Shown here piece by piece: positions 1 to 62,247 of a stretch of DNA of 62,247 bases. Source of the stretch: a virus; the IMG/VR virus record IMGVR_UViG_3300009285_004982; one strand, 5' to 3'. Position 1 is the stretch's first letter; the number at the start of each line of letters is the position of its first letter. The position numbers and the translations under genes are program-made. Below the pieces are notes generated by a model. The model was not told the DNA's origin. It worked only from the letters and a program-made list of their open reading frames with translations, and did not search any database.

Positions 1-77
1 TATCTTGACGTGACGGGTATCGGGACAGGGGTTTATGATCGGCTGGTCGAGCTTGGTTTTCATGATAAAGCCATCCC
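1..77. repeat. Terminal 77-nt sequence identical to 62171..62247, marking closure of a circular or circularly permuted genome assembly
   Basis: Direct comparison: tatcttgacgtgacgggtatcggg...catgataaagccatccc occurs at both ends. The terL reading frame is continuous across the junction. Confidence 0.9.
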
Positions 78-444
78 GGTTAACTTCGGCGGTAAACCGA
101 TTGACGATCAAGATCCGCGAAGCGGAATCAAAAATACGGAAAAGTTTGCTGACTATTCAACTCAGATGTATGATAATCTTGCGGAGCTCATGCAACGCAT
201 GGAGATCGGTTTCCCGTTTGATGAAGAACTCAATTCGCAACTTCTGAATCGCCGTATGAAAATATTATCCAACGGGAAAAAGAAGATCGAACCGAAAGAC
301 GATTACAAATCTCGCGGGTTCGATTCTCCCGATGAAGCGGATGCGCTCGCTCTTTGTTTCTGTAATGCTCAGCCTCGGAATTATTCTCCGCCTGCGCAAT
401 ATTTTTATGACGAGGACGAAGAGCTAAGTAAGATTTTCTCGTAA
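1..444 (+). CDS. terL: Terminase large subunit, C-terminal (RNase-H-like nuclease) part
   Basis: Continuation of 61106..62247. Motifs DVTGIGTGVYDRL and GFDSPDEADALA are typical of terminase nuclease domains. Confidence 0.85.
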   Translation, partial: YLDVTGIGTGVYDRLVELGFHDKAIPVNFGGKPIDDQDPRSGIKNTEKFADYSTQMYDNLAELMQRMEIGFPFDEELNSQLLNRRMKILSNGKKKIEPKDDYKSRGFDSPDEADALALCFCNAQPRNYSPPAQYFYDEDEELSKIFS

Positions 445-454
445 GGGGATTATC

Positions 455-3208
455 ATGGACAATGGACATAAGCCAAGGGACATCCGTCCCTCCGTAGATC
501 TAAAAGATTTTGACACCGACACAGAAGACAAACCCACCCAGCCATACAATTTCCAGCTCATCGAAAACGATTACATTCGCAAACTAGAAGAAGACGATGT
601 CCGTCAATTCGCTCTCCCCGGAATAATACCGGGCGCCAAGAGCCAGGAAATCCAGGACGACCCGGACGGAACATGGCGCAATATCACCACAGGATTGCCG
701 GAGGGCGTCATCCCGACCGTCGATGATTTGCGGAAATGGAAAGACGCGAGTTACCAACGATACGAGATCGATCCAAATTATCGCGGGCTGATCGACGGGT
801 TTCTTTTCTTCACCATCGGGCAGGGAATGAAAATATCTCCGCTCGATGAATCACAGGAAGTCCGGGATTATGTCAGCGAGTGGATAAAAATAAACGAGTT
901 CGACGGACGTGATCGGGATCTCGTCGAGAAATTTCTGAAAGCCGGGGAATGCTATGTCCGATTTTTCACCACGGATGCCGATGGCCGCGCAGCGAAATAT
1001 CCGGCGATGCGTCTTTACAGCTACTGGGAAATAAATAAGATTGTCCGTGATCCGAAGAACAGGGAAAATATTCTTGAATTTCACCGGCCCTATCGAAACA
1101 GTAAAGGCGATGCGGATATCGAAATAATCCCAGGCGGCGAAATGATCCATATAAAATTCGGATGCAAAGACGACGAACGCGGAAAACCTCCGTTTGCCTC
1201 GATCATGAAGTTCTGCGAATATTATTCCGATTGGTTATTTAACCGTATCGTGCTCAACCGAACGAAGACGGCATTCTATCTTGAGATGATTGTTAAAGGT
1301 TCCCCGGCGGACGTGACGACGGCGGATAACGCGACGCCCGATAGCACGCGGGTAGGACGCGGCGGTAAGAAAATAAAACGGATGCCGAAACCGGGAACGG
1401 TATTGGTTCACAATGACGCCGTAGAGTACAAATGGCTCTCGCCGGATGTAAAAGCCGATGATGCGAAAGAAGATGGACGCGCCATTCGCATGGCAATTCT
1501 GGCCGGAGCCCAGGCACCGGAATTTCTATTGGGCGATGCCAGCCAATCGAACTATTCGTGCCATGATGAAAAAACGGAACTTTTAACAAAAAGAGGATGG
1601 GTCAAATATTCGGATATTTCTTCTAACGATAAAGTTGCAACAATGAATCTAGAAACAAATCATTTGGAATTTCAAAAGCCAAATAAAATTATAATTAATC
1701 GATACGACGGAGAAATGATAAAGATAAAATCACGAAGCAATGATTTACTTGTGACACCAAACCATCGGATCATTGGTACAAGAGAAATATTAACAAGAAC
1801 AGGAGGACGTCAAGCCCCATTGTTGAGAACAGGCCAAGTAAGAGATTGGGAATTTTTTGAAGCGGAAGAACTTTTGAAGCATAGATCATATTGGATCGTT
1901 CCAACAAAACTCGATTTACCGAAACCAAAAGACATGATTTCGTCTGTGACAATTGATGGGATTAATTCAAAGTTTAATGGATTCAACGATCATATCAGGA
2001 ATCCGAGATCGATTGAAATAGAAACATGGCTTCGATTCCTTGGTCATTGGTTAACAGATGGATGGATAACAAAAGATGGGATATCTACTCACTATATGGT
2101 TGGTATTTCCCAAAGACCTGGGGAAGTCGCTAATCGCATAAGGGAAAATTTGCAGAAAATGCCAAATTTTAAATTTCACGAATGTTTAAACGCAGATGGA
2201 ATGATTGCATTCCAGGCAAACGATAAAGGATTACACGGATGGCTCGAAACAAATTGTGGTTATGGAGCACTTAATAAAAGATTACCTAGTTTTTTTAGGA
2301 ATTTAGATAAAGATCAATCCCTCATTTTTTTGGATGCTCTTATTGATGGGGATGGCACTCGATATCCAAATGGGAGCATGCATTATAGGTCTTCCAGCAT
2401 TAAATTAATCGACGATGTGATGGAATTAATTTTAATGGCCGGATTTTTTCCTCAGCCACCATGGTCAAATTCAAATCCGAACGAATGTATGACGATTCCA
2501 ATTCGATATTATGACAAAAAACATATTAATCCGAATACGGAGGTGTCGCTTGAATATTATCATGGAGATGTATGGTGTGTTTCTGTTGATAACGAATCTA
2601 TCGTGACGAGAAGAAATGGAATGATTGCAATTACCGGGAATAGCACGATGATTGCCCAGAATCCGTTTGTACGCAAGATAGAGTATCTTCAGGATTTCAT
2701 CGAATATTACGTTTGCGATATATTCAAATGGGTTTTGAATTATGCGATACAGAATAAATTTCTTCCCTCGATATCGCAAGAGACAATTATGCGCGAGAAA
2801 GCTCATGACGTGACGCTCGTTCGACGGATGAAGAAATGGTTTGATTTCAAAGAGGCGTATGACAGCAACGGGAATATCGTCGTCAAAGAAAAAGTTCCGA
2901 CGAAAATAGATATCGATGTTAACTGGCCGCCGCTCATTGCCCAGAACATGCTGCAGGATTCTCAGGCCTATCAAATCCACCAGGCGATGGGTATCGTCTC
3001 GAACGAGACACTTGCACAGAAACTAGGATACGATTGGGAAGATGAACAGCGAAAGATGGAACGGGATGTGAATCAGGCAAAGGCGGATGACGCTGACATT
3101 GACGATGAGGAAGAAAAGAGAGACGAGGAAATAAAGAATCCGTTCTTAAAGAAGGAAGCGAATGCTTCCAAGGACGACGAGAAAGAAGACAGCGATGCCG
3201 ACGCTTGA
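455..3208 (+). CDS. Portal protein interrupted by an in-frame intein (1559..2641)
   Basis: 917-aa ORF directly after terL with RBS AAGGGGA and an acidic C-terminal tail. Exteins total about 556 aa. The insert is bounded by SNYS|C...TGN|S. Confidence 0.75.
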   Translation: MDNGHKPRDIRPSVDLKDFDTDTEDKPTQPYNFQLIENDYIRKLEEDDVRQFALPGIIPGAKSQEIQDDPDGTWRNITTGLPEGVIPTVDDLRKWKDASYQRYEIDPNYRGLIDGFLFFTIGQGMKISPLDESQEVRDYVSEWIKINEFDGRDRDLVEKFLKAGECYVRFFTTDADGRAAKYPAMRLYSYWEINKIVRDPKNRENILEFHRPYRNSKGDADIEIIPGGEMIHIKFGCKDDERGKPPFASIMKFCEYYSDWLFNRIVLNRTKTAFYLEMIVKGSPADVTTADNATPDSTRVGRGGKKIKRMPKPGTVLVHNDAVEYKWLSPDVKADDAKEDGRAIRMAILAGAQAPEFLLGDASQSNYSCHDEKTELLTKRGWVKYSDISSNDKVATMNLETNHLEFQKPNKIIINRYDGEMIKIKSRSNDLLVTPNHRIIGTREILTRTGGRQAPLLRTGQVRDWEFFEAEELLKHRSYWIVPTKLDLPKPKDMISSVTIDGINSKFNGFNDHIRNPRSIEIETWLRFLGHWLTDGWITKDGISTHYMVGISQRPGEVANRIRENLQKMPNFKFHECLNADGMIAFQANDKGLHGWLETNCGYGALNKRLPSFFRNLDKDQSLIFLDALIDGDGTRYPNGSMHYRSSSIKLIDDVMELILMAGFFPQPPWSNSNPNECMTIPIRYYDKKHINPNTEVSLEYYHGDVWCVSVDNESIVTRRNGMIAITGNSTMIAQNPFVRKIEYLQDFIEYYVCDIFKWVLNYAIQNKFLPSISQETIMREKAHDVTLVRRMKKWFDFKEAYDSNGNIVVKEKVPTKIDIDVNWPPLIAQNMLQDSQAYQIHQAMGIVSNETLAQKLGYDWEDEQRKMERDVNQAKADDADIDDEEEKRDEEIKNPFLKKEANASKDDEKEDSDADA
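1559..2641 (+). mobile_element. Class-1 intein (361 aa) with a LAGLIDADG homing-endonuclease domain
   Basis: Cys1 (CHDEKTELLT), block B LLVTPNHRI (TxxH), two LAGLIDADG-like motifs (LRFLGHWLTDGW and FLDALIDGDGT), blocks F/G DVWCVSVDNESIV...GMIAITGN, then Ser+1. The segment is visibly more AT-rich than its flanks. Confidence 0.8.
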
Positions 3209-5243
3209 TATTCCTCTCCTAACCCAGAAGATAAGCGCCCGATATCCAGCGGTGCTGGCCAATCCAAAACATAAGGCGGATCTTATCGGCTTGATCAAGA
3301 AAGGGAACGAGGACAAGGCCGTTATTTATGCGAAGGATATTCTTGATCGGAAACCAAACCTGAAAGCCCATAATAAGATCGCCGTCGATCAACGATTACA
3401 ACGGCGAGAGTGGATGATATTCCAAATTGAAGTCGAGAAAACATTGAAAGATATCTACAACACACTGGCCGACAAAGTTAGTAAATTGCTCACCAACGCA
3501 GCGGATGATTCCGGTATTATTCCGTTCGCGAAATCAAGACACTTACTGAAGAGGATTCGTGATCTTGTTTATGAATCATATTCGGAAATTACTGTCCTTG
3601 TCAAAAGCGCGGTTAGGAAATCAATCAAAGACGGACTTTTCCAAACAGGAGACGCGGCCCAAGTTGGTGCTGATTATGCCCAGGAAGAAACAGATTTACG
3701 ATTTCCTGACGATCATGTAAATCTGGATTTGGTGGAAGCACCTGTCAAACCTGGGATGTTAAAGACGAGCGGCGTCTTCCAAAAGATATTTAACCGTGTG
3801 AAAAAGATGCGGATTGAGAAAGGCCTTTTCCCATTCAAGCCCAGGCCGCGTCAGATCGGCGGTTACGCGACAGGCCAGCCGCTCAGTCGCCTCATCTGGG
3901 ATGTGCGCCAATCTCATCTGAGTAAGATGCGAACCACGGTGGCCAATGGAATAGCCCAAGGGCGATCCGCCATCTCCGTCGCGAAAGATATCGAGAAATT
4001 TACCAGGGCTGGTCTCGCCGCACAAGCGAAAACGATTGGACGAACGTCCATTACTCCTTCCGGCCCTGGGATTTATGCCTCGTCGTATAAGAACGCGCTT
4101 CGTGTCGCCCGCACGGAGATGAACTCGGCTTATGTCTCGGCCCAGCTTGAATACGTGAAGCAGAAGGGGTATCAGGTTCAGTGGCATATAAATCCTGAGG
4201 CATGCCCGTTATGTGAACCACGAGACGGTAAGATATACGACCCAGAAGATGCAGATATACCTCTCCATCCAAACTGTGTTACGGAAGACACATTAATTTT
4301 GACATTGAAAGGTTCAATTAAAATATCAGAATTATGTGCGGGAGATATGGTCTATGGAAAATCTGGTTATCCAAGAAAAATTACGAAAGTTCATAAGAAT
4401 CGGTTCGATGGGTTTATCTATGATATGAATGGTTTAAAAATCACAGGAAATCATTCCCCATTTCTTTACAAAAGGGGATGGGTCAATGCGGAGAATATCA
4501 CAGAGAGGGATAAAATATTTAGGGCTGAATCGATTATGGTGGAAAAACACGGGGACGATTTTCCAACCAATTTTCATAAGCCAATCCGCTTTTATAATAT
4601 CTTGAACTCTTTTTTTTCTGGAATAATGCCATCCGCCGCCATGAATTTCAATACCAGTTTTTTCACTTGGAATCGCAAGATCGATATTAAATTTCCCAAC
4701 AGCCATGTTGATGATATGGGGGATACTATAAAGATCGAGAAATCGGCTCATTTCAATTTCTCCATGCGTTGGTTTCATATATTTTTCTTTAGATTTCGCC
4801 TGTTTGCACAATACCTCATATGGTCTTTTTACGCCCCTTACAGCATCATGGGCGTTTTTAACTATATGGGCACGTTTGGCAGGGCTATACCTTGTCCAGC
4901 TCAATTTCCCAGCTTCGGACAAAGATCTCCATCTAAATCCAAATTTCAAAAATCTATCAGTGATACATTTCCGGCTGATTCCTTCGATTTTGGATATATC
5001 AAGAATGCTTTCCCCGTTCATATGCCTTCGATGGAAATCATGGACGTTGAATCTGATCATTTTTTTCGACATGGAGACATTCTGTATAAGATTGTGCCTG
5101 TCAAATTAAAAAAAAATAAGTTTTCTGGTTATGTTTATAATATTACTGTCGATGAAGATGAATCTTATTGGGCCAATCGAATCCTTGTTCATAATTGTTC
5201 ATGCTGGGTAAGTACATTCATTCCCGGTCTGAGCGAAGAATGA
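3162..5243 (+). CDS. Head morphogenesis protein (Mu F / SPP1 gp7 family) interrupted by an in-frame intein (4275..5195)
   Basis: ARTEMNSAY...CPLCEPRDGKIYDPEDADIPLHPN | intein | CSCWV reconstitutes the family HPNC(R/S)C motif. The gene follows the portal gene. An alternative start is ATG 3195. Confidence 0.75.
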   Translation: MLPRTTRKKTAMPTLDIPLLTQKISARYPAVLANPKHKADLIGLIKKGNEDKAVIYAKDILDRKPNLKAHNKIAVDQRLQRREWMIFQIEVEKTLKDIYNTLADKVSKLLTNAADDSGIIPFAKSRHLLKRIRDLVYESYSEITVLVKSAVRKSIKDGLFQTGDAAQVGADYAQEETDLRFPDDHVNLDLVEAPVKPGMLKTSGVFQKIFNRVKKMRIEKGLFPFKPRPRQIGGYATGQPLSRLIWDVRQSHLSKMRTTVANGIAQGRSAISVAKDIEKFTRAGLAAQAKTIGRTSITPSGPGIYASSYKNALRVARTEMNSAYVSAQLEYVKQKGYQVQWHINPEACPLCEPRDGKIYDPEDADIPLHPNCVTEDTLILTLKGSIKISELCAGDMVYGKSGYPRKITKVHKNRFDGFIYDMNGLKITGNHSPFLYKRGWVNAENITERDKIFRAESIMVEKHGDDFPTNFHKPIRFYNILNSFFSGIMPSAAMNFNTSFFTWNRKIDIKFPNSHVDDMGDTIKIEKSAHFNFSMRWFHIFFFRFRLFAQYLIWSFYAPYSIMGVFNYMGTFGRAIPCPAQFPSFGQRSPSKSKFQKSISDTFPADSFDFGYIKNAFPVHMPSMEIMDVESDHFFRHGDILYKIVPVKLKKNKFSGYVYNITVDEDESYWANRILVHNCSCWVSTFIPGLSEE
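4275..5195 (+). mobile_element. Class-1 intein (307 aa) lacking a recognisable sense-strand endonuclease domain
   Basis: Cys1 CVTEDTLILTLKG, block B LKITGNHSPF, blocks F/G GYVYNITVDEDESYWANRILVHN, then Cys+1. The central part is low-complexity on the + strand. Confidence 0.75.
4434..5072 (-). CDS. Vsr/DUF559-like PD-(D/E)XK endonuclease (putative homing endonuclease) encoded antisense inside the Mu-F intein
   Basis: 212-aa ORF, codon-aligned antisense to the intein frame. Core motif KFNIDLAIPSEKTGIEIHGGGWH...DWLMKIGWKIV, with an HTH-like N-terminal region. No obvious RBS. Confidence 0.55.
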   Translation of the reverse strand: MSKKMIRFNVHDFHRRHMNGESILDISKIEGISRKCITDRFLKFGFRWRSLSEAGKLSWTRYSPAKRAHIVKNAHDAVRGVKRPYEVLCKQAKSKEKYMKPTHGEIEMSRFLDLYSIPHIINMAVGKFNIDLAIPSEKTGIEIHGGGWHYSRKKRVQDIIKADWLMKIGWKIVPVFFHHNRFSPKYFIPLCDILRIDPSPFVKKWGMISCDF

Positions 5244-5349
5244 AACCGCAATGCCCGATCTGTGGAGAAGAATTTGATATCGAAGATAGATGCCCGAATG
5301 AAGACATTGAAGGGAATCACAGTTAAAGGATAACAAATAGGGTGTTAAT

Positions 5350-5568
5350 ATGACCGAAGACAATAGGTGGTGTTTTAAATTTCCTAAACCATTAAGTAAA
5401 TCAAACACGCGAAAAATGATTGGATTTATTTCCAACGCTATATGGCAATTTTATGAAAAGGTGGGAAACCCATTAACAAAATTAGAAATTCATTATCCAG
5501 ATGGTTCTGGGGAATCAATGATAGATTGTTTCACTGAGCCCGTAAAAGAAACGGATCAAGACAGATAA
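5350..5568 (+). CDS. Hypothetical protein
   Basis: 72-aa + strand ORF, no recognisable motif. Confidence 0.4.
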   Translation: MTEDNRWCFKFPKPLSKSNTRKMIGFISNAIWQFYEKVGNPLTKLEIHYPDGSGESMIDCFTEPVKETDQDR

Positions 5569-5760
5569 GGGATCATAGTTAGATGTGCAAATTCTATGTC
5601 GATGTGAAAAACAGGCGCATATTATGCTTTACGAGATCAGAGGATGGGGGAGGCCGAGGTACTACAAAGTTTTCTATTGCCGAGAATGCTGGTTCGTTTA
5701 TGTCAGGCAAGAGATGAATCCCATTAGAAGACCGGATCGAATTATCATGGATAACGAAAT

Positions 5761-6003
5761 ATGAACGGAAACAATCAGGTAAAATTTGACCGGATATTCA
5801 AGTTCGTCACGGATCTTGCGGATAGGATCATTCCTCTTCCACAGACATTCATTTCCGATAGTGAAAAGGTTTTCCTGAATGGTCTTGGACAGGATAAAGA
5901 AGAAAATGATTATTCCCTCGTCAATAAAATAGTTTATCTAGATCCGGATTTAGAAATGAAGATTGGTGACAAATTAGAAGTTTATTATTGCGCGGAGGTA
6001 TGA
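5761..6003 (+). CDS. Hypothetical protein
   Basis: 80-aa ORF in the + strand gene train. Its ATG overlaps an upstream small ORF stop. Confidence 0.45.
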   Translation: MNGNNQVKFDRIFKFVTDLADRIIPLPQTFISDSEKVFLNGLGQDKEENDYSLVNKIVYLDPDLEMKIGDKLEVYYCAEV

Positions 6004-6004
6004 A

Positions 6005-6631
6005 ATGAAAATACGTTTTTCTACTCAAGTTAAAACAGGTAGTTTCGATCTCGGCCTGCACAAACCAGTACGGGTCGCATCGATAGCAAATATTGATTTG
6101 ACGACCGGCGGATTGTTGACAATTGATGGAGTCACGCTTGTTGCCGACGATAGGGTACTCGTCAAAAATCAAACAGTCGGATCTGAGAACGGAATCTATT
6201 CAGCAGAGACGACAGCCTGGATACGAACTGATGATTTCGATGAAAGCGGGGAAATAATTTCCGGTTCTATCATCGCAGTTCAGGAAGGAACGGTTAACGC
6301 TGATACCCTGTTTGTCCTTTCGACCGATGGTACGATCATACTGGGGACGACATCGCTCTCATTCGTGAAGACAACCGTCAATCCATCGGATGTCCTTTTC
6401 AAATCGAATTGGATTCCGAATGAAATTCCATCCGGCGCCATCAATGGGACGAATGTCACCTTCACGCTGGCGAATACGCCGGATATTATCGTCTCCGTCA
6501 CGATAAACGGAATAGATCAGTTAGACCCGGATGATTATTCGATAACAGGATCAACGATAACATTGGTTGACGCACCGAAGGGATCTCCGGGAAATCCCGA
6601 CAAGTTATTGGCCAGTTACTTCAAAGTGTGA
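6005..6631 (+). CDS. Putative virion fiber or decoration protein (conserved phage fiber N-domain plus Ig-like C-terminal region)
   Basis: VRVASIANIDLTTGGLLTIDGVTLVADDRVLVKNQT..NGIY...WIRTDDFD matches a module I recognise from phage fiber proteins. The C-terminus is beta-rich: NGTNVTFTLANTP...ITGSTITL. Confidence 0.4.
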   Translation: MKIRFSTQVKTGSFDLGLHKPVRVASIANIDLTTGGLLTIDGVTLVADDRVLVKNQTVGSENGIYSAETTAWIRTDDFDESGEIISGSIIAVQEGTVNADTLFVLSTDGTIILGTTSLSFVKTTVNPSDVLFKSNWIPNEIPSGAINGTNVTFTLANTPDIIVSVTINGIDQLDPDDYSITGSTITLVDAPKGSPGNPDKLLASYFKV

Positions 6632-7008
6632 GAATAAGATCGTCGCAATTATTTATCCACAAAGACAATGCGAAGGATAATCAAGAATCGAATACATCGT
6701 CCAGGAATTGGCAGACGAAACTGGTTCTCTCTTTCACTTCTTACGGGGAGAAATTCATGTTATTTTGGACAGTAGAGGGAAAAGCCATGATCAAAGAGAA
6801 TGCCGTTATTCAAGTCATCGCCGACGATACGAATGTCATAAACGAGAGCGTTATCCCGAATATGAATTCAGGGGAATATGTTGTTAGCACGGGATTTGAA
6901 TTCGGGAATTTACCGGCAGGTCAGCATACCGCGAAATTGAATTACAAAAGCTTGACTGGGAAATCCGTATCGGTTCGCAATGCTCGCCTTTGGCTGATAG
7001 AGAATTGA
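6628..7008 (+). CDS. Hypothetical protein
   Basis: 126-aa ORF with a GTG start overlapping the upstream stop. Confidence 0.45.
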   Translation: MRIRSSQLFIHKDNAKDNQESNTSSRNWQTKLVLSFTSYGEKFMLFWTVEGKAMIKENAVIQVIADDTNVINESVIPNMNSGEYVVSTGFEFGNLPAGQHTAKLNYKSLTGKSVSVRNARLWLIEN

Positions 7009-7010
7009 AT

Positions 7011-7235
7011 ATGAATAATCTCGGCGAAGCGATTATCTATCTTGAACAAGCCAGGAAAGAGATCGCCAATTTGGTCGTCGATTTCAATGAGCCGACGGGA
7101 ATTCAGATCACGAATAATTACAACAAGATTATCGTTCTAAAAAAAATAGACGAAGCGATTTCAATTCTGGAACATGAACCAATCGACGGCTTTATCTTAA
7201 GAGAGACAACATCGACGGACAAAATAACAATCTAA
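7011..7235 (+). CDS. Hypothetical protein
   Basis: ATG at 7011, two nt after the upstream stop. The ORF track extends it to TTG 6990. Confidence 0.45.
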   Translation: MNNLGEAIIYLEQARKEIANLVVDFNEPTGIQITNNYNKIIVLKKIDEAISILEHEPIDGFILRETTSTDKITI

Positions 7236-7268
7236 AGAAAATGCTTGACATTAAAATTTTAAACACTC

Positions 7269-7484
7269 ATGATTATTGAGAATGCTCAAGAACTTTTATC
7301 CGAATTGAGCAGAAACGGATTTTGGGGAGTGGCTGAATTCAGATTCAAGGGAGGCGCCGTCTCTGGCGCGAGGCTGATTCAGACTCTCTCACGGGTGGAC
7401 GACACGCAATCACTTGTGGTCATCCAGCCGGAAGAAGATAGAATCGCATTAAGGGAAAATTATCCTAAGGTCGAAGTTGGCTAA
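7269..7484 (+). CDS. Hypothetical protein
   Basis: 71-aa ORF. Confidence 0.45.
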   Translation: MIIENAQELLSELSRNGFWGVAEFRFKGGAVSGARLIQTLSRVDDTQSLVVIQPEEDRIALRENYPKVEVG

Positions 7485-7520
7485 CCCCAGCTAGACTAAG
7501 CGTTATCGGGAAAAACCCAG

Positions 7521-7622
7521 GCGCATTAATCGGTTGAACATGTTAAAGCATGTTAACTATGAAGTTCAGGTTAACATGTTTCGACGAATGTCGGTGTTCA
7601 TCGTGATTAATGCGCTTTTTTA
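7521..7622 (+). terminator. Long compound hairpin followed by a T7 run (intrinsic-terminator-like structured element)
   Basis: Outer stem GCGCATTAATC (7521..7531) / GATTAATGCGC (7605..7615) plus TGAACA/TGTTCA. Inner stem CATGTTAAC (7549..7557) / GTTAACATG (7570..7578), with a competing extra CATGTTAA copy at 7539..7546. T-run at 7616..7622. Confidence 0.45.
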
Positions 7623-7640
7623 TGGCCCGTAAGTTTATGT

Positions 7641-8396
7641 ATGCCAGAAATAAAATATGGACTTTTTAAAAAAACATCAGTTACAAAAGAATTTAATCCG
7701 AACCATGATTCGGACGGGAAATTCGGAAGCGGAGGCGCGGGATCAGGTAGCAGCGTCGGGTCTGGCGGTAGCAGTGGAGGGGCATCGGGCGCAAGTTCAG
7801 TCGGCGGATCTCCCGGTATTGCTGGAGGATCTGCCAGTGAGTTTTCCTCAGACGAATACAATCAATTTAACCGGCAAGTTCGGCAAACGCGAAGTCCTGA
7901 AACCTACGATGCTGTCCAGGATTATCAATCAAGCGCTACTGGATATCAGTCGACAAATTCTTATCTTCGCGGAAGTTCAAGCATGAGTCCAGCCGAACGC
8001 AAAGATGCGGATAGAATAACAAAGGGTCTCGATAAAGCTTTTGATAGAGCTCCCGCATTAAATCGAGATATCCTTGTTCATCGCGGTGTTGATGTAGATC
8101 GATTTGGAACTTCGAACGCGAATGATTTGGTAGGTAAAACATTAACGGATCGCGGTTTCGTTTCAACATCGGCAACAAGAAATGTGGCTAAAAATTTCTC
8201 AAAGAAATCAAATCCGGCGTATATGGAAATATCTGTACGTCGTGGTACAAAAGTTCTAACCCCGAATGGAATTACGAGCTCCAATAGATTCAGGGGAGAA
8301 AGAGAAATTCTTTTGAAGAGAAATTCTAGTTTCAAAATAACGGGTTCAAGGAAAGACGGAGCCTACACCGTTATACAGGCAGATCATGTCTCTTGA
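7641..8396 (+). CDS. ADP-ribosyltransferase, R-S-E (C3/VIP2/iota-like) class, with an N-terminal Gly/Ser-rich linker
   Basis: Catalytic triad motifs in the canonical order: ILVHRG (Arg), GFVSTSAT (STS), FRGEREILL (ExE). About 45-aa G/S-rich tract after an N-terminal FNPNHDSDGKFG motif. The 3' end overlaps the scaffold gene. Confidence 0.75.
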   Translation: MPEIKYGLFKKTSVTKEFNPNHDSDGKFGSGGAGSGSSVGSGGSSGGASGASSVGGSPGIAGGSASEFSSDEYNQFNRQVRQTRSPETYDAVQDYQSSATGYQSTNSYLRGSSSMSPAERKDADRITKGLDKAFDRAPALNRDILVHRGVDVDRFGTSNANDLVGKTLTDRGFVSTSATRNVAKNFSKKSNPAYMEISVRRGTKVLTPNGITSSNRFRGEREILLKRNSSFKITGSRKDGAYTVIQADHVS

Positions 8397-9828
8397 GAAT
8401 CGTTTTGATTGGGGACAAGATACCGTTGTATTATCGGACAATGGGAAGGAGAAAAAAATTATGCCATACGATGGCCCTAATGATTCGAAATTGCCGGATC
8501 ATATAAAGAAAATGCCTGCTAACAAACGAGCCAAATTTATTTCCATCTTTAATTCCTCCCACAGCAAATGCATGAAAGACGGCGGCAAGGATTGCGAGGC
8601 CATGGCTTTTCGCATGGCCAATGGTTCGATGAAGGAAACGAACGTTTCCAAAGAAAGATATCACATTCTAGAGAAAGCTTCTCATACAGACGTATTCGAT
8701 TTTAACCGCGCCGAAATATCCGAGGCTACATTCGGAGATACGACAGGCAAGAAAGAGATGGTCGTCACCCTCCTCCGTGAAGGCCCGGGAAACAAATTCC
8801 ACAATAATTACTACACAAAATCCGCGCTCGAAACAGCGATGGGCCGATTGAAAAATAGGCCGAAACAGTATTTCAATCATGCCAAGAATATCGATGACCC
8901 GGATCGCGATGTCCGAGACTGGGCCAGCTCGATTGTCGAGACATGGATTGATCATTCTGAAGGTAAATCAAAGCTGAAGGCCAGGGTCAAGGTATTCGAC
9001 AACTGGCTATGGGAGCGAGCGAAAGTCGCCCCCGATGAACTGGCTGTCAGCATAGAAGGCAAAGGCTCGGGTAAAAGTGAAGTGATTGAGGGGAAACCAT
9101 ATAATGCCATTTACGAAATAGAGAACGTAAACGGTGTTAATTGGGTCGACTATCCTGGTAATGCCGGGATGGGCGTCAATGTTTTAGAGAATAACAAACT
9201 GAAAGAGGAGGTCACAACAATGACTGCGAATGAAATTTTAGAGGCGATGAAGGAATTGCCAGCCGATGATCTTAAATCGGTTATCGAATCCAGGCAGGAT
9301 CTGAAGGAGTTTTTTTTGATCCCACAGAAGGATGAGACAACCGATAAGAAAGTGTCCGAGCTATCCGAGGCCGTGAAGAAGATCAAAGCGGATGCGGAAG
9401 CCGAGGCAAAGAAATTGAGTGAAAAACTAGACGCGATCAACGGAGAGAATGCCGCGCTGAAAAACAAGGTTGAAGCGCATGAGCTCAAAGAAAAAGAGAT
9501 GGCTAAGGAACGGATGATTGAGAAACTTCTCAAAGATTCCAAACTGAAAGAGGCTCATATTACAGAGACCTTTAAGGCCACCCTCCAGTCCGTCAAGGAA
9601 TACAAGAAAGACGATGCGGTTATCACCGAGGAAGCCCAGGTTAAATCCTTGATCGAAGATCGGGAAACGGTCTGCATCGGCGAACTCGGATCTCCGAATG
9701 ATGGCGGCAAGGGTAATCCGTCACCTCTTTCCGAAAAGGAAAAGGTGAAAAACTTCTGTCTGAATATTCTCGGAGAGAATCCATATTCGGATCTTGAAGC
9801 AAAAGAAGCGGCAGCGGCAGGTAAGTAA
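8386..9828 (+). CDS. Putative capsid scaffolding protein (ChaB-like N-terminal motif, central globular domain, C-terminal coiled coil)
   Basis: Sits upstream of the decoration and capsid genes. Long charged heptad-like region: KADAEAEAKKLSEKLDAINGENAALKNKVEAHELKEKEMAKE. N-terminal LPDHIKKMPANKRAKFISIFN...AFRMANG resembles ChaB. Confidence 0.5.
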   Translation: MSLENRFDWGQDTVVLSDNGKEKKIMPYDGPNDSKLPDHIKKMPANKRAKFISIFNSSHSKCMKDGGKDCEAMAFRMANGSMKETNVSKERYHILEKASHTDVFDFNRAEISEATFGDTTGKKEMVVTLLREGPGNKFHNNYYTKSALETAMGRLKNRPKQYFNHAKNIDDPDRDVRDWASSIVETWIDHSEGKSKLKARVKVFDNWLWERAKVAPDELAVSIEGKGSGKSEVIEGKPYNAIYEIENVNGVNWVDYPGNAGMGVNVLENNKLKEEVTTMTANEILEAMKELPADDLKSVIESRQDLKEFFLIPQKDETTDKKVSELSEAVKKIKADAEAEAKKLSEKLDAINGENAALKNKVEAHELKEKEMAKERMIEKLLKDSKLKEAHITETFKATLQSVKEYKKDDAVITEEAQVKSLIEDRETVCIGELGSPNDGGKGNPSPLSEKEKVKNFCLNILGENPYSDLEAKEAAAAGK

Positions 9829-9935
9829 ATTTATAGTCCTCGTCACAATGAAACCTTGATAGGGACCGTGAACATGCGTTCACTAGGGAGACGGTTAGTA
9901 TGAAACATAGTGTGACGTAAGGAGGAGGAAAGATT

Positions 9936-10922
9936 ATGGCAGAAGCAAATTTAGGTTACGCGCACAGGGGTGAAGTCGAGCATCTGATCCCCAAAGCGAG
10001 CACGGAGATAACAGCAGGCGATTATGTGGTGATGCCTCGCGAGTCGGACCCGATCAGTCGGGCCGTTCTTGGGGCTGAAACTCGTGTCTCTCCAGTCGGC
10101 TCGGCTTACGCCTGTCAATGGGGGGTCGGTGTATCAGACGATGATTTTAATACGAATTATCCTGGTGCGACGCCCTACGCAAGCCCGGCGGCGAATCAAT
10201 CGATTGACATAATTCGTAAAGGTGTTGTTCGGTTTCGAATTATCCAGACATCCGGGAAAGCCGGAGATAATGTGGTTTATTCCAGTGGTGGAACCGGGGC
10301 CCAATTGTTCAAGATAAATAATTTTCGCCGTGATGTCGGAGTCGGAGAAATCGCCAAGGACTTCTCAGGAGCTACGGCAAACGATACTCAACAGGTTGTC
10401 CTTTACGAGAAATCCCTTCATGGCCAGGATATCTATTTCTGGCTACAGAATAGAGTCGTCCAGGGATGCAAATTCAAGGCGCGATCTCTCGCTTCCTCTC
10501 GTGGTTCAAGCCAGATAAACGCGGGAGCGACCGGCGAGGTCAATATGTTCATGGTGAAGGGTAAGGTGAATTCCGTTGCCCGCGTCACCGGCTTTGTCGT
10601 CGGCGGAATCAATCCGGGAGGGCAATCGGCCATCCGATTCTACTGGCTGGCCTGCAAGCTCTCTACTACGGGAGCAGCCCCGGCGTTTACGAAAGAGACC
10701 TGCACTGGTCCTTTTTCCGCATTCGCGAGCTGGACCAATTCAGGCATAAGCGTAGGAATGATGATTCCCATAACCTGGCAATCAAATCTTATTCCGGCGG
10801 CTCTTATGGTCGGTTGGTCAAATACCCAGGTGACGATAGCAGATGCGAAACTCATTAATTTGGGCGGGCCTTTCATTCCAAACGGTCAAAAGCTATTTGA
10901 TCATGGAACTTGGTATCTCTAA
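9936..10922 (+). CDS. Capsid decoration-like protein, paralog 1 of a tandem pair
   Basis: 328 aa, strong RBS AAGGAGGAGG. The N-terminal half resembles DUF2190-type decoration proteins (ITAGDYVV...GVGV...KGVVRFRI...GDNVVYSS). It aligns end to end with 10964..11944. Confidence 0.5.
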   Translation: MAEANLGYAHRGEVEHLIPKASTEITAGDYVVMPRESDPISRAVLGAETRVSPVGSAYACQWGVGVSDDDFNTNYPGATPYASPAANQSIDIIRKGVVRFRIIQTSGKAGDNVVYSSGGTGAQLFKINNFRRDVGVGEIAKDFSGATANDTQQVVLYEKSLHGQDIYFWLQNRVVQGCKFKARSLASSRGSSQINAGATGEVNMFMVKGKVNSVARVTGFVVGGINPGGQSAIRFYWLACKLSTTGAAPAFTKETCTGPFSAFASWTNSGISVGMMIPITWQSNLIPAALMVGWSNTQVTIADAKLINLGGPFIPNGQKLFDHGTWYL

Positions 10923-10963
10923 TTTCAGAATAACGTAACGAATGTTACGAGGAGGATTAATTT

Positions 10964-11944
10964 ATGGCAGAAGTAAATCTTAATTATGCCCACCGTGGCG
11001 AGACAGAGAATATAATTCCAAAGGCGAGCACACAGCTCACATCGGGAGATTATGTGGTCATGCCGAGAGGATCTGATCCGATTAGTCGCGCCGTTTTGGG
11101 TGCGGAATCGAGGATCGCCCCGGCTGCGACAGCCTATTCATGTCAATGGGGAGTCGGAATCGTCGATGCCGATTTCTCAACGAATGTTGTTGGCTCAACA
11201 TTGTATGCGACCCCAACGGCAAATGAAGCATTGCCGGTTATCAGAAAAGGTGTCGTCAGATTGAAAGTCGTTCAGACATCCGGTAAGGCTGGGGATAACG
11301 TGATCTACTCAAGTGGGGCGACGGGAGCGCAGCTCTTCACGATCAATAACTTCAGACGCGATGTCGGCGTCGGTTCGATTGCGAAAGATTTCTCCAGCGC
11401 GACCGCAAATGACACTCAACAGATAGTTCTCTATGAGAAGCCTTTACATGGTAAAGATGTTTATTTCTGGCTCGGCAATCGCGTTGTCCAGGGATGTAAG
11501 ATCAAAAAGCATTCCGTTAACAATCAAGCTTCAACTCAGGTAAATGCTGGTGCTACTGGTGAAGTAAACTTATTCATGATTAAGGGGAAATTGAATTCCG
11601 TTGCCCGGGTAACAGACTTTACTATGGGAGCACTGGCTCCCGGCGCATCCGATATTAGGTTCTATTGGGTGGCCGCGAAATTATCGACGACCGGGGCTGC
11701 GGCAGCTTTCACGAAGGAAACTTGCACAGGGCCATTCACGGCCCTGGCTAGTTGGACGAATTCCGGCGTCAGTGCCGGGATGATGATCCCGATCACATGG
11801 AGATCAAATCTGATTCCCGTTGCTCTTATCGTTGGGTGGTCGGCAACGGCTGTCTCGATAGCGAATAATAGAATTCTGAATTTGGGAGGAATGGCTCTTC
11901 CAAATGGAACGAATGTATTCGATCACGATACGTGGTACCTGTAA
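10964..11944 (+). CDS. Capsid decoration-like protein, paralog 2 of a tandem pair
   Basis: 326 aa, RBS GAGGAGG. Collinear with paralog 1 (MAEVNLNYAHRGETENIIPKAS... versus MAEANLGYAHRGEVEHLIPKAS...). Confidence 0.5.
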   Translation: MAEVNLNYAHRGETENIIPKASTQLTSGDYVVMPRGSDPISRAVLGAESRIAPAATAYSCQWGVGIVDADFSTNVVGSTLYATPTANEALPVIRKGVVRLKVVQTSGKAGDNVIYSSGATGAQLFTINNFRRDVGVGSIAKDFSSATANDTQQIVLYEKPLHGKDVYFWLGNRVVQGCKIKKHSVNNQASTQVNAGATGEVNLFMIKGKLNSVARVTDFTMGALAPGASDIRFYWVAAKLSTTGAAAAFTKETCTGPFTALASWTNSGVSAGMMIPITWRSNLIPVALIVGWSATAVSIANNRILNLGGMALPNGTNVFDHDTWYL

Positions 11945-11962
11945 TTAGAAAATAAGTTTGAT

Positions 11963-12021
11963 GGGTGAGCCGGAGTCATATACTCGGATCGGGAATAGGT
12001 ATTCTTTTTCTCCGGCTCGCC
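11963..12021 (+). other. Stem-loop downstream of the paralog pair (possible attenuating terminator or RNA stabiliser)
   Basis: GGGTGAGCCGGAG (11963..11975) pairs with CTCCGGCTCGCC (12010..12021) with one G-U pair. No downstream T-run. Confidence 0.3.
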
Positions 12022-12048
12022 TATCCCAAAGAGGGAGTAAAATAACTT

Positions 12049-13125
12049 ATGGAATTGATGACCGAACAAGCGATGGCAATGGACTATATCGGTGACATTA
12101 CGAATCAGGTCACCAGGGAAGGCAAAAATGATTTATGGCGTGAGAATACACTCAAAAATAGGGCCTATTTCTCAAAAGGGAATCCCGATCTCACGGGACT
12201 GACATCCTTCGTCGTCGCCGCCGGACCCAGCCTGGAAAAGAATGTCCATCTTTTAAAAACGATATCGCCAAGAGGTGTCATCGTCTGCGTTGATGCGGCC
12301 ATGCGGTTCCTTGTTCAGAATGGAATCTATCCGGAGTATTGTGTTTCAATAGACGGATCAGAAAAGATGATCGCCATGATTGATGGGATCGATACGAGTA
12401 GAACAACACTTGTCAGCACTCCATCGGCGGCTCCCGATCTTGTAGCGAACTGGAAAGGCCAGATGTTTTTTGTTCATACCCCGCATGCCAAGGCGGATCG
12501 GGATTTCAATCATTTTCATCTCACCCGAATTGTCAAAGCAAATCGCGATATTCCAAAAGGCGATGAAATTATCGCAGACCAAGATTATGTTGTTGAATTC
12601 GAAGGGATTAATTCTCTTATCCTGACGGGCGGAAATGTGTCAACCGCAGCTCACCATTTTTCAATGCAATTTCTGAAGGCTCAACAAGTCGTATTCGTCG
12701 GTCTCGATCTATCATGGGAATATGATTCGCATCATTACGCGGGTCACGAGCATATCGAGAACACGCGCGCCCGCACGCTCACGCCTGGCGGGACACACTA
12801 TGATATTTACAAAAAAGAAGTGAAAACGAATCTGTCTCTTCTCGCATTTAAACGCTGGCATGAGGCAATGGCCAAGCAGATGAAAGGATCTGTCGTTAAC
12901 GCGACAGAAGGCGGAATCCTCGGCGTCGGTCAAGAGGGCGAGCATTTCGATTATATCGAGATCATGGATTTGAAAGACGCGATTAAAAAATACACTCCGA
13001 AAGAGTGGATCAATCAACCGAGCGAGAATTTGAATATAAAGCCTGAAGAAAAAGAAGTGGAATACGTATCCGCAACGGATATCACGAAAAAATATTCTTC
13101 GAATGGGAAAGACAAAGATGCCTGA
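12049..13125 (+). CDS. Maf / DUF115 (MptE-like) family protein, putative nonulosonic-acid glycosyltransferase, copy 1
   Basis: Signature SFVVAAGPSLEKNVHLLK...VIVCVDAAMRFLVQNGIYPEYCVSIDGS, then GGNVS...VFVGLDLSW. Confidence 0.65.
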   Translation: MELMTEQAMAMDYIGDITNQVTREGKNDLWRENTLKNRAYFSKGNPDLTGLTSFVVAAGPSLEKNVHLLKTISPRGVIVCVDAAMRFLVQNGIYPEYCVSIDGSEKMIAMIDGIDTSRTTLVSTPSAAPDLVANWKGQMFFVHTPHAKADRDFNHFHLTRIVKANRDIPKGDEIIADQDYVVEFEGINSLILTGGNVSTAAHHFSMQFLKAQQVVFVGLDLSWEYDSHHYAGHEHIENTRARTLTPGGTHYDIYKKEVKTNLSLLAFKRWHEAMAKQMKGSVVNATEGGILGVGQEGEHFDYIEIMDLKDAIKKYTPKEWINQPSENLNIKPEEKEVEYVSATDITKKYSSNGKDKDA

Positions 13126-14053
13126 ACTTCTCGTCGAAAATAAGCCGGTAGAAAATCTTCCGTCGGACAATCGTCCGATTCGAGAGCAGATGGAAGTCAT
13201 CCATAAGGCTCGCACAATCCGTACGCTCAGAAAACATAAGGGCGAATGGATTCACAATGTGAAGGAGAACTCATCGAAAATAAACAAAACGATTGCCGAT
13301 CTCTGGAAGGAACGAGATTACGGAGAAGGGATTTCCGTCGCGGCGGGCCCGTCGCTTAAGGAAGATCTCAATGATCTCAAGAAAATGCGGAAACATCGGG
13401 AACTCATCTGCGTTGATGCCTCGTTAGGATTTCTTGTCGATAACGGATTGACGCCTGATTTCTGTGTGACGACCGATTTCTCCGACAAAATACTTCTCAT
13501 GTTAAATCGAGGAGATAAGCCGATTGATACGTCAAACATAAAATTGATTGCCAACGTTATTACTCATCCAAAAGTCATCGAAAAATGGAAGGGAGAAGTC
13601 TATTGGTTCGTGATGATGAATAACGTATACGATATCGATTATCAAAAATTCATGGACGACATGCACGCATTAGAAACAAAAGTTGGAGCGAAGCTCGCTC
13701 CCGGCGGCAACGTCAGTTCGATTGCGCTCGGATTCGGACTATCCGTCAGAAACTACGAGAAGATTATCCTATACGGACACGACTTCTGCTGGAAGCCGGA
13801 AGGAGATTTCTATGCTGGAGGATCGTTCAAAGAACTTGAAAAAGAAAGGATGGAAAAAGAAGGGACGGCTGGCACAATTTTTGATGATACCAATACGAAG
13901 GGAGAGAAAGTTCTTACAAACCTTTCACTGCAGCAGTTTGCCAAATGGCATGAAGAAGCAACTCGATATATGAGACACCGGATCGACAACCGGACGAGTT
14001 GCACAATTTTAAATATCAAGCCGACGAATAATCATTCGACGAATAGTCGTTAG
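13103..14053 (+). CDS. Maf / DUF115 family protein, copy 2
   Basis: ISVAAGPSLKEDLNDLKK...LICVDASLGFLVDNGLTPDFCVTTDFS, then GGNVSS...ILYGHDFCW. Overlaps copy 1 by 23 nt. Confidence 0.65.
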   Translation: MGKTKMPELLVENKPVENLPSDNRPIREQMEVIHKARTIRTLRKHKGEWIHNVKENSSKINKTIADLWKERDYGEGISVAAGPSLKEDLNDLKKMRKHRELICVDASLGFLVDNGLTPDFCVTTDFSDKILLMLNRGDKPIDTSNIKLIANVITHPKVIEKWKGEVYWFVMMNNVYDIDYQKFMDDMHALETKVGAKLAPGGNVSSIALGFGLSVRNYEKIILYGHDFCWKPEGDFYAGGSFKELEKERMEKEGTAGTIFDDTNTKGEKVLTNLSLQQFAKWHEEATRYMRHRIDNRTSCTILNIKPTNNHSTNSR

Positions 14054-14079
14054 ATAAACGTCGGATCAAGGAGGAGACA

Positions 14080-15054
14080 ATGAAAGAAATATGGGATTTA
14101 AAATCCATACGGGAAGCATCAACACGCTCGGAGTTCTATCAGTTTTTAAACGTGGGGCTAAAAGACCTCATGTTCAAGGCTTACAGAACGGCCAAAACGA
14201 CCTATCCGGCCATCGTCACATTCGAGGAATCGGATAAGGCGAAAGAAGGATATCCATCCACCGGTAACGTGGCCCTGCCGGAACAGGTTCTGGAAGGCGC
14301 TCCATTCATCGAGAGGACGATTCCGCCCGAGGATTTTGTTGAGGTCACAAATCATAAATATGGTGAGATCATTTCTATCACGGAAGAACTGATTGAGGAT
14401 GATAAGACCAACCAGATCAAACGGTTGCCGATGGATCTCGGAAATGCTCATGCGAAGAAAGAAGACAAAACAGTCTATTCGATCATCAATGGGAATCCGA
14501 CGATTTATGATGGTGGTGCGTTTTTCGCTCTGAATCATCCTGGTTATACGGGTGGAGCGGCCATCGCTGCGAACGATAACATTTACACGAATGTGACTCT
14601 CTCGGCTAATGCGCTCGCCGTCGCCCTCGGTATCATCGGCGGATGGACGGGACACTCGACGGAAGATCTTTTGGATGTCGTGGCCACGGCGCTCGTGGTT
14701 CCGACGAATCTTAAATATACAGCCAATCTCCTGACCAAGAGTGCATTTGCCCCATGGGCTTATGCGGCTGGAGCACTTGGTCCAGCGGCGACAACGGGAC
14801 AAGGAAAAAATGTGTTGGCCGAAGAAGGATTGGAAGTTATTTCATCTCCTCGTCTTGACGTGACATCAACAACCGATTGGTATATCAAAACTGACTTCGT
14901 CGGGATTCTATTCCAATGGAGACAGAAACTTGGTCTCTTTGAGGAACCGGAAGAAGCCGGAAGCCGGTTTGAGAGAGATGTGCGACGATGGAAATCGCGA
15001 AGCCGTTGGGCAACGAAGGTTCTCAACTGGCGCGGAATGTTTAAGGTTTCATAA
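14080..15054 (+). CDS. Major capsid protein (HK97 fold)
   Basis: 324 aa, RBS AAGGAGGAG. Contains PEQVLEGAPFIERTI...VTNHKYGEIISITEELIEDD, typical of Mu gpT-like / HK97-fold capsid proteins. Located after the scaffold and decoration genes. Confidence 0.7.
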   Translation: MKEIWDLKSIREASTRSEFYQFLNVGLKDLMFKAYRTAKTTYPAIVTFEESDKAKEGYPSTGNVALPEQVLEGAPFIERTIPPEDFVEVTNHKYGEIISITEELIEDDKTNQIKRLPMDLGNAHAKKEDKTVYSIINGNPTIYDGGAFFALNHPGYTGGAAIAANDNIYTNVTLSANALAVALGIIGGWTGHSTEDLLDVVATALVVPTNLKYTANLLTKSAFAPWAYAAGALGPAATTGQGKNVLAEEGLEVISSPRLDVTSTTDWYIKTDFVGILFQWRQKLGLFEEPEEAGSRFERDVRRWKSRSRWATKVLNWRGMFKVS

Positions 15055-15074
15055 GAAAAATTGATTATTATTTT

Positions 15075-15124
15075 ACCCGCGCGGTTGGCGTCTAGACTCC
15101 CTCTTTACGTTTGACCGCGCGGAT
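15075..15124 (+). other. GC-rich stem-loop after the capsid gene
   Basis: ACCCGCGCGGT (15075..15085) and ACCGCGCGG (15114..15122) share the self-complementary CCGCGCGG and can pair. No T-run follows. Confidence 0.3.
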
Positions 15125-15162
15125 AAAGTAGACGGGTAATTCCCGTTAGGGAGGAATCATAA

Positions 15163-15861
15163 ATGACAGCTGAATTAGGGAAAGTAAAGGATCTTCCCAT
15201 CTCGGATTTGAAAGCCGGGATGAAGGTCCAGAAAGATGTTATTGGGTATGGTGGAAAGATATTGGTGAACGCCGGTGAAGTCTTGAGCCATAAGCATGTC
15301 ACCCAGCTCACCAAATGGGAAGGCCGTTCACAGCCGCCAGGCCCTGTTCTGGCAAAAGAGAAACCATCGAATAAGAATGAACCTCTTCGTCGCGGGCCAG
15401 CGCCCGAGCGGTGGAAAGTCAGTCATTTCAATCCCCAGGGAATACGCGTATCCAACACATTGGCAAGCGGAGATCTGAATCCGGCAGTCGAACAGAATAT
15501 TGAGCTCTCTCCTCGATTCCAGAAAGAAACCCCAAGATCGTCGTTCTCGCCGGGTCCTATCGACATCCCTTCTCCTCTTGAGAGGTCTATGGAACTCAGG
15601 ACCGAGATCAAGACGCTTGAGGGAATGAATGCCGAGCTCGGAGGTCGCCTTTGGGATGATCCGACGAATTATGCCGGGGAATCCGAATTGTCAGGTCGTA
15701 AGCTAGGGTTGATTGAAGATAATAAAAGATTGATCAGCGGACTGAAAGCCAGCCGATCAATCGGACGATTGTCCGATGGGAATGGACATGAATCGGCAAC
15801 CCAGAGTGAAACGCTGATCGTGAAACGGAAACGAGGACGACCACGGAAAGATGCCGCTTAA
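15163..15861 (+). CDS. Hypothetical protein with a basic AT-hook-like C-terminus (KRKRGRPRK)
   Basis: 232-aa ORF, RBS GGGAGGAA. Confidence 0.5.
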   Translation: MTAELGKVKDLPISDLKAGMKVQKDVIGYGGKILVNAGEVLSHKHVTQLTKWEGRSQPPGPVLAKEKPSNKNEPLRRGPAPERWKVSHFNPQGIRVSNTLASGDLNPAVEQNIELSPRFQKETPRSSFSPGPIDIPSPLERSMELRTEIKTLEGMNAELGGRLWDDPTNYAGESELSGRKLGLIEDNKRLISGLKASRSIGRLSDGNGHESATQSETLIVKRKRGRPRKDAA

Positions 15862-16117
15862 ACATCCCGATCAATTGGCCGCCCAGAGATGGTGTTCGGA
15901 TCAGATCCGTTCGGATCTTAAAGCTGGGCGGTCGATGTTGGAATTTCCGATTCATGATATAGAGAATAAGGCGCGGGCCGATATGGAAGAGAAGAATACG
16001 AAGGCGGATCTCTTGACGGGAGGGGGGAATATCTTCCAGGTCTATTATCATGATAAGCCGGTGATTGTTCAAATGAGGCCTCTGGCTTCACGGACGATTA
16101 AATTGTTTTTCGATTAA
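15851..16117 (+). CDS. Hypothetical protein
   Basis: 88-aa ORF overlapping the upstream stop. Confidence 0.4.
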   Translation: MPLKHPDQLAAQRWCSDQIRSDLKAGRSMLEFPIHDIENKARADMEEKNTKADLLTGGGNIFQVYYHDKPVIVQMRPLASRTIKLFFD

Positions 16118-16144
16118 TTAATTAATGACTAATGGGGGACATTT

Positions 16145-16483
16145 ATGGCACTCGATGCTTACAACGCACCAATACAAAAAACGGAATACGGATTCCCGCG
16201 AAGTGTTATTTCTGGAGAATTAGCAGGATCAGCATCCGCCGCACAGATGCCGAATATACAGGCATTCCTTGTCAATTTTAAAGCTGTTAGTAGCAATGCG
16301 GGCGATGTCTATATTGGCGGGCAAGGCGTGACAGTTGTCGATGGAACGACGGATGCAACGACAGGCCTTGAGCTTGCAGCCAGCGAACAGACGGGATGGA
16401 TTCCATGCGAGAATCTAAACCAATTTTATCGTATCTGTGATAACGCAGGGGATGATTTGACTTATATTGCTTTACAGAGGTAA
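16145..16483 (+). CDS. Hypothetical protein (possible structural)
   Basis: 112-aa ORF, RBS GGGGGA. Confidence 0.45.
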   Translation: MALDAYNAPIQKTEYGFPRSVISGELAGSASAAQMPNIQAFLVNFKAVSSNAGDVYIGGQGVTVVDGTTDATTGLELAASEQTGWIPCENLNQFYRICDNAGDDLTYIALQR

Positions 16484-16489
16484 ACATCC

Positions 16490-17209
16490 ATGTCTTTCAT
16501 ACCCATATTAAGCCAATCTTTGGCAAAGAAAGGATTTCTTCCAACAAACATATCCGGCTTGTTATATTGGTTTCGATCCGATAAGGGTGTATTAGATGCA
16601 GTTGGCGCTCCTGCTGACCCGGATGATCCTGTCGATACATGGCAAGATCAGAGCGTGAATGCGAAACATCTAACTCAAACAACAGATGCAAATCGTCCGT
16701 TACTAAAATCAAACGTGATTAATGGTCATCCAACAATACGTTTTGATGGAAGTAACGATAGAATGACGACCTCAAGTTTCACCGAAATTCAACCGCATCA
16801 CAGAATATACGTGCTTAAGATTATTACTCTTGTGAATAGCGATTATCTCTACGATGGGCTACCATCAACTGATAAAGGTGCCGCTTTTATGGATGGATCA
16901 GGGAATGTATCGCTTTCGTCAGGATCTATTGCATGTGCTAGATTATATGGAAATTCTTCTTTTGTGATCGGATCGGCTTTTTTCAGTGGGGCTAGTTCTT
17001 CTCATTCCGTTAATAACGGAACTGCCGCAACCGGGAATGCTGGGACGGGTGCTCCGGGAGGTCTTACATTGGGATCTGCTCGCGGCGGTATTGCTCCTGG
17101 AAATATTGATGTCGCTGAATTCATGGGATATAACGCGCAGATAACTGGTACTAATTTGACGAATCTCATGAATTATTTATCTGAACGTTATGCGATTACA
17201 TTGGGATGA
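16490..17209 (+). CDS. Hypothetical protein with a LamG/concanavalin-like motif
   Basis: VDTWQDQSVNAKHLTQTTDANRPLL...NGHPTIRFDGSNDRM is typical of LamG-type lectin-fold domains. Confidence 0.4.
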   Translation: MSFIPILSQSLAKKGFLPTNISGLLYWFRSDKGVLDAVGAPADPDDPVDTWQDQSVNAKHLTQTTDANRPLLKSNVINGHPTIRFDGSNDRMTTSSFTEIQPHHRIYVLKIITLVNSDYLYDGLPSTDKGAAFMDGSGNVSLSSGSIACARLYGNSSFVIGSAFFSGASSSHSVNNGTAATGNAGTGAPGGLTLGSARGGIAPGNIDVAEFMGYNAQITGTNLTNLMNYLSERYAITLG

Positions 17210-17418
17210 CAGTATCTCATATTCAGAAATCTTCACGGATTCAGATCGGCTCTGAAAATGAATCGCTGACTATTCCGGCTCCTGATTCCGGACGATACAA
17301 TTGCCTGGAATCAATAACCGTTGAATCAAGTGCCGGATCTGATATGACGATAACATCGGGATCGAAGACGTTTAAGGTAGCAATTGGTCCGGGAAGCGGA
17401 TGGAAAGAGAAATTTTAA
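17206..17418 (+). CDS. Hypothetical protein
   Basis: 70-aa ORF overlapping the upstream stop. Confidence 0.4.
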   Translation: MTVSHIQKSSRIQIGSENESLTIPAPDSGRYNCLESITVESSAGSDMTITSGSKTFKVAIGPGSGWKEKF

Positions 17419-17422
17419 GCTC

Positions 17423-18187
17423 ATGATCTATTTCGTCCCCGCACGAAAAGACTCGAAACGAATACCGAACAAGAACACGCTTAAAGTTCTCGGGAAACCG
17501 CTTATTCAATACACGCTCGATCTAGTTTCGGAAATGAGTAAAGATAAGTCCTACTCAGGACCCGTCTACGTGTCAACCGACGACGAGGTGATTATCCAGA
17601 TCGCCAAGAGCTATGGATTCAACTGGTACAAGCGAGACGAGGAATTGTGTTCCGACAGGGCAAAGATGTCGGACGTTCTTTTCGATGCCGTTAATTTATT
17701 CGAATTAGAGGAGAAGGATATCTGCGTTTTATATCCGACGAGCCCGCTTCGTCTTGCCGATCATGTGAGAGAGGCCTGTATCGTCTGGAAACAGAAACAG
17801 AATCCGGTGTCAACTCTTATGAGCGTCTGTCCCGTTCTCTATCGTCCCTATGGTCTTATGGAGATACAGGCGAATGGGTTTCTCCACTGTAAACATCCAT
17901 ATGGCGAACTCTTCTATCAGGGACAGAATCAGCCAGTCGATTACCGGGCGAATGGGGCGATCTATATCATCCCTAAACAGGTCATTTTAAAACGAGAAAT
18001 CAATTCCCAACTTTTCAACAAAACGACGATCCCGTATGTGATGGACCCGATCAGCAGCCTTGAGATCGACACGCCGGAAGATATCCTGATCGCCGAGCAC
18101 TATCTATCAAAAAAAAATACAGCCAAATTTATCTACTCCCCTACTGTGACGAATCCGAAGGATTCCTATGCCTTCAGTTCTCATTAA
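17423..18187 (+). CDS. neuA: Acylneuraminate (nonulosonate) cytidylyltransferase, CMP-NulO synthetase family
   Basis: N-terminus MIYFVPARKDSKRIPNKNTLKVLGKPLIQYTLD matches the CTP_transf_3 signature. The ORF track start (TTG 17384) overlaps the upstream gene, so ATG 17423 is preferred. Confidence 0.75.
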   Translation: MIYFVPARKDSKRIPNKNTLKVLGKPLIQYTLDLVSEMSKDKSYSGPVYVSTDDEVIIQIAKSYGFNWYKRDEELCSDRAKMSDVLFDAVNLFELEEKDICVLYPTSPLRLADHVREACIVWKQKQNPVSTLMSVCPVLYRPYGLMEIQANGFLHCKHPYGELFYQGQNQPVDYRANGAIYIIPKQVILKREINSQLFNKTTIPYVMDPISSLEIDTPEDILIAEHYLSKKNTAKFIYSPTVTNPKDSYAFSSH

Positions 18188-19925
18188 TGTCCGGCCCTAT
18201 GTCTATCCAGGCGATGTTGTCGATAAACTAGATCGCAACTGCATAAAGAACGCCAAAATCCTTTTTATCAATATGCCACTCCGGGAGACAGCAGTTCCAA
18301 ATTGCCTTCCCCTTGGCCCCGCTCTTCTTGCCGCCACATTAAGACAATGGGAAGCCGTTCCGACGATGATCGATCTGAATGCCTATCGATTCAAAGATGC
18401 GAATGCAGAACTCAAAGGACTCAAAAACGGACGGACGATAAACGAGGTCGAGGCGGCGGATCTCATTCGAGGACACATTCGTGTCCATAGAATGCCGGAT
18501 ATGGTGGCCATGTCAGGCATGATTACAACCCTTAGATGGCAAATGACTGTCGCCAAAATTGTCAGGAATCTCATGCCGGATGTTTTCCTGGTAACAGGAA
18601 ATGGTCTGGCGACTGAATTCAAGGAAGGTCTTTTCCAGTGGATACCTGAACTCGATGGCGTGGCCCACTCGGAGGGTGATCTTTCGATCATCAAGATGAC
18701 ATACGATGCCGTTCAAATCAAACGCCTCGGTCAACACGGAGCCTATCTTTCAGGGAATCTTGACCCCTATTGTCTCGGTCTAGTTGGATCAAATGAAACG
18801 AATGTTTCAAAGTACCGGTTTCTATATGATGGTGGGCGTCCTAAGAACTTGGATGATCTCTCATTCCCGGCTTATGATCTCCTAGAGAAAGATGTGAATG
18901 GGTTTCCAGTTCTAGAAACTTATATCAAGAATGAAATATGGGGACTTAAGGCCAACAATTCAAGTGCAACATCATTCACAATGAAGAGGTCAATCAATAC
19001 CGTATCGAGCAGAGGATGTCCGTTTCAGTGTTCGTATTGTTTCCGTGGAGCTACTGGCGAACGAAATTATGCTGTTCGATCCGCCAAGAATTTAGCCGAG
19101 GAATTCATTCACTATGCAGACAAATATAATATCGACTTCGTGGGGGTAACGGATGATAACTTTTGTGTTCAACGAAAACGAATCCTTGATATGGAACCGT
19201 ACTTCATACCCCTCGTACGAAAGTCGAATATCCGTTGGGGGACCCATGCTCGTTTGGACGAAGCCGCAGATCTCACGCCGAATCGTCATGGTGAAGGATT
19301 TATATTCAACAACCCGAAACGAGTCGATAGTATGGCCAAATCTGGATGTGTCTATATCGGATTCGGAGGGGAAAGCGCCCATAAAACAACTCTCGAAAAC
19401 ATGGGAAAAGGTGGATTCATATTGGTCAACGGATTCGTAAATTGGCGTGGATTCGAATTCCCGCGAACGATGGTCGAGGGAATAAAGAACACCAAATATT
19501 CCGGAATCGACGCAAATTGTACTTGGATCAGACAGTTTCCAGGTGAAACCCTTGATCAATTAAAAACAACAATCGCTTTTATTATGTGGCAAAAGGAATT
19601 TTATTCTCAGTTCGGAGATGGTTCCGAATCGGTAAATCGCAATATGTTCGTGGCAACAGCATATCCTGGAACGGAAATGTTCAAACATCCAATCGTCCGA
19701 CAGAAACTTCACGACAATTTCGGAATCAATTACGATCAATTCGGAACTCCCGTTATCGACGATAATCTGAAATATTATGTTCTAGAGTTGGACGATGCTG
19801 ACAAAATTATGAAAGATCAACAGGGGAGAATTTTGAATTATGGCGAGCTGACAGAAGATCAGTTCATGGAAGCGGATGGATACGTGAAATCAAATCGGAT
19901 AGAAAAAATACTGGAGATGAAATGA
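18168..19925 (+). CDS. Radical SAM enzyme with an N-terminal B12-binding-like domain
   Basis: CxxxCxxC cluster motif SSRGCPFQCSYCF. The N-terminal region (LFINMPL...LPLGPALLAA) resembles class-B radical SAM proteins. Confidence 0.75.
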   Translation: MPSVLINVRPYVYPGDVVDKLDRNCIKNAKILFINMPLRETAVPNCLPLGPALLAATLRQWEAVPTMIDLNAYRFKDANAELKGLKNGRTINEVEAADLIRGHIRVHRMPDMVAMSGMITTLRWQMTVAKIVRNLMPDVFLVTGNGLATEFKEGLFQWIPELDGVAHSEGDLSIIKMTYDAVQIKRLGQHGAYLSGNLDPYCLGLVGSNETNVSKYRFLYDGGRPKNLDDLSFPAYDLLEKDVNGFPVLETYIKNEIWGLKANNSSATSFTMKRSINTVSSRGCPFQCSYCFRGATGERNYAVRSAKNLAEEFIHYADKYNIDFVGVTDDNFCVQRKRILDMEPYFIPLVRKSNIRWGTHARLDEAADLTPNRHGEGFIFNNPKRVDSMAKSGCVYIGFGGESAHKTTLENMGKGGFILVNGFVNWRGFEFPRTMVEGIKNTKYSGIDANCTWIRQFPGETLDQLKTTIAFIMWQKEFYSQFGDGSESVNRNMFVATAYPGTEMFKHPIVRQKLHDNFGINYDQFGTPVIDDNLKYYVLELDDADKIMKDQQGRILNYGELTEDQFMEADGYVKSNRIEKILEMK

Positions 19926-20557
19926 TTGATACGGAAACGATGAGAGAAAGACCAAGGCCCGCGTTCACGAAAGAAAGATTCTATGTCGATCACATGATGA
20001 AACACGGAATGGCTCTCTATCGTCGCCACGTGAGCCGCTACAAGTGGGCGGCCAGCCATCTAACCAGTGAGATGGAAGTGCTTGATGCCGGATGCGGTTC
20101 TGGTTATGGGGATTACATCCTGCTCAACAATTGCCTTAAGATGACATCCATTGACCAATCGGGAGAAGCCATCGAGTACGCGACTTATAAAGCTGAATCA
20201 TTGAATGAGAAGCGGATCAAGTATGGTGTTTCTACACTCCAGGATTATATGGCGAGTCCATCAAAATCTCATGCCATTGTCTGTATCGAGGTCATCGAAC
20301 ATTTGTCGGAAGAGAATCAACGCGCGTTTATGGCCGGGATGAAAAACGCGTTCTTCAAAAAAGAGGATGCCTTGTTGTTAATCACGACTCCGATCAGAAA
20401 AGAAGATAAATGGACTGAGTATCATGAACACGAATTCACGAAGTCTGAATTCCAGAATTTCCTATCAACCTATTTTCAGGATGTCCACTTCGAGGATCAG
20501 AAGAAATGGGATATACCGCATGATTTCCTATTAGGTGTATGTAGGGGCGTGCGATAA
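19922..20557 (+). CDS. Class I SAM-dependent methyltransferase
   Basis: Motif I VLDAGCGSGYGD and post-I IVCIEVIEHL. Confidence 0.7.
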   Translation: MIDTETMRERPRPAFTKERFYVDHMMKHGMALYRRHVSRYKWAASHLTSEMEVLDAGCGSGYGDYILLNNCLKMTSIDQSGEAIEYATYKAESLNEKRIKYGVSTLQDYMASPSKSHAIVCIEVIEHLSEENQRAFMAGMKNAFFKKEDALLLITTPIRKEDKWTEYHEHEFTKSEFQNFLSTYFQDVHFEDQKKWDIPHDFLLGVCRGVR

Positions 20558-21966
20558 TGAAACTATTCGGTAATGAGATCGGGAAAGGAAAAACACTTAT
20601 CTGTGTGGAAATTGGGATCTGCCATCAGGGAAATATGTCGATGGCCATCGAGATGATCGACATCGCCAAGGAGTGTGGGGCTGACGTTGTAAAGTTCCAA
20701 AAGAGGTCACTCAAACATCTTTATCGGAAGCCAGTCCTGGATAACCCGTCCGACGCCGCCCATTCTCTCGGCGTCTATATCCCGATCTTGGAGAAATGCG
20801 AGCTGACTGAGGACGAACATATCCGGCTGAAAAAGCATTGTGACGAGATAGGCATTCCTTACTTTTGCTCACCGTGGGATACGCCATCGATTGACTTCCT
20901 CGAATCTCTTGGGGTCGAGGCCTATAAGGTGCCGAGTGCCCTGATGTCGGATATATTTCATTTAGAGAGAATAATCAAAACAGGTAAGCCTTTTATTTTA
21001 TCTACTGGAATGCATTATGAAGACGAAATAGATGAAATCATGAAATTCATTGATGAGAAGGCAGAAGCAGAAAATGTTCCACGTGGCGTTCCACATAAAC
21101 AGATTATAGAATTGACGGATGAAATTTTGTCGATGCGGAAAAGAGGCACGCCAAAATCAACGGACGTGTCTAGAATGCCATCGGAATTATATGCGATGGT
21201 GGAAAAAATACAATCCCTTGACAAAAGAACAGAGATTCAAAATGAATTGTCGATCCTATACGCACGTTTATGTGAAGCGGGGAATAATCCAGAAGAATCC
21301 ATGCGAATTTTGTGGGGAAGCCAATGTACAGGCTCACCATACCGATTACAGCAAACCACTGAAAGTTCAATGGCTTTGCAAGACCCACCATCATTCACTC
21401 CATCGATCCCTCTCAAACAACGCATTGCATTGATGCACTGCGTCTCGAGCTATCCGACAGCCAACAAAGACATCAACCTGAACTATATGGGGGTCATGCG
21501 GGCCAAATACGGCCTTCCTGTCGGCTTCTCCGGCCATGAGCGCGGGATTCCCATCACCGTGGCCGCTGTGGCGCTGGGTGCACCAATCATAGAACGCCAC
21601 TTTACCCTAGATAGAACCCTTCCGGGGCCGGATCATGCCGCCAGCCTCGAACCACACGGCCTAGAAACGCTTGTGAGGCACATTAGGGCCGTTGAAGAGG
21701 CCTTGGGCGACCGGAAGGTCGTCAATCGCGGGGAATACATGGCCCGCGAGACTTTGGGGAAGATCTTAACCTGGGCTCAGGATCTCGAATCGAATTCGCC
21801 AGTAGGCGCACATTCATTTACAGCTTCGAGCCCAGGCTATGGTGTTCCGGTCTACAAGGGGCCCAAGTTTGTTGATATGCAATTGGTAACGACCAAGCCC
21901 GTCAGGGCCGGGGAACCTGTTTTTGAAACTGAATTGACTTATGGGAAAAAGGGAGAAAACGAATGA
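20557..21966 (+). CDS. neuB: Nonulosonic (sialic / legionaminic / pseudaminic-type) acid synthase, NeuB family, with an in-frame insertion of about 120 aa
   Basis: LICVEIGICHQGNMSMAIEMIDIAKECGADVVKFQKR, ILSTGM, ALMHCVSSYP, GFSGHE, IERHFTLDR..GPDHAASLEP, plus a C-terminal SAF-like domain. E. coli NeuB has about 20 aa between STGM..EI and ILHC; here there are about 140. Confidence 0.8.
   Translation: MKLFGNEIGKGKTLICVEIGICHQGNMSMAIEMIDIAKECGADVVKFQKRSLKHLYRKPVLDNPSDAAHSLGVYIPILEKCELTEDEHIRLKKHCDEIGIPYFCSPWDTPSIDFLESLGVEAYKVPSALMSDIFHLERIIKTGKPFILSTGMHYEDEIDEIMKFIDEKAEAENVPRGVPHKQIIELTDEILSMRKRGTPKSTDVSRMPSELYAMVEKIQSLDKRTEIQNELSILYARLCEAGNNPEESMRILWGSQCTGSPYRLQQTTESSMALQDPPSFTPSIPLKQRIALMHCVSSYPTANKDINLNYMGVMRAKYGLPVGFSGHERGIPITVAAVALGAPIIERHFTLDRTLPGPDHAASLEPHGLETLVRHIRAVEEALGDRKVVNRGEYMARETLGKILTWAQDLESNSPVGAHSFTASSPGYGVPVYKGPKFVDMQLVTTKPVRAGEPVFETELTYGKKGENE
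21119..21433 (+). CDS. HNH endonuclease-like ORF nested in an alternative frame inside the neuB insertion
   Basis: 104 aa: CRCG...CLECH...NPCEFCGEANVQAHHTDYSKPLKVQWLCKTHHHSLH, which is a beta-beta-alpha-Me / zinc-ribbon pattern of small phage HNH proteins. The frame is offset from neuB. Weak RBS. Confidence 0.55.
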   Translation: MKFCRCGKEARQNQRTCLECHRNYMRWWKKYNPLTKEQRFKMNCRSYTHVYVKRGIIQKNPCEFCGEANVQAHHTDYSKPLKVQWLCKTHHHSLHRSLSNNALH

Positions 21967-22787
21967 AACGAGGATGCAAGGCAAGGCCGCACGATATCGA
22001 CCAAGTGATTGAGATATTCAAGCCGGAACTGATTGAGATTCACGCAAGCTCTGAAGATCTCAAGAAAGAGTTTAACAAAGACTACGATCTACCTCTCGTT
22101 GTTCATCTTCCAGAATATGATCAGTCTGAGCTTATCGACGTAGCCTCCCTGGATGAGAAGAAACGAATCCAGGCGGTCAAGTTCTATAACAACGCCATGA
22201 ACGTGACGCGCAATTGGAGTAAGCGGTTTCGCGGGACTCCAAAATCCGTGCTCCATCCTGGGGGTATTAGTATCGAGCCAACGAACGCTTTGCAGAAACG
22301 GGAAATGTATGAGCAGCTTGGGAAATCGTTATCGGAAATCAACTCGCTGGGAGTGGATTTATTGCTTGAGAACATGCCGCCAAACCCTGTATTTTTTGGA
22401 GGCAGTTGGAAGTGCAACATATTCCTAGCGCCGCGAGATTGCATTGATTTTTGCAGCGGTCTTGGCTATGGTTTCGTATTCGACACATCACATGCCGGAA
22501 TGTTTTGTAATTCGGTAGAAAATGAAATAGATATTATGAAGTTTGCGACAATGGTCAGACCCGTGACGGCCCATATTCACTTAAACGATTGTAGGGATGT
22601 TGACCAAGAAGGGCTTGCTCTTGATTCGGGCACATTGGATTGGAGATCCGTTATTAGATATTTCGAATCTATGCCAATTGGTGTTGTCAGCGAGTGTTGG
22701 AACGGCCACAAGGATTCATGTCGAGGATTTATCGAGGATTGGAAAAAGGTTGACGAAGCGTTGAAAAAGGAAACGGTAGAAGGATAA
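21963..22787 (+). CDS. Xylose-isomerase-like TIM-barrel protein (sugar phosphate isomerase/epimerase family)
   Basis: VVHLPEYD...VLHPGG...LLLENMPP...FDTSHAGMF...HIHLND pattern. Confidence 0.5.
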   Translation: MKRGCKARPHDIDQVIEIFKPELIEIHASSEDLKKEFNKDYDLPLVVHLPEYDQSELIDVASLDEKKRIQAVKFYNNAMNVTRNWSKRFRGTPKSVLHPGGISIEPTNALQKREMYEQLGKSLSEINSLGVDLLLENMPPNPVFFGGSWKCNIFLAPRDCIDFCSGLGYGFVFDTSHAGMFCNSVENEIDIMKFATMVRPVTAHIHLNDCRDVDQEGLALDSGTLDWRSVIRYFESMPIGVVSECWNGHKDSCRGFIEDWKKVDEALKKETVEG

Positions 22788-22791
22788 CAAA

Positions 22792-23085
22792 ATGGCGGAA
22801 ATGACTGAAGCGGAAATCATAACTAAAATAAATTTAATCGATACAGCGATTGCGACCATCACTACCAATTTGGCAGCGGGCGGAAGCGGGGCCGTGGAGT
22901 ACGTTGATTATAGCATGGGAAGCAAAACTGTTGCCGGATCTCAGACATTGAAGCAACTCATGGAAGCAAGAAAATTATATGAAGATCTTTTAAGAAAAAT
23001 ACCTTCCGTAACAATGAGAGACCATGGATATAGCGTCAAGGATGGTAGCGGTGAAAATGAAACTGAATATGTCGGAGATGAGTGA
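22792..23085 (+). CDS. Putative head-tail joining protein (gpW-like)
   Basis: 97 aa, positioned at the start of the connector block. Helix - GG..V.Y....K - helix pattern. Confidence 0.35.
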   Translation: MAEMTEAEIITKINLIDTAIATITTNLAAGGSGAVEYVDYSMGSKTVAGSQTLKQLMEARKLYEDLLRKIPSVTMRDHGYSVKDGSGENETEYVGDE

Positions 23086-23086
23086 A

Positions 23087-23842
23087 TTAAATATGTTTCC
23101 ATATTTTACAAGAAATGATTTTAAATATATGAGATGCCTTAATTTTAAACATACGCATAAGATCGCATTGTCGCATTCCTGTTTCATAATATTTTCTTAT
23201 TTGTTTAACTTTGTGTTCTGTAAGTCTTGCTCGATAATGTTTTTCGCCATCAATTCCGCGACCTTTTATATACATATCATGAACATTATCCAACTGAGTA
23301 CCAAGAAACAAATGCGCCGGATTGCAACACGATGGATTATCACCGCCGGGGCAATTGTGGAGAACATGAATTCCTTCTGGGATTGGGCCGTTATGAATTT
23401 CATAAGAGATTCGATGCGAAAAGAGAGTAGAATGTTTTCCTTTTTTATAATCGCCCATTATTCCATAGCCATACGGCAATTTATTTCCAAGCCATATCCA
23501 GCATGTTGGTGTTTTTTTAATAAATTTCCAAAATCTTTTTTCTATTGGGAGTTTTACGGGACCTGTTTTTTTAAATGGTATTGATATCAAATGATCGAAT
23601 GCAATGCATTTATTATTTCCGCAAAAATTCATAATTGTATAGCGGGATTGAAGTGGTTGATTAAAAGTCCATATAATATTTCTAATCCATATTTTCGTTT
23701 TATTAATTTCTTTTTTTATATAAGGCCTATTCGAATCAATTGCGCCATGCCATTCCAAACATTCTCCATTTTGTTTAATCTTATCGGAGAAAAAGAGAAG
23801 AAATTCGTTAAAGCTTTTAAAATTGGTAGGATATTTCTGCAT
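23087..23842 (-). CDS. Free-standing HNH (HNH_3-type) homing endonuclease
   Basis: 251 aa on the minus strand in an AT-rich island. CWIWLGNKLPYGYG...FSHRISYEIHNGPIPEGIHVLHNCPGGDNPSCCNPAHLFLGTQLDNVHD. It has a second N-terminal half-domain CLEWHG...CGNNKCIAFDHL. Confidence 0.8.
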   Translation of the reverse strand: MQKYPTNFKSFNEFLLFFSDKIKQNGECLEWHGAIDSNRPYIKKEINKTKIWIRNIIWTFNQPLQSRYTIMNFCGNNKCIAFDHLISIPFKKTGPVKLPIEKRFWKFIKKTPTCWIWLGNKLPYGYGIMGDYKKGKHSTLFSHRISYEIHNGPIPEGIHVLHNCPGGDNPSCCNPAHLFLGTQLDNVHDMYIKGRGIDGEKHYRARLTEHKVKQIRKYYETGMRQCDLMRMFKIKASHIFKIISCKIWKHI

Positions 23843-23917
23843 TGGGACTTACCTCCTAATGTCATGCCTCTGGTCGCTAATACGACGCAGGGGCTTTTAT
23901 ATTGGAGATTATACTAA

Positions 23918-24283
23918 ATGACCATTGCTGATCATACAACAGGTCTTGTCGCAACAACACTTTGGGGCGAAAGCGTTATTGTCCGTCGGAACTCACCAAA
24001 TTTTAGCGACACCGGGGTAGCCACCGATTCTTGGGCGACAGTTGTCACCGTAAACGCGGATCTCCAGCCTTTGGCTCCCGGATCTCTTGCCACAGTCGCC
24101 ATCGGTGAGATGAGGACTTCGACCCATCGATTTTATTTCCCTGATGGAACAGATATATTGGAGGGAGATCGAATCAGACCATCCGGATGGGTTGCGGGAG
24201 ATGATGAATTCGTGGTTACTGGGGTTATGGACGATGAGGGGCATTTTGAAGTCTACGCCCAGAGGGTGAGGGGACATGGCTGA
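23918..24283 (+). CDS. Head-tail adaptor / head closure protein (SPP1 gp16-like)
   Basis: 121 aa. NADLQPLAPG...STHRFYFP...ILEGDRI...FVVTGVMDDEGHFEVYA matches the Phage_H_T_join pattern. Confidence 0.55.
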   Translation: MTIADHTTGLVATTLWGESVIVRRNSPNFSDTGVATDSWATVVTVNADLQPLAPGSLATVAIGEMRTSTHRFYFPDGTDILEGDRIRPSGWVAGDDEFVVTGVMDDEGHFEVYAQRVRGHG

Positions 24284-24734
24284 CTATATTGAGATAGAAG
24301 TCGATAGTGTTTCATTGGCGAAAACGATTGCTGCCTTGAAAAAGAAGGGTGTTGATTATAAGAAAACGGCGGTCAAAGCGCTTGATTGGGGCGCATCTGA
24401 AATCGAGAAGCATGCAAAGGAACGCCATTTCTTTGTTGGTACTGGACGCAACGCAGCGAAGAAAGCAAAAGACGGTGAACTGAAATTCACGAATCCTGAT
24501 GGTTCTTTGCGATTCAAGGTAAGAACAGGAGGTTTGACGGCTAGTATTCATCCAAAGGATTCGAAAGTTGTTGGCGATACGGTGACGGCCTCGGTAATAG
24601 CGGGTGCTAAATATGCGGAAGATGTAGAAAAAGGAATTGGTCACCGGGCCTTTCCTTTTTTAAGACCAGCCCTGGAAGCAAATAGAAACAAGATTCTTGC
24701 ACGATTGATTTCTGATTTAAAGGCATTGGTTTAA
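24276..24734 (+). CDS. HK97 gp10-family tail/neck component
   Basis: AKYAEDVEKGIGHRAFPFLRPALEAN is typical of the gp10 family. Confidence 0.55.
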   Translation: MADYIEIEVDSVSLAKTIAALKKKGVDYKKTAVKALDWGASEIEKHAKERHFFVGTGRNAAKKAKDGELKFTNPDGSLRFKVRTGGLTASIHPKDSKVVGDTVTASVIAGAKYAEDVEKGIGHRAFPFLRPALEANRNKILARLISDLKALV

Positions 24735-24735
24735 T

Positions 24736-25209
24736 ATGGAAAAGGTCGATGAGGCCATTTACAAAACATTACGCGACGATAGCGAAGCATCGGTTGGAAT
24801 CCGGGCACTATTGGGAAATACCACGACAACCCCTTACAATACATACCATGCTTTCCTTCCCGACAACATCGATTTTTCTCCGGCTGCTGGCAATGTAGGA
24901 TTTATTGTCTATATGAGAATATCAAGCACGCCGGATCTTGGCGTCCATAGTTTGTCAACGCTAACAGAACAAAGCGTATATCAGATATCGGCCTATCATC
25001 GAGTATTGTCTTCCGTTGAGGCCATCCATCGTCGAATTAAGAAGCGATTATTGCGTCTCGATCATGTAACGCAGCCAACGAGTCAATCCGGTCTTTATCA
25101 ATTGCTTTTGGAATCGGAAGATCCGGTGACGTTTGATGATTCGTTCAAAGTCTGGTTTCAACAGAAATATTATCGCGCATGGGTGAGGGACGATGACATT
25201 ATCTCCTAA
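24736..25209 (+). CDS. Putative tail terminator / tail completion protein (DUF3168-like)
   Basis: 157 aa, sits between gp10-like and tail tube genes. N-terminus VDEAIYKTLRDD...LLGN. Confidence 0.4.
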   Translation: MEKVDEAIYKTLRDDSEASVGIRALLGNTTTTPYNTYHAFLPDNIDFSPAAGNVGFIVYMRISSTPDLGVHSLSTLTEQSVYQISAYHRVLSSVEAIHRRIKKRLLRLDHVTQPTSQSGLYQLLLESEDPVTFDDSFKVWFQQKYYRAWVRDDDIIS

Positions 25210-26452
25210 AGATGAACATCTCAAGACGAAAATAGAAATACATCGTAAACAACGCAAACGAATCATGAATGAATTTCGTGATATATACACTTTTTTTTCA
25301 AATGATGAGGCGGAGATAATTGACGGCGAAAACGGAGCGACCCTCTTCGCCCTCAATGGATCGAAGAATGAATTCAAGAAGGAAGATCGTATTTTCTCCG
25401 ACGGGAGAGTCTATGACGTGATGAACATCCAGAAACATGAACTGGCTGATCTTAAATTCAAGGTCGCGGTAACGAAACAGAATGAATTCGAGACCCAGAT
25501 TAAGAAACTTCAGGATTTTGGATGCCATGTCGAATATGGGGTAACGCGACCCATTGTCCAGCGCGATTATGCGAGTGAGGATTATCTGAACGATTGGGTT
25601 GGACTCTATATCAAGAACATCGTGGCACATTATGATGAGATAAAGAACGGGCATAAAATTCAGGAATTACAGGGTCTCTTTAATCATGATATTCCGGCCC
25701 TCTGTGTAGGCGCAGGGCCGAGTTTAGATGCGAATGTGCATCTTGTCCACGAGTTCCCCGGTATTGTGATATCGACGGATAAATCATTCAAAATGCTTTT
25801 AGCCAGGAATATCATTCCTGATTTCGTGATCAGCGTGGATTGCCATCCGAATATTATCTCAGATATGCTGAGGGTACCTTATGGATTCCACACGAAATTG
25901 ATTCTCAATTCGTCGTCTGATCCAGAGATCTCAAAGCATTGGAAGGGCCCCATCTTCTATTACAACATGATCCACTACGGTGTTCAATTCATGGACAAGA
26001 TCCTGCCAGCCCTTTTCCCCGATCTTCACGGGATTATCAATTCCGGGAATGTCGGGAATTCGAGTGTCCTCTTCGCCGACTATATCGGGCTTAGTCCTAT
26101 CGTTATGATCGGACATGATTATGCTTATACGGGCGGGCGAATGCACGCGCAACGGTTCGAGATCGAGAAGGACGGAAGTGTTCGCGAGATCCGAGATGAT
26201 CACGAAAAAATGCTATTCGAGAGAACAGGGAAAGTGAAAGTTGGAGACAACGAGACGTATGTCCCATTCTTGAATTACAGGGAAACGCTATACGATTTAC
26301 GTAGTAAACGAGGTTTTGACATTATCAATTCAACAGAAGGCGGAATTTTGGAAGAAATTCCTAATATCAAATTTCAAGATGTCATTGAAGGTTTGAAACC
26401 GAAAATTGGGGATCGATATGTTGAGGCCCGTCACAAAATTAATTCCATCTAA
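25193..26452 (+). CDS. Maf / DUF115 family protein, copy 3 (with an N-terminal extension)
   Basis: PALCVGAGPSLDANVHLVHEFPGIVISTDKSFKMLLARNIIPDFVISVDCHPN, then SGNVGNSS...VMIGHDYAY. Confidence 0.65.
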   Translation: MTLSPKDEHLKTKIEIHRKQRKRIMNEFRDIYTFFSNDEAEIIDGENGATLFALNGSKNEFKKEDRIFSDGRVYDVMNIQKHELADLKFKVAVTKQNEFETQIKKLQDFGCHVEYGVTRPIVQRDYASEDYLNDWVGLYIKNIVAHYDEIKNGHKIQELQGLFNHDIPALCVGAGPSLDANVHLVHEFPGIVISTDKSFKMLLARNIIPDFVISVDCHPNIISDMLRVPYGFHTKLILNSSSDPEISKHWKGPIFYYNMIHYGVQFMDKILPALFPDLHGIINSGNVGNSSVLFADYIGLSPIVMIGHDYAYTGGRMHAQRFEIEKDGSVREIRDDHEKMLFERTGKVKVGDNETYVPFLNYRETLYDLRSKRGFDIINSTEGGILEEIPNIKFQDVIEGLKPKIGDRYVEARHKINSI

Positions 26453-26466
26453 GGAGGAATATACTT

Positions 26467-27231
26467 ATGTCAGTTCAAGTGACAAATTTGCTTCTCGGTC
26501 AAGGGGAGCTTTATTTTAAAAGACATGACGGCACGAGTGGAAAATATAGACGTGTCGGATCGCTAAAAGGTGTGGTCACATTAACGCATGAAGTCGAATA
26601 TGCTGAGCAACAGCCAGGCAATAAATTGACGTCTGCTAGGAGGGATAAGATTAGGGAAAAAGCGATTCTCACGGCGAATGTGTGCGATTTCAAAATACCT
26701 CAGTTAATTGCCGCCCTCGGCCAATCTATATCGACTACACAGCTCACGGTTACATCAACGCTTCGCGTCTGGGAAGAAATCCAGCTCGGAGCATCGACGA
26801 CAACGGAAGTAACCTTAAGCCGATTGCCTGTTTCGATGACAAGTGTTGTTGTCACGGAAATGGACGAGTCTGCCGTTCTCGTAAAGGGAACAGATTACTC
26901 GTCAAGCATCCCACAGCATCTAGTCCCAAAGTCTGCAAGCTTCAAGAACAAATGGGTCAGGGCAGCCTATGATTACAAAGATGCCAGTGCAACAGTGATG
27001 AGAGTGGGGGATAAATTCACGCTTCAAGTTGTCGATCTAAAATATACGTTCAAGGAATTACAGAGTGGCAAATTCATTACTATTGAAATTCCACGGGCAA
27101 CGATTAATGGCGGGCTTGAAATTCCTTTCGCGATGAATGAATACACGCAATACCAAATTACGTTTTCGGCGCTCGGTGATATGACCCAACCGGAAGGGCG
27201 ATCCTTATTTAAAGTAATTCGGGAAGCGTAA
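26467..27231 (+). CDS. Major tail (tube) protein
   Basis: 254 aa, RBS AAGGAGGAA. N-terminus LLLGQGELYFKR...VGSLKGVVTL. Located immediately upstream of the chaperone and tape-measure genes. Confidence 0.55.
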   Translation: MSVQVTNLLLGQGELYFKRHDGTSGKYRRVGSLKGVVTLTHEVEYAEQQPGNKLTSARRDKIREKAILTANVCDFKIPQLIAALGQSISTTQLTVTSTLRVWEEIQLGASTTTEVTLSRLPVSMTSVVVTEMDESAVLVKGTDYSSSIPQHLVPKSASFKNKWVRAAYDYKDASATVMRVGDKFTLQVVDLKYTFKELQSGKFITIEIPRATINGGLEIPFAMNEYTQYQITFSALGDMTQPEGRSLFKVIREA

Positions 27232-27251
27232 ATAAATACCAGGGAGAAAAC

Positions 27252-27623
27252 ATGGCTGAAATAAAACGTTTCAAATTGGGTGAGCAGGAGTATGAAATGC
27301 CTCGTCTTAAAATGGGGGCGATCCGACAGATAACTAAGTTGCTTGATAATTCGATGGCTGAGTTTAAAGCGATAGACACGAATTCGTCATTCACTTCTCT
27401 TGGCGATACGATCCTCTCAAAGGGGTATGAGATACTTAGGATATTATTTCCCGGACCTAATTTCGATTTCTTGACGGAGGAATTTTACAGTAAAGAAATT
27501 TTCTTCGTCGATTATCGAGCCATGTTGGAAGAATCTATTGTCGTCAATAATCTTCAGGATATTTTCCCGGTTCTTAAAAATATCGTACTTAAGGGGACAA
27601 AACAATCGAGCGGACAGAGTTAA
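27252..27623 (+). CDS. Tail assembly chaperone (G-like)
   Basis: 123 aa between the tube and tape-measure genes. Confidence 0.55.
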   Translation: MAEIKRFKLGEQEYEMPRLKMGAIRQITKLLDNSMAEFKAIDTNSSFTSLGDTILSKGYEILRILFPGPNFDFLTEEFYSKEIFFVDYRAMLEESIVVNNLQDIFPVLKNIVLKGTKQSSGQS

Positions 27624-27925
27624 CAAAAGAATGGGCCAAGGCTTATCATGTTTTCAGTTCAGCCTATGGATGGACACTGGATCAGATCGATTCTCTTACC
27701 GCCAATGAATTTCTGTCATTGTTGGAGGAGATTCGTTATTATCCACCGCTCAACATTGTAGTCTGTGAATTCTTCCGCTCGATTGGCGTAAATGCCGATA
27801 CTGGTAAATTGGCAATCCAATCCTCTCTCGCCGCATCCGCCAACCCATCGAAATATGCGTTTAAAGATACGGGGAATAAGATCTCGAAGATCATTTCACG
27901 CCAGACCGGTAAAAGGATTCTCTAG
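27593..27925 (+). CDS. Putative -1 frameshift extension of the tail chaperone (GT-like product)
   Basis: The -1 frame is open from 27593 to 27925 with no ATG before 27719. It encodes TKEWAKAYHVFSSAYGWTLDQIDSLTANEF. The overlap contains GGGGACAAAAC. Confidence 0.4.
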   Translation, partial: GDKTIERTELTKEWAKAYHVFSSAYGWTLDQIDSLTANEFLSLLEEIRYYPPLNIVVCEFFRSIGVNADTGKLAIQSSLAASANPSKYAFKDTGNKISKIISRQTGKRIL

Positions 27926-30054
27926 TGGCCGATGATAATGAACTAGTCATAAATTTAAAAGCCAATCTAGAAGGCCTCCAGAAAGGATTGACCGAGGCAT
28001 TAAAACAGGTCAGTAATTTCGGGGAAAAAGGATCGGACTCGGTTGACGGAATTAAATCAAGTTTTGCCAACCTCGGTAAACAAATCGAACAATCCAAGTT
28101 CATCTTCGCCGGTGTCTTTGCCTCTTTTTCCGCGCTCACTGTTACCTCGCTTAAGAATTTTGGAGAGCAAGAATTGGCGGTGACAAAGCTGACACAGGCT
28201 CTTCGAAATCAGGGGATTACCAGTGAATCGGTTGTTAAGGATTTATCTGATTATGCGACAAGTCTGCAGGCCGTCACATCGTTCGCCGACGAGCAGATTA
28301 TAAGTTCTCAAGCCCAGCTCGCCGCATTTGGTTTGACGGGGAATGCTCTTAAAGAATCGACCCGTTTGACTCTGGATCTGGCGGCAGCCAAAGGAATTGA
28401 TTTGAATTCGGCGGCCACTCTCGTTGGAAAGGCATTCGTCGGCGAGACGGGCATGTTAAGTCGATATGGAATTATTATCGAAGAGGGATTGTCAAAGACT
28501 GAAAAATTCGCCGCCGCTTCAAAAAAGATGCACGAGATGTTCGGCGGCCAGGCCCAGGCCCAACGCCAGACGACACTCGGTCAATTTGCCGGACTCAAGA
28601 ATGCGATAAGCGATTTACAGGAAGAGATTGGGAAGATGCTGGCTGGGAGTGCTGGTCAATTATTGAACTGGCTGATTGAGCTGACGAATAAACTTACAGC
28701 CTTTCTGTCCTCTATCAGCCCGCAGGTTCAGCAGGCAATCGTTTTTGTCGGCGGTCTTATCGCCGGGTTATCTGGTTTATTGGCCGGCATCGGCGGCATA
28801 CTGGCTTTCAAGGGAGCCTTTATTGCCTTTTTTGGAACTATCTTTTCCTGGATTGGCGCGACGGTTGCCATCATCGGCGTCGTTATCGCAGCCATCGTCG
28901 GCATTGCGACCAATTTTCTTGGAGTCCGGGATGCGCTTATCGCTTCTTGGAATGCAATCGTTCCTGTTTTTAAAGCAATCGGCGATTTTGTAATGATCGT
29001 TTTGCCGAATTCGATATTTTCTCTAGGTGGTTTAATAAGCGGGTTCTTCACGGAACTTTTTTCTAAATCGCATAATCTCAGTAACGATCTTAGTACCGTC
29101 ATCGCTTTTCTATTCGATAAAATGATCGGCGTTGTTAACTGGATTGTCGAGAAAGTTTCAATGTTTATACCGGATTCCTGGAAGACGGCAATGTCTAATA
29201 TTGTCTCAACGGGAAGGACGGCGCTCGATCAAATAAGAGAGGCGTTTGGAAAAGTGGGATCTAATTTTACATTGATGATAGGCGGAGTAAAAACTTCTTT
29301 CCAGGAAGCTATGGATGGAATGAAGGGACTCGCAATACAAACTGATTCTGATATAAAAGAAATGGAAGAAAAGCATTTGACGCTTTATCAACAATGGACG
29401 AATATTCGATTGGCTGCTGGGCAGGAAGAGGCACGTAGTCGGACACAGACATTCGAGAAGATGTATGAATCCTTAAGTTTGGCCCAGGAAAGTTGGGGCG
29501 ATATAGCGAAGAATATAAGTAGTCAAGTTTTTACTCAATTCGGCAATGGTATCGCTGATATGATTATGAAGGGAAAACGTTTTTCTGATGTTATGAAAGA
29601 AATATGGAAAGATTTAGCGAGAGCTATTATAGCTGAAATTGTAAAAATGATAGCTAAATGGCTTGTATTTTTGGCATTAAAAGCAGCAACTGGAGGAGGA
29701 GCGGGATTATTTTTTCAGCATGGAGGAATTATTTCGGAACCCACTCTTTTAGTTGGCATGAGATCGGGAGCGAGAGGAATTGCGGGGGAAGCCGGTCCTG
29801 AAGTTATCCAGCCTATTGGCCAAGGCGGTCTTCGTCCTTTTAGTCCAGGTGGAACCGGTGGGCTATCGCCCGCTTTTGCCGGAGCTGATGATAGCCAGGT
29901 AAACGTAACAGTTAATATTACTGGTCAATTCATTGAGGGCAATGAAAGCAAATGGCAGGAATTGATCCGTCAACGGATCGTTCCTGAGATTCGACGATTC
30001 ACCATGACTTCGCCTATCGGCCCATTTACCAGACGACGGGGAGCGACCGCATGA
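27925..30054 (+). CDS. Tape measure protein
   Basis: 709 aa, GTG start. Helical N-terminus, a central multi-TM hydrophobic block (AIVFVGGLIAGLSGLLAGIGGILAF...) and canonical position. Confidence 0.8.
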   Translation: MADDNELVINLKANLEGLQKGLTEALKQVSNFGEKGSDSVDGIKSSFANLGKQIEQSKFIFAGVFASFSALTVTSLKNFGEQELAVTKLTQALRNQGITSESVVKDLSDYATSLQAVTSFADEQIISSQAQLAAFGLTGNALKESTRLTLDLAAAKGIDLNSAATLVGKAFVGETGMLSRYGIIIEEGLSKTEKFAAASKKMHEMFGGQAQAQRQTTLGQFAGLKNAISDLQEEIGKMLAGSAGQLLNWLIELTNKLTAFLSSISPQVQQAIVFVGGLIAGLSGLLAGIGGILAFKGAFIAFFGTIFSWIGATVAIIGVVIAAIVGIATNFLGVRDALIASWNAIVPVFKAIGDFVMIVLPNSIFSLGGLISGFFTELFSKSHNLSNDLSTVIAFLFDKMIGVVNWIVEKVSMFIPDSWKTAMSNIVSTGRTALDQIREAFGKVGSNFTLMIGGVKTSFQEAMDGMKGLAIQTDSDIKEMEEKHLTLYQQWTNIRLAAGQEEARSRTQTFEKMYESLSLAQESWGDIAKNISSQVFTQFGNGIADMIMKGKRFSDVMKEIWKDLARAIIAEIVKMIAKWLVFLALKAATGGGAGLFFQHGGIISEPTLLVGMRSGARGIAGEAGPEVIQPIGQGGLRPFSPGGTGGLSPAFAGADDSQVNVTVNITGQFIEGNESKWQELIRQRIVPEIRRFTMTSPIGPFTRRRGATA

Positions 30055-30812
30055 GCCAGTTCAATACCGTCCAATGGAATACATCGCTCTGGAATAATGG
30101 CTTAGCTCTCGATAATACGATTCCTGCCAATTTTAAAATCTATTCAAACGACACATCAATTCTTCTTAAGTGGGCCGATTTTCCGAACTCGAATTATTAT
30201 CAGATTCAGGTTTCTCTTAATCCGGATATGTCGGCTCCGTTCGTTGATACAAGTTCGACGATAACGGAATATTCATTTACCGATAGCCAAACAAACGATA
30301 AGAAACGATATTGGCGTGTACGGGCATCTGTTGATAGCGGTTCATCTTATGCGGAACCGTGGAGTGAAATAGGTTCCTATTGGCTCAATACGTCAGGGGC
30401 CCAAGACGTGACTCTGGCTCGTGATCAATGGGCCTTATTCGATCCAGATTCAATTACAGATATTAGTCTCATGGAACTTTTCCCTCCCTATTCAATCATG
30501 CCCGAGCATCTCTATCATTTCAGGGAAAGGAATCGATTGGGAGATATGCTATCTGAATATGTCATTTTGAAATCAAAAATAACTCTTAATTTTTCTGGCC
30601 GCCATTGGATCGACTGGAAGCAATTTACGGAACTTCGTCGATTTAACGAAGAGATCAAAACATTTTTTCTCGCCACCTACAAAGATGGGAATCAGGGAAA
30701 ACCGATGCCTCATATTTGGAAAGTTCAATATGAGACAAATCCTGCATTAACAATGTTGGCTCCGGGACGAGAAGAATTGACTCAGGGCACTTTAGTTTTT
30801 ATCGAAACTTAG
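30051..30812 (+). CDS. Putative distal tail protein
   Basis: 253 aa directly after the tape measure. FN3-like segment YYQIQVSLNPDMS...RYWRVRA. Confidence 0.35.
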   Translation: MSQFNTVQWNTSLWNNGLALDNTIPANFKIYSNDTSILLKWADFPNSNYYQIQVSLNPDMSAPFVDTSSTITEYSFTDSQTNDKKRYWRVRASVDSGSSYAEPWSEIGSYWLNTSGAQDVTLARDQWALFDPDSITDISLMELFPPYSIMPEHLYHFRERNRLGDMLSEYVILKSKITLNFSGRHWIDWKQFTELRRFNEEIKTFFLATYKDGNQGKPMPHIWKVQYETNPALTMLAPGREELTQGTLVFIET

Positions 30813-30848
30813 AATTAAAAAAAACCGGCGAATACCGGGGAGGATTTT

Positions 30849-32318
30849 ATGGCTTCATTTCCATCTAGTGTACCGACAACTCTTGGCCTTCTAACGTCGG
30901 TCAATAATTTAGCGACGACTCTGAACGGGGCGGTTACGGATTCGACGACCGCAATCACCGTCGCTTCGACATCAAGTTTTCCGTCGAGCGGTGATTTTAC
31001 CGCTGAATCCGAGGTCATCACTTATACGGGTAAGAACGCCACGCAGTTCACAGGATGTTCGCGTGGGGCGGATGGAACTTCGGCGGCGGCCCACAATTCG
31101 GGTGTGGCGGCCAGTCATTTCCAGAATGCCCGGTATCACAATATCCTCAAAGAAGAAATCATCGCCATAGCGCAGAATTTAAGTGACCGGATTGGTCTTG
31201 GTGCAACTCAATTATTAGGTGTCAATGGAACGGTTACAAATCCGACATATTCGTTTGCCAATTCGACGGGCCTGGGTTGGTATCGCGTTGGTTCTAATAG
31301 CGTTGGGTTGTCTGTTAATGGGGCCTATGCGTTGAGTGTCGATAGCTCAAAAAGGCTTCTCATGGGAAGTTCCTCGGCTCGGCAAGTAGGTAGTTATACG
31401 GCGGCGACCCAACAATTACAAATCGAGGGAACAAACGCCTCGACCAGTTCTGTTGCCATTATTGCAAACAGTGCAAGTGGCTCCGGGGGGACATTATCGT
31501 TTGCCAAAACACGTGCAGCGGCTATTGGCGGAACGACTATTGTTCAATCTGGGGATGATCTTGGCTATATCGAATGGGCCGGATCAGATGGAACGTCTCT
31601 TCAATCGGCGGCGGTTATCATGGGCGAAGTTGATACGACACCGGGAGCCGGAGATATGCCAGGTCGCCTCAGTTTTTTAACGACCCCGGATGGCAGCACG
31701 ACCCCGGCAGAACGAGTTCGAATAAATTCGAAAGGGCAAACGAATTTCTATAGCGGAACTGTTACAAATCCAGGAATTGGATGGTTAAGCGATGTAAATA
31801 CAGGTTTGTATTTGGCCGCTGTTTCAAATCCCGCCATGAGCGTAAATGGAGTTATAAATACCCAATGGAATACGACTGGTTTTGGAATTAAAGACGGGAC
31901 TGTAACTAATCCAGGATTATTTTGGAATTCGGACGGTGACACAGGATTCTATCGTGGCGGTAGCGGGGTCATGGTTGCAAGCCATAATGCCGTAGCGGGA
32001 GTTAGTTTTTCATCCACTGAATTTAAACCCAATGCGACCGATGGGGCAATGACGTGTGGAACCGCCACAAGACGCTGGTCAGATGTTCGTACGGTTTTAA
32101 TAAATGGTTCCGACTATGGATTCGAAAACGGATACACGCTTCGAGAATGGCCGTGTTCTTTTGACGATGTTAAAACAAAATCGCGCGAATGGATGCACCT
32201 AAATGCAAACAAAGGAATTCAGCTCTTGAACGATGCGGGCGAACTTGTCTGCGTGTTTAGTCGCGATGGAACGATTTATAGTAAAGGGGTTAAACCGCTT
32301 AATGAACTGGCAGCATAA
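30849..32318 (+). CDS. Tail fiber protein
   Basis: ITVASTSSFPSSGDFTAESEVITYTGKNATQFTGCSRGADGT is a common fiber N-domain. Repeated GTVTNP..(F/W)..D.(N/D)TG.Y motifs occur three times. Confidence 0.55.
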   Translation: MASFPSSVPTTLGLLTSVNNLATTLNGAVTDSTTAITVASTSSFPSSGDFTAESEVITYTGKNATQFTGCSRGADGTSAAAHNSGVAASHFQNARYHNILKEEIIAIAQNLSDRIGLGATQLLGVNGTVTNPTYSFANSTGLGWYRVGSNSVGLSVNGAYALSVDSSKRLLMGSSSARQVGSYTAATQQLQIEGTNASTSSVAIIANSASGSGGTLSFAKTRAAAIGGTTIVQSGDDLGYIEWAGSDGTSLQSAAVIMGEVDTTPGAGDMPGRLSFLTTPDGSTTPAERVRINSKGQTNFYSGTVTNPGIGWLSDVNTGLYLAAVSNPAMSVNGVINTQWNTTGFGIKDGTVTNPGLFWNSDGDTGFYRGGSGVMVASHNAVAGVSFSSTEFKPNATDGAMTCGTATRRWSDVRTVLINGSDYGFENGYTLREWPCSFDDVKTKSREWMHLNANKGIQLLNDAGELVCVFSRDGTIYSKGVKPLNELAA

Positions 32319-32348
32319 CCGAATATTCATTTTATTCAGTGAATAAAT

Positions 32349-34025
32349 ATGGTATCCGCCGCTTTTCAAACCGAGATGGACCGGAAACTGGATTCTCATC
32401 CGGTTATCAAAGTCGAGCATATCTCAAAAACATCCGTAACGACGGATATTTCCTCTTACTTCTTAAGCGGGGCTAATCTTCAAAGTGTGAAAGAACGGGC
32501 TCCAGATGAAATCCAGGCTGGTTCTTTTGATGTGGTTCTCGCCAATCATGACGATAAATTCAGTGAATATGTAGCCACTTCCCTTTTTTATAATACCGAT
32601 TATCATGGGTCTAAAATTAGACTCAGTCTTGGTTTTGTTCTCCCCGACGGAACGACGGAATATTCGACGCAAGGTATTGGATTCATCGATCAGCTTCTAA
32701 CAGATGGCGTTAATTCACAGGTGACGTTACGATGCCGCGATCTTATGTGGCGACTTATGGATCAATTGCTTCACGTCCGGCCTGCCGATGAAATCCCTGC
32801 TTTCAATTCAGTCAATGTCGGGAATGGCATCATTTCTGTTATCAGTACAAAACCCTTTACAACAACGACGCAGGATTGGACGCTTGCCTGTACGCTCGGC
32901 GGCGCGGATGGGGTGGCCACTTTTTCCGTCACAGGTTCCGTATCGGGAGCTCAAGGAACGGCCACGAGCGGAACTGAATTCACGGCGAATAATGGGATGA
33001 TCAAATTCGAGATCTCCGGCGGGGCGACAAATTGGGCCTTGAATGATGAAATCACATTCTCGACGAATCAATATCCACAATGGGATGCTGTGAATTTGGG
33101 TGAAATCATTTGGTCTATTCTTACTGGTTACAATTGGGGCACGGATACCCAGGAAACATGGTCTGGCCTTGTCTTTGATTTCGATAGCACACAATCCGAT
33201 GCCAATACGGACCTGGATTATAATGAATTTGTGACGGCGATTGATAATATCGACACAATAGGGCTTTTCGATTTGACTGGCTATATTCCATATAATACGC
33301 AGGCTAACGAATTTCTTCAAAACCTATTGGTTCTTGTTGTCGGATCTCTTTATGTTGGAAACGATGGGCGGATTAAATTCTCAACCTATATCCCCCAATT
33401 TGGCGCGATAACCACAGAATTTACTGACGCGAAAAAAATAACCAGCCTTTCTTATAACCGTTCGATTGATGAAGTTTTAAACTCGGTCGCCGTCGAATAC
33501 CTGGCCACCGAGACCTGGCCGTGGTCGAATGCCAGCCTTGTCTTAGACGGAATATTTATAAAAAAGAATGCGACCTCGATTACGAATTACAAAGAACTCG
33601 GCGTTGATTTCCAGATTCCATGGTATACATCGAACGGTCTGCATGTCCAAGATTTCGCAGACAAACTCGTTACAAGATATGGAGATCCTCCTCTGAATAT
33701 CAAATTTATGACCGGGATGGATGCTCTTGAAACAGAGATCGGGGATCGCGTTTTATTGACGGACACGAAGATGGGCGTCACTGAAATGCCCGGCGAGGTT
33801 TCACTCGTCGGACGAAGTTTAGGACAATCGCCGAGGGCTATTCAAATAGGATTGAGACGTGATTCTAATACGGATCAACAATTCGGATTCATCGGCAGCG
33901 AAGCAAATGAAGGCGATGGACTTAGTCCGCAATCGGATGATTACGATACGGCCACGGATGATGATAAGGCCTTCGCCTATTTTGGCAGCGCAGCTACAAC
34001 GGAACCAGATTATAGGATGTTTTAA
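32349..34025 (+). CDS. Tail tip / baseplate-hub-like structural protein
   Basis: 558 aa in the tail-tip block. No specific motif recognised. Confidence 0.35.
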   Translation: MVSAAFQTEMDRKLDSHPVIKVEHISKTSVTTDISSYFLSGANLQSVKERAPDEIQAGSFDVVLANHDDKFSEYVATSLFYNTDYHGSKIRLSLGFVLPDGTTEYSTQGIGFIDQLLTDGVNSQVTLRCRDLMWRLMDQLLHVRPADEIPAFNSVNVGNGIISVISTKPFTTTTQDWTLACTLGGADGVATFSVTGSVSGAQGTATSGTEFTANNGMIKFEISGGATNWALNDEITFSTNQYPQWDAVNLGEIIWSILTGYNWGTDTQETWSGLVFDFDSTQSDANTDLDYNEFVTAIDNIDTIGLFDLTGYIPYNTQANEFLQNLLVLVVGSLYVGNDGRIKFSTYIPQFGAITTEFTDAKKITSLSYNRSIDEVLNSVAVEYLATETWPWSNASLVLDGIFIKKNATSITNYKELGVDFQIPWYTSNGLHVQDFADKLVTRYGDPPLNIKFMTGMDALETEIGDRVLLTDTKMGVTEMPGEVSLVGRSLGQSPRAIQIGLRRDSNTDQQFGFIGSEANEGDGLSPQSDDYDTATDDDKAFAYFGSAATTEPDYRMF

Positions 34026-34028
34026 ATT

Positions 34029-35768
34029 GTGGCATATACAGATTTAACTACTGCGTTTGTCTATAAAGATCCCATCTTCTCACCGAAGCTGGATGCTCTC
34101 GGTGAGAATGATGATTATTTAAAAGACAATGGATGGGAAACCGGAACGAAAACCGCGTTCTTTCAAGCCTCGGCTCCTGTTGGCTGGACAAAAGATACGA
34201 CGGCTGCGCTCGACGGAAAAATTCTCCGCGTTGTTTCTGGTTCAGGCGGATCGACAGGCGGATCTCAGGATATCGCAACAGCTATTACGCTGTTACATGG
34301 TAATTCAATTACTTCTAGTGGAACACATACTCATACATATGAACATAGCCATGGGCAAGATACTGATACGGTAACAGATGCATCTCTTCACGATGCTTTG
34401 CCAGCCAATACATCCGAATCTTTGGGAAGTATCGGGAATAGACCGACGGGCTCTGGTTCAACATCGCTGTATAAAATGAGGGCTGGAACGGATACGTCCG
34501 GCGGAACATCGGGGTCCGGCGGAGATCATAATCATGGAGGATCATTAGCAAATGCCCTGACAGATATTTCCCTAAAATATGTCGATGTCATTGTTTGTAC
34601 GAAAGATACCTCCTCTGGCTATACGGATCAAACTTCCGTTTTCAGCCATAATAAAAAAACGGATTTTGATGAATTTGATCTCTATCTCTCCGAGAATGAT
34701 GAATATAATTATGATCGACTGACTCCATCAGGATCAATTGCACTTTTCGGCCAGGAAAATGCACCGACGGGTTGGACAAAACTAACGACACAAAACGATG
34801 CGGCCTTGCGGGTGGAAACGGGAACCGGTGGCGGGACAGGCGGAAGCGCTGGATTCAGTCAAACGATAACTCTTCAACATACGCACACAATTTCAGCAGA
34901 TGGATCACATACGCATACGGCAAATCACGATCATGTCCCTAGATCCTTGTTCGAGACAGGCGGAGTAGCTTTAGATGGAAGAAGATATGTCATAGATGGA
35001 TCAAATCACTATCAGAGATATGATGGTTCAGCAGCAACAGCTAGTGAATTAAGATGGCCAACCCAGACTACAAATGTCGATATTGTGACTCCGGGAACCC
35101 ATACACATACAATCGGGAATGCATTGACTGATGTGACTTTGGCTTACTTTGATGTGATTCAATGCTCAAAAGATTTAACGGGCGCTTCCTCATCTTATAC
35201 GGATTTAACTTCCGAATTCGCCTATAAAAAATTGGTTTCCAAACAACGGTTGAACAAGCTCGGGGCCAACGACGATTACATCAAATATCACATTATTCCT
35301 TCGACATCAGTTTCTTTTTTCTATCAAGCAGCGGCCCCGCTGACATGGACGAAATTAACGACCCAGGATGATAAAGGATTACGCGTCGTTAGCGGATCAA
35401 CGGGAGGAACAGCGGGCGGATCACAGGCAATCAGTTCGGCGATTACATTGTCCCATACGCATACAATTTCATCCGAAGGACATACTCATTCAATTGATGC
35501 GCATACGCATTCAGTAACTTCTGATTCGTCTGACACAGCAGGAGTAGCCGAAAGTGAATGGATTGGGACATCAAATGGACTTGATTTAATTACATTCGCT
35601 CGTGCCGGATCTTTCAGCCGAGACTTAATGCGAGTTGGATACAATAATAGTTTGGCCAATGAATCGAACCAAACCGTAGCTCATGATCATGGAGCAGCCA
35701 GCGGAAGCTCATTATCTAATGTCACGTTGGCCTACGCTGATATCGTTATGTGCTCTAAGAATGCTTAA
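34029..35768 (+). CDS. Fiber-tip / receptor-binding-like protein made of three tandem repeats of about 190 aa with HxH motifs
   Basis: GTG start. Repeats at about 34035..34607, 34620..35174 and 35196..35759. Each begins YTD(L/Q)T, contains AP.GWTK, LRV..G.GG.GGS and HTHT clusters, and ends L(T/S).(I/V)(S/T)L.Y.D(V/I)..C(T/S)K(D/N). Confidence 0.55.
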   Translation: MAYTDLTTAFVYKDPIFSPKLDALGENDDYLKDNGWETGTKTAFFQASAPVGWTKDTTAALDGKILRVVSGSGGSTGGSQDIATAITLLHGNSITSSGTHTHTYEHSHGQDTDTVTDASLHDALPANTSESLGSIGNRPTGSGSTSLYKMRAGTDTSGGTSGSGGDHNHGGSLANALTDISLKYVDVIVCTKDTSSGYTDQTSVFSHNKKTDFDEFDLYLSENDEYNYDRLTPSGSIALFGQENAPTGWTKLTTQNDAALRVETGTGGGTGGSAGFSQTITLQHTHTISADGSHTHTANHDHVPRSLFETGGVALDGRRYVIDGSNHYQRYDGSAATASELRWPTQTTNVDIVTPGTHTHTIGNALTDVTLAYFDVIQCSKDLTGASSSYTDLTSEFAYKKLVSKQRLNKLGANDDYIKYHIIPSTSVSFFYQAAAPLTWTKLTTQDDKGLRVVSGSTGGTAGGSQAISSAITLSHTHTISSEGHTHSIDAHTHSVTSDSSDTAGVAESEWIGTSNGLDLITFARAGSFSRDLMRVGYNNSLANESNQTVAHDHGAASGSSLSNVTLAYADIVMCSKNA

Positions 35769-35776
35769 AAATAAAT

Positions 35777-36232
35777 ATGCAGGATACAAGCGAACGTCTA
35801 GAAATGGTTTGTCCCCTGAATGGGAAAATATGTATCGCCGGTCGGCGCGCTGATTTTCCGACGGATAAACTGGGAAATCTTCTACAGTGTCGATTTTGGG
35901 TGCATCTCTATGGCAAAGATCCGCAATCAGAGAAAACGCTAGACCAGTGGGATTGTGCGATTTCATGGATTCCGGTACTTCAAACGGAAGTCGCGCAGAT
36001 GGAACGTCATACAACGGCCAGCGTTGATAAGTTGGCCAATATCATGAATGAGGCCAAGGGCTCAATCGATAGACTTACGGGGACGGCTCGTTATATGATG
36101 GGAATCATCCATGATCGCGACGAGAAGGAACGAAAATTCTTGACTGAATTTGAAACCATCGGTCCAGTAAAACAAAGACCGATTGAAATAAAGAGGGAGG
36201 AAACAAATGAAGACGATAAAAGGGCTGAATGA
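35777..36232 (+). CDS. Hypothetical protein
   Basis: 151-aa ORF. Confidence 0.5.
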   Translation: MQDTSERLEMVCPLNGKICIAGRRADFPTDKLGNLLQCRFWVHLYGKDPQSEKTLDQWDCAISWIPVLQTEVAQMERHTTASVDKLANIMNEAKGSIDRLTGTARYMMGIIHDRDEKERKFLTEFETIGPVKQRPIEIKREETNEDDKRAE

Positions 36233-36527
36233 CAAGGTGCGCGTGCTTCTGTTGCCGAATGAAGATCCGACGAAGATGGAGATACCAACCTATCGGTCGA
36301 TATTCACAAACTGCATAGCTATGACTCGAAAATTCAGCGGGGAAAAAGCTTTGCGCCTCGTGCTAATTGGAATGACGTTAATGGACATGGACCCGAAAGA
36401 AGATTCTATTGAATTGGAAGATCAGGATCATGCATTATTAAAAGAAATTATGTCGAGTGAAGGGCCTTTTAATAGTTTTATTATGGGCCAGGCTCTCCAG
36501 CAAATAATCAATGCGGAAAAAAATTAA
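36207..36527 (+). CDS. Hypothetical protein
   Basis: 106-aa ORF, RBS AGGGAGGAA. Confidence 0.5.
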   Translation: MKTIKGLNDKVRVLLLPNEDPTKMEIPTYRSIFTNCIAMTRKFSGEKALRLVLIGMTLMDMDPKEDSIELEDQDHALLKEIMSSEGPFNSFIMGQALQQIINAEKN

Positions 36528-36647
36528 TTCATTAAATATGCTTCCAGGTATATCGTTTTACGATATGATTAATCGTCGAAGAATGGATTACAAATTGTCT
36601 GGAAATTTCGCATTGATGTATTCCACTATCCAGTTTAACAAATAACA

Positions 36648-37307
36648 ATGAAAGTCAATGAGTTCTTTCGATGGATTTTTAAATTAAGAGAAAAACGAGA
36701 AGAAGGTTGGGTAATAGAGCGCCGTGTGTTAAAAAGGCGGGCTATCGATCAAGTAACTTCTCCTGCTATCGAGGTAACCAATGTTGCCGGGAATAATAAA
36801 ATGACCAGCGAGAGAACCGCCAAATTGGTGGACGCGATCCTAGAGGCGTGGACGAAATGCCTAAAGCCACCTTATGGAAGTGGTGAATTTAGTCCAGATG
36901 ATGGATCTACGGACTGTAATCGCTTTGTTCATGAGGTTTGCGTCAAATTAGGATTCGCCGGATTTGAAGGTTTACGAGCCAACAAGATGTTTGAATTGAT
37001 GGACAAGGATGACCACTGGCTCGACGTGTCGGGTGCGACGGCAGCCTATTATGCAAATTTAGGTGGGCTTATTGTTGCGGCCTGGAAGAATCCAGATCCA
37101 GATAAATCCGGGCATGTCGCTATCGTTCGACCCGGGATGGCCGGTAGCTCGGCCCAGTGGGATGTCAGTACGAAGGACATCCCCAAGATCGCCAATGTAG
37201 GGCCCGCCCAGACCTGTCGCCTGGATCGAGGAGCCAACTTCGCTTTCGGAAAAGATTCTAGGCCGACCTACTTTTTCTGGACTGTCTCGCTCAAGAAGGA
37301 TATATGA
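36648..37307 (+). CDS. Putative endolysin (CHAP / NlpC-P60-like cysteine peptidase)
   Basis: DCNRFVHEVC (catalytic Cys context) and GHVAIVRPG (His). Located after the tail genes. The start is uncertain; an internal Met lies near residue 52. Confidence 0.5.
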   Translation: MKVNEFFRWIFKLREKREEGWVIERRVLKRRAIDQVTSPAIEVTNVAGNNKMTSERTAKLVDAILEAWTKCLKPPYGSGEFSPDDGSTDCNRFVHEVCVKLGFAGFEGLRANKMFELMDKDDHWLDVSGATAAYYANLGGLIVAAWKNPDPDKSGHVAIVRPGMAGSSAQWDVSTKDIPKIANVGPAQTCRLDRGANFAFGKDSRPTYFFWTVSLKKDI

Positions 37308-37759
37308 CGGAACAGGATAAAAATGACTCGGCTGCCTTTCAATTGGGATTGGAGAATAAACGTGATATCGAAAACGCCAAATCTTCATTTGAACAATTCT
37401 ACCGCGAATCAATTCGTTTCCAGGCTGATATGCGCAATAGCATGGACATGGTTTCCAGTAAACAGGATGTTCTGAAAGAACGGTTTGAATTCGGCACAGC
37501 AAAGACGCTCAAGGATTTCAAGAGTGATTGGGATGAATTTCGGGTGCAGTGGGGCTCGAAGATGAAAGAGGACGAAATCAGAGATGGCCGGATTACGGCG
37601 TTGACGTTGGATACGAGGGCCAGTATCGAGGAGGTCAAACACGAATCGAGGGAGGCGAAGATCTGGGTCATGCGTTTGGCTATCGCAATTTTCGCGCCCA
37701 TCTCAGTCGGATTGACAATCTCATTTATTGTCTGGGCGTTTTCGAAATTTACTCCCTGA
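37304..37759 (+). CDS. Coiled-coil protein with a C-terminal transmembrane anchor (lysis-cassette candidate)
   Basis: C-terminus IWVMRLAIAIFAPISVGLTISFIVWAF. Confidence 0.3.
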   Translation: MTEQDKNDSAAFQLGLENKRDIENAKSSFEQFYRESIRFQADMRNSMDMVSSKQDVLKERFEFGTAKTLKDFKSDWDEFRVQWGSKMKEDEIRDGRITALTLDTRASIEEVKHESREAKIWVMRLAIAIFAPISVGLTISFIVWAFSKFTP

Positions 37760-37784
37760 TTGAAGGGAATTAAAAGGTTTATGA

Positions 37785-38354
37785 ATGGCACGACAATCAT
37801 CGCTCATGGAATGGCTCGAACAGACAAAACGGATATCCAAGGCCATCGATTATATTTGTCTCGATACAATCGATTCTATTTTTTCAATTCTATACGCTAT
37901 CGAACCGAAAATCATTCGTCGGCATTCTGATTTTTTCGATTATTTTTGCAATCTCTACCATAAACCAAATCCTGCCGATTTACTTAAAAAAACGAAAAAA
38001 GAACAGATCTCGTTTTTTAAGAAGTTTCAAAAAAGAAAAATACGCGAGGAATGTTTTGATTGTCCCGTTCCGGTCCGAGTATTGAGCCGGTTCGTTGAAG
38101 GTTCTATTCTTCGATGCAAGCAGGGAATGAAAGACACCTTATGGCTCTGGTTTGAGGTGATTGATTTTATGTATGAACGTCCGGAGCTCGTGAATCCAGC
38201 CGTTATCGACGAATACATGGAAACAAAGATCAATGAGGTTTGCCTAAAGCATAGGAAAAATAATCCGCTGACGAATGGAATGCGTGAAAAATTCGGGAAA
38301 TTCTACAAAGACGAGGACGGAAAATGGCAGCCGGAGAGAAGAAAACGGTTTTAA
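37785..38354 (+). CDS. Hypothetical protein
   Basis: 189-aa ORF. Confidence 0.5.
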   Translation: MARQSSLMEWLEQTKRISKAIDYICLDTIDSIFSILYAIEPKIIRRHSDFFDYFCNLYHKPNPADLLKKTKKEQISFFKKFQKRKIREECFDCPVPVRVLSRFVEGSILRCKQGMKDTLWLWFEVIDFMYERPELVNPAVIDEYMETKINEVCLKHRKNNPLTNGMREKFGKFYKDEDGKWQPERRKRF

Positions 38355-38541
38355 ATTCCACTCTAGAGTGGGCCAAGGAATTGTTGAAAACGAAAACGTT
38401 TTGGCTTCGTTGGCGATGGCGGTTCGGGGGAATTAAGTCTGGTGGAACGGGGATGAAAATACGGAGGATGAATGTCCTTGACAAGAAGTAAATAATTGTT
38501 TTCTTCGTCAATAAAGATATACTCGTAACGAGGTACTCTTT

Positions 38542-38721
38542 ATGGCCGACAATTATTTTGATCCAAACAAAAATCTTGAGTTCTATTTTCATGAAGTTTC
38601 TCAGCACACGCGGACGCGTGAAGATTTTGATTTACCGACGGATAATGAATTGGTCGAGCCGCTCAATGAGGCCTATCCAGGATGGTCGAGCCGATTGCTT
38701 GATCAACAGGATTGCGATTAA
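38542..38721 (+). CDS. Hypothetical small acidic protein
   Basis: 59-aa ORF, not in the supplied track. MADNYFDPNKNLEFYFHEV... looks more protein-like than the overlapping 38558..38740 frame. Confidence 0.3.
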   Translation: MADNYFDPNKNLEFYFHEVSQHTRTREDFDLPTDNELVEPLNEAYPGWSSRLLDQQDCD

Positions 38722-38736
38722 TGGCGGGTTGACGGG

Positions 38737-39090
38737 ATGACGCCACCGCCTTCGTCGGTTAAAATACGATTCATGAATATTGTCGGCTCGATGGATAGGC
38801 CTGGCTGTATTATCTGGCCGAGATCCAGAACAAAAAGCGGATACGGGAAAATAGGATGGAAACAGTACAATTTCATCACATTCATGGATACGCATCGGCT
38901 GGCATGGATTATTTATAAAGGGCCAATTCCAAACGGTCTGCATGTCTGCCACCGGTGCAATTTTAAGGCATGTGTAAATATCAAACATTTGTACCTGGGA
39001 ACTCGATTCGACAATATGCAAGATGCGTCTAGGGATGGATTACTAAAGAAGAAAAGGAAAAATATTTCACTGGAGGTTTGCCATGATTGA
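38737..39090 (+). CDS. HNH (HNH_3-type) endonuclease
   Basis: CIIWPRSRTKSGYGKI...THRLAWIIYKGPIPNGLHVCHRCNFKACVNIKHLYLGTRFDNMQD. Confidence 0.7.
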   Translation: MTPPPSSVKIRFMNIVGSMDRPGCIIWPRSRTKSGYGKIGWKQYNFITFMDTHRLAWIIYKGPIPNGLHVCHRCNFKACVNIKHLYLGTRFDNMQDASRDGLLKKKRKNISLEVCHD

Positions 39091-39346
39091 GAAATTGAAA
39101 ATGTGGATACTGGGCAACGTTATTCTGAAGAAGGTCGTCGGTAAATTCCTGAAACATGGAATCACAACGGTAGCCGGACTCGCCGGTGTTCAAGCTTTCT
39201 TGAAAGATTCGGGCGTTACTGTTGACTGGGGAAAACTTGAGGCCTGGGTTATTGTTGCAACCGGTGGTCTCGTTGGAGCGGCCTGGAACTTTATTCAGCA
39301 TAGATTTAACAAGAAAGAAACAATCGCCACCAAACCGGCGGCCTAA
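39083..39346 (+). CDS. Small two-TM membrane protein (holin candidate)
   Basis: 87 aa. Hydrophobic segments ITTVAGLAGVQAFL and WVIVATGGLVGAAW, with a charged C-terminus. Confidence 0.4.
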   Translation: MIEKLKMWILGNVILKKVVGKFLKHGITTVAGLAGVQAFLKDSGVTVDWGKLEAWVIVATGGLVGAAWNFIQHRFNKKETIATKPAA

Positions 39347-39379
39347 GATTGAAAATTTCTAACGGACGAAGGTCCGAAT

Positions 39380-39769
39380 GTGGGATGGCAGGCCGATAAT
39401 TACAGATCGCTGATCCGAAACTCAGAACGGACGAAGCTGGAAAATTCCCTGCTTCTTCTGATCCGGCAAAACCATCTCCCTGAGCCCGTTTCTCAGTTTA
39501 AGTTTTGTGCTGACCGAAAATGGGTGGCCGATTTTGCTTATCCGGAACAGAAGATCCTGATCGAGTGTGAGGGGGGGCTCTGGAGAAAGAACCAAGAGGG
39601 ACAGTGGGCGGGAGCCCATTCGTATCCCGGAGCCATTCTCAGGGATATTGAGAAATACAATCAGGCCGCCCTACTCGGCTACCGGTTATTTCGATTCACC
39701 GACTATCAGCTGAAAGACGGTTCGGCCATAGAAATATTAAAGAAAGCTCTTGAGTTGACGACGCGATGA
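39380..39769 (+). CDS. Vsr/DUF559-like PD-(D/E)XK endonuclease
   Basis: RKWVADFAYPEQKILIECEGGLW...AHS...RDIEKYNQAALLGYRLFRF. Confidence 0.6.
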   Translation: MGWQADNYRSLIRNSERTKLENSLLLLIRQNHLPEPVSQFKFCADRKWVADFAYPEQKILIECEGGLWRKNQEGQWAGAHSYPGAILRDIEKYNQAALLGYRLFRFTDYQLKDGSAIEILKKALELTTR

Positions 39770-39834
39770 AGTTTCTCTAAGATTATATGGGGATGGTCGC
39801 TGATTGAACGATCATCTTTCATCGTGATGGCCCC

Positions 39835-39924
39835 CTCTCAGGGTGTTCCATCTTAAAAGATACCCGGTCCTTCCTACCTCAACTTCAGGTTGATGTTATC
39901 GAGCTTAGGATCGGGTATTTTTTT
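39835..39924 (+). promoter_or_regulatory. Conserved box plus terminator-like hairpin, unit 1
   Basis: CTCTCAGG-N5-CCATCTTAAAAGATACCCGGTC. Stem TACCCGGTCC (39861..39870) / GGATCGGGTA (39908..39917), then T7. Confidence 0.45.
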
Positions 39925-39934
39925 CTTAACTTTG

Positions 39935-39963
39935 TTGACTTCTACTTCATTTTTTATTTGAAT
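39935..39963 (+). promoter_or_regulatory. Sigma70-like promoter candidate (TTGACT-N17-TTGAAT)
   Basis: -35 at 39935..39940. The -10 is weak. Confidence 0.3.
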
Positions 39964-40372
39964 TCTTTCATTAAAATCGAACCTGGAGATTTCAATCAAA
40001 CGAAGCTCGATAACTCCAGTGGATGAAAATCCAGAATAAAAAGCGAAGAGTCGAATAAGAAGCGGGAATAGCTTCACACCAAAACTCGACGGGCATATAA
40101 TAACTTGTTGTTTCCCGCACAGATAAGGCTAAAGATCTGGATTGGTCTTCAATTTAATCAAAACAAAGATATCCTAATCTAGAGAATCCGGTTCTCGACA
40201 GACGCCTGGGTGTTTGGGGCGACAAGATTAGCATCTTAAGCATCATAGATTTATAAACAATGGACAAGGAAAATGCCCAGAGAGGAAGATTTCGCCTTTT
40301 TGTTTTTTCTCATCTTCCACCGATTTCCTGGCCTGCCGAGACATCGGACGAACGTCCGGCGGAATGACTCAC

Positions 40373-40474
40373 TCTCAGGTGCGCCATCCTAAAAGATATC
40401 CGGTCTCCCAACCGACAGACCACTAGCCTCCGGTTAAGGTAGTTCTCTCCGATTAGGGACTGGATATTTTTTTC
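40373..40474 (+). promoter_or_regulatory. Conserved box plus terminator-like hairpin, unit 2
   Basis: CTCTCAGG-N4-CCATCCTAAAAGATATCCGGTC. Stem ATATCCGGTC (40397..40406) / GACTGGATAT (40458..40467), then T7. There is a compensatory change relative to unit 1. Confidence 0.45.
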
Positions 40475-40484
40475 TCCATTCCCC

Positions 40485-40513
40485 TTGACTTCACTGTTCG
40501 TGTTTCTTACGAT
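40485..40513 (+). promoter_or_regulatory. Sigma70-like promoter candidate (TTGACT-N17-TACGAT)
   Basis: -35 at 40485..40490 and -10 at 40508..40513. Confidence 0.4.
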
Positions 40514-40553
40514 TCCCTCCTCATGGCATCGGTTCTATTCACATCAAATTTCT

Positions 40554-40613
40554 CCCCGCTTCCGATTCTCGACCGGTGCCAACTTATCTTGAATCGGGGT
40601 GGGGCATTTTTTT
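40554..40613 (+). terminator. Third terminator-like hairpin just upstream of the first early gene
   Basis: CCGATTC (40562..40568) / GAATCGG (40591..40597), flanked by CCCC/GGGG, then T7 (40607..40613). Confidence 0.35.
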
Positions 40614-40624
40614 AGACGGAGAAA

Positions 40625-41866
40625 TTGAAGTTGGATTCAGCCAAAAAGCCAGAAACATTTCTCGATCTTTATCTTCAATATGCCACAGAGCAAACGGATG
40701 CTCCGCGTATTTTCCATGAATATCTTGCCTACTTTATTCTCTCCAGTGTAATCGGGAAAAGTATTCACACGAAATTTGGATATAAGGATCTTTATCCGAA
40801 TCTTTACCTTCTACTTATAGCTCCGTCAAGTATTCATCGAAAATCCTGGTCGCAAAATATGGCTATTCATATCATTCGGGAAATCCATCGGGATATTCTT
40901 ATCCCCGATTGTTCGTCGCGCGAATCATTTATTGCTGAATTTGCCGACAAAGAAAGAACTCCGCATGAAACAGGAGTTTTTAAAATAGATGAATTTAAGG
41001 GATTTATGGATCGGATGAAAAACAATAATTACTTTTCTGGTTTCATTCAAGATTTAAGCAGTATGTATGATGGAGATCCTGTTCGAAGACGAAAGGGGGT
41101 TGATAATGTCGAGACCTATACGATTGAAAAACCATTCTTAAATATAACGGCGGCCTGTTCAACCGATTGGTTAAACCAAGCTATCCAATCTGCCGATATA
41201 TCCGGTGGATTCTTGGCGCGATTCATTTGGGTTATAAGCAATGATCTGATCGTAAATCCATCCCCTTGGCCAAAAATGGCGGATGGAAAAAAACGGAGTT
41301 CTTTAATCGGTAAACTGGAAAATATACGAAGAATATTAGATGTTAAATTGGGTTCCCATGTTGATTTCTTGAATGCTGAATACCGCTGGAATGAGTGGTA
41401 TCAGGGATTTTATTCTAATCATCAGGGGGGAATGTGGGATGCAAACTATCATCGAATGTCAATTACTGTTCGGAAGTTAGCGATATTAAATTGCATCATG
41501 AGATATGAAGCGAAAGGGATTGAGGCGAACCAACCCGGCGTTTTCCTTGCAAATGATGAAGATGTTACCAGGGCTACAGAACTCGGAGAAAAATCAATTC
41601 GATGCCTAGATATGATTCAAATCGGAAATGGAAAATTCGATCTTTATATGAAGAAGGCTCTACGCGTCATCATGAAGGCCGACGGAATGAGACTCGAAGG
41701 ATGTGAACACAGGGTCGTTCAACAAAATGTAAAGGTCTCAAGCTTTATTATGAAGCAAGTCATCGAATCGCTGAAAGATATGGATTTGATTGAAATAAAT
41801 AGGGGTCCAAAGGGTGGGCTGGTCTACAAGGCAAAAGAAGGAGCTGATGGTTGGCTGGCGTCCTAA
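40625..41866 (+). CDS. DUF3987-type replication protein (primase/helicase-associated) with a C-terminal winged-helix-like region
   Basis: 413 aa, TTG start with RBS GGAG. APRIFHEYLAYFILSSVIG...LYLLLIAPSSIHRKSW and GGFLARFIWV are typical of DUF3987. Confidence 0.55.
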   Translation: MKLDSAKKPETFLDLYLQYATEQTDAPRIFHEYLAYFILSSVIGKSIHTKFGYKDLYPNLYLLLIAPSSIHRKSWSQNMAIHIIREIHRDILIPDCSSRESFIAEFADKERTPHETGVFKIDEFKGFMDRMKNNNYFSGFIQDLSSMYDGDPVRRRKGVDNVETYTIEKPFLNITAACSTDWLNQAIQSADISGGFLARFIWVISNDLIVNPSPWPKMADGKKRSSLIGKLENIRRILDVKLGSHVDFLNAEYRWNEWYQGFYSNHQGGMWDANYHRMSITVRKLAILNCIMRYEAKGIEANQPGVFLANDEDVTRATELGEKSIRCLDMIQIGNGKFDLYMKKALRVIMKADGMRLEGCEHRVVQQNVKVSSFIMKQVIESLKDMDLIEINRGPKGGLVYKAKEGADGWLAS

Positions 41867-42160
41867 TGTTGACATTTGTAGATCTACGTAGATTCTACAT
41901 TTCTACATTCAACGTAGGAGATTTTTAGAAAAGCATTGAATAGATCTATTTCTAGATACAAAAAACAATTTGTAGAAGAAAATAGCCATCCCTATACTAA
42001 AGAGAAGAGAATAAAGAATATAAAGAAACATATAATATATAAGGATACTGATTAAAATCACTGAGTATATGGGCCTTCTACATTTAAAAAAATACGTTAA
42101 AACACATGTAAAACAAAGTCGTTTAGCGTATATTTTTTGATTACAACATTTGTCTACAGA
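41867..42160. repeat. AT-rich iteron tract (candidate replication origin)
   Basis: TCTACA/TGTAGA hexamers at 41877, 41894, 41902, 41971, 42077 and 42153, plus a near-copy TCTACG at 41883. TAGATCTA-type palindromes and long A/T runs are also present. Confidence 0.45.
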
Positions 42161-42836
42161 TAAAATGGTAACAGATCAGATAAAGCGTAACTTAACCGAT
42201 ATTTATTTTGTCATCCGACAAGTTCCCGGATGGCTGGCTTGGTGCAAATCGGCGGATTACACAGACAGTGAAATCGGGTTTCTCGAAAAGATGGATGATG
42301 AGTACAAGAATTATAATCCGGCCATCGAGATCGAAAAATGGGAACAGGAAATAGACAAGGAATTCGATCTCGATGTTTGGTCCGCTTCGGATAATCAGGA
42401 AAAATTATCTGTTTTGACATGGAAATATTCTCATTGGCGTAGGCTTTATTTTATGAAGTGCGGACGCGATATAAATGAGGCGATTCGAATCGATAGGAAG
42501 GTTTCCCATATCGAGCATCTTATGCGGATGACAAAAGCGAAATTGAATTTTAGGGATACGGGAAGAAAAAATTATCTTTTGTCGGATGATCAGATCAGGA
42601 AAGCATCATTCTATCCCCTAGAAAGATTACTGGATGAATTCGGGATTGAGATTACGAAAAGCAATAAAATTATCTGTCCCTTTCACGAAGATAAACATCC
42701 ATCCATGTGGATCAAAAAAGGATTCGGTTATTGCTTTTCCTGTCAGGCCTCCGTTGATTCAGTGGGTTGGCTTATGCGGATAGAAGGATATTCATTCCCA
42801 GATGCAGTCAGAAGATTGATAAGGGAGGATTTCTAG
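42150..42836 (+). CDS. Protein with a DnaG-type CHC2 primase zinc finger
   Basis: ICPFHEDKHPSMWIKKGFGYCFSCQASVDSVGWLM. TTG start. Confidence 0.6.
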   Translation: MSTDKMVTDQIKRNLTDIYFVIRQVPGWLAWCKSADYTDSEIGFLEKMDDEYKNYNPAIEIEKWEQEIDKEFDLDVWSASDNQEKLSVLTWKYSHWRRLYFMKCGRDINEAIRIDRKVSHIEHLMRMTKAKLNFRDTGRKNYLLSDDQIRKASFYPLERLLDEFGIEITKSNKIICPFHEDKHPSMWIKKGFGYCFSCQASVDSVGWLMRIEGYSFPDAVRRLIREDF

Positions 42837-43142
42837 ATGGGTGACGAAATTGATGATGATTCGTTTTTCATTCACGGGGATATCAGAAAACAATTCCTGG
42901 ATGATGAAGTAAAATTAAAAAGACATCGGGAAACTTATGCTCAAACAAGGGCCATTGTTTTTTGTGTTCGATGCGGATCAACGACGGTAGATCAAAATTT
43001 CACGACAGAATTACGTTGTTATGAATGCGGAACAACACTCGAATGGAATAGCCGGAAATTTAGTATCCGCAGAGATCCGGCTTCCGGCGAAGGAGATGTA
43101 TTGGCGGCGTTTCGTAGTATGCGAAAAGAAATTACGGAATAG
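42837..43142 (+). CDS. Zinc-ribbon protein
   Basis: CVRCGS...CYECGT. Confidence 0.5.
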   Translation: MGDEIDDDSFFIHGDIRKQFLDDEVKLKRHRETYAQTRAIVFCVRCGSTTVDQNFTTELRCYECGTTLEWNSRKFSIRRDPASGEGDVLAAFRSMRKEITE

Positions 43143-43148
43143 AATTCG

Positions 43149-43358
43149 ATGAATCCTACTGACGATAATCAATCGCAATTACAATTCGGCGACACCGCCA
43201 TTCTTGAAAAGATGCGCCGGGAACGGGAGTTAAAGAAAGAGGCACGGGAAGCTTTCTTTCGCCTCCGACCATGTGTTTCGTGCCAAGGGACGGGAAAGGA
43301 TCAGCTGGAGTTCGCGGTGTTTAAGAAAAAGTATCCGAACTATTGGGTTAAACGATGA
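43149..43358 (+). CDS. Hypothetical protein
   Basis: 69-aa ORF. Confidence 0.45.
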   Translation: MNPTDDNQSQLQFGDTAILEKMRRERELKKEAREAFFRLRPCVSCQGTGKDQLEFAVFKKKYPNYWVKR

Positions 43359-43618
43359 AGCCAAATCAATCCATTGATCTCTGCGCCAAGTGCGGCGATC
43401 ACCGCAAAAACCATCCTTACGATTCAAAACCGAGCCGAAAAGGAGGATGCCACTATTTCTTCCTCGGCATGGAATGCTGGGATGATCCTGGAAGAAAAAG
43501 AGATCCCCGGGTTTGGCGAGAGACCTTCGCGTGGAAGAAATTCGAGAATGACCGGAAGGACGCCGAATGCCCCCTATGCGCCAATCCGTTTAATTCATGT
43601 TTATGTGAATTAGGATGA
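43355..43618 (+). CDS. Cys-rich hypothetical protein
   Basis: CAKCGDH...CPLCANPFNSCLC. ATGA overlap with the upstream gene. Confidence 0.5.
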   Translation: MKPNQSIDLCAKCGDHRKNHPYDSKPSRKGGCHYFFLGMECWDDPGRKRDPRVWRETFAWKKFENDRKDAECPLCANPFNSCLCELG

Positions 43619-43878
43619 CCGAAAAAGAAGCGAAGGAGATTATCGAAATCTCCATAGGTTGCGATGGCCCATTAAGTCGCCATGAGTCTGGCAAGTATAT
43701 GAAGGCCAGGGGTTATCTTGATGCCTTAGCCAAAATAAGATCGATCCTGGATGAATTCCAATGTGATTTTAAATGCTCTCCCTGGACATCTTGTAAATAT
43801 CATGGATGTACATTCGCAACTTGCTATTGCAGCATAAAACGAAAGAAAGCAATTGATGAATGGGAAAAGAATAAATGA
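43615..43878 (+). CDS. Hypothetical protein
   Basis: 87-aa ORF, overlapping start/stop. Confidence 0.5.
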   Translation: MTEKEAKEIIEISIGCDGPLSRHESGKYMKARGYLDALAKIRSILDEFQCDFKCSPWTSCKYHGCTFATCYCSIKRKKAIDEWEKNK

Positions 43879-44048
43879 AAAACAATCCTAAAAGACGCTT
43901 CAAATTCTTTAGACCGCGAGCGTTTGCGCCCCTCAAAGACGTGATTGAACCACGGGACGAAGACGAAGAGAGCCCGCCACCGGAACCACAGCCAGTGGAT
44001 CAGCATATAGAAAATGGCGAAATCGAACAAAATGGGGAGATCCAATAA
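43875..44048 (+). CDS. Hypothetical small protein
   Basis: 57-aa ORF with ATGA coupling, not in the supplied track. Confidence 0.3.
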   Translation: MKNNPKRRFKFFRPRAFAPLKDVIEPRDEDEESPPPEPQPVDQHIENGEIEQNGEIQ

Positions 44049-44075
44049 TAATCGATTTTGCTATTGTAAAATAGC

Positions 44076-44106
44076 TTGACACATAACTCCCCGCGCTTGG
44101 TATAAT
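44076..44106 (+). promoter_or_regulatory. Strong sigma70-like promoter (TTGACA, extended -10 TGgTATAAT)
   Basis: TTGACA at 44076..44081, TG at 44098..44099, TATAAT at 44101..44106. The spacer is 19 nt, which is long. Confidence 0.5.
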
Positions 44107-44128
44107 ATGATAGCTAGAATCGAATGCC

Positions 44129-44332
44129 ATGGCCAAAAAACGTAAAACTAGAAGTGTTAGCCAAGAAAAAACACCGGAAATTAAGACATGCCCCCGCATC
44201 GGTAAAAAACGATGTTTGGGAAATTTTGCCATTAACAAGCATAACCAAATATATTGCTCGCGATTCTGTTATAACCAAAATCGGATGAATCGTTATTGGG
44301 AAAAAAGAATTAATCGGAAACAGAAAATTTGA
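44129..44332 (+). CDS. Small basic Cys-containing protein
   Basis: 67 aa, the first ORF after the 44076 promoter. Confidence 0.45.
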   Translation: MAKKRKTRSVSQEKTPEIKTCPRIGKKRCLGNFAINKHNQIYCSRFCYNQNRMNRYWEKRINRKQKI

Positions 44333-44471
44333 GATGTGATGTTGTGAATTGTTCTGATGTGGTGTGGTGTGTTTTGCGATGTGTTGAAATGAAATCATCT
44401 CTGAGATGCAAAGGCAGGGTAGACGTAAAAATCTATCCTGCCACAATTTAGAATACAATCCGGAGGTCATA

Positions 44472-45278
44472 ATGGAAAATGAAATCCAAACAGCCCAATC
44501 CCAAAATAACACTCTTGCACTACCGGGTTCATTCGATCAAATTGTCGAATATGCCCATAGATACCCTCGGAATGTTATGGCTGCAATAGAGGGCTGCAAA
44601 AAAGAATTAGATGTTGTTCCTGGCCTCGCTTCGAAAAGTTATTTTTCAATTCCATATAATTTGGGTCGCACCAATGAAACGAGAGTAGAAGGAATTTCTA
44701 TTTGGGGTGCCGAAACTCTTCTCCGATATTTCAAGAATTGTGTGGCAATGTCGAAATTTGCTTCTGAGGATGACGAGTATATATACATCGATGGTTTATT
44801 TTTTGACGCCGAACAAATCATTCTCAACACGATGCAAATTCGCGGTTGGAAATTCTATCGGCCACGGGATTCGAATAAAATCTTATTATTGGACCCCACG
44901 GCACGACGAAACCTGGAAATGGCCTGTCAGAGCAAGATAAGAAGAAACGCAATCATCCACTCATTACCAGCTTGGTATCGTGAAGAATTCTTTTCCTATG
45001 CCAAGGAATTGGTGATCCGACCGAAAGCCGGTGAGCGAACAAAATCAATTCAAGAACGACTCACAGATGGGAAGAAACTTCTCATCAAGGAGTTCAAAAT
45101 CACGCCCGAATATCTTGAGGAATATATCCAGCTCAACTGGGACGCTATCGAAGACGACCAAAACCTCTTGGTTCATCTGCATGGTCTTTACCGTGGCCTC
45201 AAAGATGGCGAATTCCACGTGACTGATGGGAAGTTCGAATCAAAGAAAAATATCGGGATACCGCAAGAGAAAAAATGA
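44472..45278 (+). CDS. Putative single-strand annealing / recombination protein (uncertain)
   Basis: ATG 44472 with RBS GGAGG. VEGISIWGAETLLRYFKNC resembles RecT/Redbeta-type segments. A PD-(D/E)XK exonuclease-like gene lies two ORFs downstream. Confidence 0.3.
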   Translation: MENEIQTAQSQNNTLALPGSFDQIVEYAHRYPRNVMAAIEGCKKELDVVPGLASKSYFSIPYNLGRTNETRVEGISIWGAETLLRYFKNCVAMSKFASEDDEYIYIDGLFFDAEQIILNTMQIRGWKFYRPRDSNKILLLDPTARRNLEMACQSKIRRNAIIHSLPAWYREEFFSYAKELVIRPKAGERTKSIQERLTDGKKLLIKEFKITPEYLEEYIQLNWDAIEDDQNLLVHLHGLYRGLKDGEFHVTDGKFESKKNIGIPQEKK

Positions 45279-45640
45279 ATAATTCTCCCGAAGTCTTTAT
45301 TGATGGTCATCGGTATGTGAAAGAGGAACCAGAACCGGATCGGGTGTCAATCTGGTATATGCGTGATAATCATACATTCGCGAAAATTTACGGGACTCTG
45401 GTAGATGACATTCTTTCAAAAGCAGATGCTATGGAAAAATCATATCCCTGGGGGATGTTATGTCCTGTTACTCTTTTAATTGGATTTAAGGAATTGAGGC
45501 GGGTTGGGAGTGAGGTTCATAGTCATGGTTTAAAAAATCCAGACATATGGATTGAGGGAAAAAAGAAATGGCGTATAGACGTTGAAAACGATATGGATAT
45601 TATGCGATTATTGCCATTCAATTTAGAAAAAAATGATTAA
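45275..45640 (+). CDS. Hypothetical protein
   Basis: 121-aa ORF. Confidence 0.5.
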   Translation: MNNSPEVFIDGHRYVKEEPEPDRVSIWYMRDNHTFAKIYGTLVDDILSKADAMEKSYPWGMLCPVTLLIGFKELRRVGSEVHSHGLKNPDIWIEGKKKWRIDVENDMDIMRLLPFNLEKND

Positions 45641-46235
45641 CCCTGCCGATCTTACATTTAATCCCGGACATCATCTCTATCGTTGGCAGACGAAGCCCAT
45701 TCCGGGATTGACCGGTATTCTCAAAAGCACCGGAATTCTCGGCGAGATGGCCCATTCGAGCGAACTCCACCAGCTGCGCGGGACAATTATCCACGAAGCA
45801 ATCCGATTATTTAATAAGGGCACCCTCGATTTCAGCACCGTATCCGAGGAACACCGCCCTTATTTATCAGCTTATGAATTATGGCTCAAAGAATCGGGCG
45901 CAGAGATCCTTCATTCGGAAGTGATGTGTTTTGACCCCGATCTTCGATTTGCCTGCCGCATCGATTTACTGGCCGAGCTAGAAGGACAAGTCCAGGTCGT
46001 CGAGTTAAAAACGGGCACCCCTCCGCCCGCGACGGCGATTCAAACAGCGGGGCAAGCCTGCGCTGTGAAGGAATCAGCCGAATCAAAATCCCCCTATGAT
46101 ATCGGTCGGCTCGGTTTGCATCTCAGAGAAGACGGAACCTATAAGACCTATCCTTACAAGGATGCGCGGGATATAAAAATATTCATTTGCGCAATGACTT
46201 TGCACAATTGGAAATTGAATAACAACTTGATTTGA
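45633..46235 (+). CDS. PD-(D/E)XK (RecB/Cas4-like) exonuclease
   Basis: GTIIHEAI...CRIDLLAELEGQVQVVELKTG. Confidence 0.55.
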   Translation: MINPADLTFNPGHHLYRWQTKPIPGLTGILKSTGILGEMAHSSELHQLRGTIIHEAIRLFNKGTLDFSTVSEEHRPYLSAYELWLKESGAEILHSEVMCFDPDLRFACRIDLLAELEGQVQVVELKTGTPPPATAIQTAGQACAVKESAESKSPYDIGRLGLHLREDGTYKTYPYKDARDIKIFICAMTLHNWKLNNNLI

Positions 46236-46291
46236 GAAATGGAGTGTTTTGTTATGTCATGCGGTGATATGAAATGACAACGTGAAATGAA

Positions 46292-46987
46292 ATGAATAGA
46301 GAATACGAAATTGAAACACTCAAAACGGAGTACAGGGACATTGGCCGCCTTGATCTAGATATTGCCAGAAAATATGCGTTCGCAATTCGAGACGCGGCGA
46401 GTCTAGATCAGGCGGCCCAGTATCTCATCGAACTCAAACGCCACAAACGGGTGATTGAAGATCGTCTGAAACCCATCATTGCCGAGGCCAGGAAACCATT
46501 GGAATCTTTACGCGCTTTGTTGGATGAATTGACGGAACCATTGGATCGGGCTGAACGCGAATTAATCAAACCGGCGATTGCGCGATATGAACAACATCAG
46601 GAAGAGATCCGCCGGATTGAGCAAATGAAACGAGAGCAAGAATTCAAAAAATTGGAAGAAGACCATCGCTTGCGGATGGCGGGTGAATTAGAGGGGGCCG
46701 GATTTCAGAAAGAAGCGGAAGATTTGCTTTCGCAATCGATTGATTCAATTCCAATAGAACTTGAAAAAACAAAAACAGATGGGCTTTCATTTTCCTGGAA
46801 TTATTCCGCCGAGATTTTCGATCTCAAAGCTTTGGTTCAAGCAGTAGCCAATGGGAAGGTTTCGACCCAGGCGATCAGCCCGAATCAGATTTTTCTAAAT
46901 ATGCAGGCGCGATTAATGAAAGATTCATTCAGCATTCCTGGGGTTGTCTTACGAAAAGAGCGGAAGGTCGCCGCTCGCATCCAATAG
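46292..46987 (+). CDS. Coiled-coil protein (Gp157 / Gam-like, uncertain)
   Basis: 231 aa, long helical N-terminal part. Confidence 0.3.
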   Translation: MNREYEIETLKTEYRDIGRLDLDIARKYAFAIRDAASLDQAAQYLIELKRHKRVIEDRLKPIIAEARKPLESLRALLDELTEPLDRAERELIKPAIARYEQHQEEIRRIEQMKREQEFKKLEEDHRLRMAGELEGAGFQKEAEDLLSQSIDSIPIELEKTKTDGLSFSWNYSAEIFDLKALVQAVANGKVSTQAISPNQIFLNMQARLMKDSFSIPGVVLRKERKVAARIQ

Positions 46988-46992
46988 TAAAT

Positions 46993-47223
46993 ATGGGAAA
47001 AATTCTGATTATTACATTAGGGGTAATTCCAGCCGTCATCACTTTATTAATGATTTGTTATTTCTGTGGATTTTTCCAAAAAGAATTCTTTGATAATTCC
47101 AGATGCGAGTTATTTCACGGGGAAAAAACGAAATTAATTTCGCACACATTCTCAACACGGAGGATAGATTATACGTGTGAACGATGTGGAAGGAGATGGA
47201 GTAGGGTAGATTATTTATTATGA
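46993..47223 (+). CDS. Small membrane protein with a zinc ribbon
   Basis: N-terminal TM ILIITLGVIPAVITLLMICYF, C-terminal CERCG. Confidence 0.45.
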   Translation: MGKILIITLGVIPAVITLLMICYFCGFFQKEFFDNSRCELFHGEKTKLISHTFSTRRIDYTCERCGRRWSRVDYLL

Positions 47224-47465
47224 AAATCGGCGATACGATAAAGGCGGGAACCAATCCGTGTATTATTTGTGGGAAACCACATATGAAAGAATTATCAGCA
47301 TTGGTCCCATCACCAGAACCAGATGATCATAAATATGATCCTCTTTCTGATCGCGCATGGGCGCATATCCAAACTAAAAAACTTGAACAATTGAAAGATT
47401 TGAATCATGATAGACAACCTATTTTTTTGATTCTAAAAAGAAGAAATAATCCAAGGGAGGATTAA
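47220..47465 (+). CDS. Hypothetical protein (N-terminus paralogous to 47790..48068)
   Basis: MKIGDTIKAGTNPCIICGKPH versus VEIGDCVEEGVVPCLGCDRPH. Confidence 0.45.
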   Translation: MKIGDTIKAGTNPCIICGKPHMKELSALVPSPEPDDHKYDPLSDRAWAHIQTKKLEQLKDLNHDRQPIFLILKRRNNPRED

Positions 47466-47788
47466 TGGCCTACCAACAAAAAGAGAGAGCGGACATAAAG
47501 GAAAAAATCGTAAAGGTTTTGCGACAATCATTATCCGACGAAGAGACAATTAAATCTGAACTCAGAATCCTTTCCTGGATCGTTAACGAAAAAGTAACGC
47601 CCGTAAAACTGGAACGCCGGGATTTCTGGAAGGATAAAGAGGGGGTCTGGAAGCCCGGCAAATGTCGTGGTTTATCTGATTCTGATGTGATTTTTATTCT
47701 CGAACATGGGGTCGAGATCGGTAGATACATGGGATTCAATGCCGATAAGTTCGCCGCCAAACCAGAGGCGGAACCGGTTCCATTTTAA
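47465..47788 (+). CDS. Hypothetical protein
   Basis: 107-aa ORF, RBS AGGGAGGA. Confidence 0.5.
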   Translation: MAYQQKERADIKEKIVKVLRQSLSDEETIKSELRILSWIVNEKVTPVKLERRDFWKDKEGVWKPGKCRGLSDSDVIFILEHGVEIGRYMGFNADKFAAKPEAEPVPF

Positions 47789-47789
47789 G

Positions 47790-48068
47790 ATGAATAAAAA
47801 GGTTGAAATCGGAGATTGTGTCGAGGAGGGAGTTGTTCCCTGCCTTGGTTGTGATCGCCCCCATGATAATGTCGTTACCAGCTTAAGGGATAATGGGGAT
47901 ATTCTGACAACCACTTGGGCCACGGATCATGTTTACAATCAAATGTCGGACAAACAATTCATCCAGTTTCTTCTCTTAGAGAACGCAGATTTAAGAAACA
48001 AGATTGAAACGCTAACAGCATCTTCGAATGGAAAACGAGAAAGAAAAAGCGTCAATCGTCGTCGGTAA
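47790..48068 (+). CDS. Hypothetical protein
   Basis: ATG two nt after the upstream stop. The track ORF 47706 extends back into the upstream gene. Confidence 0.45.
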   Translation: MNKKVEIGDCVEEGVVPCLGCDRPHDNVVTSLRDNGDILTTTWATDHVYNQMSDKQFIQFLLLENADLRNKIETLTASSNGKRERKSVNRRR

Positions 48069-48195
48069 ATATGTGATCGCAGACGAGGACGATAAAAACA
48101 TTTGGATCACTCTCGCCGAGACGGGGGAATCAATGCGGATTCCCAAGCGGAAATTCGGTAAATGGGTCGGCCTATTTTTCGATAAGGAATTTTAA
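48028..48195 (+). CDS. Hypothetical small protein
   Basis: 55-aa ORF, not in the supplied track. Confidence 0.3.
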   Translation: MENEKEKASIVVGKYVIADEDDKNIWITLAETGESMRIPKRKFGKWVGLFFDKEF

Positions 48196-48232
48196 TGAGT
48201 CACGAATATGAGATCATCGGCGACAGAATGGT

Positions 48233-48502
48233 TTGCCGGATCTGTCATTTCTGGATTCACTTGTTTTGATTTATTCAGTGAATAAATACAAGCATGTCTA
48301 TTTCGATAAACTCTCGGATATTAGTCCTTGTTATTTGATTCGGTCAGTTGATTCCCGCGTGACCCTGGGCCGGATCAGTTTTATCGAACGCTGGAACCGC
48401 TGGGTTCCCTATTTCAAATGTTCGTTTCCCGTTGAATGGTTAAGGGAAATCGATGAGTTCATTGAGGCGTTGCATAAATATGAAAAAGAATCACGAGCAT
48501 AA
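48233..48502 (+). CDS. Hypothetical protein
   Basis: 89-aa ORF. The TTG start is uncertain. Confidence 0.35.
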   Translation: MPDLSFLDSLVLIYSVNKYKHVYFDKLSDISPCYLIRSVDSRVTLGRISFIERWNRWVPYFKCSFPVEWLREIDEFIEALHKYEKESRA

Positions 48503-48638
48503 ACCATACTGCTTCCGTCTCGACGGAGATGGGGAGCATTTTAAATGCAGGATATGTGAAAAACAAATCCAGCGGTCATGGATCGAATTCGCCGAGGGGA
48601 GGAAATCGCAAAATGCCAAAAATGAAAAAGCCATCTGA
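48480..48638 (+). CDS. Small zinc-ribbon protein
   Basis: YCFRLDG...KCRICEK. Confidence 0.35.
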   Translation: MKKNHEHKPYCFRLDGDGEHFKCRICEKQIQRSWIEFAEGRKSQNAKNEKAI

Positions 48639-48795
48639 TCTCATTCTGGAAAAAGCTATGAGAGAAATAGAAAAGGTCGCTTCACCAGATCGAGATATTG
48701 CCCACGCGACAATTGATGGTACCCGTTTTATCATCCGCGAAATTCTCAATTGGATTGATGCTCATCACATGGGGAAGGATAAGCAAATAAAATGA
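48613..48795 (+). CDS. Hypothetical protein
   Basis: ATG 48613 with RBS GGGAGG. Confidence 0.4.
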   Translation: MPKMKKPSDLILEKAMREIEKVASPDRDIAHATIDGTRFIIREILNWIDAHHMGKDKQIK

Positions 48796-48986
48796 AAAAG
48801 ATTGTTTCTTTCGACGAATAGGAATCGGGCAAGGTTAAATTAACCGACGAATGGTTCGAACCCCTCTTTGAATATCATCCCTATATTGGAAAATATTGCA
48901 TCGGATTTGAAGGCGTTGAAACTGGCATCATCCTCTCCCCTGCGTTCTGCGATATATTAGAGGGATGTTTGACGGTCAGACAATAG
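48792..48986 (+). pseudogene. ORF with an in-frame TAG at 48819..48821 (nonsense-interrupted gene or readthrough candidate)
   Basis: The ATGA-coupled start gives MKKIVSFDE, then TAG, then 54 further in-frame codons (ESGKVKLTDEWFEPLFEYHPYIGKYCIGFEG...). There is no alternative start downstream of the TAG. Confidence 0.35.
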
Positions 48987-49033
48987 CGAAATTAAACAGA
49001 AAATAAACCTCAGCAATGGGGGAAAGAGGAAAA

Positions 49034-49312
49034 ATGGAGCCGAATATTGAAGACAATCAAATATCAAGAGAAATAGTTTCTAACATCATCACGGATTTCT
49101 CTGCCGATAGATGGAACAAGAATCAATACGAATTTCATTGTGGGCACGTCGCCCATGTGCTGTTAAATAAAAAGCTTGAAGGATGGGAAAGAGCAAAATT
49201 GAAGCTCATTGAAATGGTCGCCAGTCAATCTTATTTGAATGGCGAATTTGTCATGACCTGGTCTGAGAAAATACAGAATCTTGTAATGGATGTGGAGACG
49301 AAATCAGAATGA
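49034..49312 (+). CDS. Hypothetical protein
   Basis: RBS AGAGGAAAA. The track start is 49016. Confidence 0.45.
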   Translation: MEPNIEDNQISREIVSNIITDFSADRWNKNQYEFHCGHVAHVLLNKKLEGWERAKLKLIEMVASQSYLNGEFVMTWSEKIQNLVMDVETKSE

Positions 49313-49342
49313 AAAAAATAATCATTCATACGGAGAGGCTAA

Positions 49343-49879
49343 TTGAATAAGATAAAAATCGAATGCGCCTTCGATAAGATGGTTCCCATCTCGGAACTTA
49401 AGCCGAATCCTCGCAATTGTAACCATCATTCTGAGGAACAAATTCGGATCTTAGCTAAGGTGATCAAAGATAGGGGATGGAGAGTTCCTATTACAATCTC
49501 GAAACGATCTGGATTCATTGTTCGTGGACACGCGCGTTTATTGGCCGCTAAATTACTGAAGTTGGAAGAAGTCCCGTGTGACATACAGTCTTATATTTCA
49601 GATGAAGAGGAACTCGAAGATTTAGTGGGTGATAACCGCATATCGGAGCTCGCAGAATTAAGCATCCCGGACGTGCGCGAGATCTTGAAAACTCTTGACG
49701 CCGCCCACCGGGATCTCGAATTGACCGGCTTTGCCGGAGATGATCTTCTAAGAATCATGGATAATCTGAATCTCGGCCAAACATTCGATGACGATAAGAA
49801 ATTTCAATCCAAAGAATCGGATCATCATAAATTAATTAAATGTCCAAATTGCGGGGAGAAGTTTGAATTTAGAAAATAG
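49343..49879 (+). CDS. ParB-like nuclease-domain protein with a C-terminal zinc ribbon
   Basis: ELKPNPRNCNHHSEEQIRILAKVIKDRGWRVPITIS..GFIVRGHARLLAAKLL, then CPNCGE. Confidence 0.6.
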   Translation: MNKIKIECAFDKMVPISELKPNPRNCNHHSEEQIRILAKVIKDRGWRVPITISKRSGFIVRGHARLLAAKLLKLEEVPCDIQSYISDEEELEDLVGDNRISELAELSIPDVREILKTLDAAHRDLELTGFAGDDLLRIMDNLNLGQTFDDDKKFQSKESDHHKLIKCPNCGEKFEFRK

Positions 49880-50315
49880 TAATGAAATAAATGATTTGCA
49901 AATTGGAAAAGCAGGTGAATATCTAGTTTGCGCGGATTTGATTTTAGCTGGACATGTAGCTTTTCCATCAGAACAAGGGTTACCTTTTGATGTTGTTGCT
50001 GTAGTCAATGACAGGATTTTTAAAATTCAAGTTAAAACGACAAGAAGATTAAAGGCCGTGCCTCAAAGAAAATTAAGAAGTGATAAATATCTTTTTAACA
50101 TAAGAAGATGCGGAAAGGGCGGGAGAAAGATTTACCTAAAAAATGATGTTGATGTTTTTGCTTTGATTGCATTGGATAAGCGAATTATCGGATATTTAAA
50201 AGCAGATAATGTTAAGCAATCAATGCATTTTTTGCCAGAGGATGGGCAGAATATTAAATTGGCAAAAGTTCTGAAATTGTCGGATTATAAAATGAAAGAT
50301 GCTTTTGGATACTAA
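49863..50315 (+). CDS. PD-(D/E)XK nuclease (Hjc / I-Ssp6803I-like fold)
   Basis: GKAGEYLVCADLILAGHVAFP...PFDVVAVVNDRIFKIQVKTT. Confidence 0.5.
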   Translation: MNLENSNEINDLQIGKAGEYLVCADLILAGHVAFPSEQGLPFDVVAVVNDRIFKIQVKTTRRLKAVPQRKLRSDKYLFNIRRCGKGGRKIYLKNDVDVFALIALDKRIIGYLKADNVKQSMHFLPEDGQNIKLAKVLKLSDYKMKDAFGY

Positions 50316-50434
50316 AAGCCAGACGAATCGGAAATTAATTAAACGCATTGATTTCTCCGTTCGAACATTTCTCTTGAAAATAGATATACATATGTGATAT
50401 ATAATTGATTGACACTCTATAACCGGAGGCTAAA

Positions 50435-50842
50435 ATGAATACTCAATCAAAAGAGAGCATTTCCCAAGACCTGCCATTCCTCGAAAATCACACCTCCCTC
50501 CCCTGGAGAGTTATCATAGAAGATCCCCGCGCAAGCATGTCCGAAGCCTATATCATGGGCAATGATAAAGACCATGCTATCCTGGCTTCCTTTCTGGTTC
50601 CTAATGCCATTGGCGATGCTCAGTTTGCCGCCCATGCCGCTAATCAATTCAATCTGCTTCTTCACACCTGCGAATTCACCCGAAGCCAGCTTCAGCTTAT
50701 TCGCGGATTCGCTAGAGGGGCAGATGCGGAATTGAAGAGCCTCGAAAATCATTTGGAAGAAATAGTTAATCAAGCTTATGGCCGTTCATTCAATGGGGAT
50801 CACAAGGAGAAATCGCATGAATCACCTAATCAGGATCGTTGA
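50435..50842 (+). CDS. Hypothetical protein
   Basis: 135 aa, RBS GGAGG. Confidence 0.5.
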   Translation: MNTQSKESISQDLPFLENHTSLPWRVIIEDPRASMSEAYIMGNDKDHAILASFLVPNAIGDAQFAAHAANQFNLLLHTCEFTRSQLQLIRGFARGADAELKSLENHLEEIVNQAYGRSFNGDHKEKSHESPNQDR

Positions 50843-50987
50843 AATTCTTCTTGTTCTCGGCTCGCTTCTCTGGGCCACGTCCCGCCCGATGTCCGCTGGG
50901 TACAATCAGGATGGCCCATGGAGTGGTTATGAGAAGTCACAAATAATTAGCCTGCTGGAGAATATTGAACAAAATACGAGAAAATGA
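50817..50987 (+). CDS. Small membrane protein
   Basis: ATG 50817 with RBS AAGGAGA. TM segment IVEILLVLGSLLWA. Confidence 0.4.
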   Translation: MNHLIRIVEILLVLGSLLWATSRPMSAGYNQDGPWSGYEKSQIISLLENIEQNTRK

Positions 50988-51489
50988 AATTGGACTGTTG
51001 CTAAAAAAGATGAATAGTAGGCTTGCCAATAATCAGTTCGCGATTGTTGATAATGATATGTATGAACTATTGAATCGTCTTAAATGGCATGCTCGTTACG
51101 ATAAAATTGTGAAAAATTATTATTCCTGCAGATATCTTTGCAAACGGTTAGGAAAAGATGTCCGTGAATATATGCCTTGGTATATTGTCGGGAAACCAAT
51201 AAAAGGTTACGTAGTAGATCATATCAATGGAAATACTTTGGATAATCGGAGAAGCAATTTGCGAGTTGTAACGCATAGGGAAAATCAGCAAAATCAAAAG
51301 GTTCATAGGCGGGGTCATCAAATAGGATCTGCTTGGCAAAATCGGAAGAAGCAATGGAGAGCACAAACACATATTGACGGAAGGACAATATATGTCGGTT
51401 CATTTGATACTCCGCAATTAGCTTCAGAAGCCTCGAAAGCTTATTATTGGAAAGTTTTAAATAGATTTAAAAAAGGAGGCGCCGTATGA
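50965..51489 (+). CDS. HNH endonuclease with an AP2-like DNA-binding domain
   Basis: VVDHINGNTLDNRRSNLRVVTHRENQQN, then WRAQTHIDGRTIYVGSFDTPQLASEA. The start is uncertain (TTG 50965 or ATG 51010). Confidence 0.7.
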   Translation: MNKIRENEIGLLLKKMNSRLANNQFAIVDNDMYELLNRLKWHARYDKIVKNYYSCRYLCKRLGKDVREYMPWYIVGKPIKGYVVDHINGNTLDNRRSNLRVVTHRENQQNQKVHRRGHQIGSAWQNRKKQWRAQTHIDGRTIYVGSFDTPQLASEASKAYYWKVLNRFKKGGAV

Positions 51490-51764
51490 GTGGTCCCATA
51501 TTCATGAGACAGCCGAACTCCAACAGGCAAACGAAGTTTGTTTTTCCGATTAAGCGGAAGGCCGCCATAGCCATCGACAGCGAGATGGCAAAGCATGGCC
51601 TAATTGGCATCAAGAGCTACCAGATTAGGCCGCCCTCGCCGCGCAGGGGGACTATGGTCATTCTGGCCGGTAAACCGCCCATTAGGTTCACGGAGCAGCT
51701 CAGTCGCTCGGATGCTGTCCGGGAGGCCATCTTAGTCATTCAAAGGAAACGAAATGGCAAATAA
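51486..51764 (+). CDS. Hypothetical protein
   Basis: 92-aa ORF. Confidence 0.45.
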   Translation: MSGPIFMRQPNSNRQTKFVFPIKRKAAIAIDSEMAKHGLIGIKSYQIRPPSPRRGTMVILAGKPPIRFTEQLSRSDAVREAILVIQRKRNGK

Positions 51765-51972
51765 AACACTCAAGATATGCCCTATTTTACTCAAAGAAGC
51801 GGAGCTTGAATATCTTAAACGGGAAGCTTTTGCCCGTGAGTTATCAATGGCTGATTATGTACGGCCTAAAGTCATCCCCCGCAATTGGTTTGAAAGGTTG
51901 CCGATTTTGATCGATGTTCAAGGTCCACTACCAAGACGAAAAGGAAGACCGCAAAAGAAATTGAAGGAGTGA
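51754..51972 (+). CDS. Small RHH/MobC-like protein with an AT-hook-like tail
   Basis: LKEAELEYLKREAFARELSMADYVR, then RRKGRPQKK. Confidence 0.4.
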   Translation: MANKTLKICPILLKEAELEYLKREAFARELSMADYVRPKVIPRNWFERLPILIDVQGPLPRRKGRPQKKLKE

Positions 51973-51978
51973 AGAAAA

Positions 51979-52710
51979 ATGGAACAAGAAAAATCAAGAG
52001 TATTCCCATTGTTGATTTCTGTTGGAGAAAGGGAATATCTACACCGGGAATCCTTTTCACATAACATGTCAGTATCCAACTATGTGAAATCCCTCGTTTT
52101 GCCAAAAAATTATGAATCCCGTTTAGTTAAGTTAAGGAAAGAGAATTCTGCTTCGGAAATTAAGCCACATCTTAGATGGAGAAATCATTATGCTCCAGGA
52201 AAATTGATTTTATCTCGTAGTCGGAATTTTAATGTGGACGTTTTGATCGATGATAATGACCTCGAAATTATCAAGAAATATCAATGGCATTATACTGGTG
52301 GATATGTTTCAACTTTCGTGAAATTGGGCAAGGGTAAATTTACGTCAAAAACACTGCATCAAATATTGAATCCAACCTGGAACATGACGGATCATATCGA
52401 TAGGAATCCAAGGAATAACCAACGGTCCAATTTGCGACCTTGTACATCATCTGAAAATGCCCGGAATCATAAGATTTCAAAGAATAATACAACTGGCATC
52501 ATAGGCGTATCTGAGAAAATCACAAAAGATTCCAATGGGAATGTATGGAGATACTGGGTCTCGCATTGGAGAGAAGATAAAAAGGCGAAAAGTAAACATT
52601 TTCCTTATACCCCAGAAGGATTTGAACAGGCTGTTAATTTGCGAAATTTAAAGGTTAAAGAATTGTATGGAGAATTCGCTCCGATTCAATATGACAAAGT
52701 GAAGACATAA
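51979..52710 (+). CDS. HNH-AP2 endonuclease fused to an N-terminal RHH-like module paralogous to 51754..51972
   Basis: MTDHIDRNPRNNQRSNLRPCTSSENARN, then NTTGIIGVS...WRYWVSHW. N-terminus GEREYLHRESFSHNMSVSNYVK. Confidence 0.7.
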   Translation: MEQEKSRVFPLLISVGEREYLHRESFSHNMSVSNYVKSLVLPKNYESRLVKLRKENSASEIKPHLRWRNHYAPGKLILSRSRNFNVDVLIDDNDLEIIKKYQWHYTGGYVSTFVKLGKGKFTSKTLHQILNPTWNMTDHIDRNPRNNQRSNLRPCTSSENARNHKISKNNTTGIIGVSEKITKDSNGNVWRYWVSHWREDKKAKSKHFPYTPEGFEQAVNLRNLKVKELYGEFAPIQYDKVKT

Positions 52711-52754
52711 CGATGACAAACATGTGAATAACACCATCGCCTATTATATATCCC

Positions 52755-52782
52755 TTGACATAATCCGGTATCTCGATATACA
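52755..52782 (+). promoter_or_regulatory. Sigma70-like promoter candidate (TTGACA-N16-TATACA)
   Basis: Located in the intergenic stretch after the HNH-AP2 gene. Confidence 0.35.
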
Positions 52783-52819
52783 ATTAAGTATAAGCAAATG
52801 AGATTAACCGGAGGCGACC

Positions 52820-52987
52820 ATGGAAAAGGTAAAGGCGATGATCGAAAGGCAGATCCAGAGAGCAGGTGAAATAGGGAATTTCAAGAAAGTCATGGAGGCG
52901 GAGCTGCTTCTTGGAATGATCGACAATCAGACAGTCGGGATGATCGAGGCGTTGAATTTGATCGGTAGGATTCATTCGAATTCGTAA
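52820..52987 (+). CDS. Hypothetical small protein
   Basis: 55-aa ORF with RBS GGAGG, not in the supplied track. It displaces the minus ORF 52784..52975. Confidence 0.45.
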   Translation: MEKVKAMIERQIQRAGEIGNFKKVMEAELLLGMIDNQTVGMIEALNLIGRIHSNS

Positions 52988-52999
52988 GGGAGGCCCAAT

Positions 53000-53221
53000 A
53001 TGAAACGGTTAAACGAATATGAGGTAGAAATGCTTCATCAAGCCTATGAAACAACGAAAGAAATTCTGAACGAGATCATTCATCTGGAAGCCACTGGGAT
53101 GTCTGAAATCAATTATGATGATCCCCGTTTCTGGGGTTTGAGGGGACGGGCCGATAATCTAGCGGCCATTATGTACAACATCTATTATGGCGTTTACCGT
53201 CCGGATAAGGTTCTGCAATGA
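53000..53221 (+). CDS. Hypothetical protein
   Basis: 73 aa, RBS AGGGAGG. Confidence 0.5.
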   Translation: MKRLNEYEVEMLHQAYETTKEILNEIIHLEATGMSEINYDDPRFWGLRGRADNLAAIMYNIYYGVYRPDKVLQ

Positions 53222-53340
53222 ATCCGTTTCGAGTTTTGTGCTCTTGGTGTGGAACGGATATCGGCGGGAACCCGGAAGCACGAGAGATAAGCCATGGGAT
53301 TTGTGAATCCTGTATCGAAAAATACTTCCCGGAGGCCTAA
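53218..53340 (+). CDS. Small zinc-ribbon protein
   Basis: 40 aa, CSWCG...CESC, ATGA coupling. Confidence 0.4.
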   Translation: MNPFRVLCSWCGTDIGGNPEAREISHGICESCIEKYFPEA

Positions 53341-53341
53341 A

Positions 53342-53581
53342 ATGAAAAAATGCACCCACGTTATTGGCTTAAAAAAAGTTCCAGCATTGAGAATGGTTAC
53401 TAGGGGTTATGCTCAATGTGAACTATGTAAGAAATATATGAAAGCAGCTCCATTATCTTATTACGTTGATAAGCAGGAACAACAAAGACAAGTTGGGAAA
53501 GTTGGCAGGCTCTCCGTTAATTCTTTTCGAATTGGAGGTCAATCATGGAATACCTCAAAAGGTCGCTCACGGAACTCTTGA
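53342..53581 (+). CDS. Hypothetical protein
   Basis: ATG 53342 with RBS GGAGG. Confidence 0.45.
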   Translation: MKKCTHVIGLKKVPALRMVTRGYAQCELCKKYMKAAPLSYYVDKQEQQRQVGKVGRLSVNSFRIGGQSWNTSKGRSRNS

Positions 53582-53653
53582 AATTAATATGGCAGGAACT
53601 GACCCGAAAACTGACCAAAGAAGAAGAAGCTGATATGGACGCAGAGGAATACA

Positions 53654-53857
53654 ATGAGCTCTAAGATTGTCACTTACGAATGTTCCGAATGCAGCAAAAG
53701 CGAAGTCTGGATGAGGGCCGATGTGTATGAATACCGGAGTGAGATAGGGCAGATGGAGGCGGTTAACTTCCCGGAGTTCAAGACCTGCGAGGTTTGCGAG
53801 GGCTTGTTTTGTGATGCGTGCCATGATGAACACAATTGTTTGAGGAGGGTAGCCTAA
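53654..53857 (+). CDS. Zinc-ribbon protein
   Basis: YECSECS...CEVCEGLFCDAC. Confidence 0.5.
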   Translation: MSSKIVTYECSECSKSEVWMRADVYEYRSEIGQMEAVNFPEFKTCEVCEGLFCDACHDEHNCLRRVA

Positions 53858-54240
53858 TGAAACGCTTAATTTTATTGGTTCCTTTTTTATTTATTCTTGG
53901 AGCCTGCAATAACCTGGAACGGATCATGAACGGGGCTGAATCACGACCACCTGCCCCAGTCCCGGCCCAAATCGTCGTTGAAGGCCAAACAACGTCTAAT
54001 TATCAAACCCTGGGCGGTATTCCCCATGATGGCCGAAAAGTGACGGCATTTGTTAAACGGGATGGCGAGGCTGACTTTCGTCAGCTTAACCAATATGAGT
54101 TTAAGCTCATTCCGGGTTCAGATAGCGTCCAGCTCTGGCGGGAAATCATTGTCTATTCGGAACACATGATCGTCATCACCGGTAAACCGGCGGCCCCAAT
54201 TGGTTCTTATTACAGAATCATATCGGAGAAAGCGTCATGA
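53857..54240 (+). CDS. Lipoprotein
   Basis: MKRLILLVPFLFILGAC has a signal peptide and lipobox. RBS GAGGAGGG. Confidence 0.6.
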   Translation: MKRLILLVPFLFILGACNNLERIMNGAESRPPAPVPAQIVVEGQTTSNYQTLGGIPHDGRKVTAFVKRDGEADFRQLNQYEFKLIPGSDSVQLWREIIVYSEHMIVITGKPAAPIGSYYRIISEKAS

Positions 54241-54446
54241 ATACTTTATTGACTGAACGTTCGGAGGTAAAAACGATCAAGACATTCCGCCGAACCTTTA
54301 TCGACTGGCTCGACTGGTGGGCCAAGCTCGGACAGGACGCACTCGATAAAGGCAAGCCGGAAGACGTGCGACACATACTCAATATCATGGTCAAATCAAT
54401 GCGGGAAATGAAAGAAAAAATGGAGATAGCCTCACAGAACAAATAG
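54237..54446 (+). CDS. Hypothetical protein
   Basis: 69-aa ORF. Confidence 0.45.
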   Translation: MNTLLTERSEVKTIKTFRRTFIDWLDWWAKLGQDALDKGKPEDVRHILNIMVKSMREMKEKMEIASQNK

Positions 54447-54476
54447 ACATTCGGACAAAGTCCAAGGGAGGGATTT

Positions 54477-54791
54477 ATGCCGGAAAATATTGTGATCCAA
54501 TTCAGTGCCCATGCCTTAGATGATGCTTACCGACTTCAACTGAGAAGTCTTAGAGATTCGATCCAAGCCGCCTTACTCAAAAATGATTCACGGAAACTTC
54601 ATGGAATGAAACTCGAACTCATGGAAGGAATTGCCGTTATCGATGATCGATTATTCGCCATCAAATATCCTGAGCTTGTCAGCCGGCGAATGGAACGCGA
54701 AAAAGAATTGAGGCCCGATAAGAAAGACGTGCAAACGTTCTGGACGATTGATGCCACCGGCAAGAAAATCGATATGGATGTCGTGCAATGA
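54477..54791 (+). CDS. Hypothetical protein
   Basis: 104 aa, RBS AGGGAGGGA. Confidence 0.5.
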   Translation: MPENIVIQFSAHALDDAYRLQLRSLRDSIQAALLKNDSRKLHGMKLELMEGIAVIDDRLFAIKYPELVSRRMEREKELRPDKKDVQTFWTIDATGKKIDMDVVQ

Positions 54792-54964
54792 TCCCTTTTT
54801 CTCTCCGGATTATTTTTATCGATCTCATTCTGCTCTGGCTGATCGGTTTTCTTCTCTATCGCCTCCAGATTCTTCTCGCAGAAAACGCGGATTTGAAAAA
54901 AAAGATTGAAATGCTAATGGCATCTTCCAGAGACGATTATGAAAACAAACAGGAAAATATTTGA
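54788..54964 (+). CDS. Small membrane protein
   Basis: 58 aa, not in the supplied track. TM segment IIFIDLILLWLIGFLLY. The C-terminal ENADLKKKIEMLMASS resembles 47790..48068. Confidence 0.4.
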   Translation: MIPFSLRIIFIDLILLWLIGFLLYRLQILLAENADLKKKIEMLMASSRDDYENKQENI

Positions 54965-55292
54965 AGCTAGATTCTCCTTTTTCTGGGATTGGTCTGGACT
55001 TAAACCAGTCCCCAATTTCTTCGTTGTTAAAAGCAATATTCCAAGTCTTATTGAGGGAAGCACTGTCGATGACATTCAAATCAAACGAGAACGGCTTCCA
55101 ATTCCCTATATCCCAATGCCGCAGACATGGAGATATATGGTTAAAGCCAACCGGCGATGTGGACGATGTTTTTCTGAAATAAGAACAGATGGCGTGAGGG
55201 ATCATAATCGGGTTGTCCATTTTCTGGATAGTGACGAGAATGATCCATTCGGCAATGAGGGAAACGGATATTCGTCCGATGATTATTCTTAG
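54939..55292 (+). CDS. Hypothetical protein
   Basis: 117-aa ORF. Confidence 0.45.
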   Translation: MKTNRKIFEARFSFFWDWSGLKPVPNFFVVKSNIPSLIEGSTVDDIQIKRERLPIPYIPMPQTWRYMVKANRRCGRCFSEIRTDGVRDHNRVVHFLDSDENDPFGNEGNGYSSDDYS

Positions 55293-55304
55293 GGAGAATA
55301 GATT

Positions 55305-55553
55305 ATGAGAACAGTGAGATTATTTATTATTTTGTTTATTTTATCTGGATGTGGGGCAAGACGATACAATGCCCATGATAAGGCGATGGCCGGACGGATT
55401 ATGGATGAGCTGAAACAGGATGGGGGAGTGATCACCAGGCGGGAATTCAATAGCCTTTCTGAATCATTGCGTTCCGATCTCAAGCGTCAGTCCGAGCATC
55501 AGTATTCCGCGTTTTCAAAGGAACTGGATTGGAAATGCAGATGCGGCGAATGA
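55305..55553 (+). CDS. Lipoprotein
   Basis: MRTVRLFIILFILSGC contains a lipobox. Confidence 0.55.
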   Translation: MRTVRLFIILFILSGCGARRYNAHDKAMAGRIMDELKQDGGVITRREFNSLSESLRSDLKRQSEHQYSAFSKELDWKCRCGE

Positions 55554-55753
55554 GAGCTGGGGATCAGAATGGCCGCGCCGTCGCAACCTGGGATCTTGTA
55601 CAGTGGATGCGCAATTTCTATCGCCGGTATCGGCAGAAATACCATAATCAGAACCGGGTTAAAGATACGATTTCCATAGCCCACATTGCCGCCCGCGCGG
55701 GACTGTCCTACGGAGCGACATGGGATATATTGAGACGCAAAAGTTGGAAATAA
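55529..55753 (+). CDS. Small HTH DNA-binding protein
   Basis: ISIAHIAARAGLSYGATWDILRRKSW is a typical C-terminal HTH. Confidence 0.45.
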   Translation: MEMQMRRMRAGDQNGRAVATWDLVQWMRNFYRRYRQKYHNQNRVKDTISIAHIAARAGLSYGATWDILRRKSWK

Positions 55754-55881
55754 GTGCCGGAGTCTGGAATGTTCGTCAAATTCCGTGTCGACGAATATTC
55801 CTTAAGCGGGGGGGATCTCTAAGAGGGGGGTTCTCTCCGCCCAATTTGAATTAAAAAAAGGGACGAACGTCCCAAAGGAAC

Positions 55882-55980
55882 ATGAAAATGAGCAAAGAAG
55901 ATAAAGCGGGGCTCATCATCGCTATCTTGGGTTTGATTTCTATCTATCTTACAATGTTCGCTGCAAGAGGAGGATTTTGA
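55882..55980 (+). CDS. Small hydrophobic peptide
   Basis: 32 aa, AGLIIAILGLISIYLTMFAA. Confidence 0.25.
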   Translation: MKMSKEDKAGLIIAILGLISIYLTMFAARGGF

Positions 55981-56321
55981 TGAAACTATATCCAACGAAA
56001 GATGAGCTCAAAAAAATAGCCGAATGGGAAGGAGATTGGATCAGCCTTCTAAATTATGTCTATGAGCTCTGGCATACTTCTGGGAAATGGAATCATTTCA
56101 AAGGAAACGAATGTTTCCAAACAGAAACAAATCCGAGCGACCCGTTATCTGATACTTATGAGCTATGCATAGGCGGCGTATCCGGCAATGAAGATTTAGT
56201 CTATGCCCTAAAAGATAATAAATCCTTCTGGCTGGACTGTTGGGAGTCGAGTCATCGCGGCGGTAAGTATGTGTTTACTGTAAACCATAAACCATCAACA
56301 TTGGGGGGAAATTCAGCATGA
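55977..56321 (+). CDS. Hypothetical protein
   Basis: 114-aa ORF. Confidence 0.5.
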   Translation: MMKLYPTKDELKKIAEWEGDWISLLNYVYELWHTSGKWNHFKGNECFQTETNPSDPLSDTYELCIGGVSGNEDLVYALKDNKSFWLDCWESSHRGGKYVFTVNHKPSTLGGNSA

Positions 56322-56650
56322 TCGCTATCGATGAAATCGTATTAATAACCAACGGGGAGTATTCCAGTTTCGGAATCATCTCTTTGGTGAAGGCGCTGAA
56401 AACATTTGACGAAAAAGAAGTCTTTCGCCAATTCCTTCCGGAACAAAAATTTGATGAACATGGAAGGCCAATTGATGGGAAAGGCAATCATATCGAGATA
56501 TCCGGAGCTTATGTCGAATGGTTAAAAGAAAAAAAATATATTGAGAAAATAAGATACAGGGAATTTTATACGGGGGCTCCCGATTATTTCACTAAAGATT
56601 TTATCGCGATGGCCGAAAAGAATTTCAATATTCATGATTATGGAGAATAA
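56318..56650 (+). CDS. Hypothetical protein
   Basis: 110-aa ORF. Confidence 0.5.
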   Translation: MIAIDEIVLITNGEYSSFGIISLVKALKTFDEKEVFRQFLPEQKFDEHGRPIDGKGNHIEISGAYVEWLKEKKYIEKIRYREFYTGAPDYFTKDFIAMAEKNFNIHDYGE

Positions 56651-56867
56651 AATAGAGTTTAGACAAGGATCTTGTTTCAAATGCGGACGATATCTTCGCT
56701 CAGCGGATGATGCGAGGCGACACGAAAAGTTGGCCCATACCGATTACCTGGCAAAGAAAGAATTCATCCATGTTTTCCAAACGAGATCGAAACACAAAAA
56801 TGGAAATGGTAAATTCGACATATGTTCACTGCGTCCGCCGAAATCAGAAAAGAGTTCCAACTCTTAA
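56634..56867 (+). CDS. C2H2-like zinc-finger protein
   Basis: CFKCGRYLRSADDARRHEKLAH. Confidence 0.45.
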   Translation: MIMENKIEFRQGSCFKCGRYLRSADDARRHEKLAHTDYLAKKEFIHVFQTRSKHKNGNGKFDICSLRPPKSEKSSNS

Positions 56868-57097
56868 AACCCTGCCGGGCCCATGGCGTTAATTTCATTC
56901 ACATCTACACCAATCCTTTTATCACCAAATGGGGAGTCCGCTGTGTTCTTTGCTTTAAAGACACGGGCCAATTCAAAAAACTTGAGAAAGCGAGGGACGA
57001 ATGGAACAAGTTAATGATCAAGATTCCAGAACAGGTGGCGATGAAGGTCGCCAAGGCGATGAAGGTCGCTTTACGATCCAGGAGATCAACGCGCTAA
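56822..57097 (+). CDS. Hypothetical protein
   Basis: 91-aa ORF. It overlaps both neighbours, so the start is uncertain. Confidence 0.35.
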   Translation: MFTASAEIRKEFQLLKPCRAHGVNFIHIYTNPFITKWGVRCVLCFKDTGQFKKLEKARDEWNKLMIKIPEQVAMKVAKAMKVALRSRRSTR

Positions 57098-57249
57098 TCC
57101 AGGATCTCGTTATCGATCTACTGGGGTACAAACAAGACCCCAAACAAATGGTTTATCCAGACTGGATCAAAGAACTCGCGCTCCGCCTAGTTGAGAAAGG
57201 ATGGCGAAAGAATGTTCCAATCCACGACGAACAATTACCAAAATCGTGA
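57001..57249 (+). CDS. Hypothetical protein
   Basis: 82-aa ORF. It overlaps 56822..57097 across an 18-nt tandem duplication. Confidence 0.35.
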   Translation: MEQVNDQDSRTGGDEGRQGDEGRFTIQEINALIQDLVIDLLGYKQDPKQMVYPDWIKELALRLVEKGWRKNVPIHDEQLPKS

Positions 57250-57255
57250 CCTATC

Positions 57256-57876
57256 ATGCCTCGATGTAGCTTACCTCCACACCTAGACGAACCGTCCGAG
57301 TGGAAAAATACTGACGATGACCAGGTTTGGTGGATGCGCTGGCGCTTATATTGTAAGTCATGGTTCGCATTCTCGCATCGATGTCCTCCCGGCCTCACTT
57401 GGTCACTCGTTTTATTCCCAGGTTTGTACCTTCTCCCATTCTTGATTTATTTTACTGGCTGGTCATGGCTATATCTCTTCCCCGTTATCGTGATTCCCGT
57501 GGCCAAAAAGTGGCGTGAGTTTCCTATCGTCCTCTTCGCCTTTTCCGGCGGCGGACCCTTAAGATGGGAGACAACAGATGGGAATAAACAATCTGTCGGC
57601 GAAAGCCAGAACCTTATCTGGATCACCAGTGCCCATAACCCCGATGGAGATCAGGTCTGGTTATCGCGATGTCAGCTCTGGTGCCTATGGCACGTTCAGC
57701 TCCAATGGCCCCTATTCTTTGCTATAAGCATCTACATAAAACATGAAGATGTTATTCCAACCGGAACGAAAGCCGACCGAGATGGCAAATTGTTGTTTTT
57801 CTACAAGGGCTGGCATCGTGACAGTGATCAAATCTTCTGGGGAGATGGAGCCTACGCTGGCAGGAATTGGAAATGA
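57256..57876 (+). CDS. Trp-rich multi-pass membrane protein
   Basis: 206 aa with several hydrophobic segments (LVLFPGLYLLPFLIYF, LYLFPVIVIPV). Confidence 0.45.
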   Translation: MPRCSLPPHLDEPSEWKNTDDDQVWWMRWRLYCKSWFAFSHRCPPGLTWSLVLFPGLYLLPFLIYFTGWSWLYLFPVIVIPVAKKWREFPIVLFAFSGGGPLRWETTDGNKQSVGESQNLIWITSAHNPDGDQVWLSRCQLWCLWHVQLQWPLFFAISIYIKHEDVIPTGTKADRDGKLLFFYKGWHRDSDQIFWGDGAYAGRNWK

Positions 57877-58067
57877 TTATCAAGCCACATGACAAGTCGC
57901 TCGTTGGCCAGGATCTCCGGCTTCCCGATTGGACCCACTGCCGCTTCCGCGTCATCGATATCGGATTTGAGTTTATAACTGGCATCGTTTACGATGGCGA
58001 TAGGCCGATAGTCCAGGAAGCCAGGTCGATTCACCTGGATTGGGAACCCTGGAACGGAAGTTCTTAA
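57867..58067 (+). CDS. Hypothetical protein
   Basis: 66-aa ORF. Confidence 0.4.
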   Translation: MEMIIKPHDKSLVGQDLRLPDWTHCRFRVIDIGFEFITGIVYDGDRPIVQEARSIHLDWEPWNGSS

Positions 58068-58075
58068 AAAAGTTC

Positions 58076-58106
58076 TTGACATAGAAGTCGGTTTTTTTGT
58101 TAAAAT
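58076..58106 (+). promoter_or_regulatory. Sigma70-like promoter (TTGACA, extended -10 TGtTAAAAT)
   Basis: Same architecture as the 44076 promoter: a 19-nt spacer containing TGn. Confidence 0.4.
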
Positions 58107-58204
58107 TCTTGCGCGGGAATTTAATACAAAAAAATTAAAAAATAACCATATCTTTAAAACTTTCCCGCAAGATCGTTTTTTTGTAAAGATGTGGTTATTT
58201 TTTT
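58106..58204 (+). ncRNA. Two interleaved terminator-like hairpins (possible small RNA or attenuator)
   Basis: A 58106..58119 pairs with A' 58161..58173, followed by a T-run. B 58141..58155 pairs with B' 58185..58199, also followed by a T-run. The order is A-B-A'-B'. Confidence 0.35.
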
Positions 58205-58509
58205 GGCGGTTCCTTCCAAGATAAATGTGACCATCCCCTGCGCTGGGGTCAACGGCAATCATAATACACGGTAAATGCTGCCTTCGGATGAAAATCCGTT
58301 ACTCTTTGGTTGGTGTAAGTCCAGCTTGGCAAGCAACGGTCGAAACTTTGGCTCCAATATACGGAGAGAAAACGATCACAACCCATTGAGAGGTTGGGCC
58401 GCGAGTCACCGCTGTCGACATGACGGCAGTAAGGAATTCGCCGTAAAATATCTCAATCAATTTCTCTTTGAAAGACAAATAATCTTTGTCTTAGTCTCTT
58501 CATTTCTCC

Positions 58510-58545
58510 AATACCGGAGAGTTTCAAAAAGAAACTCTCGGTATT
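58510..58545 (+). terminator. Strong hairpin closing the ORF-poor 58.1-58.7 kb region
   Basis: AATACCGGAGAGTTTC - AAAAA - GAAACTCTCGGTATT: 15 bp with one bulged G. Confidence 0.45.
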
Positions 58546-58721
58546 ATTCTCTAATAAAATATATCTAACAAAATCAATTGGAATCCCATCTCCCAAAAAT
58601 AATTGAGCATCTCGCCGCCATTGACCGATCCCTGACCCTGATCGCCATTATTCTTGCCACTATGTTGGTATTCAAAAATATGGGAAAATAGTTTTTAATT
58701 TAAAGAGAGGGAGTAATTAAA

Positions 58722-59012
58722 ATGGACAACATTAAACTTAATATCGAAACAAACGCCGAGATCGCGATCCAGGTCTTGACCTTCTATCGGTCACTAAAAG
58801 ATCATCCGCAACATCCTCAGTATTATCTTCATGATCAAATGAGGGTACAAAATTCACCCCGCAAACGGGGCCCCGGTCGACCACCAAAAAAGGGAACGAA
58901 CGTTCCCAAACGAGGCCCAGGTAGACCGCCGAAAAAAAGGGGACCAGGTCGTCCACCTAAGCCTAAAAATGAACAGCCATTCAAGAAACGGAGCCCCACG
59001 GATTATGGATGA
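58722..59012 (+). CDS. AT-hook repeat DNA-binding protein
   Basis: Three RGPGRPPK(K) repeats. RBS GAGAGGGAG. Confidence 0.55.
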   Translation: MDNIKLNIETNAEIAIQVLTFYRSLKDHPQHPQYYLHDQMRVQNSPRKRGPGRPPKKGTNVPKRGPGRPPKKRGPGRPPKPKNEQPFKKRSPTDYG

Positions 59013-59040
59013 GCTGAAAGAGGAAAAATGAATCGACCGG

Positions 59041-59415
59041 TTGGTAAATTCGAATGGTGTGCCCGTGCCTAAGGGAACGAACGTTCCCAAATTCATCGAA
59101 TCATTCGACGATGATATATGCGTTTGCCGCCACCCACGCGATCTCCATGAGAAAATGACGGACGAATGTATATGCTGTCAAACCGATAAACCGGAACCAC
59201 TGGATGCTCTAGGCCGGTCTGGCGAAGGCCAGTCGATCCTAAAGCCGACAAAGAGAATACCCAGAATCCGCGATCCGCTGAACGTCGGCAACATCCTCCT
59301 CAAAGAAGCAGAACGCATTGTCAACCGTTTATTGACGCAAACCGTTATAACAGAGGACGATCGCATTGCCATGGTTCAATGGCGAAAAGAACTGGAAGAT
59401 TATATTATCCAGTAG
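59041..59415 (+). CDS. Cys-rich hypothetical protein (start uncertain)
   Basis: 124-aa ORF from TTG, containing CVCRHP...CICCQ. Confidence 0.4.
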   Translation: MVNSNGVPVPKGTNVPKFIESFDDDICVCRHPRDLHEKMTDECICCQTDKPEPLDALGRSGEGQSILKPTKRIPRIRDPLNVGNILLKEAERIVNRLLTQTVITEDDRIAMVQWRKELEDYIIQ

Positions 59416-59419
59416 TCTT

Positions 59420-59653
59420 ATGGATTATCGCGAAATAAAACTCGATAAAAAACGGGTCCCCTATTTATCGCCCGTTCAATGTTTTCTCTGCCATAATAAA
59501 TATTTGGTCTTTTATCAGTGGGGCAAGATTAAATTCGGAAAACAAGAAAAAGATCCTACCCCGTGTCAGCAGTGTAGGCGCCTAAGCTGTTATGATATAA
59601 GCCTAAAAAGATTTCATCCAATGAAAAGAAAACGCTCGTTTCCAAATCGGTAG
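59420..59653 (+). CDS. Zinc-ribbon protein
   Basis: CFLCHN...CQQCRR. ATG 59420 lies after the upstream stop. Confidence 0.45.
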   Translation: MDYREIKLDKKRVPYLSPVQCFLCHNKYLVFYQWGKIKFGKQEKDPTPCQQCRRLSCYDISLKRFHPMKRKRSFPNR

Positions 59654-59656
59654 ACC

Positions 59657-59923
59657 ATGAAAATTAACAGACTTCTTCTGAACAGACTTCGTCAGAAATG
59701 CTTCCTCGATCTCTGCGAAAAGACTATCCCAGTCTCCAGCCGCTGGATCGAAGTCCACGAAAAGAAAAATAGGCCGCCAGATCTTCTCTTAGAGTTTATT
59801 TATAAGTGCCCCAAGTGCTTAAGACAGGAAAAGAAATACCAACGAGTCGAGAAAAATCAAATTAGAGATTCCAAACTGATAGACGACTTGAATAAAAAAT
59901 ATTTCGAGATAGATCATGCTTAA
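59657..59923 (+). CDS. Hypothetical protein
   Basis: 88-aa ORF. Confidence 0.45.
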   Translation: MKINRLLLNRLRQKCFLDLCEKTIPVSSRWIEVHEKKNRPPDLLLEFIYKCPKCLRQEKKYQRVEKNQIRDSKLIDDLNKKYFEIDHA

Positions 59924-60188
59924 ATGCTTTGATCACTTTAATGCTAATACGGCCCCTTGCCCCGTTTGTCAGACAAAGACAGATAGTAAAATAATCCTGA
60001 TACCAATAGACGGAACCGAGATAGATGGGATCGCCGAATGTATCCAAGTTCATCTGGATTGTATTAATCTTAGATATAAGAGAGATCCTGTTCATTACTT
60101 ATTTTTGATCTATCAAAAAATAACGGATAAAAATATACTGAGAAAATCAGGTTTGGAAGATTCGGAAAATATATATGACCCAGTATAG
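59916..60188 (+). CDS. Hypothetical protein
   Basis: 90-aa ORF containing CPVCQ. Confidence 0.45.
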   Translation: MLKCFDHFNANTAPCPVCQTKTDSKIILIPIDGTEIDGIAECIQVHLDCINLRYKRDPVHYLFLIYQKITDKNILRKSGLEDSENIYDPV

Positions 60189-60483
60189 ACTTACACAATT
60201 AAATTCCCGCCGCGAGAAAATAGACGCACAGGCTGCAGTCCGATCCGCCTATATCATACTCTTGATCGTCTCCCTCGCTCTCCCCCTCGCCATCATCGAT
60301 GTCCATATAGGCGCTGTGATTATCGGTAGTAACCTCTCCGTCTTCATCGGCGGAATCTTGATTACAATACTCTCTCTCTATATGCACCGGTTCGCCCGCT
60401 CTCATCTCAAAATAGATAAATCACTGGCAACCTCGCGCCTTATCGATTATCATCAATTCCGATTACTGAGAAAGATAACTTAA
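60175..60483 (+). CDS. Two-TM membrane protein
   Basis: YIILLIVSLALPLAIIDV and VFIGGILITILSLYM. Confidence 0.45.
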   Translation: MTQYRLTQLNSRREKIDAQAAVRSAYIILLIVSLALPLAIIDVHIGAVIIGSNLSVFIGGILITILSLYMHRFARSHLKIDKSLATSRLIDYHQFRLLRKIT

Positions 60484-60503
60484 AGTAAAACGATTTAATT
60501 TAC

Positions 60504-61109
60504 ATGAAAAATAGCAGTCCCCCAGATAAAAAAAAAGGCGGATTCATATCTAGTACTGAGAACTATAAGCACGTTGCCGAACCGTCGGGCCCTTCTCCAA
60601 TTGATCCTTCTAAGCTAAGCATGGATTCCAAACGCGGTGATCTTAAACCGATATGGCTAGAAGCATTCCGTAAAATGAGAACGATATACGGGGCCTGTCT
60701 TTCAACAAACTTGGATAGAAAAACAGTATACGACTGGATAAGTAAAGATCGAGAGTTTAAGAATCAGCTTAAGATGCTCCAGAGAGAAACAAGGGAGGTC
60801 TTAATTCAGACCGGATATGCTCGCGCTCTTAATCGGGAAGATCCCGGCTCAATTCCCCTCTTGATCTTTCTCTTGAAGAGTATGGCCGGTCTTAGCGAAT
60901 CCAGTAAGATTCATGTCGACATTAGAGTTGCATACGAAGTAGTCAATCAAGTTATTCAAGTAATAAATAAAATACCAGGATCTTGTCCCCATTGTCATAG
61001 TACTCTTGATATCAAAAAAGAAATCGCTGAAAATTTAACGTCGCTATCAAAAAAGTTTGATCGCCAAGAAATGGTCTTTCTAAATGAATCCGAAGACCAT
61101 AATTCATGA
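60504..61109 (+). CDS. terS: Terminase small subunit (putative)
   Basis: 201 aa immediately upstream of terL and overlapping it. HTH-like KTVYDWISKDREF and SIPLLIFLLKS resemble small-terminase families. Confidence 0.5.
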   Translation: MKNSSPPDKKKGGFISSTENYKHVAEPSGPSPIDPSKLSMDSKRGDLKPIWLEAFRKMRTIYGACLSTNLDRKTVYDWISKDREFKNQLKMLQRETREVLIQTGYARALNREDPGSIPLLIFLLKSMAGLSESSKIHVDIRVAYEVVNQVIQVINKIPGSCPHCHSTLDIKKEIAENLTSLSKKFDRQEMVFLNESEDHNS

Positions 61110-62247
61110 ATCCAATATCGGATCTTCTTTCTCAAATATCAATCCAAATAAACGGCCCCCCCCTGTGGGACATTCATCACCCACCGCCCGAGCTTAACGA
61201 ATACCGCCAAGATCCAAAACTCTTCTTAAGTAGCGTTCTGGATGCCAAGCATTGGTGGTCGGGTCAGGAAGAAATCTGTAAATCAGTAATAAAGCATGAC
61301 CGTCTCGCTATCGCATCCGGCCACGCCCTGGGCAAGGATTGGCTATCAGCTCGTTTGATCCTCTGGTTTCTCTACTGTTTCGAACCATCTATCGTCATTG
61401 CTACGTCCGCTAGCGACCGCCAAGTCTCGGCCATTATCTGGGGTGAACTATCAGAGGCGTTTAGTCACGCGCGATATAAGCTTCCCGGCCATTTCATCAC
61501 CAAGAAACTGGTCATTGACGAAACCCGCAAATGGTATGCCATGGGGTTTGCGACGAAAGAAATACGGAACCAACCGGGGAAGATGCAGGGCTATCACCAA
61601 AAAAATACCATGATTCTCTTTTCCGAAGCTCAGGCTATCGAACGCCCTATATGGGAACAGTCCGAATCTCTTATGACCGGATCTTTTGTTAAATGGGTGG
61701 CTATTGGAAACCCGATCATAAACTATGGCCCCTTTTATGAAGCGTGCCAGTCAACATCTGAATGGCACAGTATACGCCTCGACTGCGAGAAGACACCAAA
61801 TGTCATAACCGGGCGGGATATCATTCCCGGTATGGTCACAAAACGCTGGGTCGATGACATGGCCAAGAAATATGGGAAAAATCATCCCACGTATAAGGCC
61901 AAGGTAAACGGGATAGCTCCGGCTCGATCTGTCGACGCCTTTATCGAAACGGATTGGCTTGAGTATGCCAACGGGGCGGGTATGTCCAATGCTAGGATGA
62001 ACGGGGTTAAAGTAGCAGGCGTGGATATAGCTTCAATCGGCGGGGATAAGACAGTGATCACAAAAAGAGATGGGATGCGGGTAATCAGTGTTGAGAAGTA
62101 CAGCGGGCGCAACACGATGGAAACGGTGGGAAAGATCGTCGGCCTTTTCAAAGAGGGATACTATCGCGTATATCTTGACGTGACGGGTATCGGGACAGGG
62201 GTTTATGATCGGCTGGTCGAGCTTGGTTTTCATGATAAAGCCATCCC
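61106..62247 (+). CDS. terL: Terminase large subunit, N-terminal (ATPase) part; the ORF has no stop in the window and continues at 1..444
   Basis: ATG at 61106 overlaps the terS stop (ATGA). Translation reads MNPISDLL...AIASGHALGKDW (Walker-A-like)...MILFSEAQ...VDIASIGGDKTV...YLDVTGIGTGVYDRL. It is in frame with ORF 10..444 once 62171 is equated with position 1. Confidence 0.85.
   Translation, partial: MNPISDLLSQISIQINGPPLWDIHHPPPELNEYRQDPKLFLSSVLDAKHWWSGQEEICKSVIKHDRLAIASGHALGKDWLSARLILWFLYCFEPSIVIATSASDRQVSAIIWGELSEAFSHARYKLPGHFITKKLVIDETRKWYAMGFATKEIRNQPGKMQGYHQKNTMILFSEAQAIERPIWEQSESLMTGSFVKWVAIGNPIINYGPFYEACQSTSEWHSIRLDCEKTPNVITGRDIIPGMVTKRWVDDMAKKYGKNHPTYKAKVNGIAPARSVDAFIETDWLEYANGAGMSNARMNGVKVAGVDIASIGGDKTVITKRDGMRVISVEKYSGRNTMETVGKIVGLFKEGYYRVYLDVTGIGTGVYDRLVELGFHDKAI
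62171..62247. repeat. Second copy of the 77-nt terminal overlap
   Basis: Identical to 1..77. Confidence 0.9.

What the first reader, a model, noticed from the sequence alone, without database searches (positions are those of the whole stretch)
21055..21433. HNH endonuclease gene overprinted in an alternative frame inside an in-frame insertion of neuB
Seen: NeuB homology is interrupted between STGMHYEDEIDEIMKFI and IALMHCVSSYP by about 120 extra residues, where E. coli NeuB has about 20. Within exactly this segment a second, same-strand frame encodes a 104-aa ORF (21119..21433). It has two Cys pairs and NPCEFCGEANVQAHHTDYSKPLKVQWLCKTHHHSLH, a typical small phage HNH pattern. Its stop overlaps the point where NeuB homology resumes. 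The neuB frame stays open and returns in frame. Inference: a homing-endonuclease gene has invaded neuB without an obvious intron or intein, being tolerated as a loop insertion while translated from a shifted frame. Alternatively it is an unrecognised self-splicing intron whose sequence happens to be stop-free. Same-strand alternative ORFs of about 100 codons occur a few times elsewhere in this genome, so chance is not excluded.
Basis: partly seen in the sequence, partly recalled or inferred. Interest (0 to 1): 0.75.

Follow-up and report, generated by a model that had tools for sequence, protein, structure and literature searches.

The report
Nuclease gene hidden inside phage neuB
A small mobile nuclease gene sits inside a phage sugar-synthesis gene (neuB) in a shifted reading frame, while the host gene reads straight through it as an extra protein loop; this is a recently recognised third way, besides introns and inteins, for selfish DNA to live inside a gene.

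Summary
neuB (20557..21966) carries an in-frame insert of about 117 codons (about 21058..21411). Syntenic phage relatives lack it. A 104-aa ORF (21119..21433) in the +1 frame belongs to a phage endonuclease family (PHROG E=3e-13; 430 phage records; predicted zinc ribbon plus beta-beta-alpha). With the nuclease protein held fixed, synonymous reshuffling leaves the neuB frame open in at most 0.04% of trials.

A second neuB lineage (L001) has the same dual-frame insert. Its 98%-identical sister allele (L091) is empty, and a 208-nt tract with 11.5% mismatches flanks the insert, as expected for homing with co-conversion. No intron or intein signal was found.

The same cassette sits in at least 8 unrelated host proteins, always in the same phase. 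Its 5' leader is a parS-like site, and the empty allele has a 15/16 parS palindrome at the insertion point.

The architecture was first described in 2025 (the ShiLan "hidden out-of-frame HNH" element), so this is a new variant of a known kind. Expression, nuclease activity and target are inferred, not shown.

The parts
20557..21966 (+). neuB-family ORF (469 aa) that reads through the insert. It is a nonulosonic-acid synthase of the NeuB/PseI family.
   Evidence: ORF list. Pfam PF03102 2e-78 in two stretches. TIGR03569 at 271 bits, below the equivalog cut-off of 399.65. The AF2 model superposes on solved NeuB 1xuu (E 1.6e-26) and PseI 8h2c (TM by target 0.83).
20557..21057 (+). NeuB part upstream of the insert (residues 1-167, through ...STGMHYEDEIDEIMKFIDEK).
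   Evidence: Alignment with uninterrupted relatives. pLDDT above 90.
21058..21411 (+). Inserted cassette of about 118 codons; the boundaries are uncertain by about 12 nt. It is translated in the neuB frame as a read-through peptide (AEAENVPRGVPHKQ...PSFTPSIP).
   Evidence: Absent from P0003-P0033 and from syntenic loci L087/L088. It has 0 stops in the neuB frame. It is predicted as helices 180-195, 209-220, 224-240 and 245-253 (pLDDT 63-84) plus a disordered stretch 255-280. GC drops to 0.33-0.43 against 0.5-0.63 in the flanks.
21075..21094 (.). parS-like leader TGTTCCACGTGGCGTTCCAC. Positions 21075-21090 match 12/16 of the parS palindrome TGTTCCACGTGGAACA, and a second half-site CGTTCCAC lies at 21087-21094. 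It is read as NVPRGVP in the neuB frame.
   Evidence: The motif is conserved 14-90 nt upstream of many family members, both free-standing and embedded. The exact 12-mer occurs 5 times in 333 kb of loci. The identity of the palindrome with a documented parS comes from PMC4368675.
21074..21109 (+). An 11-codon mini-ORF in the endonuclease frame (MFHVAFHINRL*). It is probably the remnant of the ancestral 5' end of the endonuclease ORF, now cut off by TAG (21107) and TGA (21113).
   Evidence: Frame translations. In L013, L020 and L026 the endonuclease frame is open from this ATG/GTG (MFHV...).
21119..21433 (+). Endonuclease ORF of 104 aa, in the +1 frame relative to neuB.
   Evidence: PHROG hits. 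430 phage records. Free-standing relatives P0121-P0123. AF2 mean pLDDT 80. BFVD matches to HNHc- and EndoVII-annotated proteins. All nearly invariant family residues are present.
21128..21181 (+). N-terminal zinc-ribbon-like CxC...CxxCH segment (C4, C6, C17, C20, H21) of the endonuclease.
   Evidence: Read from the sequence. Seven of 41 family members hit the Pfam family Zn_ribbon_PaaD (best E 9.2e-05), and several other zinc-ribbon families are hit more weakly.
21302..21403 (+). Predicted beta-beta-alpha-metal core of the endonuclease (C62-x2-C65 ... H73 H74 ... W85-L-C87 ... H91 ... H95).
   Evidence: DSSP on the model gives E71-73, E84-86, H88-102. These are invariant or nearly invariant columns.
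21412..21966 (+). NeuB part downstream of the insert (LKQRIALMHCVSSYP... to the stop). The last 22 nt of the endonuclease ORF overlap its start.
   Evidence: Alignments. pLDDT above 90.

Best explanation
A mobile cassette of about 350 bp, encoding a small zinc-ribbon/HNH-EndoVII-like endonuclease, is inserted in the coding sequence of the phage's neuB gene.

The cassette is 'translationally transparent'. The frame one base upstream of the nuclease frame is kept free of stop codons and is a multiple of three long. Ribosomes translating neuB therefore read straight through and make a NeuB with an extra excursion of about 117 residues. The excursion is partly helical and partly disordered. It sits in the loop between a helix and the next strand of the TIM barrel, which by barrel topology is the face opposite the active site.

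The nuclease is made separately, by internal initiation at ATG 21119 in the +1 frame of the same mRNA. No RNA or protein splicing is needed.

The cassette spreads between neuB alleles of co-infecting phages by nuclease-triggered recombinational repair (homing), dragging flanking neuB sequence with it.

Shown here: the insertion, the selection on both frames, the recurrence in other hosts, and the filled/empty alleles with a conversion-like tract.

Inferred: translation of both products, nuclease activity, retention of NeuB function, and the identity of the target. The target is possibly a parS-like palindrome.
For: Insertion relative to syntenic uninterrupted neuB genes.

The nuclease ORF is a real family member.

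The neuB frame is open far beyond chance given the nuclease protein: at most 0.0004 in the window and at most 0.002 in L001. All 10 embedded copies have 0 stops in the host phase against 2-8 in the other phase, whereas free-standing copies typically have 1-18.

The nuclease frame is the primary selected frame: differences run pos3 > pos1 > pos2.

The NeuB core is predicted intact, with pLDDT above 90 on both sides, and superposes on solved NeuB and PseI. All invariant NeuB residues are retained.

No intron was found and no intein domain.

Insert-bearing NeuBs are polyphyletic.

L001 (filled) and L091 (empty) are 98% identical, with a net +369 nt. In the 208 nt immediately 3' of the insert there are 24 mismatches (11.5%), against 0.16-0.41% elsewhere (Fisher p 3e-18). 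Nineteen of the 24 are at third codon positions.

Shine-Dalgarno sequences precede the internal ATG in L026, L017, L011 and L009.

The architecture has a precedent in PMC11855218.
Against: There are no expression data for either product.

The window copy has only a weak ribosome-binding sequence (GACGG directly abutting the ATG), and L001 and L014 have none.

No Pfam HNH model is matched. There is no significant match to solved HNH structures, by fold or by profile. The nuclease assignment therefore rests on PHROG hits, GenBank annotation, the motif pattern and the BFVD fold matches.

L001's copy has Y in place of the second His of the HH pair, so not every copy need be active.

The insert part of the NeuB model rests on only two sequences.

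The empty and filled alleles differ by two indels around the parS-like site (28 nt and 341 nt), not by one clean insertion, so the history at the site is not simple.
Confidence: 0.8

Rival explanations
1. The insert is a self-splicing intron (group I, group II or an unrecognised type) carrying a homing-endonuclease ORF. Its open neuB-frame reading is incidental.
For: Phage HNH homing endonucleases are commonly intron-encoded (established knowledge; PMC3943268 was listed). The insert is AT-richer than its flanks.
Against: An Rfam scan at E up to 10 finds no intron in 20000-22500. The nuclease ORF fills 315 of about 354 nt, which leaves no room for a ribozyme core. The leader RNA has no excess structure (z = -0.08). 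A stop-free, in-phase host frame is maintained in 10 diverged copies against strong odds, which an excised intron would not need.
Confidence: 0.03
2. The insert is removed after translation, as an intein-like or otherwise self-excising protein segment.
For: It is in frame and stop-free, like an intein.
Against: No Hint/intein domain is found in Pfam or NCBIfam. The junctions lack the required residues: there is no Cys/Ser/Thr at the insert start, no His-Asn at its end, and Leu/Lys/Arg follow it. About 117 residues of helices and disorder do not form a Hint fold.
Confidence: 0.02
3. The host-frame peptide is itself a functional module, either a second cassette product or a domesticated NeuB domain. 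The nuclease ORF is then secondary or decaying.
For: The read-through peptide has conserved features across hosts (NVP.G.PHKQ ... LP.LSR.VYE ... LQELR.R..E.G..EEA.R..WG...APP.LR). It also occurs as a stand-alone ORF of about 120 aa that spans a free cassette (L009 1136..1513; P0136). Embedded pairs show slightly more conserved nuclease third positions (0.52 differing against 0.57-0.62). The helices are predicted at pLDDT 63-84.
Against: Most free-standing family members have many stops in that frame. Third positions of the nuclease frame, which are first positions of the host frame, vary most. The peptide matches no Pfam or PHROG family. All conserved nuclease residues are intact in the window copy. 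Much of the peptide's conservation follows automatically from conservation of the overlapping nuclease frame.
Confidence: 0.08
4. neuB is functionally dead in this phage. The open frame is kept only so that ribosomes pass through to the translationally coupled downstream gene (polarity avoidance).
For: neuB's stop overlaps the next gene's start (ATGA at 21963-21966). In L009 a free cassette bridges two genes with a stop/start overlap at both ends and an open +2 ORF across it.
Against: All invariant NeuB residues are kept in two insert-bearing lineages whose NeuB backbones are about 40% diverged. The core is confidently folded in the model. The whole sugar pathway around it is intact.
Confidence: 0.05

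Closest known systems
ShiLan domain and the Pacc40 gp60 insertion: 'hidden out-of-frame HNH' elements in actinophage DNA methylases (Arsenault, Gosselin and Gogarten 2025, PMC11855218)
   Same: An insertion in a phage gene that is stop-free in the host frame. An endonuclease ORF in another frame fills almost the whole insert, starting a few codons in and stopping at its very end. No intron or intein signature. A patchy distribution suggests homing. The read-through peptide is predicted as a loop clear of the host fold.
   Different: The nuclease is different and much smaller (104 aa against 195 and 160 aa). The phase differs: the nuclease is +1 relative to the host here, and 'third frame' there. 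The host gene (neuB) and the phage type differ. Here the same cassette is found in at least 8 unrelated host proteins in one fixed phase, it also exists free-standing, and it has a parS-like leader. Homology between the two nucleases was not tested because no ShiLan sequence was at hand.
Free-standing phage homing endonuclease genes (T4 seg/mob genes; F-CphI with an EndoVII motif, PMC6083498)
   Same: A small nuclease gene without an intron or intein, relatives lying between phage genes, and co-conversion of flanking markers (the T4 behaviour is from my own knowledge).
   Different: Those sit between genes or split genes into pieces. This one sits inside an ORF that stays continuous through dual coding.
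Zinc-ribbon HNH nicking endonucleases of phages (PMC3592412)
   Same: Small size, a zinc ribbon plus an HNH-like core with CxxC pairs.
   Different: Those lie next to cos/terminase and serve packaging. This family does not match the Pfam HNH models and lacks the Asn of H-N-H (VxWLC replaces NLxxLC, read).
Inteins and group I intron homing elements
   Same: A selfish nuclease gene living inside a conserved host gene without destroying it.
   Different: Those remove themselves from the protein or the RNA. Here nothing is predicted to be removed: the element is tolerated as extra polypeptide.
Rickettsia palindromic elements (RPEs) inserted in frame in protein genes; the T4 gene 60 / mobA bypass cassette (both from my own knowledge)
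   Same: Selfish DNA inside ORFs that leaves the host protein functional, by being translated (RPE) or bypassed (gene 60).
   Different: RPEs encode nothing of their own. Gene 60 uses ribosome hopping, not read-through.

Membership tests
ShiLan-type out-of-frame endonuclease insertion element (architecture class) | The insert is present in some alleles and absent from close or syntenic homologs. | tested here: met
   P0003-P0033 and L087/L088 are uninterrupted. The empty allele L091 is 98% identical to the filled L001.
ShiLan-type out-of-frame endonuclease insertion element (architecture class) | The insert is a multiple of three long and stop-free in the host frame. | tested here: met
   0 stops, frame restored. 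Chance is at most 0.0004. The same holds in 10 embedded copies.
ShiLan-type out-of-frame endonuclease insertion element (architecture class) | A second, same-strand frame encodes an endonuclease that fills most of the insert. | tested here: met
   The ORF takes 315 of about 354 nt. PHROG 'endonuclease' at 3.4e-13. BFVD matches to HNHc/EndoVII.
ShiLan-type out-of-frame endonuclease insertion element (architecture class) | No intron and no intein signature. | tested here: met
   Rfam negative. Leader fold z = -0.08. No Hint domain. Junction residues are wrong for an intein. Absence of splicing itself cannot be tested with these tools.
ShiLan-type out-of-frame endonuclease insertion element (architecture class) | Sequence homology of the nuclease to the ShiLan or Pacc40 nucleases. 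| not tested
   No ShiLan sequence was available. An accession I recalled turned out to be another phage. Mycobacterium is not among the ten commonest organism names in the 430 tblastn records.
HNH / beta-beta-alpha-metal nuclease superfamily | A match to a curated HNH or Endonuclease_7 profile. | tested here: not met
   No Pfam HNH-type family at E up to 1 for the ORF, or at E up to 0.1 for any of 41 family members. No NCBIfam hit.
HNH / beta-beta-alpha-metal nuclease superfamily | A beta-beta-alpha fold with a Cys/His zinc site and an HH catalytic pair, similar to known members. | tested here: inconclusive
   The AF2 model shows beta-beta-alpha at 71-102. Foldseek against PDB finds nothing (best E 1.2). 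The PDB profile search gives only a CasD-HNH domain at E 1.2. BFVD gives HNHc, EndoVII and HNH-annotated viral proteins at E 3e-5 to 3e-3.
HNH / beta-beta-alpha-metal nuclease superfamily | Metal-dependent DNA cleavage. | not testable with these tools
   Needs purified protein.
Homing endonuclease gene (functional class) | Biased transfer into empty alleles with co-conversion of flanks. | tested here: inconclusive
   A filled/empty pair with an 11.5%-divergent 208-nt tract next to the insert, and a polyphyletic distribution. Both are consistent with homing, but directionality (gain versus loss) and nuclease dependence are not shown.
Group I / group II intron | A ribozyme core detectable by covariance model. 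| tested here: not met
Intein | Hint domain blocks, an N-terminal Cys/Ser/Thr, and a C-terminal His-Asn followed by Cys/Ser/Thr. | tested here: not met
NeuB family (PF03102), nonulosonic-acid synthases | A Pfam NeuB match and the TIM-barrel plus SAF-like fold. | tested here: met
   Pfam 2e-78. Foldseek to 1xuu and 8h2c. Which sugar is made (Neu5Ac, pseudaminic or legionaminic acid) is not resolved: TIGR03569 and TIGR03586 are both below their cut-offs.

The most novel reading that the evidence does not exclude
This is one member of a widespread, previously undescribed lineage of endonuclease cassettes specialised for life inside other genes. The lineage keeps a dedicated stop-free frame that can be fused into any host protein, which would make 'translated-through' elements a third general strategy beside introns and inteins. 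Its ends are the two halves of a bacterial centromere site (parS). In this reading the nuclease recognises parS-like palindromes and homes into or next to them.
Probability: 0.3. Interest if true: 0.8.

Novelty: new variant of a known kind. Interest (0 to 1): 0.66.

Why it matters
Homing endonuclease genes were thought to survive inside essential or useful genes only by hiding in self-splicing introns or inteins. The ShiLan report of 2025 suggested a third route from two actinophage cases. This window, and the relatives found from it, show three things:

- The route is used by an unrelated, much smaller nuclease family.
- It recurs in at least eight unrelated host proteins in one fixed phase.
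- It leaves the population-genetic footprint of homing (a filled/empty allele pair with a conversion tract).

It gives a compact, testable system: a 354-bp cassette with a candidate 16-bp target. That system can address how two overlapping frames are kept open, how an internal out-of-frame ORF is translated, and how much insertion a TIM-barrel enzyme tolerates.

There is also a practical consequence. Gene callers annotate only the long host ORF, so such nucleases are systematically missed, and the 'extra domains' in phage proteins may be selfish DNA.

Tried and rejected
- **Pfam and NCBIfam on the 104-aa ORF, and Pfam on 41 family members:** no HNH model.
- **Foldseek of the nuclease model against PDB:** no significant hit. 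The PDB profile search gave only sub-threshold hits.
- **blastn of the neuB region against GenBank phages:** no match. tblastn of the read-through peptide against phages: no match. So no cultured phage has the embedded form.
- **Viral-contig scans** with the nuclease protein and with the 31-nt leader pattern: nothing.
- **Profile of the read-through module (A6) against the 5.8-billion-protein set:** only 2 hits, and it did not recover its own input sequences. I treat this as a failure of the word index, not as evidence of rarity.
- **Genome-contig scan:** a single MAG hit.
- **Promoter scan inside neuB:** none. Leader RNA fold: not different from shuffles.
- **Test of whether perfect parS 16-mers in IMG/VR are next to family nucleases:** 0 of 120. 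Those are ordinary parS sites with unrelated flanks, so the parS link rests on the cassette ends and on the one empty allele only.
- **An accession recalled for phage ShiLan** was a different phage and was discarded.
- **P0144**, suspected to be an empty allele of the window's own neuB, is only a truncated filled copy.
- **Terminal-inverted-repeat transposon:** considered, because L013 has TGTTCCACGT...ACGTGGAACG flanking a 357-nt cassette. Neither adopted nor excluded: most embedded copies lack the right half.
Full report
**1. The observation.**
The window has a 469-aa ORF at 20557..21966 and, inside it on the same strand in the +1 frame, a 104-aa ORF at 21119..21433. Pfam matches the long ORF to NeuB (2e-78), but in two stretches. 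The second begins at residue 287 = profile position 140. Relatives of about 350 aa have 27-28 residues between the STGM and HC.SSYP motifs, whereas the window has 144. The insert is therefore about 117 codons, roughly 21058..21411. The neuB frame has no stop through it, while the third frame has 10. GC falls from 0.5-0.63 in the flanks to 0.33-0.43 in the insert. The same protein is on 23 contigs from three sources, the longest being this 62,247-nt window, and 99% variants exist. It is not an assembly artefact.

**2. Is the second ORF real?**
Pfam and NCBIfam give nothing. PHROGs gives phrog_2340 'endonuclease' at 3.4e-13 and phrog_11793 at 8.9e-10. tblastn finds relatives in 430 GenBank phage records, annotated 'endonuclease', 'endonuclease VII' or hypothetical. 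In phage phiEB49, for example, the relative is a free-standing 117-aa gene next to Erf and exonuclease VIII. The large protein set holds three called relatives (55-61% identity), all of them small free-standing genes on phage-like contigs.

An AlphaFold model (mean pLDDT 80) shows two helices followed by a beta-beta-alpha unit at residues 71-102. Foldseek finds nothing significant in the PDB. In the viral predicted-structure library it matches proteins named HNHc domain, recombination endonuclease VII and HNH endonuclease at E 3e-5 to 3e-3. None of 41 family members reaches a Pfam HNH model, and a family profile against PDB sequences gives only a CasD-HNH domain at E 1.2. I therefore call it a zinc-ribbon / HNH-EndoVII-like endonuclease. 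The superfamily assignment is probable but not proven. All nearly invariant family residues are present in the window copy.

**3. Are both frames selected?**
I held the nuclease amino-acid sequence fixed and redrew synonymous codons. The neuB frame stayed open in 0 of 5000 trials (codon-usage model) and 2 of 5000 (permutation) for the window, and in 0 and 10 of 5000 for the second example, L001. The other frame was never open. Across aligned family members, differences follow pos3 > pos1 > pos2 of the nuclease frame in every class, so the nuclease frame carries the main amino-acid constraint. Pairs of embedded copies show only slightly more conserved third positions (0.52 differing against 0.57-0.62). 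The host frame is thus constrained mainly to stay open.

This has a simple basis, which I infer. A stop in that frame needs a nuclease codon ending in T followed by one starting with AA, AG or GA. That combination can always be avoided by a synonymous change.

**4. Not an intron, not an intein.**
An Rfam scan at E up to 10 over 20000-22500 finds no intron. The nuclease ORF occupies 315 of about 354 nt, which leaves no room for a ribozyme. The leader RNA folds no better than shuffles (z = -0.08). No Hint domain is detected, and the junction residues are wrong for protein splicing.

The NeuB model (mean pLDDT 87.8) has pLDDT above 90 on both sides of the insert. It superposes on solved NeuB (1xuu, E 1.6e-26) and PseI (8h2c, TM 0.83 by target). 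The insert extends the helix after strand 146-149, forms four helices (pLDDT 63-84) and a disordered stretch (255-280), and returns just before strand 290-294. That is a helix-to-strand loop. By TIM-barrel topology (established knowledge) this loop lies on the face opposite the active site.

**5. A second neuB example, and a filled/empty allele pair.**
P0002 (locus L001, syntenic: methyltransferase, NeuB, AP_endonuc_2) has an insert at the same site, with a homologous 104-aa ORF in the same +1 phase and an open neuB frame. With the insert columns removed, the NeuB tree does not group the insert-bearing proteins. The window's nearest relative is the uninterrupted P0003, and P0002's nearest is the uninterrupted P0022. 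A third, distant NeuB (L014, 37% identity, GC 0.61) has the cassette at the same position.

P0022 (locus L091, from a sister sample of the same study) is 98% identical to P0002 on both sides and lacks the insert. At the DNA level the filled allele has a net 369 extra nt. Mismatches are 1 in the 641 nt upstream and 3 in the 725 nt further downstream, but 24 in the 208 nt immediately 3' of the insert (11.5%; Fisher p 3e-18). Nineteen of the 24 are at third codon positions. This is the pattern expected if the insert arrived by recombination from a diverged neuB donor and dragged flanking sequence with it, that is, homing with co-conversion. The direction (gain or loss) and the dependence on the nuclease are inferred.

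**6. The same cassette in other proteins.**
A metagenome scan with a family alignment gave 80 loci. In 10 of them, representing 8 different host genes, the nuclease lies inside a much longer ORF, and that ORF is always +2 relative to the nuclease, the same phase as in the window. The hosts are:

- a distant NeuB;
- an LPD22 'polyvalent' protein of at least 1628 aa;
- proteins of at least 999 and at least 1294 aa;
- a GT1 glycosyltransferase;
- small Cys-rich proteins.

All 10 embedded copies have 0 stops in the host phase and 2-8 in the other. Free-standing copies typically have 1-18 stops in the host phase.

Searching the window's read-through peptide against 1.84 billion representative proteins gave 18 hits at E up to 1e-3, at internal positions of proteins of 121-4447 aa. 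They include an Mgm101/Rad52-like annealing protein, a GT2 glycosyltransferase, a GGDEF protein and giant InPase/SLT/PBECR5/RadC polyvalent proteins. Two of the hits look like coiled-coil noise. The read-through peptides align with one another. In an NJ tree of the nucleases, embedded and free-standing copies are interspersed, though resolution is low. GenBank phages have no embedded copy.

**7. Anatomy of the cassette, and the parS-like ends.**
A nucleotide motif, ATGTTCCACGT..., lies 14-90 nt upstream of the nuclease in 22 of 54 loci. Its phase is fixed in embedded copies, where it is read as NVPR in the host frame. Its phase is variable in free-standing copies. In L013, L020 and L026 its ATG/GTG opens the nuclease frame (MFHV...). 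In the window that start is cut off by two stops, which leaves an 11-codon remnant (21074..21109).

The inverted half, ACGTG[GA]AACA, lies next to the nuclease stop in L019, L022 and L037. In L022 and L037 the TGA stop is part of it. L013 has both halves around a 357-nt cassette. The empty allele L091 carries AAATGTTCCACGTGGAACT exactly at the insertion point, in a different phase.

The 16-bp palindrome TGTTCCACGTGGAACA is a documented chromosomal parS site (P. aeruginosa parS2/parS3; PMC4368675). The window leader matches it at 12/16, L001 at 13/16 and L091 at 15/16. The exact 16-mer occurs in at least 120 IMG/VR contigs with unrelated flanks, and none of them has a family nuclease nearby. 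Those are ordinary parS sites.

I therefore propose, as an untested inference, that the nuclease recognises parS-like palindromes and that the cassette sits in or beside one. The filled and empty alleles differ by two indels around the motif (28 and 341 nt). The history at the site is therefore not a single clean insertion.

**8. Expression.**
There is no promoter-like site inside neuB, so the nuclease is most simply translated from the neuB mRNA. Good Shine-Dalgarno sequences precede the internal ATG in L026 (AAAGGAGGATT-ATG), L017, L011 and L009. The window has only GACGG abutting the ATG, and L001 and L014 have none. In L009 a free cassette (1136..1520) is wedged between two genes. The upstream stop overlaps the leader ATG (TAATG), a 125-aa +2 ORF spans the cassette, and the nuclease stop overlaps the next start. 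This suggests that continuous ribosome passage is part of what is selected.

**9. Comparison with what is known.**
The architecture was described in 2025 for the ShiLan domain and for Pacc40 gp60 in actinophage DNA methylases. Those are inserts that are stop-free in the host frame, carry a hidden HNH ORF (195 and 160 aa), lack an intron or intein signature and have a patchy distribution (PMC11855218). No other paper on this architecture was found.

The present case shares every architectural feature. It differs in nuclease size and family (homology untested), in phase, and in host gene. It also differs in three points found here: one cassette lineage in many unrelated hosts in a fixed phase, the coexistence of free and embedded forms, and parS-like ends.

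**10. Verdict.**
It is a new variant of a recently described kind, not a new kind. Its interest lies in showing that the strategy is general, in the clean filled/empty evidence for mobility, and in a candidate target that makes the mechanism testable.

Noticed in passing
window 17384-26452: neuB lies in a phage-borne nonulosonic-acid module: CMP-sugar cytidylyltransferase (17384-18187), a B12/radical-SAM enzyme (18168-19925), a methyltransferase (19922-20557), NeuB, a xylose-isomerase-like TIM barrel (21963-22787) and an MptE/Maf-like protein (25193-26452). In the syntenic relative L087 it sits next to head-tail connector genes. This suggests the phage makes and perhaps attaches a modified sialic-acid-like sugar.
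   Followed up: partly
L091 650-668; window 21075-21094; L001 1941-1959: The cassette leader and the empty neuB site are parS-like (TGTTCCACGTGGAACA is a documented parS). A centromere-like palindrome inside a phage neuB coding sequence is unexplained in itself.
   Followed up: partly
L092-L211 (IMG/VR contigs): The exact 16-mer ATGTTCCACGTGGAAC occurs in at least 120 viral contigs with unrelated flanks over a wide GC range. Several sit next to terminator-like hairpins or gene starts. They are presumably phage or prophage parS sites.
   Followed up: partly
L009 1136-1520: A free-standing cassette is wedged exactly between two genes, with stop/start overlaps at both ends. Two overlapping ORFs (125 aa in +2, 112 aa nuclease) both span it. 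P0136 (121 aa) looks like the same +2 ORF called as a gene.
   Followed up: partly
L017 about 2400-2900 and L026 about 2400-2900: The host sequence is duplicated on both sides of the cassette (DIFAELEAIENE | cassette | DIFDELNAIENE). This recalls the ShiLan report that the start of the insert resembles the sequence after the insertion site.
   Followed up: no
L001 1986-2300: The L001 nuclease has Tyr in place of the second His of the conserved HH pair (AHYSDY), so that copy may be catalytically impaired although its ORF is intact.
   Followed up: no
L040 412-2043 and L045 1410-2924: Two family nucleases are overlapped by long antisense open frames (544 and 505 aa). Local GC is 0.64 and 0.54, so this may be chance. 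Not examined.
   Followed up: no
P0144 (ENA, contig of 15,507 nt): A 99%-identical copy of the window's neuB with the insert is truncated after residue 331 in another assembly. This could be a frameshift variant or an assembly error.
   Followed up: no
P0039-P0120: Many bacterial relatives are fusions of NeuB, a SAF domain and an AP_endonuc_2 domain (about 630 aa). In these phages the last domain is a separate downstream gene whose start overlaps neuB's stop.
   Followed up: no
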